Assembly (NCBI GenBank): GCA_050015075.1
Contig: JBEKCB010000017.1
Coordinates: 34,498-98,497, forward strand
Length of the DNA: 64,000 nt
Direction of reading: 5' to 3'
Source of the DNA: Candidatus Brocadiia bacterium
Lineage (GTDB): Bacteria; Planctomycetota; Brocadiia; CAIUPP01
The translations under genes were made by a program, and so were the position numbers. Shown in pieces: positions 1 to 64,000 of this stretch (position 1 is the stretch's first letter; every line of letters starts with the position of its first letter). Under the pieces are notes generated by a model. That model was given only the letters and a program-made list of their open reading frames with translations, was not told where the DNA came from and ran no database searches.

Positions 1-100
1 GGAATCCTGTTGGCCACGTCAAGCCTCACAGTTCAGCGCCTGGACTCCAGGCAGTTCTTCGGTGCTGTAGGTGATCTTTCCGCAATTGCACGGCATCCGT

Positions 101-1126
101 TTACCCTGACACGATGGTCGGGGCAGGGCTTGTCCCGCCGGCGACGTTCCAGGAACCGGTTATGTTGCTCGTGCTCGATCCGCTCGTAGCTGCCGCATAG
201 AGAGTTGTCCCCGATCCCTTGCCCGTCGTCAGAATCCAGTGGCCAGCGTACTCACCGCTCGTGGTAAAGATAATCCAGTCGCCATTGGAGTTTTCATAAG
301 CGGTATAGACACCGTAGGTTCCATTGGCGTTGTAACCGCCATTTGCGGATGAGGTTCCAGCGCCGGATGCGGTGAAGGCAGGCGCGGCAGTCGTTGGAGC
401 CGGGGTCGTACCAGCCGCAGTCGTGCCCGCAGAGGTCGGGGCCGCAGTGGTCGGCGGCTTGGTAGTCGGTGCGGCCGTTGACGGCGGTTGCGTCGTCGGG
501 GGTGGTGTAGTCGGAGCCGCCGTTGACGGAGCGGCGGTTGTGGCCGCACAGGGGCCTAGAACCAGCGTTGCCGTTGCGTTCTCGAAATTGGTAACGGTAG
601 TTCCGCCGATATCGGGGTTCCAACTATAGTCGCCGTCGGTTGGGTCATCGTAGTTGCTTCCGCCCTGAAATCCGCCGATCCAGCCCCCGAATATGGCCTC
701 CGCACTAAGCATTACAAACCATGAGCCAGGACCGCCGCCGTAAGGTTCGCACCAGATGAGACTCGCACCGTTCTGGTTGCCATTCCATGTACCCGCGCCG
801 TTAGTCAGCGTGAAGGTGCCATTGAACGCAAGAAAGTTCGAGTCTGCTGGCGGATTATTGTCTGTTACGCCCGATATGGTAAGACAGAACGTGGGTATCT
901 CGGTCGTCGGCGCTGCGGTACTCGGCGCTGCGGTGCTGGGCGCTTGCGTCGTGAGAGACAGCGGCGGCTGCGAGGGCTGCGCCGGTTGGTACAGCGGGTA
1001 GATGCGCTGTCGCCCGACCGTCAGGTCGGTCACACGGTGCTCATAGGCGCGGACCGCAGCGGACGCGCGTTGAACAAAATCGCCCGTCACCAGATAGCCC
1101 TCGTTTCGATCAATCTCCACGGTCAC
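101..1126 (-). CDS. Thr/Ala/Pro-repeat (TTAAP/STAAP) protein, possibly virion- or surface-associated
   Basis: 341-aa ORF with two blocks of pentapeptide repeats separating Gly/Trp-rich beta-like domains; GTG start. Confidence 0.7.
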   Translation of the reverse strand: MTVEIDRNEGYLVTGDFVQRASAAVRAYEHRVTDLTVGRQRIYPLYQPAQPSQPPLSLTTQAPSTAAPSTAAPTTEIPTFCLTISGVTDNNPPADSNFLAFNGTFTLTNGAGTWNGNQNGASLIWCEPYGGGPGSWFVMLSAEAIFGGWIGGFQGGSNYDDPTDGDYSWNPDIGGTTVTNFENATATLVLGPCAATTAAPSTAAPTTPPPTTQPPSTAAPTTKPPTTAAPTSAGTTAAGTTPAPTTAAPAFTASGAGTSSANGGYNANGTYGVYTAYENSNGDWIIFTTSGEYAGHWILTTGKGSGTTLYAAATSGSSTSNITGSWNVAGGTSPAPTIVSG

Positions 1127-1129
1127 ACC

Positions 1130-1339
1130 TCAATAAAAAACAGGCACCACGGTTGATTTCTCGGTATCCCTTTCCGCGTGGGAAGGCCCGCGCACCCAAG
1201 GCGCGTCGCCGCCGCCGAGCAGGCTCGTCAAGTCGCCAGGCCGCTGCTCGTAAGCCTTGACAAAAGCCGAGATGCGCAGCACGGCGTCTCCGCTGAGCAA
1301 GAATCCCTCATGCTCGCGTCCGTGCAAATCAGGTATCAT
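1130..1339 (-). CDS. Small hypothetical protein paralogous to the N-terminus of 101..1126
   Basis: Shares EG[FY]L..GD.V.R.SA.V.AYE.R..DLT with the downstream ORF; GGGAG SD upstream. Confidence 0.65.
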   Translation of the reverse strand: MIPDLHGREHEGFLLSGDAVLRISAFVKAYEQRPGDLTSLLGGGDAPWVRGPSHAERDTEKSTVVPVFY

Positions 1340-1410
1340 CGTCAGTCACTCCCTTCACAATTCCAAGCGCAACACGGTGCGATACACGCCAACCCTTGCC
1401 GTTTCATGGG

Positions 1411-1677
1411 CTACCCCTCCATAGCTGCCTTGTCCGGCTGAAGGCTGTCCACAGCCGCGCACAACGCTTGATGCGCGAGCGCCAGCACTTCGTCTCCGAT
1501 TGTCACGTCCTCCGCGTCGTTGCTGGCCATGACGCGACGGGCTATGGTCCAGCAGAGGAGCGCGCCCGCCGCGTGTACCATCTCGCTTTCGGACCACTCG
1601 GCCTCGGCTGGCGCAAGGGGATTGCCCGATGCGATTGCTTGCACCATACGCCCCGCAATCTCTTCGCTTACCGTCAT
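1411..1677 (-). CDS. Hypothetical helical protein
   Basis: ATG at 1677 overlaps the stop of the nrdR-like ORF (ATGA); GAGG SD. Confidence 0.55.
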   Translation of the reverse strand: MTVSEEIAGRMVQAIASGNPLAPAEAEWSESEMVHAAGALLCWTIARRVMASNDAEDVTIGDEVLALAHQALCAAVDSLQPDKAAMEG

Positions 1678-2573
1678 GGTGAGCCTCGCCTTCCAGCCCC
1701 AAGAAGCTCGGGGCAAAACGTATCAGGCTTCACTTCCTCGACGAACTCGCTCACGTCCTTGAATCCCCGGTACACCGACGCGAACCACGCGCAAGCCACC
1801 CGCCCGAGCGACCGTAGCTTCCTTATCATCAACTGTCCGACCCGGCGTGACGTGACCTCCTTGTGGTAGCGCGAATACACCTCCTGTTCGATTTCCGAGA
1901 CCGTCCTTTCGAGCGCCTCCGTCGAGATCGGCCGCTTCTCGCACGCGCGGACGAGACCGCTCATGATCTTGCTGCGGTCGAACTCGACGTGACGCCCTTC
2001 CTTCTTCATCACCCGGATCGGGCGGACCTCGATTCTTTCATACGTAGTGAAGCGCCGGCCGCAGAATGCGCGGTCAGTGCCCACAGCGCGCGAGTCCACG
2101 CCCTCACCACAGCTAGGCGAGGGGCAAGTAGTCAGCGCGCCCTCTCCATAGGTACGCACCAGTGAAGCCCTTAAACGAAATAGGGCGGTCAAAGCGCTCT
2201 CGCGCCTCGAACCGCCCTATGCAGTTCTGCGGAATTGATCCGCCGAGCCGAGACGGCTTACAGCGCCCTTGCGCTCATAAACCGCCAACCCGGTTTTTGC
2301 ACTCGCTACGAAGGTCGCTGCGTTCGGCCGTTTGCCTCAAAGCCAGCGACCAGACCAGTATAGTTTCGCGCCCTCGCTAATCCCAACGTCTTAGCCAAAG
2401 GGTGCCCGGATGTGTAGCAGGTGGCTCCGGGGTCTATGCGAGCCTAATTGTTCGCTTTACGCCAATCCCTCCAAAACCCGCCCGCGCTCCCGGCTGCGAA
2501 TTATACCGGCAGCGCCTGACGCGCGTGAGTCCACGACCTTATCGCGGTTCTCACGGCAGTAAGAACAGCGCAT
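1674..2573 (-). pseudogene. nrdR: Split/degenerate nrdR (Zn-ribbon start at 2573-2484; CGRRFTTYE plus ATP-cone at 2069-1674)
   Basis: 2573..2457 translates MRCSYCRENRDKVVDSRASGAAGIIRSRER..., and 2069..1674 gives AFCGRRFTTYERIE...KKEGRHVEFDRSKI...ACEKRP...FASVYRGFKDVSEF. Both halves are in the same frame, separated by about 414 bp containing stop codons. Confidence 0.85.
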
Positions 2574-2650
2574 ACCGCAAACCCCTTGCTAGGCGTGCCT
2601 CTTTGCGTCCCTGTCCATTGAAAAGCGCCGCAACTAGATTCGGATCATTC

Positions 2651-2703
2651 CCCCTACATCTAGACGAATGACAAGTATAAGGCACCATAGCTAGTATTGT
2701 CAA
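2651..2703 (-). promoter_or_regulatory. Sigma70 promoter overlapped by two tandem NrdR boxes
   Basis: TTGACA (2703-2698)-N18-TATACT (2679-2674). Boxes cccCTACATCTAGacg (2651) and gcaCcATAgcTAGtat (2682) start 31 bp apart and match acaCwAtATaTwGtgt. Confidence 0.75.
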
Positions 2704-3105
2704 ATCTATGCGCCTCGCCAGCGCATTGCTAAGTTACTGTCCAACATAGACTAGCGATCTTGGGCAACTATTTTTTCAGAATTCTCGTTTTTTCGCCCGC
2801 AGGCTCCCCCGCGTGCACTGAATCACCTGCGACTCGGTGCGCCTAAGCCCTGCGCCGATCCGCACCGCACGCAAACACGTCAGGACTGTTCTTGACCAAC
2901 CCCATAACCGGCTGCCAGTCGCTGTGGTAAAATCCGCCCGCGTGAGATTCTACAATGCCCGCCCCTAAAAAGCTACGTGCCGGGGGAAGCGGGAAGGAGA
3001 CCGCCATTCCTGACCTATGGGCGGCTTGACGCCGCTGGGCGAGAGAGTATGATATCGGCTGATGCTCCCGATTCTGTTCATGGGCAAAGACGGAGGGCAA
3101 TTACG

Positions 3106-3930
3106 ATGGCAGATGACACGTCCACGGCAGAGACGCCCGAAGGAACCATCCGTTTCCAGTGCAAGTGCGGAAAGAGCTATTCGACCCCTGCTATGAATGC
3201 GGGAAAGGTCATTGCCTGCAAAGGCTGCGGGGAGCGAATCAAGATACCCGGCCCACAAGCCCGTGAAGCAAAGGCAGAGACTGCGAAACAGGAAGTGCGC
3301 GATAGTGACGACAGCAGACCGCAAAAAACTGAGTCACCCACACCTCCTTCGGCGACGAACGTGAAACTGCACGCCATAACATACGTCTGCGTCGGGATAA
3401 CGGTGCTGGCCGTGATTGTTGCAGTTTCGGCTTGGAGAGACGCAAAGGAGTTGAGAAACCAGTTGTGGCAACGTGACGACTTGACAGCATCGTCGCAGGG
3501 CCCTGCGAAATCTGCGAGCATTGCCGAAGCACCGGAACTCAAAGGCAATGACCTTCTAGCTTGGAAATTGGCATACGGCTCGGCCATCGGCGACTTCTGC
3601 TCAGAAGCTTTCCCGTCAAGGCCGATTCGCAGGTTGATGACGAAGAACGACAACGGCACTTACGTTTTTCTCTTCTCCAATCTTAACGAGACAACCCACA
3701 CTCCGGGTTTCAACCCAGTGTCGTTTTACCCGCACACAATGTGGGAGGTTACCGTGATGGACTATGGCGACAAATTGCAAGTTGTCAGCAGCCATATGAA
3801 AACTCTGGCCCCTAACCAAACAATGGATGAGCTTAAGAAGCTCTTTGATGAACTCTTTGGCCAATACATTCGGACAGCACCATTGCCAGGCACGGCGAAC
3901 GTTCCCGTGAAGACGGTTCCGAAACCGTAG
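3106..3930 (+). CDS. Zinc-ribbon membrane protein
   Basis: IRFQCKCGK...IACKGCGERIKIP, a linker, then one TM helix; GGAGGG SD before ATG 3106. Confidence 0.75.
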   Translation: MADDTSTAETPEGTIRFQCKCGKSYSTPAMNAGKVIACKGCGERIKIPGPQAREAKAETAKQEVRDSDDSRPQKTESPTPPSATNVKLHAITYVCVGITVLAVIVAVSAWRDAKELRNQLWQRDDLTASSQGPAKSASIAEAPELKGNDLLAWKLAYGSAIGDFCSEAFPSRPIRRLMTKNDNGTYVFLFSNLNETTHTPGFNPVSFYPHTMWEVTVMDYGDKLQVVSSHMKTLAPNQTMDELKKLFDELFGQYIRTAPLPGTANVPVKTVPKP

Positions 3931-4038
3931 GAACAAGAGGGTGGGCAAATGACGGACGGCGTGTGTCCCAAACCGGCTACTCACACCGGGTGACCACCAC
4001 GTCTTCCATCGCGCGAGCCTGCGAAAGTGAGGCATGAC

Positions 4039-4629
4039 ATGCCTGACCGGGATGTACGCAGCGTTCGGGATCTCATCTTCTACCAGTACGCGAAATTAAT
4101 CGCGCGGAGCGCCTTTCGCTGCTCGGACGGCGAGGCGGCCAAGAAGCAGCACTACGGCTTCATCAAGAAGACCTTCCGCGACCTCCAGAGCGGGCGCAAG
4201 AGTTGGTCGGACATCCTGCGGGAGGACAAGCAACTCGTGGAGGCGCCCAAGGTTTGCGTCTTCTGCGGCGCAACGGAGAACCTCGTCTGGGAGCACATCG
4301 TGCCCCGGTCTCTCCACATCAATGACCGCTGCCCCGCCTGCGACCACCTCCAGGGCATCCATAACCAGGTCTGGTGCTGCGCCCCCTGCAACTCCAGGAA
4401 GAGCACCAAAGGCCTTTACGCCTTCTTCGCGGAACTCTCCGGCGATCCCGACGGCGACTTCTTCGACTTCATCCCGGCGCTGCTGGAAAAGAAGTATCTC
4501 AAGACCATCCATTTCTGCCACGAATGCGCCGGGACGCTGACCGCCGGTGACCTGGACGGCGACGGCGCATTGACGGTGCTCGATTTGGATGAAGTGGTGC
4601 GACGGCATGTTGCTGCGCGGGGCGAATAG
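4039..4629 (+). CDS. HNH endonuclease with a C-terminal DxDxDG Ca-binding-like loop
   Basis: CVFCG...EHIVP...HNQVWCCAPCNSRK, ending GDLDGDGALTVLDLD. Confidence 0.8.
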   Translation: MPDRDVRSVRDLIFYQYAKLIARSAFRCSDGEAAKKQHYGFIKKTFRDLQSGRKSWSDILREDKQLVEAPKVCVFCGATENLVWEHIVPRSLHINDRCPACDHLQGIHNQVWCCAPCNSRKSTKGLYAFFAELSGDPDGDFFDFIPALLEKKYLKTIHFCHECAGTLTAGDLDGDGALTVLDLDEVVRRHVAARGE

Positions 4630-4698
4630 ATAGCGCGAACCGCCGGACTTGCCCGACCTTCCGCGCCATTCTCTCGCAACGTGAGGAGTGAGACTCAC

Positions 4699-5481
4699 AT
4701 GGGCCGGAACCCGCAACACAAAGCGAAGCCGAAAGGTGCTGCGCTTGCTGGAAAGCCGGCGCGTCAATTGGGACTAGACTATTCTGGGTTCTCGCCGCGT
4801 CAGTTGGGACTGAGCGTTCTCAGTCGCTGCCTTCTCGATATACGCGAGATACTTGAAAAACCAGACGAGATACATTGGGAACCTGATACTACGGATTTTG
4901 ACGAGGAGAATCCCTTCGGAGAGGTGGGACTGCCTGTTAAGACCGGGGCGAAGTACGCCTTGCAAAACCTGCTGGCGCTAGATCGCCTCATACACGAGGC
5001 AGAAGACAACACCGCGCTGCTTCTCGGGGACCCACTCAAATCGGAAGTCCTGCGTGCCCTTAGCGTAGTGCATACGGCCATCGGGCAAGCTGAGATTCCG
5101 GTAGAGTCGTCAATCTATGACAGAAAAGAGAGGATGGGCATACGGTTTGCCATTGAGAGAGTGACCTGCGCGAAGGACCGCGATGGTGGAACGCTCGCGC
5201 GCTTAGCAGATGCTGTCGGGGACTTGTGTCACACGGCCGAGGGCCCGGTGCGGGCAGACGCCGCGTCAAAGATGGACCCATTGAAGAATCCGAACCTCTC
5301 CCGCTCCACCCGCAGGCTTTGGGAGAAGTTGCGCGCTGTGCAGAAACCTCAGACTACCGACGATATGGAGGGATGGGGCTTCAGCCGGAAAACCGTAATC
5401 AAGGCCGTTAAAGAGCTTAAAGATTCGGGGCATATTACGCGTTGTACGGGCGGCGGTGTGTTGCCGAGGGAACCGAAATAG
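4699..5481 (+). CDS. Hypothetical protein with C-terminal winged-HTH
   Basis: GAGGAG SD; C-terminus LSRSTRRLWEKL...GFSRKTVIKAVKELKDSGHI. Confidence 0.65.
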   Translation: MGRNPQHKAKPKGAALAGKPARQLGLDYSGFSPRQLGLSVLSRCLLDIREILEKPDEIHWEPDTTDFDEENPFGEVGLPVKTGAKYALQNLLALDRLIHEAEDNTALLLGDPLKSEVLRALSVVHTAIGQAEIPVESSIYDRKERMGIRFAIERVTCAKDRDGGTLARLADAVGDLCHTAEGPVRADAASKMDPLKNPNLSRSTRRLWEKLRAVQKPQTTDDMEGWGFSRKTVIKAVKELKDSGHITRCTGGGVLPREPK

Positions 5482-5498
5482 CCACCGAAATAGCTACC
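5473..5498 (+). repeat. Tandem 12-bp direct repeat CCGAAATAGC(C/T)A, a candidate operator
   Basis: ccgaaatagcca-ccgaaatagcta-cc at the wHTH stop, upstream of the HTH/primase operon. Confidence 0.45.
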
Positions 5499-5571
5499 AT
5501 TATGATACTGTAAAACCCACCACACGCGGTCATACTGTCCTATGAACTGAGGCTTCATGGGAGAGTGTGAC

Positions 5572-5757
5572 ATGGTCAAAGACCTGACCCTTGCGGAACT
5601 CGCTAGAATCACTCGCCGGCATCCTGAAACCTTGCGCCGCCTAGCGCGAACAGGGCAACTGCCGGGCGTCTATCGGCTTGGGGGCCGATGGATGATTGCG
5701 CCGCAGAACGCGCGGCGACTTCGGCGTCTTCCAGACCAAGGGCCCACCGATGACTGA
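5572..5757 (+). CDS. Excisionase-like (MerR-type) helix-turn-helix protein
   Basis: LTLAELARITRRHPETLRRLARTGQLPGVYRLGGRWMI; overlaps the primase start. Confidence 0.8.
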   Translation: MVKDLTLAELARITRRHPETLRRLARTGQLPGVYRLGGRWMIAPQNARRLRRLPDQGPTDD

Positions 5758-8416
5758 TACGATCTCCACTACCGAAGTCTGTCTCGGCGCGCCAGAGCTG
5801 GCGGATTCTTTGCTGTCGGTTGCCTTGGGGTGCATTGAGGCTGGCGTTTCAATCATCCCCATCGACCACACGACCAAGCGTCCGGCGGCGAACCTGTTGC
5901 CCACGAACGCTGAAGGCAAGCCGGCATGGAAGCCGTACCAGGCCGCCATCGCTGATGAGGGGACGGTCCGACAATGGTTCAAGACCGGCATCCAGAGTTT
6001 TGCCGTTGTCGGCGGCAAGGTATCCGGCGGGCTGCTGATTTTGGACTTCGACGCGCCGGAATTCTACGAGCAGTGGGTCGAGGCCGTGGGTGAGCGGGCG
6101 AACGGGCTACCGGTCCAACGGACTGGAGGCGGCGGCTATCAAGTACTCCTGCGCTGCGCCCGTCCTGGCGGAAATGACAAGCTGGCTTGGGCGCAGGATG
6201 AGAAAGAGGAAACAGGTCGCACCATTGCCATCGAGACGCGCGGCGAGGGCGGCTATGCCGTAGTGGCGCCGTCGCTGCATCCGTCGGGGAATCGGTACAA
6301 GATGCTGGTCGGAAGCCTCACGAACATCCCTGTCGTTCCTCAAGCCCGTGCCGATGCCCTGATGGCGGCCGCCCGCAAGCTGGATCAGGCTCCGTTGACC
6401 CGGCAGGAGCAGGAACGGCTGGAGACCCAGGCCCGCGAAGCCCACCGGCAACGACAGACCTACCGCCCTGGCCAACCCAGCGTCATCGCCGCCTTCAACG
6501 CGGCGCATCCCATCAAAAATCTGTTGCAGAGGTACGGGTACGTCAAGGGGGCACATGGGCGGTACATTCGGCCCGGGGGAAAGAGCGAATCAGTATCGGT
6601 CAAGGATGGGCGAAGCTGCCACTGGTCGAGCAACGATCCATTGAACGACGGCCGAGGCAAGGGCGGGTGCGGTTGCCATGACGCCTTCGACATATACGCT
6701 CACTTTGAACATCGTGGCAACGTGTCCAAAGCAGTAAAGGCAGCGGCGGACATGAGGTCCACCAACTCCGCTGACGATCTCCCACAACTGGACGCTGGCG
6801 ACCGTAACCTTCCTCGCATAACGCGGGCTGTGTGGGATGCGGTGGTAGCACAGAACGAGCCGCCGCATCTCTTTCACCGTGCAGGGCAGGTCGTGTGGAT
6901 AGATGAAGATGATGAAGGCATGCCGATCACTGTCGCCCTGGACAGGATCAAGTTTCGGCACCTGCTTGCCCGCGTTGCCAGATGGTATCGCTGGGTGAAG
7001 GGGAGGAAGGGCGAACCACCCGAACCGAAGGATGCCGCCCCACCCCTGGATATCGTCGAGGATGCCCTCGCGCTTCGCGGGAAGCCGCTGCCAGTGTTGG
7101 ACGGACTGGCGGAGGCGCCCGTGTTCGCGCCAGATGGAACATTAGTGATCGCGCCAGGCTATTCTCCCGAAAGTCGATTATTCTATGCCCCCAGCGCGCG
7201 GTTTGTCGTTCCTCCCGTCTCAGCTGTGCCATCCGAGGGCGACGTTGATAAAGCCCGGGCGCTCATTGTTACGGAACTGCTCGGCGACTTCCCCTTTACA
7301 TCTGAAACCGAACGTGCTCACGCTCTCGCACTATTGCTTCATCCCTTTGTGCGGCCTCTCATTGCGGGTTCGACCCCCTTGCATTTGATCGAGAAACCCA
7401 CTCCCGGTACTGGTGCAACTCTTCTCGCTGATCTCTTGGTCTACCCGGCTCTGGGACGGCCCCCTGCCTCACTGACTGAAGGCCGCGATGAGGACGAATG
7501 GCGCAAACGTCTCACAGCCGCAGCCCGGCATGGTGGTCCTGTCATACTGATTGACAACCTGCGCCGCCGGCTGGATTCATCGAGCGTCTCGTCCGCGATA
7601 ACTGCACTGTTCTGGGAAGACCGCATTCTCGGCACTTCCGATACCGTGAGGTTGCCCATGCGCTGGGCCTGGATCGCCACTGGTAACAACCCCGCCCTCT
7701 CCTCCGAGATCACGCGCCGAACCGTGCGAATCCGCCTCGATGCGAAGAGCGACCGCCCATGGCTTCGCCAGGGCTTCCGGCATCCCGACATTCGACGGTG
7801 GGCTGCTGAACACCGTGTGGAATTGGTATGGGCTGCACTGACGCTGGCTCAGAACTGGCTGGCAAAAGGCCGACCTCGCCCACCCGCACTCCCTACCTTC
7901 GGCATGTTCGAAGCTTGGAGTGACGTGATGGGCGGCATCCTGGCCTGCGCCGGGATTGCGGGGTTCTTGGGGAACCTTGACGAGTTCTACGAGTGCTCCG
8001 ACGTGGAAGGCGAAGCGTGGAGAAACTTCGTCGCGGCCTGGTTTAATTCTCATGGCGAACGTGAGGTGGGTGTTGCTGAACTCTATTCCCTCGCCGCCAC
8101 GGAGGACGGCAGCGCGCCGATTGACCTTGGCGATGGGACCGAGAAGAGCCAGAAGACCCGTCTCGGCAAGGCGTTGTCGGCGCAGCGCGACCGCCAGTTC
8201 GGAGCATATCGGGTTGTTGCAGGCGCCAAGAAGGATGGAGCCCAACAGTGGAAGCTTCTTACGGCGGCTGAACGTCCTGAACGTGCTGAACATTTTCCCC
8301 CGCGCGTGAGAAATGAATCCTCTGAAGAAGAATCGTTACCGGGAGCGCTTGGAAAACGTTCAGGATGTTCAGGACGTTCAGTGCCTGCATTCCGCGACCC
8401 CGGAGAAGAGGGCTGA
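5750..8416 (+). CDS. Bifunctional DNA primase/polymerase (prim-pol) fused to a helicase-like domain
   Basis: IIPI..TKRP, LLILDFD, QRTGGGGYQ, IETRGEGGYAVVAPSLHPSG; C-terminal KPTPGTGATLL, ILIDN and ATGNN P-loop-type motifs. Confidence 0.85.
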   Translation: MTDTISTTEVCLGAPELADSLLSVALGCIEAGVSIIPIDHTTKRPAANLLPTNAEGKPAWKPYQAAIADEGTVRQWFKTGIQSFAVVGGKVSGGLLILDFDAPEFYEQWVEAVGERANGLPVQRTGGGGYQVLLRCARPGGNDKLAWAQDEKEETGRTIAIETRGEGGYAVVAPSLHPSGNRYKMLVGSLTNIPVVPQARADALMAAARKLDQAPLTRQEQERLETQAREAHRQRQTYRPGQPSVIAAFNAAHPIKNLLQRYGYVKGAHGRYIRPGGKSESVSVKDGRSCHWSSNDPLNDGRGKGGCGCHDAFDIYAHFEHRGNVSKAVKAAADMRSTNSADDLPQLDAGDRNLPRITRAVWDAVVAQNEPPHLFHRAGQVVWIDEDDEGMPITVALDRIKFRHLLARVARWYRWVKGRKGEPPEPKDAAPPLDIVEDALALRGKPLPVLDGLAEAPVFAPDGTLVIAPGYSPESRLFYAPSARFVVPPVSAVPSEGDVDKARALIVTELLGDFPFTSETERAHALALLLHPFVRPLIAGSTPLHLIEKPTPGTGATLLADLLVYPALGRPPASLTEGRDEDEWRKRLTAAARHGGPVILIDNLRRRLDSSSVSSAITALFWEDRILGTSDTVRLPMRWAWIATGNNPALSSEITRRTVRIRLDAKSDRPWLRQGFRHPDIRRWAAEHRVELVWAALTLAQNWLAKGRPRPPALPTFGMFEAWSDVMGGILACAGIAGFLGNLDEFYECSDVEGEAWRNFVAAWFNSHGEREVGVAELYSLAATEDGSAPIDLGDGTEKSQKTRLGKALSAQRDRQFGAYRVVAGAKKDGAQQWKLLTAAERPERAEHFPPRVRNESSEEESLPGALGKRSGCSGRSVPAFRDPGEEG
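8268..8381. repeat. Two inverted arms of three 9-bp iterons each; candidate replication origin
   Basis: ctgaacgtc-ctgaacgtg-ctgaacatt-ttcc (8268-8298) and ggaa-aacgttcag-gatgttcag-gacgttcag (8351-8381) at the 3' end of the primase gene. Confidence 0.7.
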
Positions 8417-8473
8417 CCAGTGAAAGAAAGGCAGGAGAGCGGCTGCTCAAGCGGCCACAGGCGTGAAAGCACA

Positions 8474-8501
8474 GGAGGCCCGGAAATGCGTCCGGGCCTC
8501 C
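8474..8501. terminator. Hairpin between convergent genes
   Basis: GGAGGCCCGGA-aatgcg-TCCGGGCCTCC, an 11-bp stem. Confidence 0.6.
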
Positions 8502-8524
8502 CGAAAGGTGAAACGATGAACGTA

Positions 8525-9055
8525 TCAGCCGGCCAGCGCGAACTGCCCACGGTCGACCTTCTTGAACCGGGCCTCGTCACCCTTCTTCTGAATCTCGCGC
8601 AGGATGCAGGAGTAGAGCGTCGCGGCGGGCGTCTTGCCGGTTGTGCTCCACAGCTTCCTGGCCAGGACCACCTCGACGATCTCCTTCACGTTCATCGCCT
8701 TCTTGGTCTCACGCAGGACCAGGATCGCCGCATCCACCAGACCAAGGCGTTTCTCTTTGGCCTGGCGCGCGCCCTGTTGGCCCACGTTGCGCCCACGGGC
8801 CGCCTTTGCGCCTTTGCTCGCGGAGGCCTTTCCGGGCGCGCCGTGGGCCGCCTGTTTCGTGGTGAGCCGGCCTACGTCGTCGGCCACGGTCCTCACGGTA
8901 AGCCGCCCCGCGTCCGCGACGGTCATCCGCTTGCCGCCGGCGCTGACCACGCTGATCTTGCCCTTCGGGTCCACGCCCTTGACCGTCACGGCGACCTTGT
9001 TCTTCCCGATCGCCAACGTGTACGTCTCTCCCACCTTCACGTTCTCGAGCTTCAT
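8525..9055 (-). CDS. HARE-HTH winged-helix DNA-binding protein
   Basis: LVDAAILVL...MNVKEIVE...GKTPAATLYSCILREI...RFKKVDRGQF; GGAGGG SD. Confidence 0.8.
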   Translation of the reverse strand: MKLENVKVGETYTLAIGKNKVAVTVKGVDPKGKISVVSAGGKRMTVADAGRLTVRTVADDVGRLTTKQAAHGAPGKASASKGAKAARGRNVGQQGARQAKEKRLGLVDAAILVLRETKKAMNVKEIVEVVLARKLWSTTGKTPAATLYSCILREIQKKGDEARFKKVDRGQFALAG

Positions 9056-9154
9056 CGCACGCCCTCCCAAACGGTTCTTGCTGCCTCGTCTCGGCCAGCC
9101 CATTGGCGGCCGCCATCTCCGCCCACCACGCGGGTGGGCAGAGGGGCGGTCGTC

Positions 9155-9433
9155 CTACCGGCCAGTCATTCTTCGGAGATCGCTCGCCCCGACGCCGGGA
9201 GCGAAAGTCGCCAGTCGCATGACGATGGTGCGGTCCTTGTTGTTCAGGTGGAGGCCACGCACGGCGGCGACCATGTGCTCGAAGGAGCTGTATTCGTGTT
9301 CCTCGATTCCGGCGAGGACTGTCCAGTACAGCCGCCCGCTGCCCTCGCGGCGCAGTTGCTTCACATCGATGGTTACCGTGTTCGACTCCGTCGCGGGCGT
9401 CTCGACCACCTGCGTCCTCTTTCCTTCAGGCAT
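9155..9433 (-). CDS. Hypothetical protein
   Basis: 92-aa ORF co-oriented with the HARE-HTH gene; plausible codon usage. Confidence 0.5.
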   Translation of the reverse strand: MPEGKRTQVVETPATESNTVTIDVKQLRREGSGRLYWTVLAGIEEHEYSSFEHMVAAVRGLHLNNKDRTIVMRLATFAPGVGASDLRRMTGR

Positions 9434-9579
9434 CGTCGTCCCATTTCTGTAACCCGCCTACCATCAATGCTTTACACCAGACATGAGGGCATCCTTTTTG
9501 TCCGAATGCAAGGGGAAAATATGGAATTTCGCATGCCGCACGACGCGCGGCCATCCTGGGTTACGACGAGGAGACGGGA

Positions 9580-9912
9580 ATGACTCCCTGCGGCCGATGC
9601 GCGAATTGTCGGAACGGCGCGCCGGGGCTATGCCTGGCCCACTATTCTGGCCTGCTGGCAGTCACGAAGGGAGTGCCGCGCGACTACTGCGAATGCGGCA
9701 AGCCGTTGTACGAACGGGATCGTCTCTGCCCGGATTGCCGGCTCGCCCATCGGCGACGGACGAAACGCGACTATCAGCGACGTTGCCGACGTGGACAGTT
9801 TACGAAAAAAGGCCCTTTGTTTATTGGGCGAAAAGGGGCTGATTTGGCAGGGGGTGGTACTTTGACACTCGGAACATCGCGGATGCGCTGTAGCGTAGCG
9901 GAGAGCGCATGA
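9580..9912 (+). CDS. Cys-rich putative zinc-finger protein
   Basis: CxxCxxC, CECG and CPDC motifs; GGAG SD; ATGA overlap with the AlpA gene. Confidence 0.5.
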   Translation: MTPCGRCANCRNGAPGLCLAHYSGLLAVTKGVPRDYCECGKPLYERDRLCPDCRLAHRRRTKRDYQRRCRRGQFTKKGPLFIGRKGADLAGGGTLTLGTSRMRCSVAESA

Positions 9913-10178
9913 CTGGGATCGGCACAATCGAGTGCGTGGCAAGTGGGCCGGCGCTGTCGCCGCTGCTGCTGGACGCGAAACGAACCGCCGAACTGTTGGG
10001 ATGGTCCGTGTCGCACGTCTGGCGGCAACACGCGGCGGGCTTGATGCCAGCGCCGATGCACTCTGGCCGCCTTACGCAGTGGCGCCGCCGCGAACTGGAA
10101 GCATGGATTGACGCCGGAATGCCGCCGCGCGACAGGTGGATTTGGCCCGCGCCGGCGAATCTGACAAATAGGACTTGA
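9909..10178 (+). CDS. AlpA-family regulator/excisionase
   Basis: LLLDAKRTAELLGWSVSHVWRQHAAGLMPAP...WRRRELEAWI, directly upstream of the integrase. Confidence 0.8.
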   Translation: MTGIGTIECVASGPALSPLLLDAKRTAELLGWSVSHVWRQHAAGLMPAPMHSGRLTQWRRRELEAWIDAGMPPRDRWIWPAPANLTNRT

Positions 10179-10228
10179 TTTCGTGCGAAACACATTGTAG
10201 CACTGAGCCAGGAGGAGGAAACAGAATC

Positions 10229-11989
10229 ATGGTTCGATACTTCCGCAGATGGTGGGTGGACGAAGAGGGAAAGAAACGGATCGCCCGGATTGTCAAGGAA
10301 GCGAACGCGGCTCGCGAGACGGCTCGGGCGACGATCCGTGAGCCTGACCTCCTGGATGCCAGACTCGCGGAGATCAAGGAGCGGCAGGTTCTTCTGACGA
10401 AAAAGGCCAGGCGGTGGAGCAAGAAGACCACGATCATCTTCAAGGACCTGGCTGGCGATGTTCACCGCTTGGAGGGGTTCACGGATGATCGCGTGACGCA
10501 GAGTTTCTGCACGAACCTTGAGCACCTCATTGACCGTGCGAGCTGCGGCGAGGCGCTTGACGCAGACCTGGTTCGGTGGGTTCAGAAGCTTCCTGCGGAG
10601 ACGCGCAAGCTTCTGGCAGAAGTCCATCTCTTGGACGCCGGCAGGGCAGCCGGAGCCCGGGCGCTCGTTGACCAGGTGGAGGAGTTCCGCGCGGCGCTCG
10701 TTGCCAAGGGGGCCACGGCCGCACATGCGCAGTTGACCGCCAACCGCGCCAAGGCCGTGGTCGAGGGGTGCGGCTTCAAGGGTTACGCGGATGTCTCGCC
10801 GGCGAAAGTTCTCTCGTACCTCGCGGGCATCCGCTCAGAACACTTCGCCGGCGGCAGGAAGCGGAAGGGCGTGGGTCTCCAAAGTTCGAACTGGTATCTT
10901 CAGGCGGTTAAGGGATTCTGCAAGTGGATGATCCGCGAGCGGCGCGCAACGGACAATCCGATCGCCCACTTGGAGGGGTTCAACGTGCGAGTAGACCGTC
11001 GGCACGATCGGCGCGCGCTGACGCTGGACGAATGCCGGAGGCTCATCGGGACGACGCAGAAGAGCGGCAAGACGATCCTGCAAATGGCCGGCTCGGAGCG
11101 GTCGCTGCTCTACCGGTTCGCGCTGGAAACCGGCCTGCGCTGGAATGAGTTGCGGACGCTGAAGTGCGGTAATTTCACCCTTGCCGGGGATGCGCCGACC
11201 GTCACCGTTGAGGCGGCGTATTCGAAGCATCGGCGCGAGGATCGGCAACCGCTGCGGCGAGAGACGGCGGCGCTCCTGGCCGACTACCTCGCCGGCAGCG
11301 ATGCCCGTGCACCCGCCTTCGGGATGGGTTCAGCGTGCAACAAGGCTGTGCGGATGATTCAGGCCGACCGCTTGGCCGCGCGGACTGCCTGGCTGCGGGA
11401 GGCGCTGCCCGACGTGGACGAACTCAAGCGACGCGCGAAGACGGACTTCCTTCGGTACAAGGACGCGGCTGGCCGCGTAATGGACTTCCACGCGCTGCGG
11501 CATACGTTCATAACGAACCTCTGCGCCGCTGGTGTCCATCCGAAGGTCGCGCAGGCGCTCGCGCGACATTCAACGATTAGCCTCACGATGGACAGGTACA
11601 CTCACCTGAGCGTTGATCGTGCGGCGGACGGTCTCATGGCGCTCCCGTCGTTGGACGCTCCGAAGGCCGAGGCGGCAGAAATTCGGAAGACCGGCACGGA
11701 TGACGTTGCGCTCGTGAAGGCACCCGCTCCGGCGGGAACCACTGCACGTTTTCTGCAACGGGACCGGATTTTCACCGCGATTTCTGGCCATTCTGGGACA
11801 CAGAACGGCGATTCGGAAAGGGAGCTTGAAACGAGCGGAATAGGCGCGAAAACGCTAGAGAATCCGCGCGTTTCCACGCGGTCCGAATTGGAGGCGGCGC
11901 CCGGATTCGAACCGGGGATGACGGTTTTGCAAACCGTTGCCTTCATCCACTTGGCGACGCCGCCTCGCGCGGACCGAACTGCGGAATAG
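10229..11989 (+). CDS. int: Tyrosine recombinase/integrase
   Basis: TGLRWNEL, SKHRR, DFHALRHTF, LARHSTISLTMDRYTH (R-K-H-R-H-Y); GGAGGAGG SD before ATG 10229. Confidence 0.95.
   Translation: MVRYFRRWWVDEEGKKRIARIVKEANAARETARATIREPDLLDARLAEIKERQVLLTKKARRWSKKTTIIFKDLAGDVHRLEGFTDDRVTQSFCTNLEHLIDRASCGEALDADLVRWVQKLPAETRKLLAEVHLLDAGRAAGARALVDQVEEFRAALVAKGATAAHAQLTANRAKAVVEGCGFKGYADVSPAKVLSYLAGIRSEHFAGGRKRKGVGLQSSNWYLQAVKGFCKWMIRERRATDNPIAHLEGFNVRVDRRHDRRALTLDECRRLIGTTQKSGKTILQMAGSERSLLYRFALETGLRWNELRTLKCGNFTLAGDAPTVTVEAAYSKHRREDRQPLRRETAALLADYLAGSDARAPAFGMGSACNKAVRMIQADRLAARTAWLREALPDVDELKRRAKTDFLRYKDAAGRVMDFHALRHTFITNLCAAGVHPKVAQALARHSTISLTMDRYTHLSVDRAADGLMALPSLDAPKAEAAEIRKTGTDDVALVKAPAPAGTTARFLQRDRIFTAISGHSGTQNGDSERELETSGIGAKTLENPRVSTRSELEAAPGFEPGMTVLQTVAFIHLATPPRADRTAE
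11889..11964 (-). tRNA. trnC: tRNA-Cys(GCA) with encoded CCA
   Basis: GGCGGCGTCGCCAAGTGG...ACGGT-TTGCAAA-ACCGT...GGTTCGAATCC...CGCCGCC-TCCA; upstream TTGCAA-N17-TATCCT (12020-11992). Confidence 0.95.
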
Positions 11990-12024
11990 TCAGGATAACC
12001 GACGGCGCGGAAAGTTGCAAGCCA

Positions 12025-12354
12025 TCAGGTTTTGTCGGCGGGCAGGTAGGGCGTCTTGATAAAGATCACCCGCGCGGGTCCGCCGGCTTCGTTGCAGAGG
12101 TCGTGTCGTTCCGGCGGTTCCAGCCGGAAAACGTCGCCCGGCCCGGTCCGGATCCTTCGGCCGTCCACAACCAGGGTCGGGGTCCCCTCGAGGACGTAAA
12201 AAGTTTCCTCGACTTCCTTGTGCCCGTGCTCGCCCATCGCCTGGCCCGGCTTGAGCAGGATCAGGCCCCAGTCGAGTTTCGGGCCGCGCATGAAATACTT
12301 CACGCCCCAATCGCCGCCGCGGAATTCGCAATCGCGCTCGTTGACCTTCTGCAT
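12025..12354 (-). CDS. Cupin-domain protein
   Basis: PGQAMGEHGHKEVEETFYVLEG...GDVFRLEPPERH. Confidence 0.85.
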   Translation of the reverse strand: MQKVNERDCEFRGGDWGVKYFMRGPKLDWGLILLKPGQAMGEHGHKEVEETFYVLEGTPTLVVDGRRIRTGPGDVFRLEPPERHDLCNEAGGPARVIFIKTPYLPADKT

Positions 12355-12374
12355 GGTTTGCCTCCGGGGATTCC

Positions 12375-13499
12375 TCAAATCGTTTTTCGGAGAATCTCGA
12401 CGAGGTCCGCGTCAGTCGGGACCCGCGGGTTGTTCGCCGTGCTGCCGCTGCGACTCTCAGCGAGGATCCGCGGAAACGCAGATTCCTCGACGCCGAATCT
12501 CTCGAGCCCGCCGGTGATGCCGACGCGGCGGTTCAGCGCGTTCAGCGCCGCCGGGACCTCGCGGCCGGACTTGCAGCCGATCCGCTCCGCGATCCGGTCG
12601 AACTTCTCCGGCTGCGCGGGCAGATTGAACTCGCACACCTGCGGCAGCAGCAGCGCGCAGGCCAGCCCATGCGGCACGTGAAAGAGCGCGCCGACCGGGT
12701 GCGCCAGGCCATGGACCGCGCCCAGCGCCGCGTTCGTGAATGCGAGGCCCGTCAGCAGGCTGCCGAGCGCCACCGGTTCGCGGTTCTCGATCTTCGAGCC
12801 GTCCTCGACCGCCGCCGGAAGATGCCGCGCGAGAAGCTCGATCGCCTGGAGCGCCAGCGCGTCCGACGCCGGGTTCGCGATACGGCCGACGAAGCACTCG
12901 ATCGCTTGCGTCAGCGCGTCCATGCCGCTCTGGGCGGTGACGTCCGGCGGAAGAGCCAGCGTCAACTCCGGGTCCACCAGCGCCGCCTGCGGCACCATGA
13001 ACTCGTGCCGGATTCCCTTCTTGGTCTGCGTCACCTCGTCAGTGAGAACGGAGACGCGCGTGCATTCGGAGCCTGTGCCCGCCGTCGTGGGCGCGGCGGC
13101 GAAGAAGAGCGACGGCCTTTCGAGATTGCGCTGCCCGCGGAAGAACTCGCGAACCGTGAAAGACTGCGGCAGCATCGCCGCGACGATCTTGCCCGCGTCG
13201 AGCGCGCTGCCGCCGCCGATCGAGACGACCATGTCGCAGCCGGCATCGCGCGCAGCGGCGATGGCGCGGTCGCACGTGGCCAGGCTCGGGTCGTTCTCGA
13301 CGCCCTCGAAAAGCCGCACGGCGATTCCCGCGGCCGCCAGCATCTCTTCCGCCTGCGCCAGTTTGCCGGAGCGGCGCAGCGCCGAGCGGCCCGTCACCAG
13401 CAGCGTGCGCCGGCCGTTTCCTCGGCAGACCTCGCCGAGGCGCGAAAACGTCCCCGTCCCGAACAGAATCTTCCTGGGGAAAACCAAGTCGAATTTCAT
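12375..13499 (-). CDS. Iron-containing alcohol dehydrogenase
   Basis: GGGSALDAGK, PTTAGTGSE, DALTQAIE, HGLAH, HG motifs. Confidence 0.9.
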   Translation of the reverse strand: MKFDLVFPRKILFGTGTFSRLGEVCRGNGRRTLLVTGRSALRRSGKLAQAEEMLAAAGIAVRLFEGVENDPSLATCDRAIAAARDAGCDMVVSIGGGSALDAGKIVAAMLPQSFTVREFFRGQRNLERPSLFFAAAPTTAGTGSECTRVSVLTDEVTQTKKGIRHEFMVPQAALVDPELTLALPPDVTAQSGMDALTQAIECFVGRIANPASDALALQAIELLARHLPAAVEDGSKIENREPVALGSLLTGLAFTNAALGAVHGLAHPVGALFHVPHGLACALLLPQVCEFNLPAQPEKFDRIAERIGCKSGREVPAALNALNRRVGITGGLERFGVEESAFPRILAESRSGSTANNPRVPTDADLVEILRKTI

Positions 13500-13619
13500 T
13501 GGGCGTCTTCCTGTCCCGGGCTGATTTCCAATGGCGGCGATTATACTACATTCCCGACCGCGATGAGTCACAAGAATTCAGGTTTTCAGAAGGGCTGCAT
13601 GAACGGCGCAAGGAACGGG

Positions 13620-13644
13620 CTAGTTGACCTGCCAAGTCGGGTAT
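13620..13644 (+). promoter_or_regulatory. IscR/Rrf2 type-1-like operator upstream of cysK
   Basis: cTAGTTGACctgccaAGTCGGGTAT compared with ATASYYGACTRwwwYAGTCRRSTAT; an Rrf2 gene lies in the same operon. Confidence 0.65.
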
Positions 13645-13681
13645 GTTAGATTGGATAAATTATCCAGCGAAAGGAACTTCC

Positions 13682-14611
13682 ATGGCGAAGTGCGCGCTCA
13701 ATATTCTCGAACTGGTCGGCGACACGCCGATTGTTCGGCTGAACCGCCTGCCGGGACCGAAAGACGCCACCGTCTGGGCGAAGCTGGAGTCGTTCAACCC
13801 GATGTCCTCGGTTAAGGACCGCATCTGCCTGGCGATGATCGAGGCCGCCGAGAAGGAAGGGAAGCTCAAGAATGGCATGACGGTCGTCGAGCCCACGAGC
13901 GGGAACACCGGCATCGGCCTGGCCATGGTCGCGACGGTTAAAGGCTATCGGCTGATCCTCACCATGCCCGATACGATGTCCGTCGAGCGGCGAAAACTGC
14001 TGAAGGCGCTCGGGGCGGAATTGGTCCTGACGTCCGGCGCCGAAGGGATGCCCGGCGCCATCCGCAAAGCCGAGGAACTGGTCGCGTCGAGCCGGGATTA
14101 CTACATGCCGCAGCAGTTCAACAATCCGGCCAACCCGGAGGCGCATCGGTGTACGACTGCGCTGGAGATCCTTGAGCAGATGGACGGCAAGGTGGACGCG
14201 TTCGTGGCCGGCATCGGCACCGGCGGCACGATCACCGGCGTGGGAGAAATATTGAAGAAGCGGATCCCGACGGTGCAGATCATCGCCGTCGAGCCGGCCG
14301 CCTCGCCGGTGTTGAGCGGCGGCCCGCCGGGCCGGCATCGCATCCAGGGCATCGGCGCGGGCTTCGTGCCGGCGGTGTTCAACCGCAGTATCGTGGACCG
14401 CATCATTCCTGTGCCCGATGAGCAGGCGGCGGAGACGGCGCGCCGGCTGGCGCGGGAAGAAGGCATCTTTGCGGGCATCTCCTCCGGCGCCGCGGCCTTC
14501 GCGGCGCTGCAGGTCGCCCGCGAGCTGGGCAGCGGAAAGAACCTCGTCGTCCTGCTGCCGGATACCGGAGAGCGATACCTGAGCACGGACCTTTTCGAGG
14601 CGATGGCGTAA
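13682..14611 (+). CDS. cysK: Cysteine synthase A
   Basis: [44 protein letters not shown]. Confidence 0.95.
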
Positions 14612-14657
14612 GACGGAACGGAACGAGTGGTCGGTTACACAAGAAATGACAGGCCGT

Positions 14658-14742
14658 GTCACCCTGAGCGAAGCGAAGGGTCTCACACCATGAACCGTTG
14701 CAGGCCGTTGCGTATGAGATTCCTCGCTGCGCTCGGAATGAC
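14658..14742. repeat. REP/MITE-like palindromic element
   Basis: gtcaccctgagcgaagcgaagggtctc ... gagattcctcgctgcgctcggaatgac imperfect inverted arms. Confidence 0.75.
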
Positions 14743-14787
14743 GATCTTATCAGTTCGCGTGTAACGAAACACCAGGGAATTCAGGAC

Positions 14788-15990
14788 ATGGCAAAGACCA
14801 TCCAAGAGATCAACGAGAAAATCCGCAAGGGCCAGGTGGTCGTTGTGGACGCCGAGGAGGTCATCGAGATCGTCGCCGAGAAGGGCGCGAAGAAGGCGGC
14901 GCAGGAAGTGGACGTCGTGACGACCGGAACGTTCGGACCGATGTGCTCTTCGGGCGCATTCCTGAACACCGGCCACACCAAGCCGCGCTGCAAGTTCGCG
15001 CGAGCCTGGCTCAATAACATCAACGCGTATGCCGGGCTCGCGGCCGTGGATATCTACATCGGCGCCACCGAACTGCCCGCCGGCGATCCGGCCAACAGTG
15101 TCTTCCCCGGCAAGTTCGAGTACGGCGGCGGGCACGTGATCGAGGACCTCGTCGCCGGCAAGGACGTGGAACTGCGCGCCGAGGCGTATCCGACGGACTG
15201 CTATCCGCGCAAGGAAGTCCGGTCGCGCATCTGCCTGAAGGACCTCAACCAGGCGGTGCTCACCAACCCGCGCAACGTGTACCAGAACTACAACGTGGCG
15301 GTGAACCGCGACGCCAAGCGCGTCCTCTACACCTACATGGGCCTGCTCCAGCCGAACATGGGCAATGCCAATTACTGCTCGGCCGGCCAGCTCAGTCCGC
15401 TGCTGAACGACCCGCTCTACCGCACCATCGGCCTGGGCACGCGCATCTTCCTCGGCGGAGGCGTCGGTTATGTCTGGTGGGAAGGCACTCAGCACGCGCC
15501 GGCGGCCGCCCGCGCGCCGAACGGCGCGCCGCTCGCGCCGGCCGGAACGCTGGCCGTCTGCGGCGACCTTAAGGGGATGAACCCTCGCTGGATCAAGGGC
15601 GTCTCGCTCGTCGGCTACGGCGTCAGCCTCGCCGTCGGCGTCGGGATCCCGATCCCGATCCTCGACGAGGAAACGATGCGCTACTGCGCAGTCAGCGACG
15701 CGGACCTCGTCGCGCCCATCGTGGATTACTCCACCGACTATCCGCAATGCGTCCCGGGCAACCTCGGCACGGTGAGCTACAAGGAACTCAAGAGCGGCAA
15801 GATCACGGTGAACGGGAAGGCGATCCCCACGGCCGGACTTTCCAGCTATGCCCGCGCGAAAGAGATCGCCACGGTCCTCAAGGACTGGATCAAGAAGGGC
15901 GAGTTCCTCCTGACGCAGCCCGTGTCGCCGCTTCCGGGACTGGAGAGCGGCCAGAAATGCAAGCCGTTCGTCGAGCGGCCGCCGGTCTGA
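14788..15990 (+). CDS. Homocysteine biosynthesis protein (DUF39, L-aspartate-semialdehyde sulfurtransferase, MA1821-like)
   Basis: KTIQEINEKI, VDVVTTGTFGPMCSSGA, AYPTDCYPR, NPRN.YQNY, SAGQLSPLLNDP. Confidence 0.9.
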   Translation: MAKTIQEINEKIRKGQVVVVDAEEVIEIVAEKGAKKAAQEVDVVTTGTFGPMCSSGAFLNTGHTKPRCKFARAWLNNINAYAGLAAVDIYIGATELPAGDPANSVFPGKFEYGGGHVIEDLVAGKDVELRAEAYPTDCYPRKEVRSRICLKDLNQAVLTNPRNVYQNYNVAVNRDAKRVLYTYMGLLQPNMGNANYCSAGQLSPLLNDPLYRTIGLGTRIFLGGGVGYVWWEGTQHAPAAARAPNGAPLAPAGTLAVCGDLKGMNPRWIKGVSLVGYGVSLAVGVGIPIPILDEETMRYCAVSDADLVAPIVDYSTDYPQCVPGNLGTVSYKELKSGKITVNGKAIPTAGLSSYARAKEIATVLKDWIKKGEFLLTQPVSPLPGLESGQKCKPFVERPPV

Positions 15991-16021
15991 AGAACAGATG
16001 AGAAGCTGAAGGAGTTCGGTC

Positions 16022-16429
16022 ATGGCCAGCGAAAAAGTCGTCCTCAAGTTCCCGCCGCACATCGTCCGCGAGCCGATCGTGTACCATCTGATCAAGGACT
16101 ACGACCTGCGCGTGAGCATCATGCGGGCCAGCATCAACCCCGATGAAGCCGGCCAGATGGTCCTGGCGATCGAGGGGAACAAGAAGCAGCTCGAGGCGGG
16201 ACGCGAGTACCTCGAGAGGAAAGGCGTGCTGCTGCAGCCGCTTTCGAAGGACGTGCTCTGGCGTGAAGACCGGTGCGTGCATTGCACGGCGTGCATCTCG
16301 GTCTGCCCGACGGCGGCGCTCCAGGTGAACCGGTCCACCATGATCGTGTCGTTCGACAGCGACAAGTGCATCGGGTGCGAGCTGTGCATCCCGGTGTGCA
16401 TTTACAAGGCGATGGAGATCCAGTTCTAA
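16022..16429 (+). CDS. NIL-domain 2[4Fe-4S] ferredoxin (MA1822-like)
   Basis: N-terminal NIL domain plus CVHCTACISVCP and CIGCELCIPVC. Confidence 0.9.
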   Translation: MASEKVVLKFPPHIVREPIVYHLIKDYDLRVSIMRASINPDEAGQMVLAIEGNKKQLEAGREYLERKGVLLQPLSKDVLWREDRCVHCTACISVCPTAALQVNRSTMIVSFDSDKCIGCELCIPVCIYKAMEIQF

Positions 16430-16905
16430 TGCGCTTATCCACGAGAGGTCGTTACGGTCTGCGGGCGATGATGGACATCGCGATTTACGGCGCCGAGGGG
16501 CCGGTCAATCTCAAGGAAATCTCCGCGCGGCAGGAAATCTCCGTGGATTACCTGGAGCAACTCCTGCGTCGCCTGCGGACAGCGGGGCTCGTGCGGAGCG
16601 TCCGCGGGCCGCACGGCGGCTTTGCGCTGGCGAAGCCGTCGGAGAAGGTTCACGTGTGGGAAATCCTCGCGGCGCTGGAGCCGGACATCGCCCCGGTGTT
16701 CTGCGTGGATGAGAAACTCCTCGCCCGCGTGCCGAAGAAGCGCTGCAAGCGGATGAGCCGCTGCGCGACGCACCTCCTCTGGCTTGGCCTTGCGGAACAG
16801 ATGCGCGCCTATCTGCAAAGCAGGTCGCTCCACGACCTCGTCGAGTCCAGCGCTCGAATCTGCAATGAGTCCACACCGGGCGAGCCGGTGACCTTCCAGA
16901 TCTGA
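16429..16905 (+). CDS. Rrf2-family (IscR/CymR-like) regulator
   Basis: MRLSTRGRYGLRAM...YLEQLL...SVRGPHGGF, with three C-terminal Cys and a His. Confidence 0.9.
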   Translation: MRLSTRGRYGLRAMMDIAIYGAEGPVNLKEISARQEISVDYLEQLLRRLRTAGLVRSVRGPHGGFALAKPSEKVHVWEILAALEPDIAPVFCVDEKLLARVPKKRCKRMSRCATHLLWLGLAEQMRAYLQSRSLHDLVESSARICNESTPGEPVTFQI

Positions 16906-16989
16906 GTGCGGAGTGCGGAGTGAACGAACGGCAGTATGTGCTCCAGTCCGCAATCCGCCTTCAGCATTCCGCAATCCACAGTCGCACTC
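16904..16989. repeat. Heptamer (TGCGGAG/TCCGCAA) inverted repeat element
   Basis: gagtgcg-gagtgcg-gagtg ... gtccgca-atccgcc-ttcagca-ttccgca-atccaca. Confidence 0.6.
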
Positions 16990-17050
16990 TGTTGACCGAA
17001 CCTCCTGAACGGGATAGGATACGGCTTGGCAGCCGCGTCCGAAGAATCAC

Positions 17051-17124
17051 GGGCCCATAGCTCAGTTGGATAGAGCGGCGGACTCATAATCCGTTGGTCC
17101 CCCGTTCGAATCGGGGTGGGCCCA
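17051..17124 (+). tRNA. tRNA with CAU anticodon, most likely tRNA-Ile2 (lysidine type); CCA not encoded
   Basis: GGGCCCA acceptor stem, GCGGA-CTCATAA-TCCGT anticodon arm, TTCGAA T loop; promoter TTGACC-N17-TAGGAT (16992-17020). Confidence 0.9.
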
Positions 17125-17194
17125 TTTATGCCTATGTCGAATGCTTAATGGAGCAGGGCTTCCGCGTGCTTTCGGGGCGAGGGGAGGAAACAAG

Positions 17195-18217
17195 ATGGGC
17201 ATACATCGGTCATCGCTGAAACGTTCCGTGCGCATTCTGACTGGGGCGGCGCTGGGCGCGCTTTGTTTCGGCTTCGGGTCTTCCGCCGGCGACCGGCCGG
17301 CGATGCCGGCCGTGACTCAACCGGTATTGTTCAATACGCCCGAGGCCGATAAAATCCTCGTCGCGCTGCAGGTGTTCCCGCCCGACAATCCCTGGAACGA
17401 GGACATCTCGAAACTCCCCGTCCTCAAGAACTCTGAAGCGATGATCGCGACGATCGGGCCGCAGAAGAAGTTGGCATATAACCTCGATATGAACTTCGTC
17501 CTGGTCCCGGGCGACCAGGAGCGCGTCGAGGCGAAAATCCTGGGCTATCCGGGTGAATCGGATAAAGGCCCGTACCCGATTCCCGACAACGCGCCGATCG
17601 AGGGCTGGCCGCTGGACGGGCGCACGCTCGCCGCCGCGCAGACCGGTACGGAAGACACAGACCGGCACATGATCGTCGTGGACCCGGTGAACCGCATGCT
17701 CTATGAGTTCTACCAGGGGCGCAAGACCGCCACCGGTTGGACGTGCACCAGCGCGGCGGTCTTCGACCTGAAGTCGAACAAACTCCGGCCCGACGGCTGG
17801 ACTTCGACCGACGCGGCCGGACTGCCGATCTTCCCGGCGATCATTCGCTACGACGAGGTCGAGCGCGGTATGGTCGAACACGCGATGCGCTTCACGGTGA
17901 GGCACACGCGCCGGACGTACGTTTATCCGGCCACACATTTCGCCAGCAGGAATCCGGACCCGAATCTGCCGCGGATGGGCGAGCGGTTCAGACTGCGGGC
18001 GGATTTCGACATCACCGGCTTCTCGCCGCACATGCAGGCGATTCTCAAGGGGCTGAAGAAGTACGGCATGTTCGTGGCCGATAACGGCGGCGACTGGCGC
18101 ATCTCCGTCGCGCCGGACACGCGAATCAAGGGGCTGAACGAACTGCGAAAGTTGAAAGGCTCGGATTTCGAGGTTGTCGAGCCGACCGGGCCGAACGAGG
18201 GTCCGCGGGCGAAATGA
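17195..18217 (+). CDS. Conserved secreted hypothetical protein
   Basis: Signal peptide; FPPDNPWNEDIS, DRH, GWTSTDAAGLP, HAMRFT, YGMFVADNG motifs. Confidence 0.75.
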   Translation: MGIHRSSLKRSVRILTGAALGALCFGFGSSAGDRPAMPAVTQPVLFNTPEADKILVALQVFPPDNPWNEDISKLPVLKNSEAMIATIGPQKKLAYNLDMNFVLVPGDQERVEAKILGYPGESDKGPYPIPDNAPIEGWPLDGRTLAAAQTGTEDTDRHMIVVDPVNRMLYEFYQGRKTATGWTCTSAAVFDLKSNKLRPDGWTSTDAAGLPIFPAIIRYDEVERGMVEHAMRFTVRHTRRTYVYPATHFASRNPDPNLPRMGERFRLRADFDITGFSPHMQAILKGLKKYGMFVADNGGDWRISVAPDTRIKGLNELRKLKGSDFEVVEPTGPNEGPRAK

Positions 18218-18273
18218 GCGTCGAGCGCGGAGCGTTCCATGCGGTTCAGGGCAAACTGCGGAGGGATGCGGCG

Positions 18274-19668
18274 ATGAAGAAGGCCATCGTCGGGGTTCTG
18301 GCGTGTGCGCTGGCGGTTGCGTTCGCCGCGTGCGCCTGGATGGGCATTACGCAGCACAACGGGTCATGCTGGGAATCCTCCACCATCGTTCGCGTGGAGG
18401 GACCGGGCCTGACTGCGGGGAACTTCTCCCTGGGTTACATGCGTTGGTTGACCGCGCCGGCTGATGGAAATCCAGGCGCGCTGCTGGTACGGGACGGCGA
18501 CCTGCTGTATGTCAAACTGGAGGGGAAAGATGCCGATAAAGAAGACTTCATCGTTCCGTGGAGGCTCGACGACGGCGCGAAACTGTCGCTTAAGATGGAG
18601 GGCCCGTGCCTGATTCTGGGCGAGCGGGTCGTTTCGCTCGTCCTCGGGAAAGATGCGGCGGGTTGGGACTGGCTCGCCAAAGCCTCGAAGGGGGACTTGG
18701 CCGCGCTGCAGTTCGTCAAGGTTGACGGGGCGATCCCGGACGACCGGTATGGTCTGTTCGAGAAACTAGCGCAGGTCAACCCGCACGTCGGCCTTGCGGT
18801 GCCCGGCAGCGCAGTCCTGGCACGCGTGCCCTCGCTTGATCCGCGCTTTCTCATGCTGGAGGACGGCCCGGTCGCGCAGGCGGACTTGGACGCGCTTGCG
18901 AAGCGGAACGCAATTGAGACCCTCCAGCTCAGTCTGGAGAACGCGGATTTGAATCTCCAGGGACTCGCGGCGCTGCCGAAGCTGCGCCGGCTCATGCTCG
19001 AGAAACATGAATCGGCGAAAACGGCCCTGCCCGACTTGCCGCGCCTGGAATCGCTTACTTTCTATGATAGCACTCTCCAGGATCTGACGCCGCTCAAGCC
19101 GTTGACCGGGCTGAAGGAATTGAACATCACTCTGGGTACCACGATCAGCCTCAAGGGTATCGAAGCGCTGCCGCAGCTTCAGGAGGTGGGCGTTAATTGC
19201 AAGGATAAAAAGGCGCTGGATTGCGCCCCGCTCGACGGCCTGAAGCGGCTTCGATGGTTGGCGCTCGGGCCGTGCGTCTCGGCCGACGAGTTCGTGCGGG
19301 TCGTTCAAACGCATCCGGACCTTCAAGTGGTCGAGGTTTTGGGATGCGAGGGGATCAAAAGTCTCGCGCCGTTGGCGAGCCTGCATGAGCTCAAGGCGCT
19401 GGTCTTCCTGCCGACTCCCGCCGAGAAGGACAATGAAGTCTCGATCGAGCCATTCAAACAGATGAAGCAACTCCGCCTGCTGGTCCTTTCGGAGGAGGCG
19501 TTCAAGGAAAAGCCGGGCGACTTGGCCGAACTGCGCGCCGAATTGCCCGGTTGCGTCATCGCCGAGGGTGAGCCATTCTGCCTGGGCTCCGGCCGCATCC
19601 TGCTGCTCGTCCCGGCGGTGGCTTTGGGGTGGCTGTTCATCGCCGGACGGCGGAGTCGGGCGGCATGA
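18274..19668 (+). CDS. Secreted leucine-rich-repeat protein with C-terminal Cys-motif/TM/basic tail
   Basis: Signal peptide, LxxLxxLxxLxL repeats, ends PFCLGSGRILLLVPAVALGWLFIAGRRSRAA. Confidence 0.8.
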   Translation: MKKAIVGVLACALAVAFAACAWMGITQHNGSCWESSTIVRVEGPGLTAGNFSLGYMRWLTAPADGNPGALLVRDGDLLYVKLEGKDADKEDFIVPWRLDDGAKLSLKMEGPCLILGERVVSLVLGKDAAGWDWLAKASKGDLAALQFVKVDGAIPDDRYGLFEKLAQVNPHVGLAVPGSAVLARVPSLDPRFLMLEDGPVAQADLDALAKRNAIETLQLSLENADLNLQGLAALPKLRRLMLEKHESAKTALPDLPRLESLTFYDSTLQDLTPLKPLTGLKELNITLGTTISLKGIEALPQLQEVGVNCKDKKALDCAPLDGLKRLRWLALGPCVSADEFVRVVQTHPDLQVVEVLGCEGIKSLAPLASLHELKALVFLPTPAEKDNEVSIEPFKQMKQLRLLVLSEEAFKEKPGDLAELRAELPGCVIAEGEPFCLGSGRILLLVPAVALGWLFIAGRRSRAA

Positions 19669-20324
19669 GTTCCGGCCGAACGCAACCGCTTCTGGAAGCG
19701 CTGCTGGCCGCGGCGGGAATGGTCCTCTTTGCGCTTTTCGTCCGAAGCGGCCCGCCGTGGAGTCTTGTCTCCTGCCTTGGATTGGCGCTGACGGCGCTGG
19801 CGGTGCTGCTGTCGCTGCGCCGCGAGCGGACGATGGCCGGCCTTCTCGGCCTGGTGCCCTTCGGCAGGCGCGCCGCGTTCATGGGACTTCTCGGCATTGG
19901 GCTGGGGCTCGGGTTCGGGTTGCTCTTTCGATGGAAGTTCGGGCTGCACTGGTTCCCGGGCGCGCTGGGGCCGTTCGCGCCGGTGGCGGGGGCCATCGGC
20001 GGCGTCGAAGAACTGCTCTACCGTGGATACGTGCAGGGGCGTCTGAACCGGATCAACGGCGTCCTGGGCGTGATCGGCGCCGCCGCCGCGCATACAGCGT
20101 ACAAGACTGCGCTGTTCCTGCCGCCTGTCCTGGGCCCGTCGAGCGGCCCGCCGGCCGGCGTTGACGTGGACTGGCGCGTCCTGGTGTTCTGGACGTTTTC
20201 AGGTGGCCTGATCTTCGGCGTGTTGAGGCAGGTCGCGCGGAATGTTGCCCCGGCGCTCGCGGCGCACGTCGCTTTCGACGTGGTCGTGTACGGCGAGCTT
20301 GCCCGCGCGCCGTGGTGGGTGTGA
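19665..20324 (+). CDS. CPBP (CAAX/Abi) family intramembrane protease
   Basis: EELLYRG, AAAH and AHVAFD motifs; multiple TM helices; ATGA overlap with the LRR gene. Confidence 0.85.
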   Translation: MSSGRTQPLLEALLAAAGMVLFALFVRSGPPWSLVSCLGLALTALAVLLSLRRERTMAGLLGLVPFGRRAAFMGLLGIGLGLGFGLLFRWKFGLHWFPGALGPFAPVAGAIGGVEELLYRGYVQGRLNRINGVLGVIGAAAAHTAYKTALFLPPVLGPSSGPPAGVDVDWRVLVFWTFSGGLIFGVLRQVARNVAPALAAHVAFDVVVYGELARAPWWV

Positions 20325-20482
20325 AAAACAAGTTGCTTTTGCCCCCTTGACATGCGATACTTTGATGAGGCGCGTCGCGTGCTGTCCGGCGGAACTCAGG
20401 GTTCCGCCAGCCGAAAGTGCGCCCGTTCGATGACCCGGCCACCAGGGATCGGGTCGCTGTGCTTTTTGTCAGGAGGCCGACG

Positions 20483-20821
20483 GTGGGGAAGAAATTGTAC
20501 GTGGGGAGCCTTAGCTATAATGTGACGAGCGCGGAATTGCAGAAGCAGTTCGCCGCGTTCGGCACGGTGACCAGCGCGGATGTGGTGATGGACCGCGAAA
20601 CCGGCCGGAGCAAGGGCTTCGGTTTCGTGGAGATGAGCACGGAAGAGGAAGCGAAGGCGGCGATTACCGGGCTGAACGGCAAGGAACTCGACGGACGCTC
20701 GATCATTGTCAACGAAGCGCGGCCGAAGCCTGAAGGCGGCCGTGGCGGCGGCGGCGGTGGCGGCGGACGCGGCGGATTCGGTGGCGGCGGTGGCGGCGGC
20801 GGACGCGGACCGCGGTACTAG
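20483..20821 (+). CDS. RRM RNA-binding protein with Gly-rich tail
   Basis: KLYVGSL (RNP2), SKGFGFVEM (RNP1); AGGAGG SD before GTG. Confidence 0.95.
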   Translation: MGKKLYVGSLSYNVTSAELQKQFAAFGTVTSADVVMDRETGRSKGFGFVEMSTEEEAKAAITGLNGKELDGRSIIVNEARPKPEGGRGGGGGGGGRGGFGGGGGGGGRGPRY

Positions 20822-20854
20822 TCCGCTTCGAGCGAGTCGTTCCGCAGAAATAGG

Positions 20855-20921
20855 CGGGGCGGTGCGCAGGTTGATCCGGATCGTTTCGGACCCGGAGTGA
20901 CCTGCACCGCCCCGTTTTTTT
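20855..20921 (+). terminator. Rho-independent terminator
   Basis: cggggcggtgc...gcaccgccccg followed by T7. Confidence 0.65.
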
Positions 20922-20995
20922 ATTTCAGGTCCCGGCGACCAGCCGCGCGCTGGGATATAATTATTACAGGAGGGGTAGTTGCAAAGGAGACAAAC

Positions 20996-22117
20996 ATGGA
21001 TATGCTGAAAATCCCATCTTTCGCGTCGGGCTTGGCGGTATTGCTCCTGCTGAGCAGTTGCGGGGGCGGCATCGACAGCCATACGGCTCGCGCTGAGGAC
21101 AAGACAGGAGGGGCGCCAATGGAAGAAGCCATTTTTGCGGGCGGATGCTTCTGGTGCATGCAGGCGCCGTTCGAGAAGCTCAAAGGCGTTTCGAGCGTCG
21201 TCTCCGGTTATACCGGCGGTGCAGGCCAGAACCCGACTTACGACGATTACGCGGAGAAAGGCCACGTCGAGGCGATTGACGTGACGTTCGATCCGGCGCA
21301 GATTACGTATTCTCAACTTCTCGACGTCTTCTGGCGGCAGATTGATCCCACCGACGCCGGCGGACAGTTCGTGGATCGCGGCCCTCAGTACCGGTCGGCC
21401 ATTTTCTACCTCAACGATCAACAGAAACTTCTGGCGGAGAAGTCCAGACAGGACCTCGCCGCGTCCGGGAAGTTCGACAAGCCGGTCGTCACCGAAATCG
21501 TCAAGGCCTCCGTCTTCTACAAGGCCGAGGACTATCACCAGGACTACTACAAGAAAAACCCGATCCGGTACAAATTCTATCGCTCCAGGTCCGGGCGCGA
21601 CGATTACCTCGACAAGGTCTGGGGCAAGGACCGCAACGTGAGTGAGTCGCACGCGAGCGCCCAGGGATTCTCCAAGCCCACCCTGGCGGAGCTCAAGAAG
21701 AGCCTGACCGCGATCCAGTACAAGGTCACGCAGGAGAGCGGCACTGAGCCGCCGTTCAAGAACGAGTACTGGAACAACGAGCGCGCCGGGATCTATGTGG
21801 ACGTCGTTTCCGGGGAGCCGCTCTTCTCCTCGCTGGACAAATTCGAATCCGGCACGGGCTGGCCGAGTTTCACGCGGCCGCTGGAACCGGGCAACATCGT
21901 CGAGCGCGAGGACAACTCGCTCTTCTCGAAGCGCACGGAAGTTCGCAGCAAGGGCGCGGATTCGCATCTCGGCCACGTCTTCGACGACGGGCCCGCGCCG
22001 ACCGGACTGCGCTACTGCATGAACTCCGCCGCGCTCCGGTTCATCCCGAAGGAAGACCTGGAGAAGGAAGGCTACGGCAAGTACCTGCCCGTCTTCGACA
22101 AGGCCGCGGCACACTAG
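20996..22117 (+). CDS. msrAB: Bifunctional methionine sulfoxide reductase MsrA/MsrB with lipoprotein-like signal
   Basis: [37 protein letters not shown]; LLLSSC lipobox. Confidence 0.92.
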
Positions 22118-23430
22118 CCGCGCCGGCCGCCGTGCCACCGCGCGAGGCGGGCGGGCGATACGCCGAGCAGGCAGCCGCAGATCAGCACTTGGTTCAGGCA
22201 GGTCTGCCGGAGCACGCCGTGTTGCACCCAGCGCCGCGCGGAGGTCAGCGCGGGCGCCGGGACGATGGCGATGCGGCCCCGGCATTTCAGCCGGCGCACG
22301 AAGTTGAAATCCTCCATGACCGGAATTTCCGGGAACCCGCCGCTTTGCCGGAACGCCTCCGCCGTCAGGAAGAGCGCCTGGTCGCCATACGGCATCTGCA
22401 GCCAGCGCGAGCGCGCGTTGGCGAGGCGCTCGATCATGCGCAATCCGCGGCTCGCCGACTCGATGCGCAGCTCGAACGCGCCGGCCACGACTCCTTCCAG
22501 GCACAGCGTCCAGCGCACGCTTTCGGCGAAATCATTCGGCAGGCGCGTGTCGGCGTGAAGGAAAAGCAGTATCGGCGACTCCGCCCTCGCTGCGCCGAGG
22601 TTCATCTGGCGCGCCCGGCCCGGCGGGCTGGAATACGCGTGCGCGCCGGCGGCCAGCGCGCGGTCGAGCGTCCCGTCCGCGCTGCCTCCGTCCACAACGA
22701 TCACTTCGATGCCGCCGACGGCGCGCAGCTCGGATATCCGGTCTGCGATCTGCGCCGCCTCGTTGAGCGTTGGGATGACGACGGAGATATTCGCCCCGCT
22801 CAGACGAGAAGGAGAGCGCTTCTTCGCCTCCTCCCAAATCGGAAGGTCCTCCGGCCGATCCACGTCCGGTAGCGGCTCGAGGAGGCGGACTGAAAGGCCG
22901 AGAGATCGGGCGCGATCGCGCGTCCGCTCGAGTACGGAATCCGTGCTCCAGGGCATGTCGGCGAACAGCGCGGGCGCCGGCCGGCGCAGCCCGATCAGCC
23001 AGTAACCGCCATCGGTCGCCGGCCCAAGGACGAGGTCCGTCCTGCGCAATGCCGCGAGCGCCGCGCGCATGACCGGCGCATCCAGACCCGGGCAATCGGT
23101 TCCGACCAGCACTACGCGGCCGGCGCCGCGCGAAAAGGCGTCGCGGAACGCGGTCTCCATCTTCACACCCAGGTCGCCTTCGCCCTGCGGCTGGTAATCC
23201 ATCTCGCTGCCGAGCCACTCACGCATGCGGTCGGCGGTTCCGCCGGCGAACCGCACTTCCAGAGCGACGCGCTCCCGTCGCGCGACCTCGCGCGCGTGCG
23301 AGATCGTGTGGAGCACCATCTGCCGCTGCAAATCCGCGGCCCCGTCCGCGCCGAGGACGGGAATAAGGCGCGTCTTCGACGCGCCAGGCTCAGGCCAGCG
23401 GGTAAACACGATCAGTGTTGATTCAGGCAT
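22114..23430 (-). CDS. Fused rSAM/selenodomain-associated glycosyltransferases (TIGR04282-like plus TIGR04283-like)
   Basis: N-half [31 protein letters not shown]; C-half [34 protein letters not shown]. Confidence 0.88.
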
Positions 23431-23553
23431 GCAAATTGGATTCGTTTTTTCAAATCGCCTTTCGCGCGTTATCTGGTACCACGCCAGCATCTTACGACTT
23501 CTCATGCACACATATCACTACTCCAGTGTATCATAATATTTCTTATTTGTCAA
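23431..23553 (-). promoter_or_regulatory. Promoter-bearing dispersed element, copy 1
   Basis: TTGACA (23553-48)-N17-TACACT (23530-25), extended -10; 27-bp core 23431-23457 is identical to 47387-47413. Confidence 0.75.
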
Positions 23554-24071
23554 GCGGCCGGCGCGATTTTCACGGCGCCGGGCGAGCAGCCTGTTGCCGC
23601 AGCTCACACTGAAGACGCCGGTTCAGACATATCTTTTCCTGAAAATATGTTTCCGTTTATCCAGTTGCTCATAGCCCTTCACCGGTAAAACGTTCGACTC
23701 TGTACACGAAGAACAGAGTGTATCGGCGCTTGTTCAATAATGACCCAGCATGTAAAAAGACGCGACGCAACTTTTTGGGTCAATGCCGGCTATGACCTTG
23801 CTGCGGCGCTGGATCGCGGTAATTGGGCGAAAGCACCGAGAAGGCACGGCCTTTGCTACAAGCCATACCTGGATAGTTTTATCGTTCAGGAATGAGGCAT
23901 CTTGAATTGTGAAAGGAGGAATCGAGCGCAGTGAGAAAGCTTGTTCAAGAGATGCTGCGGAAACATGCATTCGCGGCCTTGGAGCGTACCATACTGGCGA
24001 GGAAGTCCACGACATCCGTGAACCGCCGGCTATTCGGGAGACTTCGGTTCCAGGGAAAAGGAGGATAGGAT

Positions 24072-24500
24072 ATGAGGCACATCGGGATCGCACTGCTCGT
24101 CGTCACAATGGTATTCGGATTCACCGCCGTGGCGCAGGCCCAACACAGGCAGCGCGGCGAGGGCGGGCAATACCCGCCGCCCTGGCAGGAAGGTCACCGC
24201 ATGGTCGCCCGCGCCGTAGGTCAAGTGACTGGGATCAGCGGCAACACGCTCACCATTTCAGCCACCGTTAATGGTCAGGCGCAGGTCGTGGTTGTCACCT
24301 TCGACAGGCGGACGCACTTCGGCGCCGCTCAGGAGGGCAACGCGCAATCGCAGGTAGGCGCAGGGTCTCAAGGGAATGCGGTAACATCCGCGGACGTCCT
24401 GGTTGGAGAGACGGTCAAGGTGTATTACACTGTGGGCGACGACGTCGCCGAGACGGTCATCATCATCTCCGCGCCGGCGGGAGCGGGCGATCTGACGTAA
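24072..24500 (+). CDS. Secreted hypothetical protein (OB-fold-like)
   Basis: Signal peptide ending AQA; GQVTGISGNTLTI...DVLVGETVKVYY; SD upstream. Confidence 0.65.
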   Translation: MRHIGIALLVVTMVFGFTAVAQAQHRQRGEGGQYPPPWQEGHRMVARAVGQVTGISGNTLTISATVNGQAQVVVVTFDRRTHFGAAQEGNAQSQVGAGSQGNAVTSADVLVGETVKVYYTVGDDVAETVIIISAPAGAGDLT

Positions 24501-24717
24501 ACCTGCCGAAGTGAGCGCGCGTTACGCTGGAGGCAGGGCAGCTTGAGCAGCATCGGGCCACCGGTGGTGGCGGTGCAGCGGGCCTCTTCCCGACTGCGCA
24601 TCCGTCACCGGTGGTAAACGGTCGGCCTTCCACCATGACGGCACGACGAACTCATGGATTCCCGCTTCCGCGGTTTGCCCGCCGCAGGAGCGGGAATGAC
24701 TCTTCCGCAACGGCCGG

Positions 24718-25656
24718 CTACGTCTTGTGCAGGACGCCGGCGCCGTTCTCGGCGATCTCGAGGACCGCCGCCAGCAGCAATTGCGTGCTGCGGACCAGGT
24801 TCTCGAGGTTCACGCGTTCGGGGATGTCGCCGGGCAGGTGGTATTCCGTATCGCGGCCGCCCCCCATGTTCATCACCGTCGTGCGAAACCCCGCCTTGAT
24901 GTACATGCCGTCATCGTCGTTCACATGCGCCTTGAAATGAGTTTGCACGTTCAGGCCGATGCCGTAACGGGCAGCGCAGGACGCGATGAAGTCAGCCAGG
25001 GGCTTGCCTTCGTCGGTGCTGTACGCGATGCCATGCATCAGCTTGCCGGCGAGCATCTCCGCGTCCGACCTGGCGTCCAGCAGGTCCTGGTTCAATACGG
25101 CGATGAGCCGGTCGCCGCGCGCGGCGGCGGCTTCGGCCGCGGGGCGGCTCGTCCACGGCACATGCTCCTCGTTGCAGAAGAGGAAGCGGACCGAGCGCTT
25201 CAGATCGCAGGCCGCCAGAATCCGCGCTATCTCCAGGTTGGCCACGGTTCCGGTTCCGTTGTCGTGCGCGCCGGGTGAATCTATCCAGCTCATGGAATCC
25301 TTGTGCGCGATCAACTGGACGATCTCCTCAGGCTGCCCGCGGCCTAGGCGGGTCGCTTCGAGGTTCGCTGCGTCATACCAGGGGTCGCTCGGCTCGGGCA
25401 TAGAGAACCAGGAACTCGACGGCTGCTTGGTCTTGTCGCAGCGCCAGGCCTGGACTTTGTAATGGGTGGCCGCCACTTCGTAACCGGCCGACTTGAGCAG
25501 GCCGCTGATATATTTGTCGGCCTCGTCCAGCGAGCAAACGCTCTGGCCCGGCCGGGTATAGTTCACTTTGCGGAACAGCAGCGGGTCTCGGCAGAGGTAG
25601 AACAGATCGCGGCGGATGCGGTCGGCGGACACCTTCTGAAGCGCGTCTCGGATCAT
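24718..25656 (-). CDS. M28 family metallopeptidase
   Basis: AHKDS, PGAHDNGTG, NEEH, DD and YH motifs; GGAGG SD. Confidence 0.85.
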   Translation of the reverse strand: MIRDALQKVSADRIRRDLFYLCRDPLLFRKVNYTRPGQSVCSLDEADKYISGLLKSAGYEVAATHYKVQAWRCDKTKQPSSSWFSMPEPSDPWYDAANLEATRLGRGQPEEIVQLIAHKDSMSWIDSPGAHDNGTGTVANLEIARILAACDLKRSVRFLFCNEEHVPWTSRPAAEAAAARGDRLIAVLNQDLLDARSDAEMLAGKLMHGIAYSTDEGKPLADFIASCAARYGIGLNVQTHFKAHVNDDDGMYIKAGFRTTVMNMGGGRDTEYHLPGDIPERVNLENLVRSTQLLLAAVLEIAENGAGVLHKT

Positions 25657-25937
25657 CGCTGAACCTCCTGGCCAATCGCGGCGACGCCGCGAAACGGTTG
25701 TCGGACTCAACGGACGAATGGCGGGGACACTGAACGCTCGGCCGGACTATCCCGCTTGACCGTCTTCCGGAGGACCACCAGGTCCTCGCACGATATTCTA
25801 CGCTTGGTGCGTCGGGTGTCAACTCCACTTTCGATAATAGAGGGCGGTGGGGCTGCTGAACAAGTCTCGTCGTCATTCCCGCGAATGCAGGACGGCGATT
25901 CATGCTTGCGGCGGTCCGCACTTCTCGGGCGTCCTGC

Positions 25938-26102
25938 TCAGCGGTAGCGCGTAAGCCGGGGAGGACGTTCTTGATAGGCGGCGTAGAGCTTCCGCCACGA
26001 CGGTTTGATCCGTTCTTCGAGGAGCGGACGCTTGAGGTTCCACGGGATGAAATATCCCTCGGTGAAGCGACCGCAGAGCGGACAGAATCGGTCGAATGTC
26101 AT
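25938..26102 (-). CDS. Small CxxC protein coupled to the radical SAM gene
   Basis: MTFDRFCPLCG..., 54 aa, ATGA overlap. Confidence 0.35.
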   Translation of the reverse strand: MTFDRFCPLCGRFTEGYFIPWNLKRPLLEERIKPSWRKLYAAYQERPPRLTRYR

Positions 26103-27061
26103 GTCTTCAGCACGAGCGCTCCGCCGCAGGACGAGCCGGGGCCGGCGGTGCAGCCGTAGCAGTGGTCGCCGGTGGTGATGCGCCGCCGCGCCAGCATGCC
26201 GCCGTCGAACCGCCGCAGGTGGCTCGGCGCGCCGTGGTTCACCGGACAGCCTAGGGCCAGGTTGAAGTCGCAGTCGTAAAGCGTGCCGTCCCACGCAACG
26301 CTCAACTGGCGGCGGCACATCAGGCCATCGAGCGTCTGCGGGTTGAACGCCGCACGCAGGAGTTGCAGGTATTCCTCTTCCTGCCCGTCGCGGCGGAGCA
26401 AGTCGCGGAAGCGGCCGAGCGGCATGTTGGTGATCGTCAGGAGGCGCGTGAAGCGGATGCCGAAACGGGCGTCCAGTTCGCGCCGGTAGTCCGCTTCGAG
26501 CGCGGCCTGGCCGCCCGGCAGGAATGCGCCGCCGGGGTTGTAGACCAGGTTCAAGGTCCGGCGCTCATCCACGCCATAGCCGAGCGCGTTCAGCCGGCGC
26601 AGAGCGGCGACGCTCCGCTCATAGACGCCCGCGCCGCGCTGCGCGCGGACGTTCTCCTCGGTATAGCACGGCATCGAGGCGACGAGTTGGACTTCGTGGC
26701 TGCCGAAGAACTCCGGCAGGTCCTGCATGCCCGGCTCGAGGAGCACCGTCAGATTCGTCCGCACCTGCACGGCGAATCCGTCGCTGCGGAGCTGGGCAAC
26801 GAACTTCCGAAAATGCGGGTTCAACTCCGGCGCGCCGCCGGTGACGTCCACGAGCCGGCAACGGCAGTTTCGGGCCGCGCGGAACACCTGCTCCATCGTC
26901 GGCCAGGGCATCGCCTCGGCCCTTGCGGGCGATGCGTCCAGATGGCAGTGCGCGCACGACTGGTTGCACCGCAGGCCGAGGTTGACTTGCAGCGTCCCGA
27001 CTTCCACCGCGCAGATCGGCTGGCCGAGCGCCTTGGTGCACGACTGCTCGAATGAGTCCAT
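26099..27061 (-). CDS. arsS: Radical SAM/Cys-rich protein (ArsS/TIGR04167-like, arsenosugar synthesis)
   Basis: LQVNLGLRCNQSCAHCH, TGGAPELNP, ASMPCY, LMCR, YDCDFN, HCYGCTAGPGSSCGGAL. Confidence 0.85.
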   Translation of the reverse strand: MDSFEQSCTKALGQPICAVEVGTLQVNLGLRCNQSCAHCHLDASPARAEAMPWPTMEQVFRAARNCRCRLVDVTGGAPELNPHFRKFVAQLRSDGFAVQVRTNLTVLLEPGMQDLPEFFGSHEVQLVASMPCYTEENVRAQRGAGVYERSVAALRRLNALGYGVDERRTLNLVYNPGGAFLPGGQAALEADYRRELDARFGIRFTRLLTITNMPLGRFRDLLRRDGQEEEYLQLLRAAFNPQTLDGLMCRRQLSVAWDGTLYDCDFNLALGCPVNHGAPSHLRRFDGGMLARRRITTGDHCYGCTAGPGSSCGGALVLKT

Positions 27062-27261
27062 TCGCGGTCCTCTCATTCCGATTCCGATTCGTTATGCACC
27101 TTTCAACCTATCACCTGCGGTGGCGCGAGTCAATAATTTTGCCGGCGGGACTTGGCGCCGTGAGAGAGCCTGAAGGCGGCGTGAAGGAGTTGAGCAGGAG
27201 GATCGAGCAGGTCAAAGCCGCCGTCGGCGCGCGATGATCGGCGCTCAACGCCGGGACTCGT

Positions 27262-28710
27262 TCAGCGCGGCGGCGCGCCCGGAGAGCCGGGCTTCGCGGC
27301 CTGCGCGCCTTCGGTTTGCCAGCCGCCGCCGAGCGCTTTATAGAGTTGCACGACGGTGAGCAACTGCCCGAGCTGCGTCCGGGCCAGGGCGGTCTCGGCG
27401 GGGAAAATCTGCTGCTGAGCCAGGAGGACTTCGTAGTAGCTCGCGCGCCCGGCGCGGAAGCGCTCCATGGCGACGCGGACGGCCTCGCGATATGCGGCCA
27501 CGGCTCGGGCCTGCTGCTGCCGGACCTCCTCGAACTTCTGCCGCGAGATCAGCGCGTCGGAAACTTCCTGCAGCGCGCTCAGCGCGGTCTGCTGATACTG
27601 GAGCTTCGCCTGTTCCCACGCCGCTTTGGCCTGGCGATACTGGGCGCGGAGCAGGCCGCCTTGAAAGATGGGGCCGACCAGGGTGCCGCCGAGCGACCAG
27701 GCGTTCCACGTGCCATTGGTCATGGCGGGCAGGCTGGGAGCGACCCGGCCCAGGAAACCGGTCAGGTTAATCTGCGGAAAGAAATCGGCCTTGGCGACGC
27801 CGATCTGCGCGTTGGCGGAGCGGAGCAACTGCTCGGCCTGGCGCACGTCCGGCCGCCGTTCGAGCAGGGCGCTGGGCAGGCCGGCGGGGACTTCAGGCGG
27901 CAGCGCCTGTTCCAGCAGCGCCGCGCGGTGTGCGACTTCGCGCGGGCTGCGGCCGAGGAGAATGCTGATCTGGTTCTCCTTGATGGCGATCTGGCGCTCG
28001 AGTTCGGGTATGCTCGCGGAGGCCGATTCGAAAAGAGCCTCGGCGCTGTCGGTCTCCAACGTTGACGCAACGCCTCCTCCGAGACGGTCCTGGAACAGTT
28101 TCAGGCTCTGGGCGAATGAGTCGGCGTTCCGCCGGGCGATGGCCAGTTCTTCATCGAGTTCGAGCAGCTCGAAGTACGCCGTGGCCACGTCGGAGACGAG
28201 CGTCAGCACCACGCCGCGCCGCGCTTCCTCAGTCGCGAGGAACTGCGCGCGCGCGGATTCGGTGAGCCGGCGCACGCGGCCCCAGATGTCCAGTTCCCAG
28301 AGAACGCTTCCCGTGAAGTAGCCGGCGGTGCTGTTGGTGCCGCTGGGATCAGGCTGGCCGTAGAACTCGTCCCGCCCGAAGGTGAGGTTCCCCTGGTAGG
28401 AAAACCACGGGAACAACTGCGCGCGCGCCTCGGCGACCATGGCGCGCGCCTGCTCGACTCGGGTGACGGCTACGCGCAGGTCGAAGTTATCGGACAGGGC
28501 CGCGCGGATCAGGCCGGTCAGCGTCTCGTCCTTGTAGATATCCCACCAGGGCAGGTCGGCCAGCGACTGGGCGGCGGCGGACGCCTGCGCGCCGCGGAAG
28601 TTGTCGGGCATTGGAGTTTCGGGCTTCCGGTAATCCGGTCCCACCGCGCAACCGGCAAGGAGCATGACCAGCGCGGCCGCCGCGGCCATCGCTTTCCTGG
28701 GCAAGGTCAT
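27262..28710 (-). CDS. RND outer-membrane factor lipoprotein (NodT/OprM-like)
   Basis: LAGCAVGPDY lipobox, WELDIWG, PSALLERRPDV, LYKALGGGW. Confidence 0.92.
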   Translation of the reverse strand: MTLPRKAMAAAAALVMLLAGCAVGPDYRKPETPMPDNFRGAQASAAAQSLADLPWWDIYKDETLTGLIRAALSDNFDLRVAVTRVEQARAMVAEARAQLFPWFSYQGNLTFGRDEFYGQPDPSGTNSTAGYFTGSVLWELDIWGRVRRLTESARAQFLATEEARRGVVLTLVSDVATAYFELLELDEELAIARRNADSFAQSLKLFQDRLGGGVASTLETDSAEALFESASASIPELERQIAIKENQISILLGRSPREVAHRAALLEQALPPEVPAGLPSALLERRPDVRQAEQLLRSANAQIGVAKADFFPQINLTGFLGRVAPSLPAMTNGTWNAWSLGGTLVGPIFQGGLLRAQYRQAKAAWEQAKLQYQQTALSALQEVSDALISRQKFEEVRQQQARAVAAYREAVRVAMERFRAGRASYYEVLLAQQQIFPAETALARTQLGQLLTVVQLYKALGGGWQTEGAQAAKPGSPGAPPR

Positions 28711-31700
28711 TGCTTTTCCTCCTCGACCGGCTTCGTCTCGTCGCCCGGCTTCGGCGCCGCGTGTTTGGCGCCGCGCGCTCTCTCGACGATGTAGAACATG
28801 ACGGGAATGAGGAAGACGGCGATGAAGCTCGCGGCGAGCGTGCCGCCGACGATGCAACTGCCCATGACGCGCCGGGCTACGGCGCCGGCGCCGTGGGCGA
28901 AGGCCAGCGGCAGACAGCCGAGCAGGAATGCGAAGCTCGTCATCAGGATCGGCCGCAACCGCAGCCGGGCGCCCTCGAGCGCGGACTCGGTGAGTGACTG
29001 GCCGTGCTCGTAGCGCGTCCTGGAGAACTCGACGATCAGGATCGCGTTCTTGGCGCTGAGGCCGATGAGCATGATCAGCCCGATCTGCGCGAAGACGTTG
29101 TTCTCCATCTGCCGCGTCCACAGCAGCGCGTACGCGCCGAACACCGCGATCGGCGTGCAGAGCAGCACGCTGAACGGCAGGGACCAGCTCTCGTACAGCG
29201 CCGCGAGGATCAGAAAGACGAAGATCACCGAGAGCGCGAAGACCGCCGCCGGCGGCACGCCTTTCCGGGCTGCGTTCTCCTGGAACGACATGTCGCGATA
29301 GGCATACCCCATCTCGCGCGGCATGGTCTGGGCGAAGACCTGTTCGAGCGCCTCCATCGCCTGCACGCTGCTGTAGCCGGGCGCGGCGGCGGTGTTGATC
29401 TGCGCGCTGCGGTAGAGGTTGTAGCGCATGATGAACTCCGGCCCGAGGCGCGACTCGACGGTCGTCAGCGCGCTGAGCGGCACCGCGGCTCCCGCGCGGT
29501 TCCGCACGTAGAACCGATCGAGGTCCTCGGCGCGGGTGCGATACTCGCCCTCGGCCTCCACATACACCTGCCACTGCCGCCCGAAACGGTTGAAATAGTT
29601 CACGAACAGCCCGCCCATGTACGTCTGGAGCGTGCGGTAGACGTCGTTGATCGCCACGCCTTGTTTGAGGACCTTGTCGCGGTCCACCTTCACGTACTTC
29701 TGCGGCACGGACGGGAGGAACGTCGTGGTCGGCTTGGTCAGTTCGGGGCGCTTGCCCGCGGCCTCCATGAACGTCTTCAGGTTCCGGTCGAGGAAAGAGA
29801 TGTCGCCGCCGGAAAGGTCCATGAGGATGAAGGTGACGCCGCCGGCGGTGCCGATGCCCTGGATTGCCGGCGGCGGAAAGGCAAACGCGTTGCCTTCCGG
29901 CACTTTACTCAGCTCGCGGCTCAGGTGCGCCTTGATGGCCGTGTATTGTTCCTCGGGCTTCGTCCGCTCGTCCCAGGGCTTCAGCGTCACGAAAAAGAAT
30001 CCGCTGTACGTGTTCTGCACGGTGCTGAGCAGGCTGAAGCCGATGACGGTCGTGTAGCTCTCCACGCCGGGCGTGTTCTTGAGGACCTCCTCGACTTTCC
30101 GGCACGCCTGGTCGGTCCGCTGCAGGGAGGCGGCGTTGGGCAGTTGAAGGCCGACGAAGACATATCCCTGGTCCTCCTCGGGCAGGAAACTGCTCGGCAG
30201 ATGCCGCCCGAATAACACCGCCGCCACGGCGAACGCGGCGAGGAGCACCACGCCGAACGCGCTCTTGCCGATGAGCCGCCGGCACGTGCCGACGTATCCA
30301 TCCCGCGCGCGGCCGAAGAACTTGTCGAACCCGCGGTAGAACCCGCCCAGCGGGCCGCGCGCCGCGCCTTTCGGCTTGAGCAGCAGCGCGGCGAGCGCCG
30401 GACTGAGCGTCAGCGCGTTGAACGCCGAGAAGATCACCGAGATGGCGATGGTCAGCGCGAACTGCTGATACAGCCGGCCCGTGATGCCGGGAATGAACGC
30501 CGTCGGGACGAACACCGCCGAGAGGATGATCGCGATGGCGATGACCGGGCTGGAGACCTCCTCCATCGCCTTCAGCGCCGCTTCGCGCGGCGCCTGGCCT
30601 TCCTCGATGTGGCGCTCCACGCACTCGACCACCACGATCGCGTCGTCCACCACCAGCCCGATCGCCAGGATCAGCCCGAACAGCGAGAGGGTGTTGACGG
30701 AGAACCCGAAGACCGGGAAGAGGATGAAGGCGCCGATGAGCGACACCGGCACCGCCAGCATCGGGATCAGCGTTGCGCGCCAGCCCTGCAGGAAGATGAA
30801 CACCACCAGGATGACCAGGAGCAGCGCCTCCCAGAGCGTGGTGAAGATCTCGTGCATGCCCGCGGAGACGGCGCGGGTGGTGTCGAGTGAGACCGTATAT
30901 TCGAGGTCGGCGGGAAAGTGCGGTTTGAGTTCAGCCAGCTTGGCCTTGACGGCTGCGGCGGCCTCGAGGGCGTTCGAGCCGGGAAGCTGATAGAGCGCCA
31001 GGACCGCGGCGGGTTTTCCGTTCAAGCGCCCCGACAGGTTGTAGGTCTGCACGCCGAGTTCGATGCGCGCCACGTCCTTCACCCGCACCATGGAGCCGTC
31101 AGGATTGGCGCGCAGCACGATCTCGCCGAACTCCTCCGCCGTCAGCAGCCGTCCCTGCGCGAGGACGGTGTACGTGAACTCCTGTCCCGGCGGCGCCGGC
31201 TCCGCGCCGATCTGGCCGGCGGGGTTCACGGTATTCTGCGCCTGCAACGCCTGGACGACGTCCGAGACGGTCAGATTGAGCTTGGCGAGCTGGTCGGGTT
31301 TCACCCACAGCCGCATGGCATACTGGCCCGCGCCGAAGACGTTCACCTGCGCGATGCCCGGGATGCGCACGAGCTGGTCAATGAGATTGATATAGGCGTA
31401 GTTCGCCAGGAAATTGTTGTCGTAGGTGCCCTTCGGAGAATTGAGCGCAATGAGCATCATCGGCGAGGTGCGGGATTTCTGCACGGTCAGGCCGAGGTTG
31501 ACGACGTCGGCGGGCAGTTGAGAGTTCGCCTGCGTCTGGCGCAACACCGTCAGAACCAGGTCGTCGTTCGGTTTCGTCTTGACGTCGAAGTTCACAATCT
31601 CGCGCAGCGTGCCGTTGCTGGCGTTGATGGAGTACATGTAGTTCATGTTGTCCACGCCGGACAATTGCTGCTCGAGGGGCGTGGCGACGGACTGCTCCAT

Positions 31701-31868
31701 GGTGATGGCGTCGGCGCCGGTGTACGTTGCCTGGATGGTGACTTCCGGCGGCACGATGTCCGGGAACTGCGCGACGGGCAGCGAGACGAGGGCGATGAGG
31801 CCGCAGATCACCATGACGATGGCGATCACCATCGAGACGATGGGACGGTTGATGAAGAATTTAGACAT
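28707..31868 (-). CDS. RND efflux permease (AcrB/HAE1)
   Basis: MSKFFINRPI, GLVVDDAIVVVE, AKNAILIVEF, RLRPILMTS. Confidence 0.95.
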   Translation of the reverse strand: MSKFFINRPIVSMVIAIVMVICGLIALVSLPVAQFPDIVPPEVTIQATYTGADAITMEQSVATPLEQQLSGVDNMNYMYSINASNGTLREIVNFDVKTKPNDDLVLTVLRQTQANSQLPADVVNLGLTVQKSRTSPMMLIALNSPKGTYDNNFLANYAYINLIDQLVRIPGIAQVNVFGAGQYAMRLWVKPDQLAKLNLTVSDVVQALQAQNTVNPAGQIGAEPAPPGQEFTYTVLAQGRLLTAEEFGEIVLRANPDGSMVRVKDVARIELGVQTYNLSGRLNGKPAAVLALYQLPGSNALEAAAAVKAKLAELKPHFPADLEYTVSLDTTRAVSAGMHEIFTTLWEALLLVILVVFIFLQGWRATLIPMLAVPVSLIGAFILFPVFGFSVNTLSLFGLILAIGLVVDDAIVVVECVERHIEEGQAPREAALKAMEEVSSPVIAIAIILSAVFVPTAFIPGITGRLYQQFALTIAISVIFSAFNALTLSPALAALLLKPKGAARGPLGGFYRGFDKFFGRARDGYVGTCRRLIGKSAFGVVLLAAFAVAAVLFGRHLPSSFLPEEDQGYVFVGLQLPNAASLQRTDQACRKVEEVLKNTPGVESYTTVIGFSLLSTVQNTYSGFFFVTLKPWDERTKPEEQYTAIKAHLSRELSKVPEGNAFAFPPPAIQGIGTAGGVTFILMDLSGGDISFLDRNLKTFMEAAGKRPELTKPTTTFLPSVPQKYVKVDRDKVLKQGVAINDVYRTLQTYMGGLFVNYFNRFGRQWQVYVEAEGEYRTRAEDLDRFYVRNRAGAAVPLSALTTVESRLGPEFIMRYNLYRSAQINTAAAPGYSSVQAMEALEQVFAQTMPREMGYAYRDMSFQENAARKGVPPAAVFALSVIFVFLILAALYESWSLPFSVLLCTPIAVFGAYALLWTRQMENNVFAQIGLIMLIGLSAKNAILIVEFSRTRYEHGQSLTESALEGARLRLRPILMTSFAFLLGCLPLAFAHGAGAVARRVMGSCIVGGTLAASFIAVFLIPVMFYIVERARGAKHAAPKPGDETKPVEEEKQ

Positions 31869-31922
31869 GCGCAGGAATCACCTTAATGCTGATCCACGAA
31901 TGTCGCGTACGGCGAGAGATCT

Positions 31923-33038
31923 TTACGGCGCTGTTGCGGCGGCCGCAGGCGCGGCGGGCTCGTACGGCTTGGCGTTCACCGCGTGGCCTTCGCCCACTTT
32001 CTGCAAGCCCTCGACGACGACGCGCTCTCCGGGCTTCAATCCCTTCTCGACGACCCACATTGTGCCGATCCGCGCGCCGACGGTGACGTCCCGGAAGCTC
32101 GCTTTGTCGTCCTCGCCGATGACGACGACCTGACGTTTCCCTTGAAGCTCTATGACCGCGCGCTGCGGCACCAGCAGGGCGGCGGTCGCCGTTCGAGTGA
32201 TCGCGCGCACCCGCGCGAACTGGCCGGGGCGCAGCACGTCGCCCGGGTTCGGGAACAGCGCCACGACCTGAAGCGTGCCGGTCTGCGCGTCCACCTGGCG
32301 GCCGGTGATATACAGCCGGCCCGGCTGCGGGAAAACCGATCCGTCGGCCAGGATCAGTTGCAGGTTCCGCGGGGCCGAGGCGTCGTCCGCGTCCGCCTGG
32401 TTGGCATACGCGGCGGGAGAACTCAGGTATTCCTGCTCGCTGACTTGGAAGTAAGCTTTGATCGGGTCCACCGTCGAGACGGTCGTCAGCGGGCCGCTGG
32501 CCGGCCCGACCAAGTCGCCGATCTGGGCGGTGGCGATTCCGGCGATGCCGTCCACGGGAGAAGTGATCCGGGTGAATTCAAGGTTCAAGCGCGCCGCGTC
32601 GGCTGCCGCCTTGGCGGCGAGGTTCGCCTGCGTCGCGTCATCGAGTTCCTCGCGGCTGACGGCGTTCTCTTTCGCCAGCGGCGTCAGGCGCTTCACATCC
32701 AGATCCGTCTTGCCCAATTGCGCCAGCGCCTGGTCGAGCACCGCTTGAAACGGCCGCGGGTCAATCTCGAAGAGCAGGTCGCCTTTCTTGACCTTCGAGC
32801 CTTCGCGATAGCCCTGGCGCAGCAGGTAGCCCGGGACCTGCGCGCGGATCGTCGCATTCACGAAGCCGTCCAGCACGCCGGTCCACTCGCTGTGGATCGC
32901 GATATCCTGCTGCGTCACCGGCGCCACCAGCACGTCCGGCGGAGGAGGCTCCGCGACGGGCTTCTTGCTGCATCCGATGGTGAGCATGAGAGTTGCGGCC
33001 AGGCTGGCAAGAATCGGCAGAGCGCGCATCGTCCTCAT
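31923..33038 (-). CDS. RND membrane fusion protein
   Basis: Lipobox IGC, IRAQVPGYL, LFEIDPRPF, ITSPVDG, LRPGQFARV. Confidence 0.92.
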   Translation of the reverse strand: MRTMRALPILASLAATLMLTIGCSKKPVAEPPPPDVLVAPVTQQDIAIHSEWTGVLDGFVNATIRAQVPGYLLRQGYREGSKVKKGDLLFEIDPRPFQAVLDQALAQLGKTDLDVKRLTPLAKENAVSREELDDATQANLAAKAAADAARLNLEFTRITSPVDGIAGIATAQIGDLVGPASGPLTTVSTVDPIKAYFQVSEQEYLSSPAAYANQADADDASAPRNLQLILADGSVFPQPGRLYITGRQVDAQTGTLQVVALFPNPGDVLRPGQFARVRAITRTATAALLVPQRAVIELQGKRQVVVIGEDDKASFRDVTVGARIGTMWVVEKGLKPGERVVVEGLQKVGEGHAVNAKPYEPAAPAAAATAP

Positions 33039-33277
33039 TTTCACTGGCTCTTTTCCCTCAAACGCATAACGCCCCATGGACATAGTATAGCAGTCAATTG
33101 TATAGGTGTAAAGAGACCTTCCACGACCGGCTGATGCCCTGTATGTTACCGGCGGGCGCATCGCGAGTCAACCGCACCCGCGCCGCTCGGTCTTGACAGC
33201 GGGCGCTGTCACGACTATCGTCGAGGTTGGGGATTTCTTGAATGGGAGCGCAAGGAAGAGCGAAAGGGGACATTCCA

Positions 33278-34384
33278 ATGGCGACGATGAAGGCCGTTCG
33301 AGTCTATGCGTATGGCGGACCGGAAGTGCTGAAGTACGAGGACGCGCCGCGCCCGAAACCGGGACCGGGCGAACTGCTGATTCGAGTCCATGCCGCCGGC
33401 GTGAACCCGGTGGACTGGAAAGTCCGCGAGGGCTACCTCAAGGACGTTTTCAAATACTCGATGCCTTACACTCCCGGTTGGGACGTTTCGGGTGTCGTGG
33501 AGGCCGCGGGCGCCGGCGCCGTGCGTTTCAAAAAGGGCGATGAGGTCTTCAGCTTCCCCGATCATCCCCGATACGGCGCGTATGCCGAATACATGGCGGT
33601 GAAGGAAACGGAACTCGCGCCGAAGCCGAAAACGCTTGACCACGCTCACGCCGCGGCGGTCCCGGCCGCGTCATTGACGGCCTGGCAGGCTCTGTTCGGC
33701 GCCGGCGGACTTCGCGCGGGGCAAAAGGTGTTGATCCACGGCGCCGCGGGCGGAGTCGGCGGGTTCGCCGTGCAGCTGGCGAAGTGGAAGGGCGCGCACG
33801 TCATCGGGACGGCCTCGGCGCGCAATCAAGACTTCCTGCGGCAACTCGGCGCCGACGAGGCGATAGATTACGCTGCGGCGAAATTCGAGGAGATCGTCCG
33901 GGACGTGGACGTGGTGTTCGACACGATCGGAGGCGAGACCCAGGCGCGGTCATGGCAGACGCTCAAGAAGGGCGGCATGCTGGTTTCGACCGTCAGCCCG
34001 CCTCCGGCGGAGGAAGCCGCGCGGCGCGGCGTGCGCCAGGGCATGATCATGGTGCAGCCGAACGCGGCCCAGTTGGCGGAGATCGCCGGACTGATTGATT
34101 CAGGGAAGGTCAAGGTCTTCGTCGAGACGGTTCTGCCGCTGTCGGAAGCGCGTCGCGCGCAGGAGATGAGCCAGACCGGCCACACGCGCGGCAAAATCGT
34201 CCTGCGAGTCGTTTCGCAAGGCTTCTACTACGATGGCGCGATCTTTCACCACGACGACACAACGGGCACGACGGAACCGTCGTTACAGCAATCCATTCTG
34301 TTGGCGTTCGTCGTAATGCGTTCGTCGTGGTCGTCGTGTTGTTGTGGTGAAAACTCGTTTCGTCGCGGTTTAACATTTGTGTAG
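33278..34384 (+). CDS. NADPH quinone-oxidoreductase-like MDR enzyme, C-terminally extended through a repeat
   Basis: GVNPVDWK, PGWDVSG, HGAAGGVG, GKIVL; the frame continues about 57 codons past the usual end. Confidence 0.88.
   Translation: MATMKAVRVYAYGGPEVLKYEDAPRPKPGPGELLIRVHAAGVNPVDWKVREGYLKDVFKYSMPYTPGWDVSGVVEAAGAGAVRFKKGDEVFSFPDHPRYGAYAEYMAVKETELAPKPKTLDHAHAAAVPAASLTAWQALFGAGGLRAGQKVLIHGAAGGVGGFAVQLAKWKGAHVIGTASARNQDFLRQLGADEAIDYAAAKFEEIVRDVDVVFDTIGGETQARSWQTLKKGGMLVSTVSPPPAEEAARRGVRQGMIMVQPNAAQLAEIAGLIDSGKVKVFVETVLPLSEARRAQEMSQTGHTRGKIVLRVVSQGFYYDGAIFHHDDTTGTTEPSLQQSILLAFVVMRSSWSSCCCGENSFRRGLTFV
34244..34352. repeat. Palindromic REP-like element inside the 3' end of the MDR ORF
   Basis: tttcaccacgacgacacaacg ... 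cgtcgtgttgttgtggtgaaa. Confidence 0.7.
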
Positions 34385-34404
34385 AAACTCGAAAGGAGGC
34401 GGCA

Positions 34405-35358
34405 ATGGATCGGCGCAAGTTGGGAAATTCCGGGATCGAGGTCGCTCCGCTGGCGTTGGGAGGCAACGTTTTCGGGTGGACCGTGGACGAGCCGATGGGG
34501 TTCAAAATACTGGACGCGTTCGTGGCGGCCGGGTTCAACTTGATTGACACCGCGGATATTTACTCGAAGTGGGTCTCCGGCAACAAGGGCGGCGAGTCCG
34601 AAACGATGATCGGCAACTGGCTGAAACGAGGCGGAAAGCGCAAGAAGATCATCCTCGCCACCAAGGTCGGAAGCGAAATGGGACCGAAGAAAAAAGGCCT
34701 CTCGAAGGCCTATATTCTGCGCGCGGTGGAGGAGTCGCTGCGGCGGCTGCAAACCGACTACATTGACCTGTATCAGTCGCACCTGGACGATGCGAAGACG
34801 CCGCTGGAGGAAACTCTCGAGGCCTACGCGCAGTTGGTGAAGGAAGGGAAAGTGCGGGCGATCGGCGCATCCAACTACGGCGCGGAGCGGCTGGCCGAGG
34901 CGCTGGAGGTCAGCCGGCGGCAGGGCTATCCCAGCTATCAGAGCCTTCAGCCGCTCTACAACCTCTATGACCGCGCAGAGTACGAGGCGAAGCTCGAGCC
35001 GCTATGCCGGGCTGAGGGATTGGGCGTAATCACTTATTTCTCGCTGGCCAGCGGATTTCTCACGGGAAAGTACAGGTCGAAAAAGGACCTGGCGCAGCGC
35101 GCGCGCGGCGATCGCGTCAAGGGTTATCTGAATGACCGGGGATTGAAAATCCTTCGAGCCCTGGATCAAGTGGCGAAGGAAAACAAGTCCGCTCCCGCCA
35201 CCGTCGCTCTGGCCTGGCTGATGGCGCGTCCCGGCATCACCGCGCCGATCGCCAGTGCGACAGACCTGAAGCAGTTGAACGACTTGATTGCAGCGGCGAG
35301 TCTTAAGCTGGATCGCGCGTCCATTGACGCGTTGAATCAGGCGAGCGAGGCGCGGTGA
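34405..35358 (+). CDS. Aldo/keto reductase
   Basis: IDTADIY, ATK, SLRRLQTDYIDLYQSH, GKVRAIGASN. Confidence 0.93.
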   Translation: MDRRKLGNSGIEVAPLALGGNVFGWTVDEPMGFKILDAFVAAGFNLIDTADIYSKWVSGNKGGESETMIGNWLKRGGKRKKIILATKVGSEMGPKKKGLSKAYILRAVEESLRRLQTDYIDLYQSHLDDAKTPLEETLEAYAQLVKEGKVRAIGASNYGAERLAEALEVSRRQGYPSYQSLQPLYNLYDRAEYEAKLEPLCRAEGLGVITYFSLASGFLTGKYRSKKDLAQRARGDRVKGYLNDRGLKILRALDQVAKENKSAPATVALAWLMARPGITAPIASATDLKQLNDLIAAASLKLDRASIDALNQASEAR

Positions 35359-35370
35359 TTCAAGACGAAG

Positions 35371-35402
35371 CCGCGGAGGCACGAAGAATCGTGCCTCCGC
35401 GG
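35371..35402. terminator. Bidirectional hairpin between convergent genes
   Basis: Perfect 14-bp stem CCGCGGAGGCACGA/TCGTGCCTCCGCGG. Confidence 0.65.
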
Positions 35403-35424
35403 TGAAGACGCACTCATTGTTGCG

Positions 35425-36672
35425 TTATGACGCCTGCGCTACCGGATGCTGCGAACGGCTTCGGCCGCCGCGATGTGAGCGGCCGCCGCGCGAACGGCGG
35501 CGCTTCTGGCCCTCGGCGGGCGCGGAAGCTTGCGCCGGCTCCTCGGGCGCGGAGGAGCCTATGTGCGTCAGCGGCAGCTTCGTCGAAATCAGCTTCTCGA
35601 GCTGGCTCAGGCAGAGGCGGTCGGTGTGCGTGACGAAGCTCGTCGCCATGCCCTTGGCCGCCACGCGCGCGGTGCGGCCGATGCGATGGATGTAGTCCTC
35701 GGCGGAGCCGGGGAAATCGTAATTGATGACGTGCTCGATGTCGGCCACGTCAATCCCGCGGGCGGCGATGTCGGTCGCGATGAGGATGCGGTACTGCCCG
35801 TTGCGGAAGCCGGCCATGGCGGCATCGCGCTGGACCTGTTCGCGGTCCCCGTGCAGCCGCGCGACATTGTGCCGGCGGGCCGAGACGGTGCGCGCCAGGC
35901 GCTCGACCTTGCGCTTGGTCCGCGCGAACACCAGCACGCGCCCCTCGCTCCGCGCCAGCAGGTCCAGCAGCAGCGGCATCTTATCCGGCTCCTGGACGTG
36001 ATAAAGTTTCTGCTCCGCGCGCGCGGGCGGCGCCGTGAGGCCGATCTGGATGCGCACCGGCGATTGCATGTTCCGGCGCACAAGTTTCTCCACCTCGGGC
36101 GGCATCGTCGCGGTGAACATCAGCGTCTGGCGCTTCTTCGGCAGGACCTCCATGATGGAGTTGATCTGCGGGATGAAGCCCATGTCGTACATCCGGTCCG
36201 CCTCGTCCACGGTGAAAATCTCGATGTCCGAGAGCACGATCGTGCGCGAATGGATGTGGTCAATGAGGCGGCCCGGCGTGGCGACGAGGACGTTGGGCCA
36301 GGCCTGGAGCGCCTTGTAGTCTTCCTTGATGGGGATTCCGCCGACCACGACGGCCACGCGGACGCCGGTGGACTTGCCGAGCTGCCGGAGCGCGACGGCG
36401 ATCTGTTGCGCCAGCTCGCGCGTGGGCGCCAGGATCAGCGCACCCATCTCCACTTTGCCCGCCGTGCGTTGGATGATCGGCAGACCGTACGCCGCCGTCT
36501 TGCCCGTGCCGGTCTGGGCCAGTCCGATGACGTCCTTGCCTTCGAGCAATGGCGGAATGCATTGGGCCTGGATGGGAGTCGGTTGCTGATAGCCCAGTTC
36601 AGCAACGTCCTTGAGGATACTCGGCAGCAGACCGTAATCCGAAAAAGACTTCACCTCTGATTCCGACTTCAA
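35425..36672 (-). CDS. DEAD-box RNA helicase (RhlE-like)
   Basis: PTPIQ, AQTGTGKT, PTRELA, TPGRL, DEAD, TAT, ARGID, HRIGRTAR; probable TTG start after GAGGT. Confidence 0.93.
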   Translation of the reverse strand: MKSESEVKSFSDYGLLPSILKDVAELGYQQPTPIQAQCIPPLLEGKDVIGLAQTGTGKTAAYGLPIIQRTAGKVEMGALILAPTRELAQQIAVALRQLGKSTGVRVAVVVGGIPIKEDYKALQAWPNVLVATPGRLIDHIHSRTIVLSDIEIFTVDEADRMYDMGFIPQINSIMEVLPKKRQTLMFTATMPPEVEKLVRRNMQSPVRIQIGLTAPPARAEQKLYHVQEPDKMPLLLDLLARSEGRVLVFARTKRKVERLARTVSARRHNVARLHGDREQVQRDAAMAGFRNGQYRILIATDIAARGIDVADIEHVINYDFPGSAEDYIHRIGRTARVAAKGMATSFVTHTDRLCLSQLEKLISTKLPLTHIGSSAPEEPAQASAPAEGQKRRRSRGGRSHRGGRSRSQHPVAQAS

Positions 36673-37022
36673 AAAACACCTCACTTGCGAAAGCGCCTAA
36701 ACGATTCGTGCACCGTACTCGGCGCACTCCGTCGGGCGTAGATTGCCGCGCCGGCGCTCCCACACGGGAGGTTCAACCGGGACGGCGTACCAGGGCAGGC
36801 GCATCCGCGCCACACTCCCTGCTTGCGCCCGGCTGTTCGTTTTTTGTTGCGGGCGCCTTGCAGTGAAGGCCCAACTGGCTGAAAGGACTCCGGCCGGCAA
36901 AGGATTCGCACAAAACGAACCGGCCGAAGCAGTTGACGGGTGGAAAGGACTTGCAGGAAACTGTCCGGAGCCGCCCCGGCTCCTGCCAATCGCGTTGCCA
37001 ACCGATGCTTCACTTTCAAACT

Positions 37023-37051
37023 ATGATACCACAAAGTGGCCGGGAGAGCAA
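37023..37051 (-). promoter_or_regulatory. Sigma70 promoter for the helicase
   Basis: TTGCTC-N17-TATCAT with extended TG. Confidence 0.5.
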
Positions 37052-37100
37052 ATGTAAGAACGATAATCGTTTCCCGGGCCCTGGGGGACGAGTTCGAGCT

Positions 37101-37168
37101 TGACATTGCGCGCCGAATGGCTATATAAGGTTTGCAGATATGTAGATATCTTGGAATATTTTCAAGAT
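37101..37168 (+). promoter_or_regulatory. arsR promoter and palindromic operator
   Basis: TTGACA at 37101 with an AT-rich -10; ATCTTGgAA-tat-TTtCAAGAT at 37148-37168. Confidence 0.6.
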
Positions 37169-37192
37169 TTCAGCGAAGCGGCGGGATGAACT

Positions 37193-37531
37193 ATGGCCAA
37201 GTGCAGCGGACCTCACGCGTGCGCCCGAGTGATGGGCGTCCTGGCGGATGAGACGCGGTTGAAGATCGTGCGCGGGCTGTTCGCGGGCGGCACGTGCGTC
37301 GCGGCGCTGGCGAAGCGCGTCGGGCTGCCCGGGACCCGGATTTCGCATCACCTGGCGATCCTTCGCGCCGCCGGCATTGTCGAAGGCGAGCGCGACGGCC
37401 AGCGGGTGATCTATCGGCTCAGCCGCGAGTTTCACAGCAGCCCCAGGTCGCAGACCCTCGACTTCGGCTGCTGCCTTATTCGATTTCTTCCGCTGGAAGA
37501 CGACGCTTGCGAGGCCAAAGCTGAAACATGA
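37193..37531 (+). CDS. ArsR/SmtB family regulator
   Basis: LADETRLKIV, CVAALA, SHHLAILR, vicinal CC near the C-terminus. Confidence 0.88.
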   Translation: MAKCSGPHACARVMGVLADETRLKIVRGLFAGGTCVAALAKRVGLPGTRISHHLAILRAAGIVEGERDGQRVIYRLSREFHSSPRSQTLDFGCCLIRFLPLEDDACEAKAET

Positions 37532-38394
37532 TCAAGTATAACTCGCTGGCGCGCGAGTGCGCGGGAGAAGTGGTCGGGACGTTCATCCTGGTGTTCTTCG
37601 GCGTCGGCTCCGTGCACGTGGCGGTGCTGACCGGCGCGCTGACAGGACTCTGGCAGGTCGCGATCGTGTGGGGACTCGGAATCTCGCTGGCTATCTATGC
37701 GCTCGGGAGCGTCAGCGGCGCGCACATGAACCCGGCCATGACGGCCGCGTTCGCGACGTACCGCGACTTCCCGCTCAAGAAAATTCCCGCTTACGTCCTG
37801 GCGCAGTTGACCGGCGCGGTGGCGGCGGCCGCGATGCTTTACGGGCTCTTCCACGGCCTGATCCTCCGGTTCGAGCAACTGAACTCCATCGTGCGCGGCC
37901 AATCCGGCAGCGAACTGTCCGCCATGATCTACGGCAATTATTTTCCGAACCCGGTGATCGTCGGCGTCAACGCCGGCGCGCTCGCGTGCGTCTCGCAAGG
38001 GCAGGCGATGCTGGCGGAAGGCCTCGGCACGGCCTTCCTCGCCTTCTTCGTCTTCGCGATGACGCACGAGCACGAAGGCGAAAAGCCCGCCAAGATCCTT
38101 TTCGGCCTGATGATCGGCCTGACGGTCTCGATCATCATCTGCGTCGTCGCGCCGCTGACGGGGGCCGGGCTGAATCCGGCGCGCGACTTCGGCCCGCGGC
38201 TGTTCGCGTGGGCGGCCGGCTGGGGATCGGTGGCAATTCCCGGTCCGCGCGGCGGATTCTTCACGGTTTACATCCTCTCGCCCATCCTGGGCAGCCTGGC
38301 CGGCGCGGGCGTGTTCCAATTGTTGATCCGCCCGCGCGCCGCCGCGGCGCAGCAACCCAGCCGCGCGGTTGCGCGCGAAGGAGAGGCGCTGTGA
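37528..38394 (+). CDS. Aquaglyceroporin (MIP family)
   Basis: SGAHMNPA and LNPARDFGPR (the NPARD glyceroporin signature). Confidence 0.92.
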   Translation: MIKYNSLARECAGEVVGTFILVFFGVGSVHVAVLTGALTGLWQVAIVWGLGISLAIYALGSVSGAHMNPAMTAAFATYRDFPLKKIPAYVLAQLTGAVAAAAMLYGLFHGLILRFEQLNSIVRGQSGSELSAMIYGNYFPNPVIVGVNAGALACVSQGQAMLAEGLGTAFLAFFVFAMTHEHEGEKPAKILFGLMIGLTVSIIICVVAPLTGAGLNPARDFGPRLFAWAAGWGSVAIPGPRGGFFTVYILSPILGSLAGAGVFQLLIRPRAAAAQQPSRAVAREGEAL

Positions 38395-39500
38395 ATGAGA
38401 CCCGGAAAGAAGTGCGGATGGTCCTCGTCGGCGGCTTCCTCGGCGCGGGGAAGACCACGCTGCTGGCGCAGGCGGCGCGGCGGCTCGCGGACCAGGGCCG
38501 GAGCGTGGGAATCATCACCAATGACCAGGCCGCCAACCTCGTGGACACGGGGATTCTGCGGCAGGGCGGCTTCGGCGTCGGAGAGGTCGCCGGTGGATGC
38601 TTCTGCTGCCGGTTCAGCGACTTCGTCGCGGCAGCGGACAAGCTCCTCAATGACCTTCAGCCCGACGTGCTCTTCGGAGAGCCGGTCGGCAGTTGCACCG
38701 ACCTTTCCGCCACTGTGCTTCAGCCGCTCAAGCAGCTCTACGCCGAGTGGTTCCGCCTGGCGCCGTTCACGGTTGTGACGGATCCCGCGCGGCTGGAAGA
38801 GGCGCTGGACGCGAGCGCGGGCGCGTTTCCGGAGACCGTCGTGTACATCTTCCGAAAGCAGTTGGAGGAGGCCGACGTCATCGTGCTGAACAAGACCGAC
38901 CTGCTCTCGCCGGGCGAGCTGGCCGCGCTGAAGCGGAAGGTCGCGAAGGAATATCCCGCGACGCCGCTGCTCTGCGCCTCGGCGCTGAATGGCGACGGAG
39001 TGGACGTGTGGCTGGATTTCGTGCTGAAGGCGCCGCGCGCCGGGACTCGCATAACGGAAGTGGATTATGACAAGTACGCCGACGGCGAAGCGGCGCTCGG
39101 CTGGCTGAATTGCACGGCAAAGATTCGCGCCGCGGCGGCGACGGACTGGCGCGAGTTCTGCGCGAGTTTCATCGAGCGCGTGCGAGAGGGACTTCGCGGC
39201 GGCGTGGCGGAGATCGCGCACTTGAAGTTGCTGCTCAATACCGCCGGCGGCAGCGTGCAGGCGAACCTGACCAGTTCGCGCGGCGACCCGCTTTTCCAGG
39301 GGACGATCCAGGGCGAGCCGAGCGAAGCGCTGCTGATCGTCAACGCGCGCGTCCGCGCGGAACCCGAAGAGCTTCAGGCGGTGATCGAGAACGCGCTCGC
39401 GAGCGGTGCGCAGCAAGACGTCGCCGTGGAAATCCTCACGATGGCCAGCTTCAAGCCCGGCCGCCCGAAGCCGACGCACCGGTATAGCGATATCGTTTGA
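38391..39500 (+). CDS. CobW/COG0523-family metallochaperone GTPase
   Basis: GGFLGAGKTT, GCFCC, EPVG, NKTD; GTGA overlap with the MIP gene. Confidence 0.88.
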   Translation: MNETRKEVRMVLVGGFLGAGKTTLLAQAARRLADQGRSVGIITNDQAANLVDTGILRQGGFGVGEVAGGCFCCRFSDFVAAADKLLNDLQPDVLFGEPVGSCTDLSATVLQPLKQLYAEWFRLAPFTVVTDPARLEEALDASAGAFPETVVYIFRKQLEEADVIVLNKTDLLSPGELAALKRKVAKEYPATPLLCASALNGDGVDVWLDFVLKAPRAGTRITEVDYDKYADGEAALGWLNCTAKIRAAAATDWREFCASFIERVREGLRGGVAEIAHLKLLLNTAGGSVQANLTSSRGDPLFQGTIQGEPSEALLIVNARVRAEPEELQAVIENALASGAQQDVAVEILTMASFKPGRPKPTHRYSDIV

Positions 39501-39503
39501 CGT

Positions 39504-39596
39504 GGAGATTGGTGATTGGGAGATTGGGTGATTGGGAAATTAAGACGGGTGCTTTACCAAGTCCCAATTTCCTAATTTCCGAATTTCCCAATCTCC
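39504..39596. repeat. Octamer (GGGAGATT/AATCTCCC) inverted repeat element
   Basis: ggagattggtgattgggagattgggtgattgggaaatt ... cccaatttcctaatttccgaatttcccaatctcc; same family as 63447-63547. Confidence 0.7.
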
Positions 39597-39604
39597 GCCG
39601 TTGG

Positions 39605-40825
39605 TCACCCGGCGTCCGCGCTGAAGAAGCAGGGGCAGTCGGCGGCGCAGCGGCCGATGGTCTCGGGGCCGTTGACGCGCCGAATCCGCTCGACGGTCTC
39701 GGCGATCAGCCCGGCGGCGCGTTCGGCCTCATCGAGGACGGTGGCCGGTCCGGCGGAGATGCGAATCGAGCAGAGCGCGGCCATCTCGCTCAGCCCCATC
39801 GCCCGCAGCACGCGCGACGGCTCCTGCCGCCGGCTGGAGCAGGCGGAACCGGTCCCGACGTACACGCCCAGCAGGCTCAGCGACAGGACGACGTTGACGG
39901 CGTCGGCGTAGAGGCAGCAGAGGTTGACGGTGTTCGGCAACCGGTCGGTTGGGTGGCCGTTGAGCCGCGCGGCGGGCAGCTTGCGGACGAGGTCGCCGAA
40001 CGGGCGCATGACCTCGGGATAATGTCCCAGGTTGCGTTCAAGGTCGCGGCGCGCCACTTCCGCCGCCTGGCCCAGCGCGACGATTCCGGGCACGTTCTCC
40101 GTGCCGGCGCGGCGGTCGCCTTCCTGCCGCCCGCCTTGCTGCGTCCACTCGATGGCGACGCCCTTGCGGACGTAGAGCGCGCCGGCGCCTTTGAGGCCGC
40201 CGAACTTATGCGCGGAGATCGAGTACAGGTCGCAGCCGAGTTCCCTCACGTCCACGCGGATCTTCCCCGCCGCCTGGATGCCGTCCACGTGGAAGAGGAT
40301 CCCGCGCTCGCGGCAAAGCCGGCCGATCTCCTGAACCGGCTCGATCGTGCCCGTCTCGTTGTTCGCGTGCATGATCGAGAGGAGCGTCGCGTCCGGACGG
40401 AGCGCGGCTTCGACGTCGCGCACGTCCACGCGGCCGGCGCCGTCCACCGGCACGACGGTCAGTTCACATCCCTGGCGCGCGAGCCATCGGCAGGTTTCGA
40501 TCACGGACGGATGCTCGACGACGCTGGTGACCAGGCGGCGGAGCCGCGACTTGCCCTGCGCGGCGCATGCTCCCTTGATCGCGAGGTTGTTCGACTCGGT
40601 GCCGCCGCTGGTGAAGATGATCTCTTCCGGCGCCGCTCCGATCAAAGCGGCAGTCTGCGCGCGCGCCGCTTCGATCCGCTCGCGCGCGGCCCGGCCCGGC
40701 GCGTACGGCGCCGACGGGTTGCCGTACTCCCCGCGAAGGAACGGCATCACCGCGTCGGCCACTTCCGGATGGACCGGGCTGGTCGCGTTCCAGTCGAGAT
40801 AGATTCCATGGCTCGGAGATTCCAT
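39605..40825 (-). CDS. Cysteine desulfurase (IscS/NifS-like) with Cys-rich tail
   Basis: IYLDWNATSP, FTSGGTESNN, EH, SAHK, GTEN, GSACSS; tail CAADCPC. Confidence 0.9.
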   Translation of the reverse strand: MESPSHGIYLDWNATSPVHPEVADAVMPFLRGEYGNPSAPYAPGRAARERIEAARAQTAALIGAAPEEIIFTSGGTESNNLAIKGACAAQGKSRLRRLVTSVVEHPSVIETCRWLARQGCELTVVPVDGAGRVDVRDVEAALRPDATLLSIMHANNETGTIEPVQEIGRLCRERGILFHVDGIQAAGKIRVDVRELGCDLYSISAHKFGGLKGAGALYVRKGVAIEWTQQGGRQEGDRRAGTENVPGIVALGQAAEVARRDLERNLGHYPEVMRPFGDLVRKLPAARLNGHPTDRLPNTVNLCCLYADAVNVVLSLSLLGVYVGTGSACSSRRQEPSRVLRAMGLSEMAALCSIRISAGPATVLDEAERAAGLIAETVERIRRVNGPETIGRCAADCPCFFSADAG

Positions 40826-40921
40826 CTCCCCATTCTAACCTTTCCCGGACCGCGCGGAAAACCTCTTTGAGGTCGTGAAACCGGTTCTGGTATCATCGAG
40901 AAGTCCTGGAGCGTGACCGCG

Positions 40922-41155
40922 ATGAAGAAAGTTCAGGTGCTGGGCGCCGGCTGCCCGCGTTGCCGGAAGCTGGCGGAGAACGCGCAGGCGGCGGTGTCGG
41001 CGCTCGGCGCGGAATACCGCGTCGAGAAGATTACCGACATCGCCGAGATCCTGAAGTTCGGCGTGATGATGACTCCCGCGCTGGCTGTGGACGGCGAGGT
41101 CAAAGTCGTCGGCCGCGTGCCGGACGTCGAGGAGATCAGGAAGCTGCTGGCATGA
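40922..41155 (+). CDS. Small redox-active disulfide protein (MTH895-like)
   Basis: VLGAGCPRC...GVMMTPALAVDG. Confidence 0.88.
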   Translation: MKKVQVLGAGCPRCRKLAENAQAAVSALGAEYRVEKITDIAEILKFGVMMTPALAVDGEVKVVGRVPDVEEIRKLLA

Positions 41156-42282
41156 GCGTGACGATGAGCCGGCTCGGCAGATTTCTCGTCGTGACGGCGC
41201 TTGCAATCGCGGTGGCCGGCGTGCTCGCGGAGAAGCACCGGCAGCGGGCTGAGCGCGCGCACGCGGCGGCGCTTCCCGCGGCGGGGCTGCCGCGGCTGAT
41301 CGAGCTGGACGCGGTGGACTGCGCGCCGTGCAAGGCGATGCAGACGGTGCTGGCCGGCCTCCAGCGCGAGTGCGCCGGCCGCCTGGCCATCGAGGTAATT
41401 GACGTCCGCGCGCACCGCGACATCGAGGCGGCGTACCGCGTGCGCTTCAGCCCCACGCAGGTCTTCACGGATTCCTCGGGCGCGGAGCTGTTCCGGCATG
41501 AAGGGTTCATGCCGCGAGAGGACATCCTGTCGAAGTGGCGCGAGCTCGGATACGACCTGCAGGCGCCCGCGAGCGCGGCGGGATTGCTGGTGCGACTCTT
41601 CGGTGCGCTCAGCCATGCGGTGGCAGGCGCGCCGGCGGCGGCGCTTCTGGCGGCGTTCCTCTGGGGCGTGCTGAGCGTCATCCTGAGCCCGTGCCACCTG
41701 GCGAACATCCCGCTCGTCATCGGGTTCATCGCCGGGCAGGGGCGCATCACGGCTCGGCGCGCCTTCGGGCTCTCGGCGCTCTTCGCGGCGGGAATCCTCA
41801 CGATGTTCGGCGTCGTCGGCGGCGTCACCGTTGCGGCCGGGCGGCTGGCGGGAGAAGTCGGACCGTTCGCCCGGTATCTCATGGCGGCGGTGCTCTTCGC
41901 GGTGGGACTTCACTTCTTCGACGTGCTGCCACTGCCTTGGTCGGGCGCGGGGCTGATCGGCACGCAGCGGAAAGGCGCGGCGGCCGCGCTGATCTGCGGA
42001 CTGCTCTTCGGCGTGGCGCTGGGCCCGTGCACTTTTGCGTACATGGCGCCCATGGTGAGCGTGGCGTTCAGCGTCGCCGCCGCCAGCGTGGCCTACGGCG
42101 CGCTCCTGCTGCTGGCTTACGGCCTGGGCCACTGCTCCGTGATCGTCCTTGCCGGGACCAGCACGAAGTGGGTGCAACGCGGGCTGAACTGGAACGAAAA
42201 CTCCCGCGGCGCCCGCTGGCTCAAGCGGGCCTGCGGCGCGCTGATCCTCCTCGGCGGAGCGTACACGCTCTACGTCGCCTGA
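41152..42282 (+). CDS. Thioredoxin-CcdA (DsbD-beta) fusion
   Basis: CAPC and SPTQ in the N-domain; LSPCH, GPC and multiple TM helices. Confidence 0.85.
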   Translation: MSVTMSRLGRFLVVTALAIAVAGVLAEKHRQRAERAHAAALPAAGLPRLIELDAVDCAPCKAMQTVLAGLQRECAGRLAIEVIDVRAHRDIEAAYRVRFSPTQVFTDSSGAELFRHEGFMPREDILSKWRELGYDLQAPASAAGLLVRLFGALSHAVAGAPAAALLAAFLWGVLSVILSPCHLANIPLVIGFIAGQGRITARRAFGLSALFAAGILTMFGVVGGVTVAAGRLAGEVGPFARYLMAAVLFAVGLHFFDVLPLPWSGAGLIGTQRKGAAAALICGLLFGVALGPCTFAYMAPMVSVAFSVAAASVAYGALLLLAYGLGHCSVIVLAGTSTKWVQRGLNWNENSRGARWLKRACGALILLGGAYTLYVA

Positions 42283-42312
42283 GCAGGCCCGTCCGCGGGA
42301 CGCCCGTCCGCC

Positions 42313-43617
42313 TTATTGTCCGGCCGTCCCATTGCCTGCGGCGGTGACGTCCAGGCAGAACATCTTGTGCATGTCGCGGACGACGAGCTTGCCGTCCTTA
42401 TATGCCAGCGGCGCCCACGGTTCCGGCTGAGTGAGCATCGGCACACGGCCGAGTTCCTTGTATCCGGCCGGCGAGGCTTCCGCCATGCACAATTCCCCAT
42501 TGCCGCCCTGGATGACGTAGATCAACCCGTCGGCGATGAGCAGGTAGCCAAGATCGAAGGTCTTGGGCTTGGAGTCCCACTTGATCTGCCCGTCGAGCGT
42601 GATGCACCGCAGCCCGCCGCCCACGTCGGAGCTGTTGCCGTAGATGTATCCGTCCCAGAGCAGCGCCTGCGCGCACTTCGAGCCCATGTTCTTGTTCGCC
42701 CAGAGCTGCGTGACTTTGTACTGCTGGCCGCCGTTCGCTTCGCCCGCCGCGCGCGCGACCTTGAGCATCACGGCGCCGTGGCCGTAGCCGGTCGTGAAGA
42801 AGATGCGCCCGTCGCCGATCGGCAGCGGCGAGGGGATGTCCCACCAGGACTTGCTCGCCGGATAAACCAAGTGCTCGAAGAGCTGCGCTCCGGTCTTGGC
42901 ATCCGCGCCGACCAGGTAGCCTTGCATCCCGAGCGCCAGGACCATGTCGCGGCCGTCGAACTTCATGAGGATCGGCGACTCGTATTCCTCCTCGACGCCT
43001 TTGAGGTTCGGCGTGGTCCAGGCGACCTTGCCGGTAGTCTTCTCGTACGCGACGAGCACCGCCTTCTTGCCCCAGGGCATCACGATGACGTAGTCGCCGT
43101 ACAGGAGCGGCGAAGTGGAGACCGCCCACTGCGGTTTGCCGGCGCCCCAGTCCGCGAGCAGGTTCTTTTTCCAGACCAGGCTTCCGTCGCTGAACTTGAC
43201 CGCGGAGATTTGGCCGAAGGGGCCGATGCCGAACACCATGTTTCCGTCGGTGGCCGGAGTCGAGCGGCTGCCGTTGTGATCAATGCCGCCGGGCGCGGGA
43301 TAGGTGTAATGCCAGACTTCCTTCCCGTCGGCCATGTTGAACCGCCGGAGCGAGTCGGCCTTGTCGTCCTCGCGGTCGAGCAGGAACACGCTGTCGCCGT
43401 AGATCGCCGCGCCGCCGTAGCCCGGGCCGACCGCCTGCTCCCAGAGAACCTTCGGTCCGCCCGCCGGCCAGGCGCGCGCCAGGCCCTTCGCGTCGTGAGC
43501 GACGCCGTCGCTCTGCGGCCCGAGGAACTGCGGCCAGTCGTCGGCCGCCGCGCATGCCGCCATGCTCAAGGCCACGATGAGGCCGAACGCCGCCGCGCGG
43601 ACACGATGACTCACCAT
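42313..43617 (-). CDS. Secreted PQQ-like/BamB beta-propeller protein
   Basis: Signal peptide, DWPQFLGP, repeated G..W docking motifs. Confidence 0.85.
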   Translation of the reverse strand: MVSHRVRAAAFGLIVALSMAACAAADDWPQFLGPQSDGVAHDAKGLARAWPAGGPKVLWEQAVGPGYGGAAIYGDSVFLLDREDDKADSLRRFNMADGKEVWHYTYPAPGGIDHNGSRSTPATDGNMVFGIGPFGQISAVKFSDGSLVWKKNLLADWGAGKPQWAVSTSPLLYGDYVIVMPWGKKAVLVAYEKTTGKVAWTTPNLKGVEEEYESPILMKFDGRDMVLALGMQGYLVGADAKTGAQLFEHLVYPASKSWWDIPSPLPIGDGRIFFTTGYGHGAVMLKVARAAGEANGGQQYKVTQLWANKNMGSKCAQALLWDGYIYGNSSDVGGGLRCITLDGQIKWDSKPKTFDLGYLLIADGLIYVIQGGNGELCMAEASPAGYKELGRVPMLTQPEPWAPLAYKDGKLVVRDMHKMFCLDVTAAGNGTAGQ

Positions 43618-43690
43618 CTCTTCCTCCTTGATTGAGTTCTGGAAGCCCCAGTCATGAGATTATACAGGTTTGCGCCGGTCCGTTGCAATG

Positions 43691-45001
43691 CTATGCCGGC
43701 TTATTGCCGTCCGGGATCGCCCTCAGCGCCTCCTCGTAAATCGCCAGCGTCCGCGCCGTCATGGCCTCCGACGAGAAGAGCCGCGCGACGCCTTCCGACG
43801 CGGCGCGGCCCATCTGGTCCGCCCGGTCCGGATCGTCCATCAGCGCAGCGAGCGCCTCCGCGACCGCCGCAGGGTCCTCGACCGGCACGAGCAGGCCGCC
43901 GCCGGTGAGCCCGAACAGTTCCGGGAAAAGGCCCAGTCTCGGCGCCACGGCCGGCACGCCGGCCGCCATGGCTTCCAGGCAGGCCATCGCGCGCTGCTCG
44001 GCGTATCGGCTCGGCAGGCAGAAGGCGCTGAGGTTCTGCAGGAAGCGCACTTTCTCCTCGAGGCCGACCTCGCCGAGGTACTCGAACCGCTCCGTCAGCC
44101 CGGCCGATGCGATCCGCTCGCGCAACCGGTCCAGAAAACGGCTGTTCGGCCGCGTCACCTCGCCCGCCACGCTCAGCACCATGTCTTTCCCCGGCCGCCT
44201 TTTCTCCAGCAGGATGAACGCCTCGACGAGGATGTCCAGCCCCTTGGCCGGCGAAACGCGCGAGAGGAACCCGATGCGGAACGGCGCGCGCACGCGAGCG
44301 CCGGCCGAACGGTATCTCAGCGCCTCCACGCCGGGGCGCACGACCTGGATTCGCTCGCGCGGGACCGCGAGGAACTCGCTCATCTCGTCCGCGTGTGCCT
44401 CGCCCGGCGAGAACAGCCGGTCGAAATGCTGCGCGTGGCTGCGCATGAGCGACGTGGCTTCGTCGCGGTACGGCTGCGGCAGCCGCGCGACGAATGATTC
44501 TTCGCCCTGGAGCGTGCAGAACAGCGGCACGCCGAGCCGGCGCTTGATCTCCGGCGCGACGGCGGAGAGCAGCGAGTTGGTCAGGTTGATCACCTCGGGC
44601 CGGCGACCGCTTTCGAGGAAGCGGAGCAGTTCTTCGAGCGCCTTCCGCTGCCGCCCGTCCGCGCCGCGCAGGACCGAGACGGTCATCGCGCCGAGGTTCT
44701 CCGGCCGCGTCTCGATGGCGCGCGAGGCCAGGTTCAGCAGCCAGGGACGGTCGAGGAGCCAGTCCAGGAAGCGCGGCGTCCGCCGGAAGATGCCGGACCG
44801 GTCCTGGAGCCACGCGTTGATGCCGCCGTAGAACACGCGCTCCGCGCGCGGCATCGGCACGTCGGAGCGAAGCGGCGTGTAGAGCGGAACGAGCAGCACG
44901 TCGTGCCCGCGCGCGATCAGCCCGCGGCACAGCGCCAGGTCGCGCGCGCAGGCCCCGCAGTAGCTTCCCGCCGCGCCGGCGGCGATGTAGACGATGCGCA
45001 T
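43691..45001 (-). CDS. Glycosyltransferase family 4 with N-terminal CxxC
   Basis: YCGACARD, RVSPAKG, LEAMAAGVP. Confidence 0.87.
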   Translation of the reverse strand: MRIVYIAAGAAGSYCGACARDLALCRGLIARGHDVLLVPLYTPLRSDVPMPRAERVFYGGINAWLQDRSGIFRRTPRFLDWLLDRPWLLNLASRAIETRPENLGAMTVSVLRGADGRQRKALEELLRFLESGRRPEVINLTNSLLSAVAPEIKRRLGVPLFCTLQGEESFVARLPQPYRDEATSLMRSHAQHFDRLFSPGEAHADEMSEFLAVPRERIQVVRPGVEALRYRSAGARVRAPFRIGFLSRVSPAKGLDILVEAFILLEKRRPGKDMVLSVAGEVTRPNSRFLDRLRERIASAGLTERFEYLGEVGLEEKVRFLQNLSAFCLPSRYAEQRAMACLEAMAAGVPAVAPRLGLFPELFGLTGGGLLVPVEDPAAVAEALAALMDDPDRADQMGRAASEGVARLFSSEAMTARTLAIYEEALRAIPDGNKPA

Positions 45002-45017
45002 GGGTCAAGCTCAAAGA

Positions 45018-45102
45018 AACCACGGCTTCCACCACGGAATACACGGAGCACACCGAATGACTTTCCTAAAAAACTTCAGTGTCTTCCGTGTGTTCCGTGG
45101 TT
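45018..45102. repeat. Palindromic REP-like element
   Basis: accacggaatacacgga ... tccgtgtgttccgtggt. Confidence 0.7.
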
Positions 45103-45137
45103 GCAATATCAATTGCCGTTCTTGGTGCTTTGGTGGT

Positions 45138-47156
45138 TTAGAACACGTTGTGTTCGGGGCCACGTCTCCGCGCAAGCGCGCCGGTCGGACACGCCGCCGC
45201 GCAGCGCGCGCCGGTCCGGGCGAGACCTTCGGCGACCGGGCGGTCGAAGGGAATCGCCGCCACAGTCGGGAAGCCGCGTCCCTCGAACGTGATCCCCGGC
45301 CGCTCGCCCTCCTGTTCCGCGATCCGCACGCAGAGCCCGCAGAGGATGCACTTGCCCGACTCGTACACGATCTCCGGATGCGAGGCGTCGCGAGCGAACG
45401 CGCGGCGCGCGCCCTTGTATTTCCCCGGCTCGGCCGCGTACTCCGTCCCGTACCGCCGAAGCCCGCACGTGTCCCGCGCCAGGCAGTCGCACTGGATGCA
45501 GCGCCGCGCTTCGCGGACGGCCTCGGCGTCCGAGAGCCCGCCGGTGACCTCGTCGAACGTCGTCCGCCGCCGCGCCGCGTCAAGTGAAGTACCCTCGGCG
45601 CGTTTTTCGCCGCGAACGAACTCCCGGAAGAGCGCGGCATGCTCCGAATCGGACAACTTTCCCATCAGCACGTGCAGCGGCTTTGTCTCACCGACGACAG
45701 GTTCGGCACGCAGGAACTGGCCGATGGAGAGTGCCGCCAGCCGGCCGGCCGCGACCGCGCGCACCGCCGCGCCCGGCCCGGCGACGCACTCTCCTCCGGC
45801 GAAGACGCCGTCGAGGTTCGTCGCCAGCGTGCGCCGGTCGGCCGCGATGCCGCGGGCGGAGACGCTCAGGCCGAGCTTCTTGAAGAACTCGGTGTCCACC
45901 CGGCGCGGCGGGGCGGCGATCAATCGTCCCGCGTCGAGGGCGAATGTTGCGCCGTCTCGCTCGAACGTCACGCGCACCGCCTCGCCGCCGGTCGAATCGG
46001 TTCTCACCAGCTTCGCACTCAATTCCAGCTTGACGCCTTCGGCCTCGGCGGCGTCAACCCATTCGCCGAAGCAGGACATGCGTTCGCGCGTGGTCTCGCA
46101 GACCAGCGTGACGCGGCGCGCGCCGAGCCGCAGCGCCGTCTGCGCCGCCGCCACCGCCTCGTCGCCGCCGCCGAGAACCACGACCGATTCAGGCATTACC
46201 GGACGTTGGCCTTCGGCGACCTGCCGCAGGAACGCGAGCGCCTGGCCGCCGTCCGTGCCCGCTCTTCGCAGCTCCGCTGCTTCGGCGGGCGTAGAAGAGC
46301 CGAGCGCCAGGAACACGGCGTCGTGCTCGCGGCGCAGTCTCTCGAAATCGAGACTCTCGCCTAACCGCTCATTCATCCGGAATTCTGCGCCGAGGCGGCG
46401 GACGACGGCGATCTCGGCTTCCAGCGCGCGCTTCGGCAGGCGGAACTCGGGGACCGCGTACCGCAACAGCCCGCCCGGCTCCGCGGAGGCGTCGAAGACC
46501 GTGCAGGCATGTCCTTCCCGCAAAAGATAGAACGCCGCCGTGAGCCCCGCCGGTCCGGCGCCGACGATGGCGATTTTCTTGCCGGTTGAAGGTTCCTTCG
46601 GCGGAAGATCGGCGTCGCCCTTCGCCACCGCGGAGTCTGCCGGGAATCGTTTGAGGGCGCAGATGGCGATGGGCTGATCGAGTTCGCCGCGCCGGCAGAC
46701 GCGCTCGCAGAACCGCGGGCAGATGCGACCGAGCGCGCCGCCGAATGGGATCCGCTCGCGGATGACCTCCAGCGCGCCTGATGGATCGCCCTCGCGGATA
46801 CGCCGGTTCATCGCCGGGATGTCCATCCCGGCAGGGCAGGCCAGCGTGCAAGGCGCGACGCAGTCGCCGACGTGGTCCGAGAAGAGCAGCTCCAGCGCCG
46901 TCCTCCGCGCCGCGCTGATTTCGTCGGAGCGCGTGGTCACGACCATCCCGTCCGCCGCCGGCGCCACGCACGAGGGCACCAGGTTCCGTCGACCCTCGAC
47001 GCGCACCACGCAGAGGAAGCACGACCCGAACGGCGCGACGCCGTCCGCGTTGCAGAGCGTGGGAATCCCGATGCCAAGCTTCCGCGCCGCGTCAAGAATC
47101 GTCGCGCCGCGCTCGACCTCGACCGTGTGTCCGTCAATCGTAAGTGTAATAGGCAT
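45138..47156 (-). CDS. [2Fe-2S]/[4Fe-4S] FAD-dependent oxidoreductase (NuoG-N plus GltD/NfnB-like, StnC-like)
   Basis: IPTLC..SCFLCVV..SC, HVGDCVAPCTLACP, GRICPRFCE, GAGPAG, EARRCIQC, CILCGLC, CAAACPTGAL. Confidence 0.88.
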   Translation of the reverse strand: MPITLTIDGHTVEVERGATILDAARKLGIGIPTLCNADGVAPFGSCFLCVVRVEGRRNLVPSCVAPAADGMVVTTRSDEISAARRTALELLFSDHVGDCVAPCTLACPAGMDIPAMNRRIREGDPSGALEVIRERIPFGGALGRICPRFCERVCRRGELDQPIAICALKRFPADSAVAKGDADLPPKEPSTGKKIAIVGAGPAGLTAAFYLLREGHACTVFDASAEPGGLLRYAVPEFRLPKRALEAEIAVVRRLGAEFRMNERLGESLDFERLRREHDAVFLALGSSTPAEAAELRRAGTDGGQALAFLRQVAEGQRPVMPESVVVLGGGDEAVAAAQTALRLGARRVTLVCETTRERMSCFGEWVDAAEAEGVKLELSAKLVRTDSTGGEAVRVTFERDGATFALDAGRLIAAPPRRVDTEFFKKLGLSVSARGIAADRRTLATNLDGVFAGGECVAGPGAAVRAVAAGRLAALSIGQFLRAEPVVGETKPLHVLMGKLSDSEHAALFREFVRGEKRAEGTSLDAARRRTTFDEVTGGLSDAEAVREARRCIQCDCLARDTCGLRRYGTEYAAEPGKYKGARRAFARDASHPEIVYESGKCILCGLCVRIAEQEGERPGITFEGRGFPTVAAIPFDRPVAEGLARTGARCAAACPTGALARRRGPEHNVF

Positions 47157-47177
47157 AATTAGTTAGCGATGTATAAT

Positions 47178-47492
47178 CAGAAGTTATGTCACTAGCGTAT
47201 GTTACGGCGCGCTGGGTTCGTTTTTTCAAGTCCGATGGCCGCACTTGACCCTGTTTTTAGTGGGCGGCCAAGATCGGTCGTAGTTCGTGTTGGACCTACG
47301 CCTTCTGTGGCATCTGGTCGTAAGGTGACGAGTCATATGTTCTTACCATGTATCAATCGTAAACTACGTTACCACAGCGTCTTGAGGCAAATTGGATTCG
47401 TTTTTTCAAATCGTCTTTTGTGCGATATCTTCCTCTCCGCGTGTATCTTGCGACTTGTGCGGAAGCATACCATAATAATTCTTATGTGTCAA
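47178..47492 (-). promoter_or_regulatory. Promoter-bearing dispersed element, copy 2, with duplicated core and spaced palindromes
   Basis: TTGACA (47492-87)-N17-TATGCT (47469-64); cores TGG(G/A)TTCGTTTTTTCAA at 47213 and 47393; GTAAG-N17-CTTAC-like sites at 47178, 47319 and 47358. Confidence 0.7.
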
Positions 47493-47677
47493 GTGGCATT
47501 CTGCTGTTCTGCCGACGCTATATGCGCACTGATGTCGTACTACCCATCCGAGATGCCAGTTATGACTTGGCTCTCCGCCAAAATATTTTCCGCTTTTTTT
47601 ATTTTCAGCCGTTCCAGAGTAAACTTAGGGCCGAAGCTGCAAAAATAAGTCATGTGTCCGGGGAGCCTGCTAAGACC

Positions 47678-49558
47678 TCATTTCTTCGCTTTAGCCAAGT
47701 GCTTAACCATGCGGTTGGCATCGGTCGAAATCTGCTCAAAGGCAAGGCGAGCGAGTTCGGATTGTCCGGCCATCTGAATACGCTCGTCGGCGATCTGCTG
47801 AACCTGCTTTAGGGTATCTGAGTTCCGGGATTGTAATGCGCCGTGTAGCGAAGCGAGAAGTCGGGCGGGGTCTCTCTCATGGCGACCTAGGGCTGCGAGA
47901 CTGGCTTGGCCCAGTGCGGGGCTAAAAGTCAACGACCAAAGATATTTCCGAAACCGGTTTATCTCCTCTTGCGGCTCCTGGATCGTCTCAGAAAACATCG
48001 AGTTCTTGACCCGCCCTGGAGCCTTCACGAACAGGGCGAGAATCGTCTTCTTAACGGCTGGGGAAGTTTCCTTTAAGTAACGCGCACGAAGCATTTTGAA
48101 GTCGCGGTCGTTAAATGGAAAAAGCATGAGGCTCAGCAGAGACTCAGCGCGTACGGCCCAATGATACGCACCGCCGCATCCCAATCGAATGAGTGGGCTT
48201 TTGTGCTTGGAACTCAGCACGCCTGAGCTGCGAAACATCGGCAGAAGGTAAAGATATTGCGCGTCGAAGAGTTCTTCTTCCCCCAGCAATGCCTTTTCCA
48301 CGCCAGCCTGCACCGACTTGCGGCCCATCCAGTTTGAAAGATACCGGGCAACTTTCTCTGTCAACGCAGGTTGCCTCCATATCCACTTGAGCGACTGCTT
48401 GACGGCCATCGGGGAATGGATACGCGATAGGAGTGTGAGCGTTCTCTTGAATAGACGAAGGTCTTCCTTTTCCATCTTTCGCTTGTAGGCTAGGTGCTTC
48501 TTGAAAACGGGTCGAACGGCGGAGATTGCCTCTTGCTTTTGCGCGCGCGTGATGTTGGCCGGGTCTTTAGGCAAGCCATCTATGATCTTCGTGACTTGGT
48601 CAACGCGCTCGTCATAAAGCCTTTTGCGTACCTCGTCACCTTCATAAATTTCGGTCTTGCTTGACTGCATATTTAAATGAAGGCGCCGCAGAATGCGGTT
48701 GATCATGAATATAACATACCGTGCCGTTTTCCGGTCCTTGGTAAAGACCTTTATATCATCCACGTAGCGGACGTACTTGATTAAACCTTTGCGTTGCAGT
48801 TTCAGAAGCTCGGCATCCATCTCTACGAGGTAGAGAGTGCCGAGCCAGCTTGAAATCTCGTTGCCTTGCGGAATTCCCCGCTGCGGTCGAAAGCCGGTCA
48901 ACGATGGTGTTGCCCAAAAAGAAAGCATCTCCATCAGGAGATTGATAAGGTGCAGTTGGTGCGGCGCATACTGCCGGAGAATATCGGCCAGTATCGGATG
49001 GCTTATATTCTCGAAATAGGCGCTGATGTCGGATTCGACCATTAAGGTGAATCCTTCCTTCTCGTAGATGCTCTGAGCCTCCTCTACAAACTCCGGCCAG
49101 GCTTCGTACCAGTCCTCAAAAATCCGAAGTTCTCGGCGCAGTTCCTTTCGGATTAGGACTGGCCCTTCGTTTTGGAAGAACTTGTCAGGATCTGGGCGCT
49201 TGCCCTTCTTCTTGACGCGAAAATGGAAAACGCTTTCAGGCAGGAAGCGGTCCATAAGGGGCGCAAGCAGATAAGCAATCCCGAAAAGAACTATGTGGTC
49301 TTCGATGTCGAGTGAGCTTCCGGGACGAACCGCCAAGCCGCTTTTCGGAACGTCGATTTCCTTTAGCGGTCGTGGCCGATACGTGCCGTTCTTGAGACCC
49401 TGGCCGAGTCTCTGCAGGTTATCCCGAAGGTTGAAGATGTAGTCCTGATTCCTGAAGGTATCAGGAATGAAGTCGTTCGTCTTGTCGTCGTGAACATAAT
49501 TCGCGGCGATCTTGAGAACCGTTGGATCACACAGTTTTCTGTAAAGGTCTCGGGTCAT
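47678..49558 (-). CDS. Reverse transcriptase, UG/Abi (DRT-like) type, with helical C-terminal domain
   Basis: IDVPKSG..RP, ESDISAYFENISH, RGIPQG, YVRYVDD, LNMQSSKT; about 320-aa HEAT-like tail; visibly lower GC than the flanks. Confidence 0.92.
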   Translation of the reverse strand: MTRDLYRKLCDPTVLKIAANYVHDDKTNDFIPDTFRNQDYIFNLRDNLQRLGQGLKNGTYRPRPLKEIDVPKSGLAVRPGSSLDIEDHIVLFGIAYLLAPLMDRFLPESVFHFRVKKKGKRPDPDKFFQNEGPVLIRKELRRELRIFEDWYEAWPEFVEEAQSIYEKEGFTLMVESDISAYFENISHPILADILRQYAPHQLHLINLLMEMLSFWATPSLTGFRPQRGIPQGNEISSWLGTLYLVEMDAELLKLQRKGLIKYVRYVDDIKVFTKDRKTARYVIFMINRILRRLHLNMQSSKTEIYEGDEVRKRLYDERVDQVTKIIDGLPKDPANITRAQKQEAISAVRPVFKKHLAYKRKMEKEDLRLFKRTLTLLSRIHSPMAVKQSLKWIWRQPALTEKVARYLSNWMGRKSVQAGVEKALLGEEELFDAQYLYLLPMFRSSGVLSSKHKSPLIRLGCGGAYHWAVRAESLLSLMLFPFNDRDFKMLRARYLKETSPAVKKTILALFVKAPGRVKNSMFSETIQEPQEEINRFRKYLWSLTFSPALGQASLAALGRHERDPARLLASLHGALQSRNSDTLKQVQQIADERIQMAGQSELARLAFEQISTDANRMVKHLAKAKK

Positions 49559-49564
49559 CTTTAA

Positions 49565-52039
49565 TCACCCCGTCTCCACATCCACCGCCTTAGCCGGACA
49601 GATCGCCGCGCAGGTGCCGCAGCGGATGCACTTGGTCTGGTCAATCTCGTGCTGCTCGTAGGGGCGCGGCTCGATGGCGTCTGCGGGGCATTGCTGGGCG
49701 CAGAGGGTGCACCAGAAGCAGCGGTCGGTGATCGTGTAGCGGATCAGCGCTCGGCAGCGCTTGGCGGGGCAGCGCTTTTCATGGAGATGCGCCTCGTACT
49801 CGTCGCGGAAATATTTCAGCGTGGTCCGGACCGGGTTCGGCGCGGTCTGCCCCAGGCCGCAGAGGCTGGTGCGGCGGATCTGCTCGCTGAGCTCTTCGAG
49901 CCGCTCGATGTCGCCGCCTTTCCCTTCACCCGCGCAGAGACGGTCGAGGATTTCCAGCATCCTTTTCGTTCCGATTCGGCAGAACGTGCACTTGCCGCAG
50001 GACTCGTTCTGCGTGAATTGCAGGAAGAAGCGCGCCATGTCCACCATGCACGCGGTGTCGTCCATCACGACCAGTCCGCCGGAGCCCATCATCGCGCCGA
50101 GCTTGGTCAGCTCCTCATAGTCAATGCGCGTGTCGCGCAGCGACGCGGGGATGCAGCCGCCGGACGGGCCGCCGATCTGGACGGCCTTGAACTTGCGTTC
50201 GTCGCGGATGCCGCCGCCGATATCCTCGACGATCTCGCCGATCGTGATGCCCATCGGCACCTCGATCAGCCCGCCGCGCACGACCTTGCCCGCGAGCGCG
50301 AAGACCTTGGTCCCCTTGCTCGTCGCCGTCCCGACCGCGGCGTACGCCTCGGCGCCGTGGCGGATGATCCACGGGACGTTCGCGTAGGTCTCCACGTTAT
50401 TCACGCTCGTCGGCATTCCCCAGAGGCCGGATTCGGCCGGGTAGGGCGGGCGGAAACGCGGCATGCCGCGCCGGCCTTCGAGCGAGGCGATCAGGCCGGT
50501 CTCCTCGCCGCAGACGAACGCGCCGGCGCCCTCCATGACGTGAAGCTTCACGTTGAAAGCGCCGGGATCGCCGTTCCCGAAATAGCCGCGTTCGGCGGCC
50601 TGGCGGATGGCCTCGCGCGCGCGGCGGACGGCGAGCGGATACTCGGCGCGGATGTAGAGGAACGCGTCGCCCGCGCCGACGGCGTAGGCGGCGATGGCGA
50701 GGCCCTCCAGGACGCGGTGCGGGTAGGACTCGAGCATCATGCGGTCCATGAACGCGCCGGGATCGCCCTCGTCGCCGTTCATGATGATGCACTTCTTCGG
50801 CGCGGCGTGTCTGCGGACGGCGGCCCACTTGGCGCCGGCCGGATAGCCCGCGCCGCCGCGGCCGCGGAGGCCGGAGTCCTTGATGATCTGGATGACCGCG
50901 TCGGGCGAAAGCTCGCGGAGGCACTTTTCGAGCGCCGCGTAGCCGCCGTGGGCGCGATATTCGTCAATGTCCAGCGGATCCATTTCGCCGCGCCCTTCGA
51001 GCACGATTTCCTTCTGCTTGGCGAGGAACGCGCGGACCGGGCCGCTCTCCGGGTCGAGCGAATAGCTGCGGGCCGGCTGCCACGAGGAGTCTGTTGTGAG
51101 CAGGTCGCCCGCGCGCCGCAGCGCCGACTGCGCCTGGCGCAGAATCCCCGCCGGCCGGAGTTGCTCCGCGAGGATGTTGCGGACGGCGGAGGGCTTCACA
51201 CCGGCGTAACGGGCTTGCCGGCCAGCGCGGGTGAACTCCACCAGCGGCACGCGATGGCACATGCCGATGCACGCGCCGCACTTCACGACGACGTCCTCGC
51301 CCATGGCGCGCAGCGTCGCGTCCAGGCGCTCCTTCACCTCGGCGCTGCCGCTGGCCATGCAGCACGAGCCCAACCCGATCCGAATCTCGACCGGCTCTTC
51401 CGCGCCGCGCCGCCTGCGCGGTGGACGGCGCTCCGGCGCGGCCTTCGAGCGCGCGCGCTCCTCTTCCTGGCGAAGGAACTTTTCCAGCACGCTCCCGGCG
51501 GTTTCGCCCGCGACGTGGCCGTAAACGCGGTCGTCAATGCGCACGACCGGCGCCAGCGAGCAGCACCCGAGGCAGGCGACTTTCTGCACGGTGAAAAGTT
51601 TGTCGGAGTCGGTGTCCGCCTCGCCTTCCAGCCGCAGGTGCCGCCGGACCGCCTCGGTGACTTTCTCCGCGCCGGCGACGTGGCACGCCGTGCCATGACA
51701 GACGCTGACCAGGTGCCGGCCGACCGGCATGCGGCGGAACTGCGAGTAGAACGTGGCGACGCCCTCGATCTGCGCCGGCGAAATCTCGGTGGTCTCGCAG
51801 ACGCGGATCAGCGCCGGCAGCGGCAGGTAATGATACTGCGCCTGCACGGCCTGAAGGATCGGCAGCGCGCAGCGGCGCTCGCGGCCGATTTCCGAGATGA
51901 TGCGATCCACGGCGGCGAGGTCGAGCGGTTCGGTCTCCGGAGGAGCGGCCATGGTGGACGAGGTGGACAACGGCATTGACGGCATGGACGAGGGCGATTG
52001 ATTGGGGCTCGGCGGCGTCGGGATTTGGGCTTTGCTCAT
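49565..52039 (-). CDS. Fused NuoE/NuoF (HydCB/StnAB-like) NADH-binding flavoprotein
   Basis: VCHGTACH, CLGCCSLAP, SCC..CIGMC, GLRGRGGAG, NGDEGDPG, FVCGEET, ESCGKCTFCR, C-terminal 2x[4Fe-4S]. Confidence 0.93.
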   Translation of the reverse strand: MSKAQIPTPPSPNQSPSSMPSMPLSTSSTMAAPPETEPLDLAAVDRIISEIGRERRCALPILQAVQAQYHYLPLPALIRVCETTEISPAQIEGVATFYSQFRRMPVGRHLVSVCHGTACHVAGAEKVTEAVRRHLRLEGEADTDSDKLFTVQKVACLGCCSLAPVVRIDDRVYGHVAGETAGSVLEKFLRQEEERARSKAAPERRPPRRRRGAEEPVEIRIGLGSCCMASGSAEVKERLDATLRAMGEDVVVKCGACIGMCHRVPLVEFTRAGRQARYAGVKPSAVRNILAEQLRPAGILRQAQSALRRAGDLLTTDSSWQPARSYSLDPESGPVRAFLAKQKEIVLEGRGEMDPLDIDEYRAHGGYAALEKCLRELSPDAVIQIIKDSGLRGRGGAGYPAGAKWAAVRRHAAPKKCIIMNGDEGDPGAFMDRMMLESYPHRVLEGLAIAAYAVGAGDAFLYIRAEYPLAVRRAREAIRQAAERGYFGNGDPGAFNVKLHVMEGAGAFVCGEETGLIASLEGRRGMPRFRPPYPAESGLWGMPTSVNNVETYANVPWIIRHGAEAYAAVGTATSKGTKVFALAGKVVRGGLIEVPMGITIGEIVEDIGGGIRDERKFKAVQIGGPSGGCIPASLRDTRIDYEELTKLGAMMGSGGLVVMDDTACMVDMARFFLQFTQNESCGKCTFCRIGTKRMLEILDRLCAGEGKGGDIERLEELSEQIRRTSLCGLGQTAPNPVRTTLKYFRDEYEAHLHEKRCPAKRCRALIRYTITDRCFWCTLCAQQCPADAIEPRPYEQHEIDQTKCIRCGTCAAICPAKAVDVETG

Positions 52040-53859
52040 GGCTTGTTCTCCGGCGCGCCGACGCAGAACAATGTCTTATCGCCGCGGAAAAAGATGCGGC
52101 CGTCGGCGAAGGCCGGCGTTGCCAGCAGCGGCTCGCCGAGTTTGCACGCGGTCACCGGGCCGAACTTCTCCGCCAGGTCGAAAAGGTATACGTTGCCGTC
52201 CTCGCTCGGGACATAGACGCGGTCGCCGGCGAGCGTGGGCGAGGCCCAGACCCGCCCGTCGAGCATCTCGCTCCAGAACAGCTTGCCGCTCTTCGCATCG
52301 AAGCAGGTCAGGAGGCCGCTGCTGTTGGCCTGGAGGAAAAACCGGCCGTCGCAGACCGGGCTCGGCGTGTCGGAGAGGCCTTCCTCGGCGGTCCAGACGA
52401 TGTTCGTCGCGGTCACGTCGCCCTGTTCGGCGGCGGCGGGGCGGATCGCGAAGACCTTGGCGTGATCGTTCGTGACGTAAACCAGCCCGTCGGCGAACGC
52501 GGGAGAGGCGGCGACGTCCTCCTTCATTCCGGCGCAGCGCCAGAGTTCCTTGCCGTTGTCCGGATCGTACGCGATGATCCACGGGCTGCCGTTGGCGACC
52601 AGCTCGGCGCGGCCGGCGACGGTGATGAGGATCGGCGTGCACCAGCAGCGGCGGACCGGCCGCGGCGCGCTCCAGACCGGCTTGCCGGTCTTCGCGTCCA
52701 GCGCCAGAAGGACGGACAATCCGTCGGCCGGCTCCATGCCGCGGTCGAACTGGACGATGACCTTGTCCTTATAGACGAGCAGGGAAGTGGCGCGGCCGTA
52801 GGAACTGTCCTGGGCGTCCTCCGGCTTTCCCAGGTTGCGCGCCCAGAGGACCCTGCCGTCGAAATCCACTGCCGCGATGTCGGCGCTGGCGAAGGTCACG
52901 TAGAGCCGCGCGCCGTCCGTCGCCGGCGTCGGCGAGGCGTAGCCGGTGACCGGCAGCGGCCTGATGTCCTCCGCCTTCACGTCGCCGCGCGCCGCGAAGA
53001 TCGGCGTTTGCCAGAGCAGCTTGCCCGAGGCGCGCGCGAAGCAGAAGGCTTCCTGCGTCTCGGCGTTCGCGCCCGTGAGGAACAGCCGGTCGCCCCAGAG
53101 GACGGGCGAGCTGTTGCCGGGCATCGGGACCGGGGTTTTCCAGATGATATTGTCGCCGGTCGCGGCGTCCCATTTCTGCGGCCAGTCGCCGGGCTTGACC
53201 AGGCCGTCGCCGTCGGGACCGCGGAATCTCGGCCAATTCTCCTTGAAGGCGCTCTCCACGGGCGATGATGTCGCGACGGACGGCGCGGCGGTTTGCGGCC
53301 CCGCCTGTCCGGCGAACGGCGCCGGCGGAATCGGCGGGCCGCCGGCGAGTCCGAAGATCAGCAATCCGGCGAGAACGGCGACGCTGACGACGGCCACGGC
53401 GATGATATTCCGCCGCCGCCGCGCGAGCCAGCGGTCTGCGTCCTCGCGCTCGGCCGGCAGCGTGGGACGCGGCGTCTTGCGCTCGAGCGAAATGTACCAC
53501 CGCGCGCAGAACACCGTGGCGGCCAGGCCGGCCAGCAGCAGGTACGCGCCGGTCGTAAGCCGGCGGCGGTGCGCGAAGAAATTCTGCCGCGCCTGCTGGT
53601 CCTCCTCGCGCAGCGCTTCCTTGAGGACCTCGTTGCTCGAATCCTGCGCCAGCGCGGCGCGGAGCATCAGGAGCGTCGGCGTCTCGGGCGGGACCGCTGG
53701 CTCCGCGAGGCGCGTGACGAGCATCACGCCCATGACGATGCCCGAGAACAGGGCGGTGGTCAGCAGCAGCGACACGGCGAGCGTGCGCAGGCGCCGCGCC
53801 TTTTCGGCCGCCGCCGGATCCGGTCGAGTCGGAGCGTCCTTCTGAGCGTTCTCGGTCAC
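52036..53859 (-). CDS. Membrane-anchored PQQ-like beta-propeller protein
   Basis: Three TM helices, then WPRFRGP and propeller repeats. Confidence 0.85.
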   Translation of the reverse strand: MTENAQKDAPTRPDPAAAEKARRLRTLAVSLLLTTALFSGIVMGVMLVTRLAEPAVPPETPTLLMLRAALAQDSSNEVLKEALREEDQQARQNFFAHRRRLTTGAYLLLAGLAATVFCARWYISLERKTPRPTLPAEREDADRWLARRRRNIIAVAVVSVAVLAGLLIFGLAGGPPIPPAPFAGQAGPQTAAPSVATSSPVESAFKENWPRFRGPDGDGLVKPGDWPQKWDAATGDNIIWKTPVPMPGNSSPVLWGDRLFLTGANAETQEAFCFARASGKLLWQTPIFAARGDVKAEDIRPLPVTGYASPTPATDGARLYVTFASADIAAVDFDGRVLWARNLGKPEDAQDSSYGRATSLLVYKDKVIVQFDRGMEPADGLSVLLALDAKTGKPVWSAPRPVRRCWCTPILITVAGRAELVANGSPWIIAYDPDNGKELWRCAGMKEDVAASPAFADGLVYVTNDHAKVFAIRPAAAEQGDVTATNIVWTAEEGLSDTPSPVCDGRFFLQANSSGLLTCFDAKSGKLFWSEMLDGRVWASPTLAGDRVYVPSEDGNVYLFDLAEKFGPVTACKLGEPLLATPAFADGRIFFRGDKTLFCVGAPENKP

Positions 53860-54314
53860 GGGCTTGCTTTCTCCGCGATGGTTGTGGCGGGTGCGCCGCC
53901 GGCGAGTTCCTTCAGCCGCAGTCTCTCGCGCGGGCAGGCCAGGAAGCAGCGCGCGCAGGAGACGCAGTAATCCTGGTCAATGTAGTAAATGCGCGAGCGC
54001 GGGATGCGCGTCTGCCCAAGCAACTGGACTCCCAGAGCCAGGCCGCAGAACGCGCCGAGCAGCGCGCTGCCGACGCGGAACCGCCGCTCGATTTGCGCCG
54101 CCTCGGCGTACAGTTCCGCCGCGGGGCGGTCCGTGGCGCGGAATGCTTCGCTTTCCAGCGTGCGCTCGTCCGTCCCGGTCGAATCCTCCAAGGCGATGCG
54201 CGCGGCGAGCTGAACGGTGAAGTTCTCCCGCGCGAAGAACGCGCCAGCGCGCCAGCCGAGCAGGGCGCCGATCGCGGCGGCGCAGAGAGTCGCCAGCCAG
54301 AACAGTTTCCTCAT
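53856..54314 (-). CDS. Membrane protein with C-terminal 4Fe-4S motif
   Basis: Two TM helices, CVSCARCFLACP; ATGA overlap with the upstream gene. Confidence 0.75.
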   Translation of the reverse strand: MRKLFWLATLCAAAIGALLGWRAGAFFARENFTVQLAARIALEDSTGTDERTLESEAFRATDRPAAELYAEAAQIERRFRVGSALLGAFCGLALGVQLLGQTRIPRSRIYYIDQDYCVSCARCFLACPRERLRLKELAGGAPATTIAEKASP

Positions 54315-55168
54315 TCTTCGCCCGCCACGGATTCCGGCGTCGGCTTGCGGATGGCGCCGAAGGGACATTCGCCTTCGCACAGGCTGCACACGACGCATTG
54401 ATCGGGCGTGATGGTCGCGTGCCGCCATGCGACCCGCGAGCACAGGCCGAGCAGCACGCGATACGGGCACGCGAACCGGCAGTACGGCCGCCCGACGAAG
54501 AGAGACACGAGCAGGACGATTGCGCCCACGACCAGCATATAGAATTGGCCGCCGAGCCGGAAGAAGGCGACGAACGGGTCGTAACGACAGATGAGGAACA
54601 CCGTGTCGAGCCACGCGAAGAGCACCGCCGCGCCGAGGTAAACCACCGGGAACACGGCCAGCGCTTTCTGCAGCGGCATCGGAACGGTCACCGGCCGGAT
54701 GAGGACCAGGTCCTGGATTGCGCCAAGCGGGCAGACTCCGCCGCAGAAGACGCGCCCGAAGACCAGCGCGAACGCGAGCGGCAGCGCGAAGAACAGCACG
54801 GCGGAGGCCGGCACCGCGTACCGGCTGCTCGCCAGGGCCAGCGTCACGTTCTCGATCGCGCCGATCGGGCAGATGCAGCCGCCGCGATAGAAGCCGAAGT
54901 AGGCCAGCGAGAAAATCGAGAGGGCCAGCATTCCGTTGCGGCTGCGTTTCTTCAGCGCCAGCCACGCGGCGACGGAGAGCGCCGCGGCAAGGACGGCGAC
55001 GTCCGCGGCGTCGCGCCAGAACGCGCGCGCGTCCGGATAAGCCGCCTTCGGCAACTGGTATCCCGATTCGAAGTCCGGCGGCGGAAAGCGCGGCGCGGCC
55101 CAAGCGACGGCGCCGGCGGCCAGCCACGCGACAATGACGGAGAGGATTGCGATGGAACGTAGTCTCAT
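54311..55168 (-). CDS. NapH/NosR-like membrane polyferredoxin
   Basis: CICPIG, GRVFCGGVCPLG, RPYCRFACP, CVVCSLCEGECP. Confidence 0.85.
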   Translation of the reverse strand: MRLRSIAILSVIVAWLAAGAVAWAAPRFPPPDFESGYQLPKAAYPDARAFWRDAADVAVLAAALSVAAWLALKKRSRNGMLALSIFSLAYFGFYRGGCICPIGAIENVTLALASSRYAVPASAVLFFALPLAFALVFGRVFCGGVCPLGAIQDLVLIRPVTVPMPLQKALAVFPVVYLGAAVLFAWLDTVFLICRYDPFVAFFRLGGQFYMLVVGAIVLLVSLFVGRPYCRFACPYRVLLGLCSRVAWRHATITPDQCVVCSLCEGECPFGAIRKPTPESVAGEE

Positions 55169-55764
55169 ATGTTCTTCAATTGCTCCGGCCCGAGTTGCTT
55201 GATGACGTAGGGCCTGTCAATCGGCATCCGGATGAACGCGTCGGCCGGGCAGGCGGCGGCGATCGAGCACTCGTTGCAGTTCAGGCACCGGTCGTGGCGC
55301 ACCTGCAGGCACAACGAGCCGTTGCCGAACGTGCCGCATCCCTTGACGCACTTTCCGCAGGCGTTGCAGAGCGGCTCGTCAATCGTGTACTGGTGATACG
55401 GGTCCTGGACGAACGCGCGGCGGATGGCGCCGGTGGGGCACATCTGGTTCTCCGCGCCGGTGTCGAGCGCGGGCGGATTGGTCTGGAAGAACCCGAAGCA
55501 CAGTTTACAGTAGCCGCACATCGGGAAGTTGTGGACGCACTTCGCCGCCGAGAGGTCGAGCACGCAGCTTGTCTGGCAGAGCCCGCACGCCGTGCACTTC
55601 CACGGGTCAATCTGCCAGACGGTCCTTTTGCGGCGCGAACGTCCGCTGAGCGCGCCGAGGACGCCGCCGAGCGCCACGAGCGCCGCGCCACGCCCGACGC
55701 CGGCCAGGAACGCGCGGCGCGTCGTCTTGTGTTGCGGCCGATAGGCCGGGTCGTTCAGGTCCAT
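55165..55764 (-). CDS. Tat-motif multi-[4Fe-4S] ferredoxin (NapG/RnfB-like)
   Basis: TRRAFL, CTACGLCQTSC, CGYCKLC, CNACGKCVKGC, CLNCNEC...CP. Confidence 0.85.
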   Translation of the reverse strand: MDLNDPAYRPQHKTTRRAFLAGVGRGAALVALGGVLGALSGRSRRKRTVWQIDPWKCTACGLCQTSCVLDLSAAKCVHNFPMCGYCKLCFGFFQTNPPALDTGAENQMCPTGAIRRAFVQDPYHQYTIDEPLCNACGKCVKGCGTFGNGSLCLQVRHDRCLNCNECSIAAACPADAFIRMPIDRPYVIKQLGPEQLKNI

Positions 55765-55809
55765 CGTACTTCAACTCCACTCAACGAATCACGGAAAACG
55801 AACGACAAC

Positions 55810-55976
55810 TTTTGATCGCGAAAGCGCGAAAGCGCGAAAAACGGCGACGGAAAACGAGTTTTGGAACCACAGATGTACACAGATGCAAGCAGTTACAAAA
55901 CTTCGTATCTGTGTTCATCTGTGTCCATCTGTGCTTTAAATTTGTTTTTCGCGCTTTCGCGTTTTCGCGGTCAAAA
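55810..55976. repeat. Nested palindromic repeat elements
   Basis: Outer arms ttttgatcgcgaaagcgcgaaagcgcgaaaa / ttttcgcgctttcgcgttttcgcggtcaaaa; inner arms cacagatgtacacagatg / catctgtgtccatctgtg. Confidence 0.75.
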
Positions 55977-56004
55977 CATTCGCTGTTTCGCGTTGCCGTG
56001 GTCA

Positions 56005-56277
56005 TCATGGATCTACGCAGAGTCTCCGCGGCGGAATGTCGCGCGCTGGATTTTCGGTCCGCGCGCGAGGGCCGAGCGCGTCCCGCGCCTGGAGACTGTC
56101 CGCCTGAGAGCACGACGAAAGCGCCGGGCAACGCTCGCAGGGAAAGCGCGGCCTCGCTCCGTCCGGCCCTTGGCCGCCGGACTTGCCCGTCGCGATCCAT
56201 GCGATTGCGCCCAGGCCGAACAGCGCGGCCGTGCGCGCGGCCGTGCGGAGGAACTCGCGTCTGGTCTGACCTGCCAT
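56005..56277 (-). CDS. Small Tat-motif Cys-containing protein
   Basis: TRREFL, hydrophobic stretch, CERC...C. Confidence 0.6.
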   Translation of the reverse strand: MAGQTRREFLRTAARTAALFGLGAIAWIATGKSGGQGPDGARPRFPCERCPALSSCSQADSLQARDALGPRARTENPARDIPPRRLCVDP

Positions 56278-56305
56278 GACTCTCTCCGCTCTGTGGCGGC
56301 CTCCG

Positions 56306-57322
56306 TCACTTCTGCTGCTGAAAGACGCGGACGTTTGCGTCGCCCGGGTCCAGGACGAACAACCGTCCCTCTGAGTCAATCGCCAGGCCGAGCCCGGCGG
56401 CTTCCTTCGTGAAATGCTCCGGGCCGATGAACGCCCGCATTTCGCCCTTCGCGTCGTAGACCTTCACGCGCGGGGTGATTTTCTCCGCGGTCGCAACGCG
56501 CCCGTCGCCGAACAACGCCACGGCCGTCGGATTGCAGCAGCCGGAGAATTGCTGCGGCAGCGCGCCGCCTTCGCCCCAGAAGCCGAGCAGCTTGCCGTCG
56601 AGGCTGTAGCGTTCCACGCGCGTCATCCCAGGGTTCGTGACGTAAATCACGCCGGCCTTGTCCACCGCAAGGCCGCAGTAGGGGCTCGGACAGACCAGCC
56701 CATCCAGCTTGGCCTCCGGGTCGCGCTTGCCGATGTCCGCAATGAAGTCGCCGGTCGTGTCGAACCGGTGGATGCACCGGTTGCCGGCGTCGGCAACGAG
56801 GACGTTCGACTGGAAGACGGCGATGCCGGTCACCCAGTCCAGTTCGCCGGGTCCGCGGCCTTCCTTTCCCCAGGAGCGCAGCCGCTTGCCCCCGCGGTCG
56901 AGCACCTCGACACTGGTTTGCTGTCCGATATAGACGTTTCCGTCGTCGTCCAGCGCGATGCAGGTCGCCGGACCGGAGGTCTGCCATTCGCTTTCGCGCA
57001 CGCGGCCGCGGCCGCGCCTCCAGACTAAGACGCCGCCGTCGCCGGCCGCGTAGAGTTCGTCGTGCGCGCTCAGCGCGATGCCTTTCAACTTCCCGAACCC
57101 GGGATCAACGCTGGCCAGAAGATCAAGGGTTCCGATGAGCTCATACTTCTCGGCCGTGTTCACCGGCGCAGGCACTGCTGCGATCGGTGCTGTCGCCGGC
57201 TTTGACTGGACCGCGACGACAGGGCGTGAGGGCGGTAAGGGAACCGGGAGGAAGGCGATGATAACGGCGACGATAAGAATGAGGACGCCTATTACGATCA
57301 GAGTCAGCCGCCGTCTGCTCAT
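56306..57322 (-). CDS. NHL-repeat beta-propeller protein
   Basis: N-terminal TM helix, VADAGNRCI, YVTNPG, FSGCCNP. Confidence 0.85.
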   Translation of the reverse strand: MSRRRLTLIVIGVLILIVAVIIAFLPVPLPPSRPVVAVQSKPATAPIAAVPAPVNTAEKYELIGTLDLLASVDPGFGKLKGIALSAHDELYAAGDGGVLVWRRGRGRVRESEWQTSGPATCIALDDDGNVYIGQQTSVEVLDRGGKRLRSWGKEGRGPGELDWVTGIAVFQSNVLVADAGNRCIHRFDTTGDFIADIGKRDPEAKLDGLVCPSPYCGLAVDKAGVIYVTNPGMTRVERYSLDGKLLGFWGEGGALPQQFSGCCNPTAVALFGDGRVATAEKITPRVKVYDAKGEMRAFIGPEHFTKEAAGLGLAIDSEGRLFVLDPGDANVRVFQQQK

Positions 57323-58776
57323 GACGCCTCCTTCGGCAGTTCGACGCAGACCATGGTCGTCAGGTCGCGCAGGATCAGGCGGCCCGCCGCGACGGCGATC
57401 GGTCCCCACGCGTCGTTGCCTTCCAGCAATTTTGCTGAGGCGATTTCCTGGTAACCGGAAGGGCTCGCCTGGGCGACGTGCAGCGTGCCGTCCTCGTCGC
57501 TCAGCGCGAACAGCAGACCGTCGGCCAGGATGAACGGCCCCAGCCCGAACCGCCTCGGCGCGCTGCTCCAGAGGCGGCGGCCGTCGAGGTCGAGGCAGGC
57601 GAGTTCTCCCGGCGGCGTGATGCCGTAGATGTGCCCGTCGTAGAGGATCGGCGTCTGCTGGTCGGCGCCGAAGACGGCGACCTTCAGGCGAAAAAGTTCT
57701 TCAGTGTCGAGCCGGTCGCCATCGCCTTTGATCCGCACCATGACGCTGCCGTTGTTATAGCCGCCGGAGAAGAACACGCGCTCGCCGTCAATCACCAGCG
57801 GCGAGGGCACCATCGCCAGGGCGATCTTCCAGTCCGGCTTCCGCCAGAGCACCTTGCCGTCGCTCGCTGAAACGCCAACCACGCCGCCGGTGGTGCAATA
57901 AATGTACTGCCGCTGGCCATGGTAATCCATCGGCATGATGGAGGAATGCGTCATGCCCCAGCCGCCCGTTCGATTCTCCTCAGGGCGGCCCTGAGCAATT
58001 GTCGAAGGGCCGCCGGCGTTCGGCGTCTGCCACAGGACGCGCCCGCTGGCCAGCTCCACCGCCATCATCAGCGGGTCGCCGCCGGGCGCCAGGACCACCG
58101 CGTCGCCGTCAATGATCGGGCATTGGCCGGCGTACCAGGGCGGCACGGTGGCGCCGAACTGCTTGACGAGATCGAGTTTCCAGACCAGCTTTCCCGTCCG
58201 CGCTTCCAGGCAGGTCACGTGGCACATCGGGCCGAGGCTGACCACGAAGCGGTCGTTGACGGCGGGCACGGTGCGCGACATGCCGTGGTTGCGCAGGACC
58301 TTGACCGAGTAGGTATAGCGCCAGATCTCGCGCGCATCGTCGAGCGACAGGCAGCGAATGGCGTCTTCCTTTTTTGTAGCGTCGTAGTCCACGAGGTAGA
58401 CGCAGCCGTTGGCGATTGCGGCGCCCGCGTGCCCTTCGCCGACGGGCAGTTTCCACAGCACCTTCGGCCCGCCCTGCGGCCACGCGCGGGCCAGGTGCAG
58501 CGGCTCGCGGACGATGTTCGTCCGGTCCGCGCCTCGAAACCCCGGCCAGCTTCCGGTCAGTTGCGACGGAGCGCCGGGACCGGCGATGGTGGTGCCGGTG
58601 TTGATCGGCCCCGCAGCGGCGGCGGACTTCGACTCGAACCCCAGCGATTCCTCCTGGCCGGGAAGCCGCGGCTTCACGTTCTCCGTCCGCGTGGCGTGGA
58701 GCCATACGGCGAGCGCCGCCACGCCGGCCGCCGCGATGACGGCCGGCAGAATGAACTCCAGCCTGCGCCCGCTCAT
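57319..58776 (-). CDS. PQQ-like beta-propeller protein
   Basis: TM anchor, WPGFRG, propeller repeats. Confidence 0.85.
   Translation of the reverse strand: MSGRRLEFILPAVIAAAGVAALAVWLHATRTENVKPRLPGQEESLGFESKSAAAAGPINTGTTIAGPGAPSQLTGSWPGFRGADRTNIVREPLHLARAWPQGGPKVLWKLPVGEGHAGAAIANGCVYLVDYDATKKEDAIRCLSLDDAREIWRYTYSVKVLRNHGMSRTVPAVNDRFVVSLGPMCHVTCLEARTGKLVWKLDLVKQFGATVPPWYAGQCPIIDGDAVVLAPGGDPLMMAVELASGRVLWQTPNAGGPSTIAQGRPEENRTGGWGMTHSSIMPMDYHGQRQYIYCTTGGVVGVSASDGKVLWRKPDWKIALAMVPSPLVIDGERVFFSGGYNNGSVMVRIKGDGDRLDTEELFRLKVAVFGADQQTPILYDGHIYGITPPGELACLDLDGRRLWSSAPRRFGLGPFILADGLLFALSDEDGTLHVAQASPSGYQEIASAKLLEGNDAWGPIAVAAGRLILRDLTTMVCVELPKEAS
57961..58014. repeat. In-frame palindromic element inside the propeller CDS
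   Basis: gcccgttcgattctcctcagggc-g-gccctgagcaattgtcgaagggc flanked by GCCGCC direct repeats 48 bp apart. Confidence 0.65.
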
Positions 58777-59939
58777 CCGGCACCTCCGGCAGGGCCGAAG
58801 CAGTAGACCGCTCCGTCGCGGGCGCCGATCACGAGCCGTTCCTCGCCGACGGCGGGCGATGCCTCGATCTCCGCGCCGGCCGCGAAGCTCCACACTTTCG
58901 CGCCGTCGGCGACCTCCAGCGCATAGAGCGTCCCGTCGTTGCTCCCGAAGAAAACGCGGTCGCCGGCGATGACCGGCGAGGAATCAATCTCGCCGCGCGC
59001 CATGAACTTCCACAGCTCGCGGCCGTCCGCCTTGGCCATGCAGCGCACGATGCCGTCCTGCCCGGCGAAAATCACCCGGTCGCCGGAGAGCGCGGGCGAC
59101 GCGCGGAAATGCATGTCCTCGGCGACTTTGACGTCCCAGACTTTCCGCAGCTCATGCGATTCGCCCGGCCTGAGGACGCCGGACGGATCGGCGCAGTACA
59201 TGTGGTTGTCGTAGGTTGAGTCGAAAATGCGCTTGCCGTCGAAGGCGGGCGACGATGCGACGTTGAAACTGAGTTGCAGGATGCCGCGCTGGGTTCCGGC
59301 GGCCGCGTCTATCACGCGCAATTGGGCGTCGCATCCGCCGATGACCACCGCGCCGTCCGCGACGCACGGGCTGGCGTGAAGCTCGGCGTCGGTCTGGAAT
59401 TTCCAGACGACCTTGCCCGTGTCCTGCGCGAGGCAGTAGAGAAAGTGGTCGTAAGAGCCGAAGAGGACGTTGGCGCCGATGAAGTTCGCGGAGCCGACGA
59501 TCTGGCCGGCGGCCTCGAAGGTCCAGAGTTTCTCGCCGGTCGCGGCGCTGACGGCGTGGAAGACGCCCTGGCTGGTGCCGAAGAACAGCTTCCCGTCCCG
59601 AATCCCCGGCGCGGCCTCGATGGCGCCCTGCGCCTTATAGCGCCACTTCACTTTGCCGGTCGCGAGATCAATCGCCAGCAGTTCGCCCTTCATCGTGCCC
59701 AGATAAGCGACTCCGTCCTGGATCGCGGCGGTGGATTCGACGGGCGCGCCGGCTTCGCAGGTCCACAGGAGTTTCAACCGGTCGGAGAGCGGGCAGGCCG
59801 CGACGCCGGTCTGGGCGGCGTTGCCGCGGAACGTCGGCCACGGCGCGGGCTTCTCCCGATCCGCGGCCAGGCAGGTCAGCGCCGCGGCGCAGATCAGGGC
59901 GATCCGCCAGGCAGGAATTGCGGCCGACGTTCTCGACAA
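58773..59939 (-). CDS. PQQ-like/BamB beta-propeller protein
   Basis: Signal peptide, WPTFRGN, SSP...G..DG..Y repeats; TTG start with AAGGA SD. Confidence 0.85.
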   Translation of the reverse strand: MSRTSAAIPAWRIALICAAALTCLAADREKPAPWPTFRGNAAQTGVAACPLSDRLKLLWTCEAGAPVESTAAIQDGVAYLGTMKGELLAIDLATGKVKWRYKAQGAIEAAPGIRDGKLFFGTSQGVFHAVSAATGEKLWTFEAAGQIVGSANFIGANVLFGSYDHFLYCLAQDTGKVVWKFQTDAELHASPCVADGAVVIGGCDAQLRVIDAAAGTQRGILQLSFNVASSPAFDGKRIFDSTYDNHMYCADPSGVLRPGESHELRKVWDVKVAEDMHFRASPALSGDRVIFAGQDGIVRCMAKADGRELWKFMARGEIDSSPVIAGDRVFFGSNDGTLYALEVADGAKVWSFAAGAEIEASPAVGEERLVIGARDGAVYCFGPAGGAG

Positions 59940-60055
59940 TGTGCGTTCCTTAACGATCCTTCGCCCGGCGATGCCGTCATTCGGAGCACATTAGCCGCGC
60001 CAACGGCTGCGCGGCTGGTGCATGAGTAGGAAATGCGCGCTGGGCGCGCATTTTC

Positions 60056-63000
60056 TTAGGAGCGCAGGGATGGCAGCAACTCGCCTCGGACGGAGACCGC
60101 CGCCGCGAACGCACAACTGAGTAACCCGGCAATCAGGCAGGCGGAAAGCATCCCGCCCAGCGACAGCCAATTCACGTCGGCGAGCGCCGAAACGGCGTGG
60201 GGCACGACGGCCACCAGCGCCGCTGAACTCCCCACCGCCAAACCCAGAAGCAGAAGGATGCCGTGCTCAATCACTATCATAGCAACGACTTGCCGTCGTC
60301 GCAAACCCAGCGCCAGCAGCATCGCCAGCTCGCCGCGCCGCTCGACCACGCTCCGCAGCAGCACGGTCACGATGCCGAATGTGCCCAGCAGCAGTCCGAG
60401 TCCGCCGAGGGTCTCGAACGTCGCCAAGTAGGTGTTCTGGACCCGCGCGTAACCAGCCAGCACGTCCGCCGTCCGCCGCACGTCGAAGCCCAGTTCGCCC
60501 AGGTTCTCTCTGAGCGCTTTGGCCACCGCCGCTTCTTGGCCGGGCGGAGTCTCGACGAGGAAGAACCGGTAACCCGGACGGTCCGCGAAATGTCGGCGGA
60601 ATTGCGCGTCGCTGATGAGCAGTTCGCCCTGGAAGACGCTGTCCGCCAGCAGCCCGACGATCTTCAGCCGGACCGGCTTGCCCGACGAATCCGTGACGCG
60701 GACTTCATCACCGAGCCCGACGTGCAGCACCCACTCCGCGCTCGTCGCGTCCGCGAATGCCGGGATCGGCGCGTCGCTGTGCTCATCGCTCTCCAGGAGC
60801 GCCCACGGGTTCGCCGATCCCTGCTGCGGCGCCGTGAAGCTGAAGCCGCCACGCTCCACCAGTTCGTGCGGCACACCGAGGACTCGCGGCTGGGCCGGCT
60901 GCTGGATATTCAGGCAACTGGCGTCATCTCCGGCGGTCATGCGGAACGAAAGGAACTTCGTCCGCGCGAGTTTGCCGGCGGTTTCGGGCGGCAGGCCGAG
61001 CGCCTCGCGGCCGGCGGCGGTGTTCAGATCGGTCATTATCGGAACGTCACTTCGCGCGAGAAGCGAAAATCCGCCCGCGCCGGAGCGGAGTTCCGCGGTG
61101 TTCGCGCGCGACAGGTCTTTCCGGTTCGCCGCCACCACCACGATGATGAAGCTCGCGCACGCGATGAGGCCGGCGGTGAGCAGGCTCCGCACCCAGTCGC
61201 GCGACGCGCCGCGCCAACCCAGCCGCCAGAGGGAAACTTTCTCAGCCGGCGCGCGCTCGGCCCGCTGGAATCCCGCACAGGCCAGCGCCAGGAATCCGGC
61301 GAGCAAGCATGCGCCGCCGCCCAGGAACGCGCCTTCGGCCGAACCGGTCGCCAGCAGTCCGCACGCCAGCAGTCCCGCCGCCAGGACCAGCGCGGCGATG
61401 CCGATTCCGAGCGCGCGCCGGCGAATGCGCCTCTGCGGCTGCGCGGCCATCGCGCGCCAGCCGGCGAGCAGACGCAGCGTCGGCGTCAGGCGCAACAGTC
61501 GAGCGGCCCAGATGACGGCGGCCGCGGAGACGAGGAACCCCGCGACCGCGCCGATCGCCAGGCTCAGCGGCGTCACATGCAGGGTGAGACTCAAATCTCC
61601 GACCGCGCCCGCCCATCGCGTCCGAAGCGCGCGGATGATCAGCCATGCATAGCCGATGCCCGCGGGCACGCCGAGCAGCACGCCGGCCGCGCCGAGGAGG
61701 AATCCCTCGCCGACGAGAACGCGCGCCGCGCTTCGAGCCGTGAAGCCGGTGGCCGACATGATCCCGAACTGGCTCGCGCGCCGCTCGACGGCCAGCCGCA
61801 GCAGCAGTCCGACCATGCCCGCCGCGGCCGCCACGAGGAAGAAACTCATCGAGAGAAAGATCACGCCGAAATCCGTTGTGCCCTTCGCGGTCGCCAGCGC
61901 CTGCGCGCGCACCGGCTGAACCGCCAGGCCGAAGTCGGACGCGAGGCCGCGGCGGAACGCGCTCTCAAAACACTCCGCCGCCGCCTTCAACGACATTCCT
62001 TCCGGCGGGACCAGCGCGACGGACGTGAGGCCGCCGTACGGCGATGCCGCTGCGCTCTCCTGCGCCCCGGGCCAGAAGCTGCGGACGACGTCCAGCGGCA
62101 GGAATGCCTTCGGCACGGTGCGGTACTGCCGCCAGTAGGCTTCGTCGGCGGGAGTGATCAATTTCGCGTCTATCGCGAAGGGCAGGTCCCAGTCCGCGAT
62201 GCTGACGGCATCGGTGATCCCCTCGAACTCCGGCACAAGTCCCTGGTCCAGCGCCGCGCCTTCCATGGCCACGATGCCGCGCACCTGCGCCTTCCAGGGT
62301 CCGATTGAGTCGCCCACTCGCGCGCCAAGGGCCTGCGCCGCCCACGCGTTCAGGAGGATGTCGTTCTTGCCGAGCGCCGGAGGCGCGCCGCCGCCGGCCA
62401 TCGGGAGCGGTCCGGCAGGGGCCGCGCGCGGGTCCAAACCGGCAACCAGGCAATAGTGAATCGCGGCTTCGTGAGTCTCGGGGACCATCCGCTCGAGCGT
62501 GGTCACCAGGTAGATCGAAGACGGCCGATAGCTCATCCCGAATTCGCCCGCAATGTGTTCGGCGCGGGCGACGGCGGCGGGCGGCAGCACAATTTGGCCG
62601 CTCTGCAGCGCCAGGTAACCGAACTCCGGGTCCGGCCTCAGCCGCAGGCCGCAATCCGTCAGCCGCCAGGACGCGGCCAGCGCGTCCGCGAGCGCAGCCG
62701 CCTGCCCCTCGGCCGCGGCTTGAGCGGCTCTGCGGCCGATAAGGATCGCGTTCGCCTGCGCCGGTTGCTTCAACTGCGCCTGGAGCCAGTCGAGGGCAAC
62801 GTAGAGGTTCCTCGGCGGCGACGATTCCTGCCGCAGGCTGAACGCGCCGATCCCGCGCGAAGGAATAATCCGCCCGACGACGAGCCTGAGCGTGCGCGTC
62901 GTCTGCGCGCGGCTTCGGCGCATGAAGATCGAGTCCGCCGGAGCGTCCTGCTCGCGGCCGAGGGTCAGCAGGACCGCGTCGCCCTCGGAAATCCCGAGGT

Positions 63001-63442
63001 CCGCGGCGAGCGTGGAATTGACGACGATCCGGCGCTCCTGCGGCGGGCTGAAAGGCTCGACGGCAATGTTCGAGAATTCCGGCGGGACGCCGATGACGTT
63101 GACCCGATTGACGACCGCGCCGCCTTCGGCGGGTTTCACCGCGCCAACGGCCAGAATGGCGGGCACGGCGAAATCGGCGGCGCCTTTCGCCTGCGGTTGC
63201 GCGAGGAGGTCCGCCGCCAACTGCTCGCGGAAGAACGCGGGCGACTCGACCGCATATTCGACGCGCCCGAGCCGCTCGATCGCCAGGTCGTGCAGGCTGC
63301 CGCGGACGGAATCCCCGACGAGCAGTGATCCGACGAGCGCTGCGACGGCGATCGCGCAGCCCAGCGCCACGGCCAGGTTCGTCCGCCAGTAGTACCGCAG
63401 GTTCCGCCGGACCAGGCCGCTGATGGTGAGAGCTTGTTTCAT
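60056..63442 (-). CDS. Double FtsX/MacB-type ABC permease
   Basis: Two permease modules (ERRASQFGIM.ATG, ERRGELAMLLALG) with large periplasmic domains. Confidence 0.88.
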   Translation of the reverse strand: MKQALTISGLVRRNLRYYWRTNLAVALGCAIAVAALVGSLLVGDSVRGSLHDLAIERLGRVEYAVESPAFFREQLAADLLAQPQAKGAADFAVPAILAVGAVKPAEGGAVVNRVNVIGVPPEFSNIAVEPFSPPQERRIVVNSTLAADLGISEGDAVLLTLGREQDAPADSIFMRRSRAQTTRTLRLVVGRIIPSRGIGAFSLRQESSPPRNLYVALDWLQAQLKQPAQANAILIGRRAAQAAAEGQAAALADALAASWRLTDCGLRLRPDPEFGYLALQSGQIVLPPAAVARAEHIAGEFGMSYRPSSIYLVTTLERMVPETHEAAIHYCLVAGLDPRAAPAGPLPMAGGGAPPALGKNDILLNAWAAQALGARVGDSIGPWKAQVRGIVAMEGAALDQGLVPEFEGITDAVSIADWDLPFAIDAKLITPADEAYWRQYRTVPKAFLPLDVVRSFWPGAQESAAASPYGGLTSVALVPPEGMSLKAAAECFESAFRRGLASDFGLAVQPVRAQALATAKGTTDFGVIFLSMSFFLVAAAAGMVGLLLRLAVERRASQFGIMSATGFTARSAARVLVGEGFLLGAAGVLLGVPAGIGYAWLIIRALRTRWAGAVGDLSLTLHVTPLSLAIGAVAGFLVSAAAVIWAARLLRLTPTLRLLAGWRAMAAQPQRRIRRRALGIGIAALVLAAGLLACGLLATGSAEGAFLGGGACLLAGFLALACAGFQRAERAPAEKVSLWRLGWRGASRDWVRSLLTAGLIACASFIIVVVAANRKDLSRANTAELRSGAGGFSLLARSDVPIMTDLNTAAGREALGLPPETAGKLARTKFLSFRMTAGDDASCLNIQQPAQPRVLGVPHELVERGGFSFTAPQQGSANPWALLESDEHSDAPIPAFADATSAEWVLHVGLGDEVRVTDSSGKPVRLKIVGLLADSVFQGELLISDAQFRRHFADRPGYRFFLVETPPGQEAAVAKALRENLGELGFDVRRTADVLAGYARVQNTYLATFETLGGLGLLLGTFGIVTVLLRSVVERRGELAMLLALGLRRRQVVAMIVIEHGILLLLGLAVGSSAALVAVVPHAVSALADVNWLSLGGMLSACLIAGLLSCAFAAAVSVRGELLPSLRS

Positions 63443-63446
63443 GCTG

Positions 63447-63547
63447 TTGGAAGATTGGGAAACTGGGAGATTGGGAGATTGCGAAAAAGCGCGGCGCTTA
63501 ATCTCCTAATCTCCAAATCACCCAATCTCCTAATCTCCTGATTTCCC
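63447..63547. repeat. Octamer inverted repeat element
   Basis: gattgggaaactgggagattgggagatt ... aatctcctaatctccaaatcacccaatctcctaatctcc. Confidence 0.7.
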
Positions 63548-64000
63548 TTTCTCATGCAGCGCCCCCGCGCGCAGTTCCAGGCATCGGCCGAAGAGCCGGG
63601 CGAATTCCAGGTTGTGCGTGACGACGATCAGCATCGCGCCGCGCTCGCGGGCGAGTTCCAGGAATAGCGCGCCCACTTCGGCGGAGGTCTCCGGGTCGAG
63701 GTTGCCGGTCGGCTCGTCGCAGAGCAGCAGCGGCGGCCCGTTGACCAGCGCGCGCGCGACGGCCACGCGCTGGCGCTCGCCGCCGGAAAGCTGCGCCGGG
63801 AACGAGTGCAGGCGGTCCTTCAGACCGACGCGCTCCAGCAGCTCGCGCGCGCGGCCGGCGCCGCCCCGCGACGCAGGCGGCACGGCCAGCGTCGGCAGGA
63901 GCACGTTCTCGATTGCGGTGCACTGCGGCAGCAGGTGATGGTCCTGGAAGACGAAGCCGACGCGGCGGCTTCGGAAATCCGCCAGCGCGGTCCCTTCGAG
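63530..64000 (-). CDS. ABC transporter ATP-binding protein (LolD-like), 5' end beyond the window
   Basis: GFVFQDHHLLP, LSGGERQRVA, LLCDEPTGNLD, VTHN. Confidence 0.92.
   Translation of the reverse strand, partial: LEGTALADFRSRRVGFVFQDHHLLPQCTAIENVLLPTLAVPPASRGGAGRARELLERVGLKDRLHSFPAQLSGGERQRVAVARALVNGPPLLLCDEPTGNLDPETSAEVGALFLELARERGAMLIVVTHNLEFARLFGRCLELRAGALHEKGKSGD

Follow-up and report, generated by a model that had tools for sequence, protein, structure and literature searches.

The UG21 reverse transcriptases (RTs) were placed in Class 1 of the UG/Abi RTs by Mestre et al. (2022, PMC9226505), where a HEAT-like helical C-terminus is described for the group and its defence prediction is called inconclusive. 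The group is rare: a survey of 1.84 billion representative proteins yielded 116 clusters at E<=1e-30, and a literature search found no experimental work on it. Class 1 defence RTs (DRTs) catalyse untemplated synthesis (PMC13174585), and DRT4 is reported to make random single-stranded DNA without a template (PMC12783706). AbiK, Abi-P2 and AbiA (PDB 7R06, 7R08, 8OZ7; PMC9508834, PMC11077055) are all single-gene systems with the same two-part architecture, an RT domain followed by a helical domain, and DRT4 (UG15) and DRT6 (PDB 9VDV, 9L9S, 9WY8) are likewise single-gene Class 1 defence RTs that join an RT to a helical domain. The Class 2 UG/Abi systems DRT2, DRT9 and DRT10 use an adjacent ncRNA.

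The window analysed in this study is a stretch of 64,000 nucleotides from a Candidatus Brocadiia bacterium (GenBank assembly GCA_050015075.1, contig JBEKCB010000017.1, positions 34,498 to 98,497), and it carries one RT gene of this kind between two genes of a redox operon.

The RT protein and its described relatives

47678..49558, minus strand: intact RT ORF of 626 aa (ORF listing and motifs)
Residues ~1-307 of the 626-aa RT: RT domain
Residues ~308-626 of the 626-aa RT: all-helical repeat domain

The first-pass annotation had called this gene an RT of the UG/Abi type whose C-terminus is helical, and both points are borne out. PADLOC assigned the protein to RT_UG21 (351.8 bits, E 1.5e-105, profile positions 3-488 of 503), with UG19 (199.8 bits, E 2.6e-59) and UG23 (161.3 bits) as the runners-up, and by this profile scoring the window RT is a member of the UG21 group of Class 1. 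Pfam recognised RVT_1 alone (E 4e-14). The translation contains the motifs VESDISAYFENI, RGIPQG and RYVDD, and when it was aligned with 45 homologues D177, R227-G228, P230-Q231-G232, Y265 and D267-D268 were invariant. In an AlphaFold2 model (pLDDT 89.1) residues ~308-626 are purely helical at a pLDDT of ~90, and the HEAT-like helical C-terminus of the UG21 type is thus present, as modelled, in the window protein.

Nothing sets the window RT apart from the UG21 group: both consist of an RT and a HEAT-like helical C-terminus in a single ORF with no fused enzymatic domain. The model also shares the architecture of AbiK (464 aa aligned, Z 16.7), Abi-P2 (395 aa, Z 16.1) and AbiA (371 aa, Z 18.1), although sequence identity to these proteins is just 12-15% and AbiA has a HEPN domain that the window RT lacks. 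DRT6 aligns with the model over 448 aa (Z 17.2), but DRT4 and DRT6 belong to different UG groups and the UG21 profile scores the window RT far above the others. The nearest fold to the RT domain is that of the group II intron RT GsI-IIC (PDB 6AR1/6AR3; Z 24.5 over 263 residues, 24% identity), which is also the best PDB sequence match (E 3.8e-15), whereas the C-terminus of the window RT is a helical repeat domain where the group II intron RT has its thumb.

It had been noted at first pass that the locus holds no transposase, retron effector, intron domain X or endonuclease and no DGR repeat pair, and the ORF, Pfam, Rfam and repeat checks agree. Pfam found no maturase/X or endonuclease domain, and Rfam gave no intron RNA or any other match at E<=1 in 46500-50500. 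The retron marks are also absent, as the flank is no more structured than shuffled sequence and no effector ORF adjoins the RT. Direct repeats in 47100-49700 do not exceed 22 nt (77% identity for the longest), and no DGR template/variable pair was found there. The insert itself lacks the second ORF and the terminal inverted repeats expected of an IS element or transposon, and no long repeat pair lies in it, although the 11-13-nt direct repeat around it is like a target duplication.

A single gene inserted at the nuoEF stop codon

49565..52039, minus strand: nuoEF, a fused NuoE-NuoF-type flavoprotein of 824 aa (Pfam 2Fe-2S_thioredx, Complex1_51K and NADH_4Fe-4S)
49565..49577, minus strand: left copy of an imperfect direct repeat, GGAGACGGGGTGA, the true nuoEF 3' end with its stop codon
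47616..49564, minus strand: low-GC foreign insert of ~1.95 kb, made up of 6 nt, the RT ORF and a 62-nt 3' tail (alignment with an RT-free congener, GC profile)
47605..47615, minus strand: right copy of the same direct repeat, GGAACGGCTGA, left over from duplication of the nuoEF end together with its stop codon
47157..47604, minus strand: host spacer separating nuoEF from the GltD-like gene; the RT-free genome G001 has a homologous spacer
47492-47464, minus strand: promoter-like TTGACA-17-TATGCT inside the host spacer
45138..47156, minus strand: GltD-like Fe-S/FAD oxidoreductase of 672 aa (Fer2_4/Fer4_20/Pyr_redox_2)

A bare RT gene of ~1.95 kb arrived exactly at the nuoEF stop codon in one lineage of the genus. 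The stop codon occupies 49565-49567 and the RT ATG lies at 49558, 6 nt downstream, with GGGGTGA just before it. The imperfect direct repeat of 11-13 nt that borders the insert includes the nuoEF stop, and GC content is 0.47-0.55 over 47000-49500 compared to 0.64-0.73 in the flanks (~51% for the RT gene and ~70% for the genome). When the locus was aligned with G001, an RT-free genome of the same genus, an empty site was found between nuoEF and the spacer, with GGGACGGGCTGA present in one copy. Additionally, a contig from sequencing run X10 represents the empty site of a co-occurring peat strain, joining 47598 to 49565 and skipping 1966 nt. The first-pass annotation had proposed that the RT is a foreign insertion separating nuoEF from its partner gene and that an empty site should be sought in related genomes; the G001 site, the X10 contig and the low GC content all bear this out. 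A 2902-nt contig from the independent run X7 spans 46900-49655 with 3 differences and bridges both junctions, so the insertion is not an assembly artefact. The locus is a clean natural experiment, in which one bare gene sits in a housekeeping operon and both alleles, with and without the RT, are found in one habitat.

Among 41 relatives only G000 has the RT, and 2 of the 401 genomes examined from the phylum carry UG21; the RT as a query found no match in plasmid, phage or IMG/VR viral collections. The GltD-like gene lay directly beside nuoEF in the ancestral order; other families lack the spacer, and the gap is <20 nt at all seven of their loci that have both genes. In a 510-nt comparison at the 3' end of nuoEF, 8 derived sites are common to the window and RT-free G001, and 3 to the window and the RT-bearing locus L028, numbers too small to choose between precise loss in G001, transfer of the allele by recombination and two separate insertions.

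The downstream spacer

The non-coding stretch downstream of the RT (47157-47677) is 521 nt long, and two features of it had been given a role at first pass, one as a promoter that restarts the interrupted operon and the other (47493-47677) as a candidate partner RNA of the RT. Neither role survived comparison with G001. From 47604 downwards this DNA is host spacer that is present in G001 without the RT. It contains two copies of a host repeat that occurs 41 times in the genome, and Rfam on five copies of this repeat gave a single chance miRNA match below threshold. The promoter-like site is the best of 4 in 47157-47677 (1.7 +/- 1.1 in shuffles), and the same TTGACA and spacer sequence are kept after the nuoEF stop in G001, which means that the site predates the RT.

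As for the proposed RNA, the ATGACTT/AAGTCAT repeat straddles the boundary, with one arm on the insert side and one on the host side, the GCCAAGT...ACTGGC hairpin belongs to the host, and the 3' flank folds no better than shuffles (z-scores +0.8 and +1.0). In relatives the RT is separated from its neighbours by 0-60 nt, and the 3' flanks of these RTs have no common sequence. No such RNA would be expected for the window RT in any case, because Class 1 enzymes make untemplated DNA (PMC13174585). With this, the partner RNA and the restart promoter are removed as a false lead. A conserved 5' leader was also sought, and neither the 110 nt before the L028 RT nor the regions upstream of L003, L022-L024, L026 and L029 have an element in common with the window; among the loci compared, a leader is common to L003, L023 and L024 only.

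Expression and selection

A scan of the minus strand upstream of the RT detected nothing promoter-like, in keeping with the earlier view that the gene has no promoter of its own. The RT would then be cotranscribed with nuoEF, whose transcript is its likely source, and translation would start from the GGGGTGA just before its ATG. One RNA library (X24) yielded a single 190-nt contig matching 48508-48697 with 0 differences, though it should be noted that this is one contig from one library, that it carries no strand information and that DNA carry-over is possible. For nuoEF the same library gave just short, imperfect pieces from other organisms, and the nuoEF-RT junction had no coverage.

In a related lineage the RT also lies behind nuoEF, and against that lineage the RT has a dN/dS of 0.128 over 185 codons and 0.144 over 442 codons, whereas nuoEF has 0.206 and the next gene 0.305, with dS alike across genes (0.26-0.38). 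These values show purifying selection on the RT without any partner gene. In the related lineage an IS630-like insertion lies at RT codon 185, so the RT is dispensable there.

RT relatives and their gene neighbourhoods

The RT relatives are 69-85% identical to each other, and their neighbours point to defence. Of 11 distinct relative loci, 5 have the RT behind a Type IIG-type methylase, and an HKD-SNF2 helicase is next after the RT in all four methylase-RT loci with enough downstream sequence. These RT-linked helicases are 67-79% identical. When loci with helicase orthologues in other genomes were compared, none of the 10 contained the RT; RT-less versions of the slot hold Shedu SduA (E 7.6e-89) with PDC-M41A, or Avs3 (E 1e-209). 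The place that close relatives of the window RT take in these Type IIG-methylase/HKD-SNF2-helicase operons is a slot for variable cargo. Other relatives adjoin PDC-S15/FRG, PDC-M30A, a Schlafen-type helicase or an N6/N4 methylase. The block swapped between L004 and L064 is the C-terminal half of the methylase together with the RT, and not the RT by itself, and at L029 a remnant of ~35 nt of a methylase 3' end, read by eye, precedes the RT. The RT starts 0-60 nt past the upstream stop codon in six loci (L002, L004, L005, L021, L027 and the window).

The literature search found no system combining an RT with Type IIG, SNF2 and PLD components. Neither the methylase-helicase cargo slot nor the solo copy in a redox operon was found as a context for UG21 in that search or in Mestre et al. 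(2022, PMC9226505), whose supplementary tables may list UG21 neighbourhoods.

Proposed function and alternatives

We infer that the window RT is a single-gene anti-phage module and not part of an RNA-templated retroelement. Taken together, the data favour a horizontally acquired, promoterless and self-sufficient UG21 RT that rides on nuoEF transcription and probably makes untemplated, protein-primed DNA, and we consider this reading reasonably likely. By likeness to the Class 1 systems AbiK, Abi-P2, AbiA and DRT4, a phage cue would activate the RT, which would then probably synthesise protein-primed, template-independent single-stranded DNA, leading to abortive infection. It is class membership only that points to untemplated synthesis, since the RT domain by itself is structurally nearest to templated enzymes, the RTs of group II introns and DGRs (Z 24). 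The 626-aa protein is a compact candidate on which untemplated DNA synthesis of the Class 1 kind could be tested. The first-pass annotation had already described a stand-alone defence RT that uses transcription of an energy-metabolism operon; the defence part stands as the best reading, given that the slot in relatives otherwise holds Shedu or Avs3, and the nuoEF-driven part is kept as a probable arrangement. The alternation with Shedu and Avs3 in one slot is the most direct comparative evidence here for a self-sufficient UG21 defence gene.

The neighbours present at 5 of 11 relative loci are absent here, and the window RT could also be a functionless relic, torn from a methylase-RT-helicase defence operon, landed by illegitimate recombination and now a decaying passenger. 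The methylase remnant at L029 indicates that such orphaning does happen, and the RT of the related lineage is split by an IS element. However, the window ORF is full-length with all catalytic residues kept, and its dN/dS of 0.13-0.14 is below that of the flanking housekeeping genes at a dS of ~0.3, which makes decay unlikely. Another way to account for the missing neighbours is that the RT works in trans, its partners being a Type IIG methylase and an HKD-SNF2 helicase from another locus. The families found on either side of the RT in relatives are represented in an island ~65 kb from the window RT on the same contig (G000 C17:5044-17464), where an HKD+Snf2 protein (PADLOC C3a139, E 1.4e-52) adjoins IIG-type and PglX-like methylases, and RT and helicase are both highly conserved in relatives. 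But this helicase is just 29% identical to the RT-linked helicase, and since the helicase operons lack the RT at 10 of 10 other loci and hold unrelated defence genes in the slot, the RT is better seen as cargo than as a subunit; an accessory role in trans is quite unlikely.

The AT-rich non-coding flank and the use of adjacent ncRNA by Class 2 systems would fit an RNA-templated system, with a partner ncRNA encoded in the 3' flank and copied by the RT in the manner of DRT2 or DRT9. This is hardly credible for a Class 1 enzyme whose insert ends 62 nt past the RT stop and whose flank beyond that point is host spacer found without the RT, particularly when the fold scores, the Rfam search and the dissimilar flanks of relatives are considered. 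The shape of the insert also invites the view that an ORF-only RT unit mobilises itself, perhaps via its own mRNA, to sites just past stop codons with a target duplication of ~12 nt: it is nearly one ORF with flanks of 6 and 62 nt inside an 11-13-nt direct repeat, it has no transposase or terminal inverted repeat, and the RT begins 0-60 nt after an upstream stop in six loci. Such self-mobilisation is very improbable, as there is one instance only, no A-tract or other retrotransposition mark lies between insert and right repeat, the L004/L064 swap involved the methylase half as well, and the plasmid, phage and viral collections gave no match. Additionally, the sequence at the left end of the insert is similar to the 12 nt that precede the ATG in methylase-linked loci, as would fit a capture at the DNA level through microhomology. 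The broader proposal, that UG21 RTs are minimal operon-colonising cassettes in which a bare ORF, possibly by its own polymerase, lands right behind the stop of a transcribed gene, duplicates ~12 nt of the target and lives on the host promoter, is improbable too; if it were true, the redox operon and the methylase-helicase operons would be landing sites and not functional partners.

Identity of the reverse transcriptase

The first-pass annotation had described a reverse transcriptase (RT) gene behind nuoEF, and its account of the ORF, motifs, neighbours, 6-nt gap and GC dip was accurate. The features of the locus are as follows.

47678-49558, minus strand: RT ORF, 626 aa (ORF call and translation)
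49565-52039: nuoEF, fused NuoE/NuoF-type flavoprotein gene upstream of the RT (domain matches)
45138-47156: GltD-like Fe-S/FAD oxidoreductase gene downstream of the RT (domain matches)
47616-49564: foreign insert of 6 nt, RT ORF and 62-nt tail (alignment with G001, a same-genus genome)
49577-49565: left repeat copy GGAGACGGGGTGA, true nuoEF end
47615-47605: right repeat copy GGAACGGCTGA
47393-47409 and 47213-47229, minus strand: TTGAAAAAACGAAYCCA copies (39 further copies across G000, the window's own genome)

The RT starts 6 nt after the nuoEF stop, with GGGGTGA just before its ATG, and GC content is 0.47-0.55 over 47000-49500 compared with 0.64-0.73 in both flanks. Its translation contains VESDISAYFENI, RGIPQG and RYVDD, and RVT_1 is the sole Pfam domain (E 4e-14). 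The best PADLOC match was RT_UG21 (E 1.5e-105, 351.8 bits, profile positions 3-488 of 503), with UG19 as runner-up at 199.8 bits. In Mestre et al. 2022 (PMC9226505), UG21 is placed in Class 1 of the UG/Abi RTs, the clade with C-terminal alpha-helical repeats, and is among a set of groups for which defence prediction was inconclusive. The AlphaFold2 model (45 homologues; pLDDT 89.1, pTM 0.89) has an RT fold and, from about residue 308 onwards, nothing but helices, and the catalytic residues are invariant in the 45-sequence alignment. Group II intron and DGR RTs gave the best superposition for the RT domain alone (Z 24, about 262 residues), whereas long structural alignments that take in the helical domain were obtained only with Abi/DRT Class 1 enzymes, namely DRT6 (448 residues, Z 17.2), AbiK (464, Z 16.7), Abi-P2 (395, Z 16.1) and AbiA (371, Z 18.1). 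These data establish the identity of the RT, its intact active site and its Class 1 architecture. A group II intron, retron or DGR is excluded because no maturase or endonuclease domain was found in the RT (Pfam), no Rfam family matched over 46500-50500, and no TR/VR-like repeat lies near the gene. The RT is a well-defined new member of the known UG21 group and stands in an unusual solo setting. The family is rare: a search of 1.84 billion proteins gave 116 representative clusters at E<=1e-30, 2 of the phylum's 401 genomes carry UG21, and among 41 close relatives the only one with the RT is G000 itself, a metagenome-assembled genome (93.6% completeness, 3.8% contamination).

Insertion at the nuoEF stop, ahead of a host spacer

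In G001 nothing but a spacer of about 555 nt separates the nuoEF stop from the GltD-like gene. Non-coding DNA of the window from about 47615 downwards aligns with this spacer, beginning at the G001 stop codon, and therefore 47616-49564 is the foreign segment. It is flanked by an imperfect direct repeat; the empty site, GGGACGGGCTGA, has a single copy. Public reads agree with this. In run X7, which was not flagged as the source sample, a 2902-nt contig spans 46900-49655 with 3 differences; in run X10, a contig with about 95% identity in nuoEF links 47598 to 49565, leaving out 1966 nt. Peat samples therefore contain both alleles, filled and empty, and the RT segment is a true insertion.

The spacer (47157-47604) is host DNA. 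In other families of the class, the GltD-like gene lies less than 20 nt from nuoEF in all seven orthologous loci that show both genes, among 11 examined (compared: L008-L012, L014, L015); the AT-rich spacer of 450-555 nt was seen only in the window's genus. Together with its presence in RT-free G001, this makes the spacer a genus-level feature older than the RT. The downstream restart promoter proposed earlier is not supported, since the TTGACA-17-TATGCT site (47492-47464) falls in spacer that G001 has without the RT. The candidate partner RNA fares no better: the region, including the GCCAAGT...ACTGGC hairpin, is mostly this same host spacer, and neither its fold (z +1.0) nor that of 91 nt around the insert tail (z +0.8) was better than shuffles. 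The spacer also carries TTGAAAAAACGAAYCCA, the core of a dispersed host repeat, which lies in a conserved unit some 100 nt long (41 occurrences in G000 versus 0 for the reversed control; no Rfam match). Copies are often clustered, two or three within 150-200 nt, on both strands. Next to its GltD-like gene, on the upstream side, the G001 spacer (L018:960-1050) contains a long palindrome rich in GAC/GAG, CGTCCTCGTCC...GGACGAGGACG, which is absent from the window.

Arrival, selection and expression

The 12 nt ahead of the RT ATG resemble the same stretch in methylase-linked RT loci, which would fit capture at the DNA level by microhomology near GGGC(T)...TGA; a filled-in staggered break may explain the duplicated repeat. 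A related lineage, represented by the metagenome contigs L028 and L020 and about 87-91% identical to the window in DNA over the nuoEF region, likewise has the RT behind nuoEF, with 110 nt ahead of it compared with 6 nt in the window. Over 510 nt of nuoEF, the only region common to all three lineages, the window is 92.7% identical to RT-free G001 versus 90.0% to RT-bearing L028, and shares 8 derived sites with G001 and 3 with L028. Should more data confirm this closeness, three histories would be possible: precise loss in G001 via the flanking repeat, strain-to-strain transfer through homologous recombination in the flanks, or two separate insertions. The 510-nt comparison is too thin to choose among them.

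In that related peat population, an IS630-like element interrupts the RT at codon 185 (L028:6556-6677 and L020:1-122); it shows a TA duplication and terminal inverted repeats. Synonymous divergence from this lineage is alike across the RT, nuoEF and the next gene (dS 0.26-0.38).

dN/dS of window genes against the L028/L020 lineage
RT, N-terminal part: 185 codons, 0.128
RT, C-terminal part: 442 codons, 0.144
nuoEF: 823 codons, 0.206
Next gene upstream: 600 codons, 0.305

This pattern fits co-inheritance of the RT with its flanks, purifying selection on a solo RT and a recent knockout in one strain. Two further features of these contigs are an extended -10-like motif, TGGCTATAAT, with duplicated TTGGGAGAT between the nuoEF stop and RT ATG (L028:5890-6000), and a fragment encoding the C-terminus of an IS4/IS5-type transposase after the split RT (L020:1465-1790).

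A consensus scan agreed with the view that the RT has no promoter of its own: nothing promoter-like came up ahead of the gene. On the coding strand, the stretch from the RT to the promoter-like site in the spacer contained no terminator-like site. The RT would be expressed by read-through from nuoEF. A 190-nt contig from RNA library X24 matches 48508-48697 exactly, a weak hint of transcription, as the contig does not reveal the strand and could stem from carried-over DNA.

Defence context and proposed function

RTs sharing 72-80% identity with this one come from Nitrospirae, Verrucomicrobiae, Syntrophorhabdales and Syntrophaceae MAGs and from metagenomes, and these relatives have a defence-slot context. 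Across 11 distinct loci, with the identical L004 and L025 taken as one, a Type IIG-type methylase of about 1000-1230 aa with Eco57I and TaqI_C domains ends 0-60 nt before the RT in five (L002, L004, L005, L021, L027). An HKD(PLD)-SNF2 helicase follows the RT, directly or after one small gene or two genes, in all four methylase-linked loci with enough downstream sequence. Genes seen near the RT also include PDC-S15/FRG, PDC-M30A, a Schlafen-type helicase and an N6/N4 methylase.

In the phylum of the seed locus (L004, genome G426), 11 of 401 genomes encode an orthologue of the HKD-SNF2 helicase, at 37-90% identity. The RT was absent from all 10 non-seed loci by tblastn, though 4 of these have less than 3 kb of upstream sequence; methylase and helicase are both visible in 6. 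DNA homology to RT-bearing L005 ends at the methylase stop and restarts at the next conserved gene. This variable slot between methylase and helicase holds Shedu SduA (E 7.6e-89) and PDC-M41A in L067 (G750), Avs3 (E 1e-209) in L066 (G511) and an IS200-like ORF in L064 (G743). The RT as a fixed subunit of a methylase-helicase system is therefore rejected; it is instead exchangeable cargo of a defence-gene slot and alternates there with known single-gene systems. A spore-photoproduct-lyase-like radical-SAM gene often lies just before the helicase (L064, L066, L067).

The core of the earlier proposal, a defence RT that stands alone and uses a host operon, survives. Its restart promoter and partner RNA do not. 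The RT would act as a single-gene anti-phage system and, by analogy with AbiK/Abi-P2, AbiA and DRT4, may make protein-primed untemplated ssDNA; PMC13174585 states that Class 1 DRTs synthesise untemplated DNA. The function suggested for UG21 is drawn entirely from comparative inference.

Some 17-29 kb ahead of the window, on the same contig, lies a defence island (C17:5044-17464). It encodes a Type IIG restriction-methylase of 1081 aa, a helicase of the HKD+Snf2 type that matches PADLOC C3a139 (E 1.4e-52) and a methylase resembling PglX (E 2.4e-126). These genes are of the same family types as those flanking the RT in other phyla.
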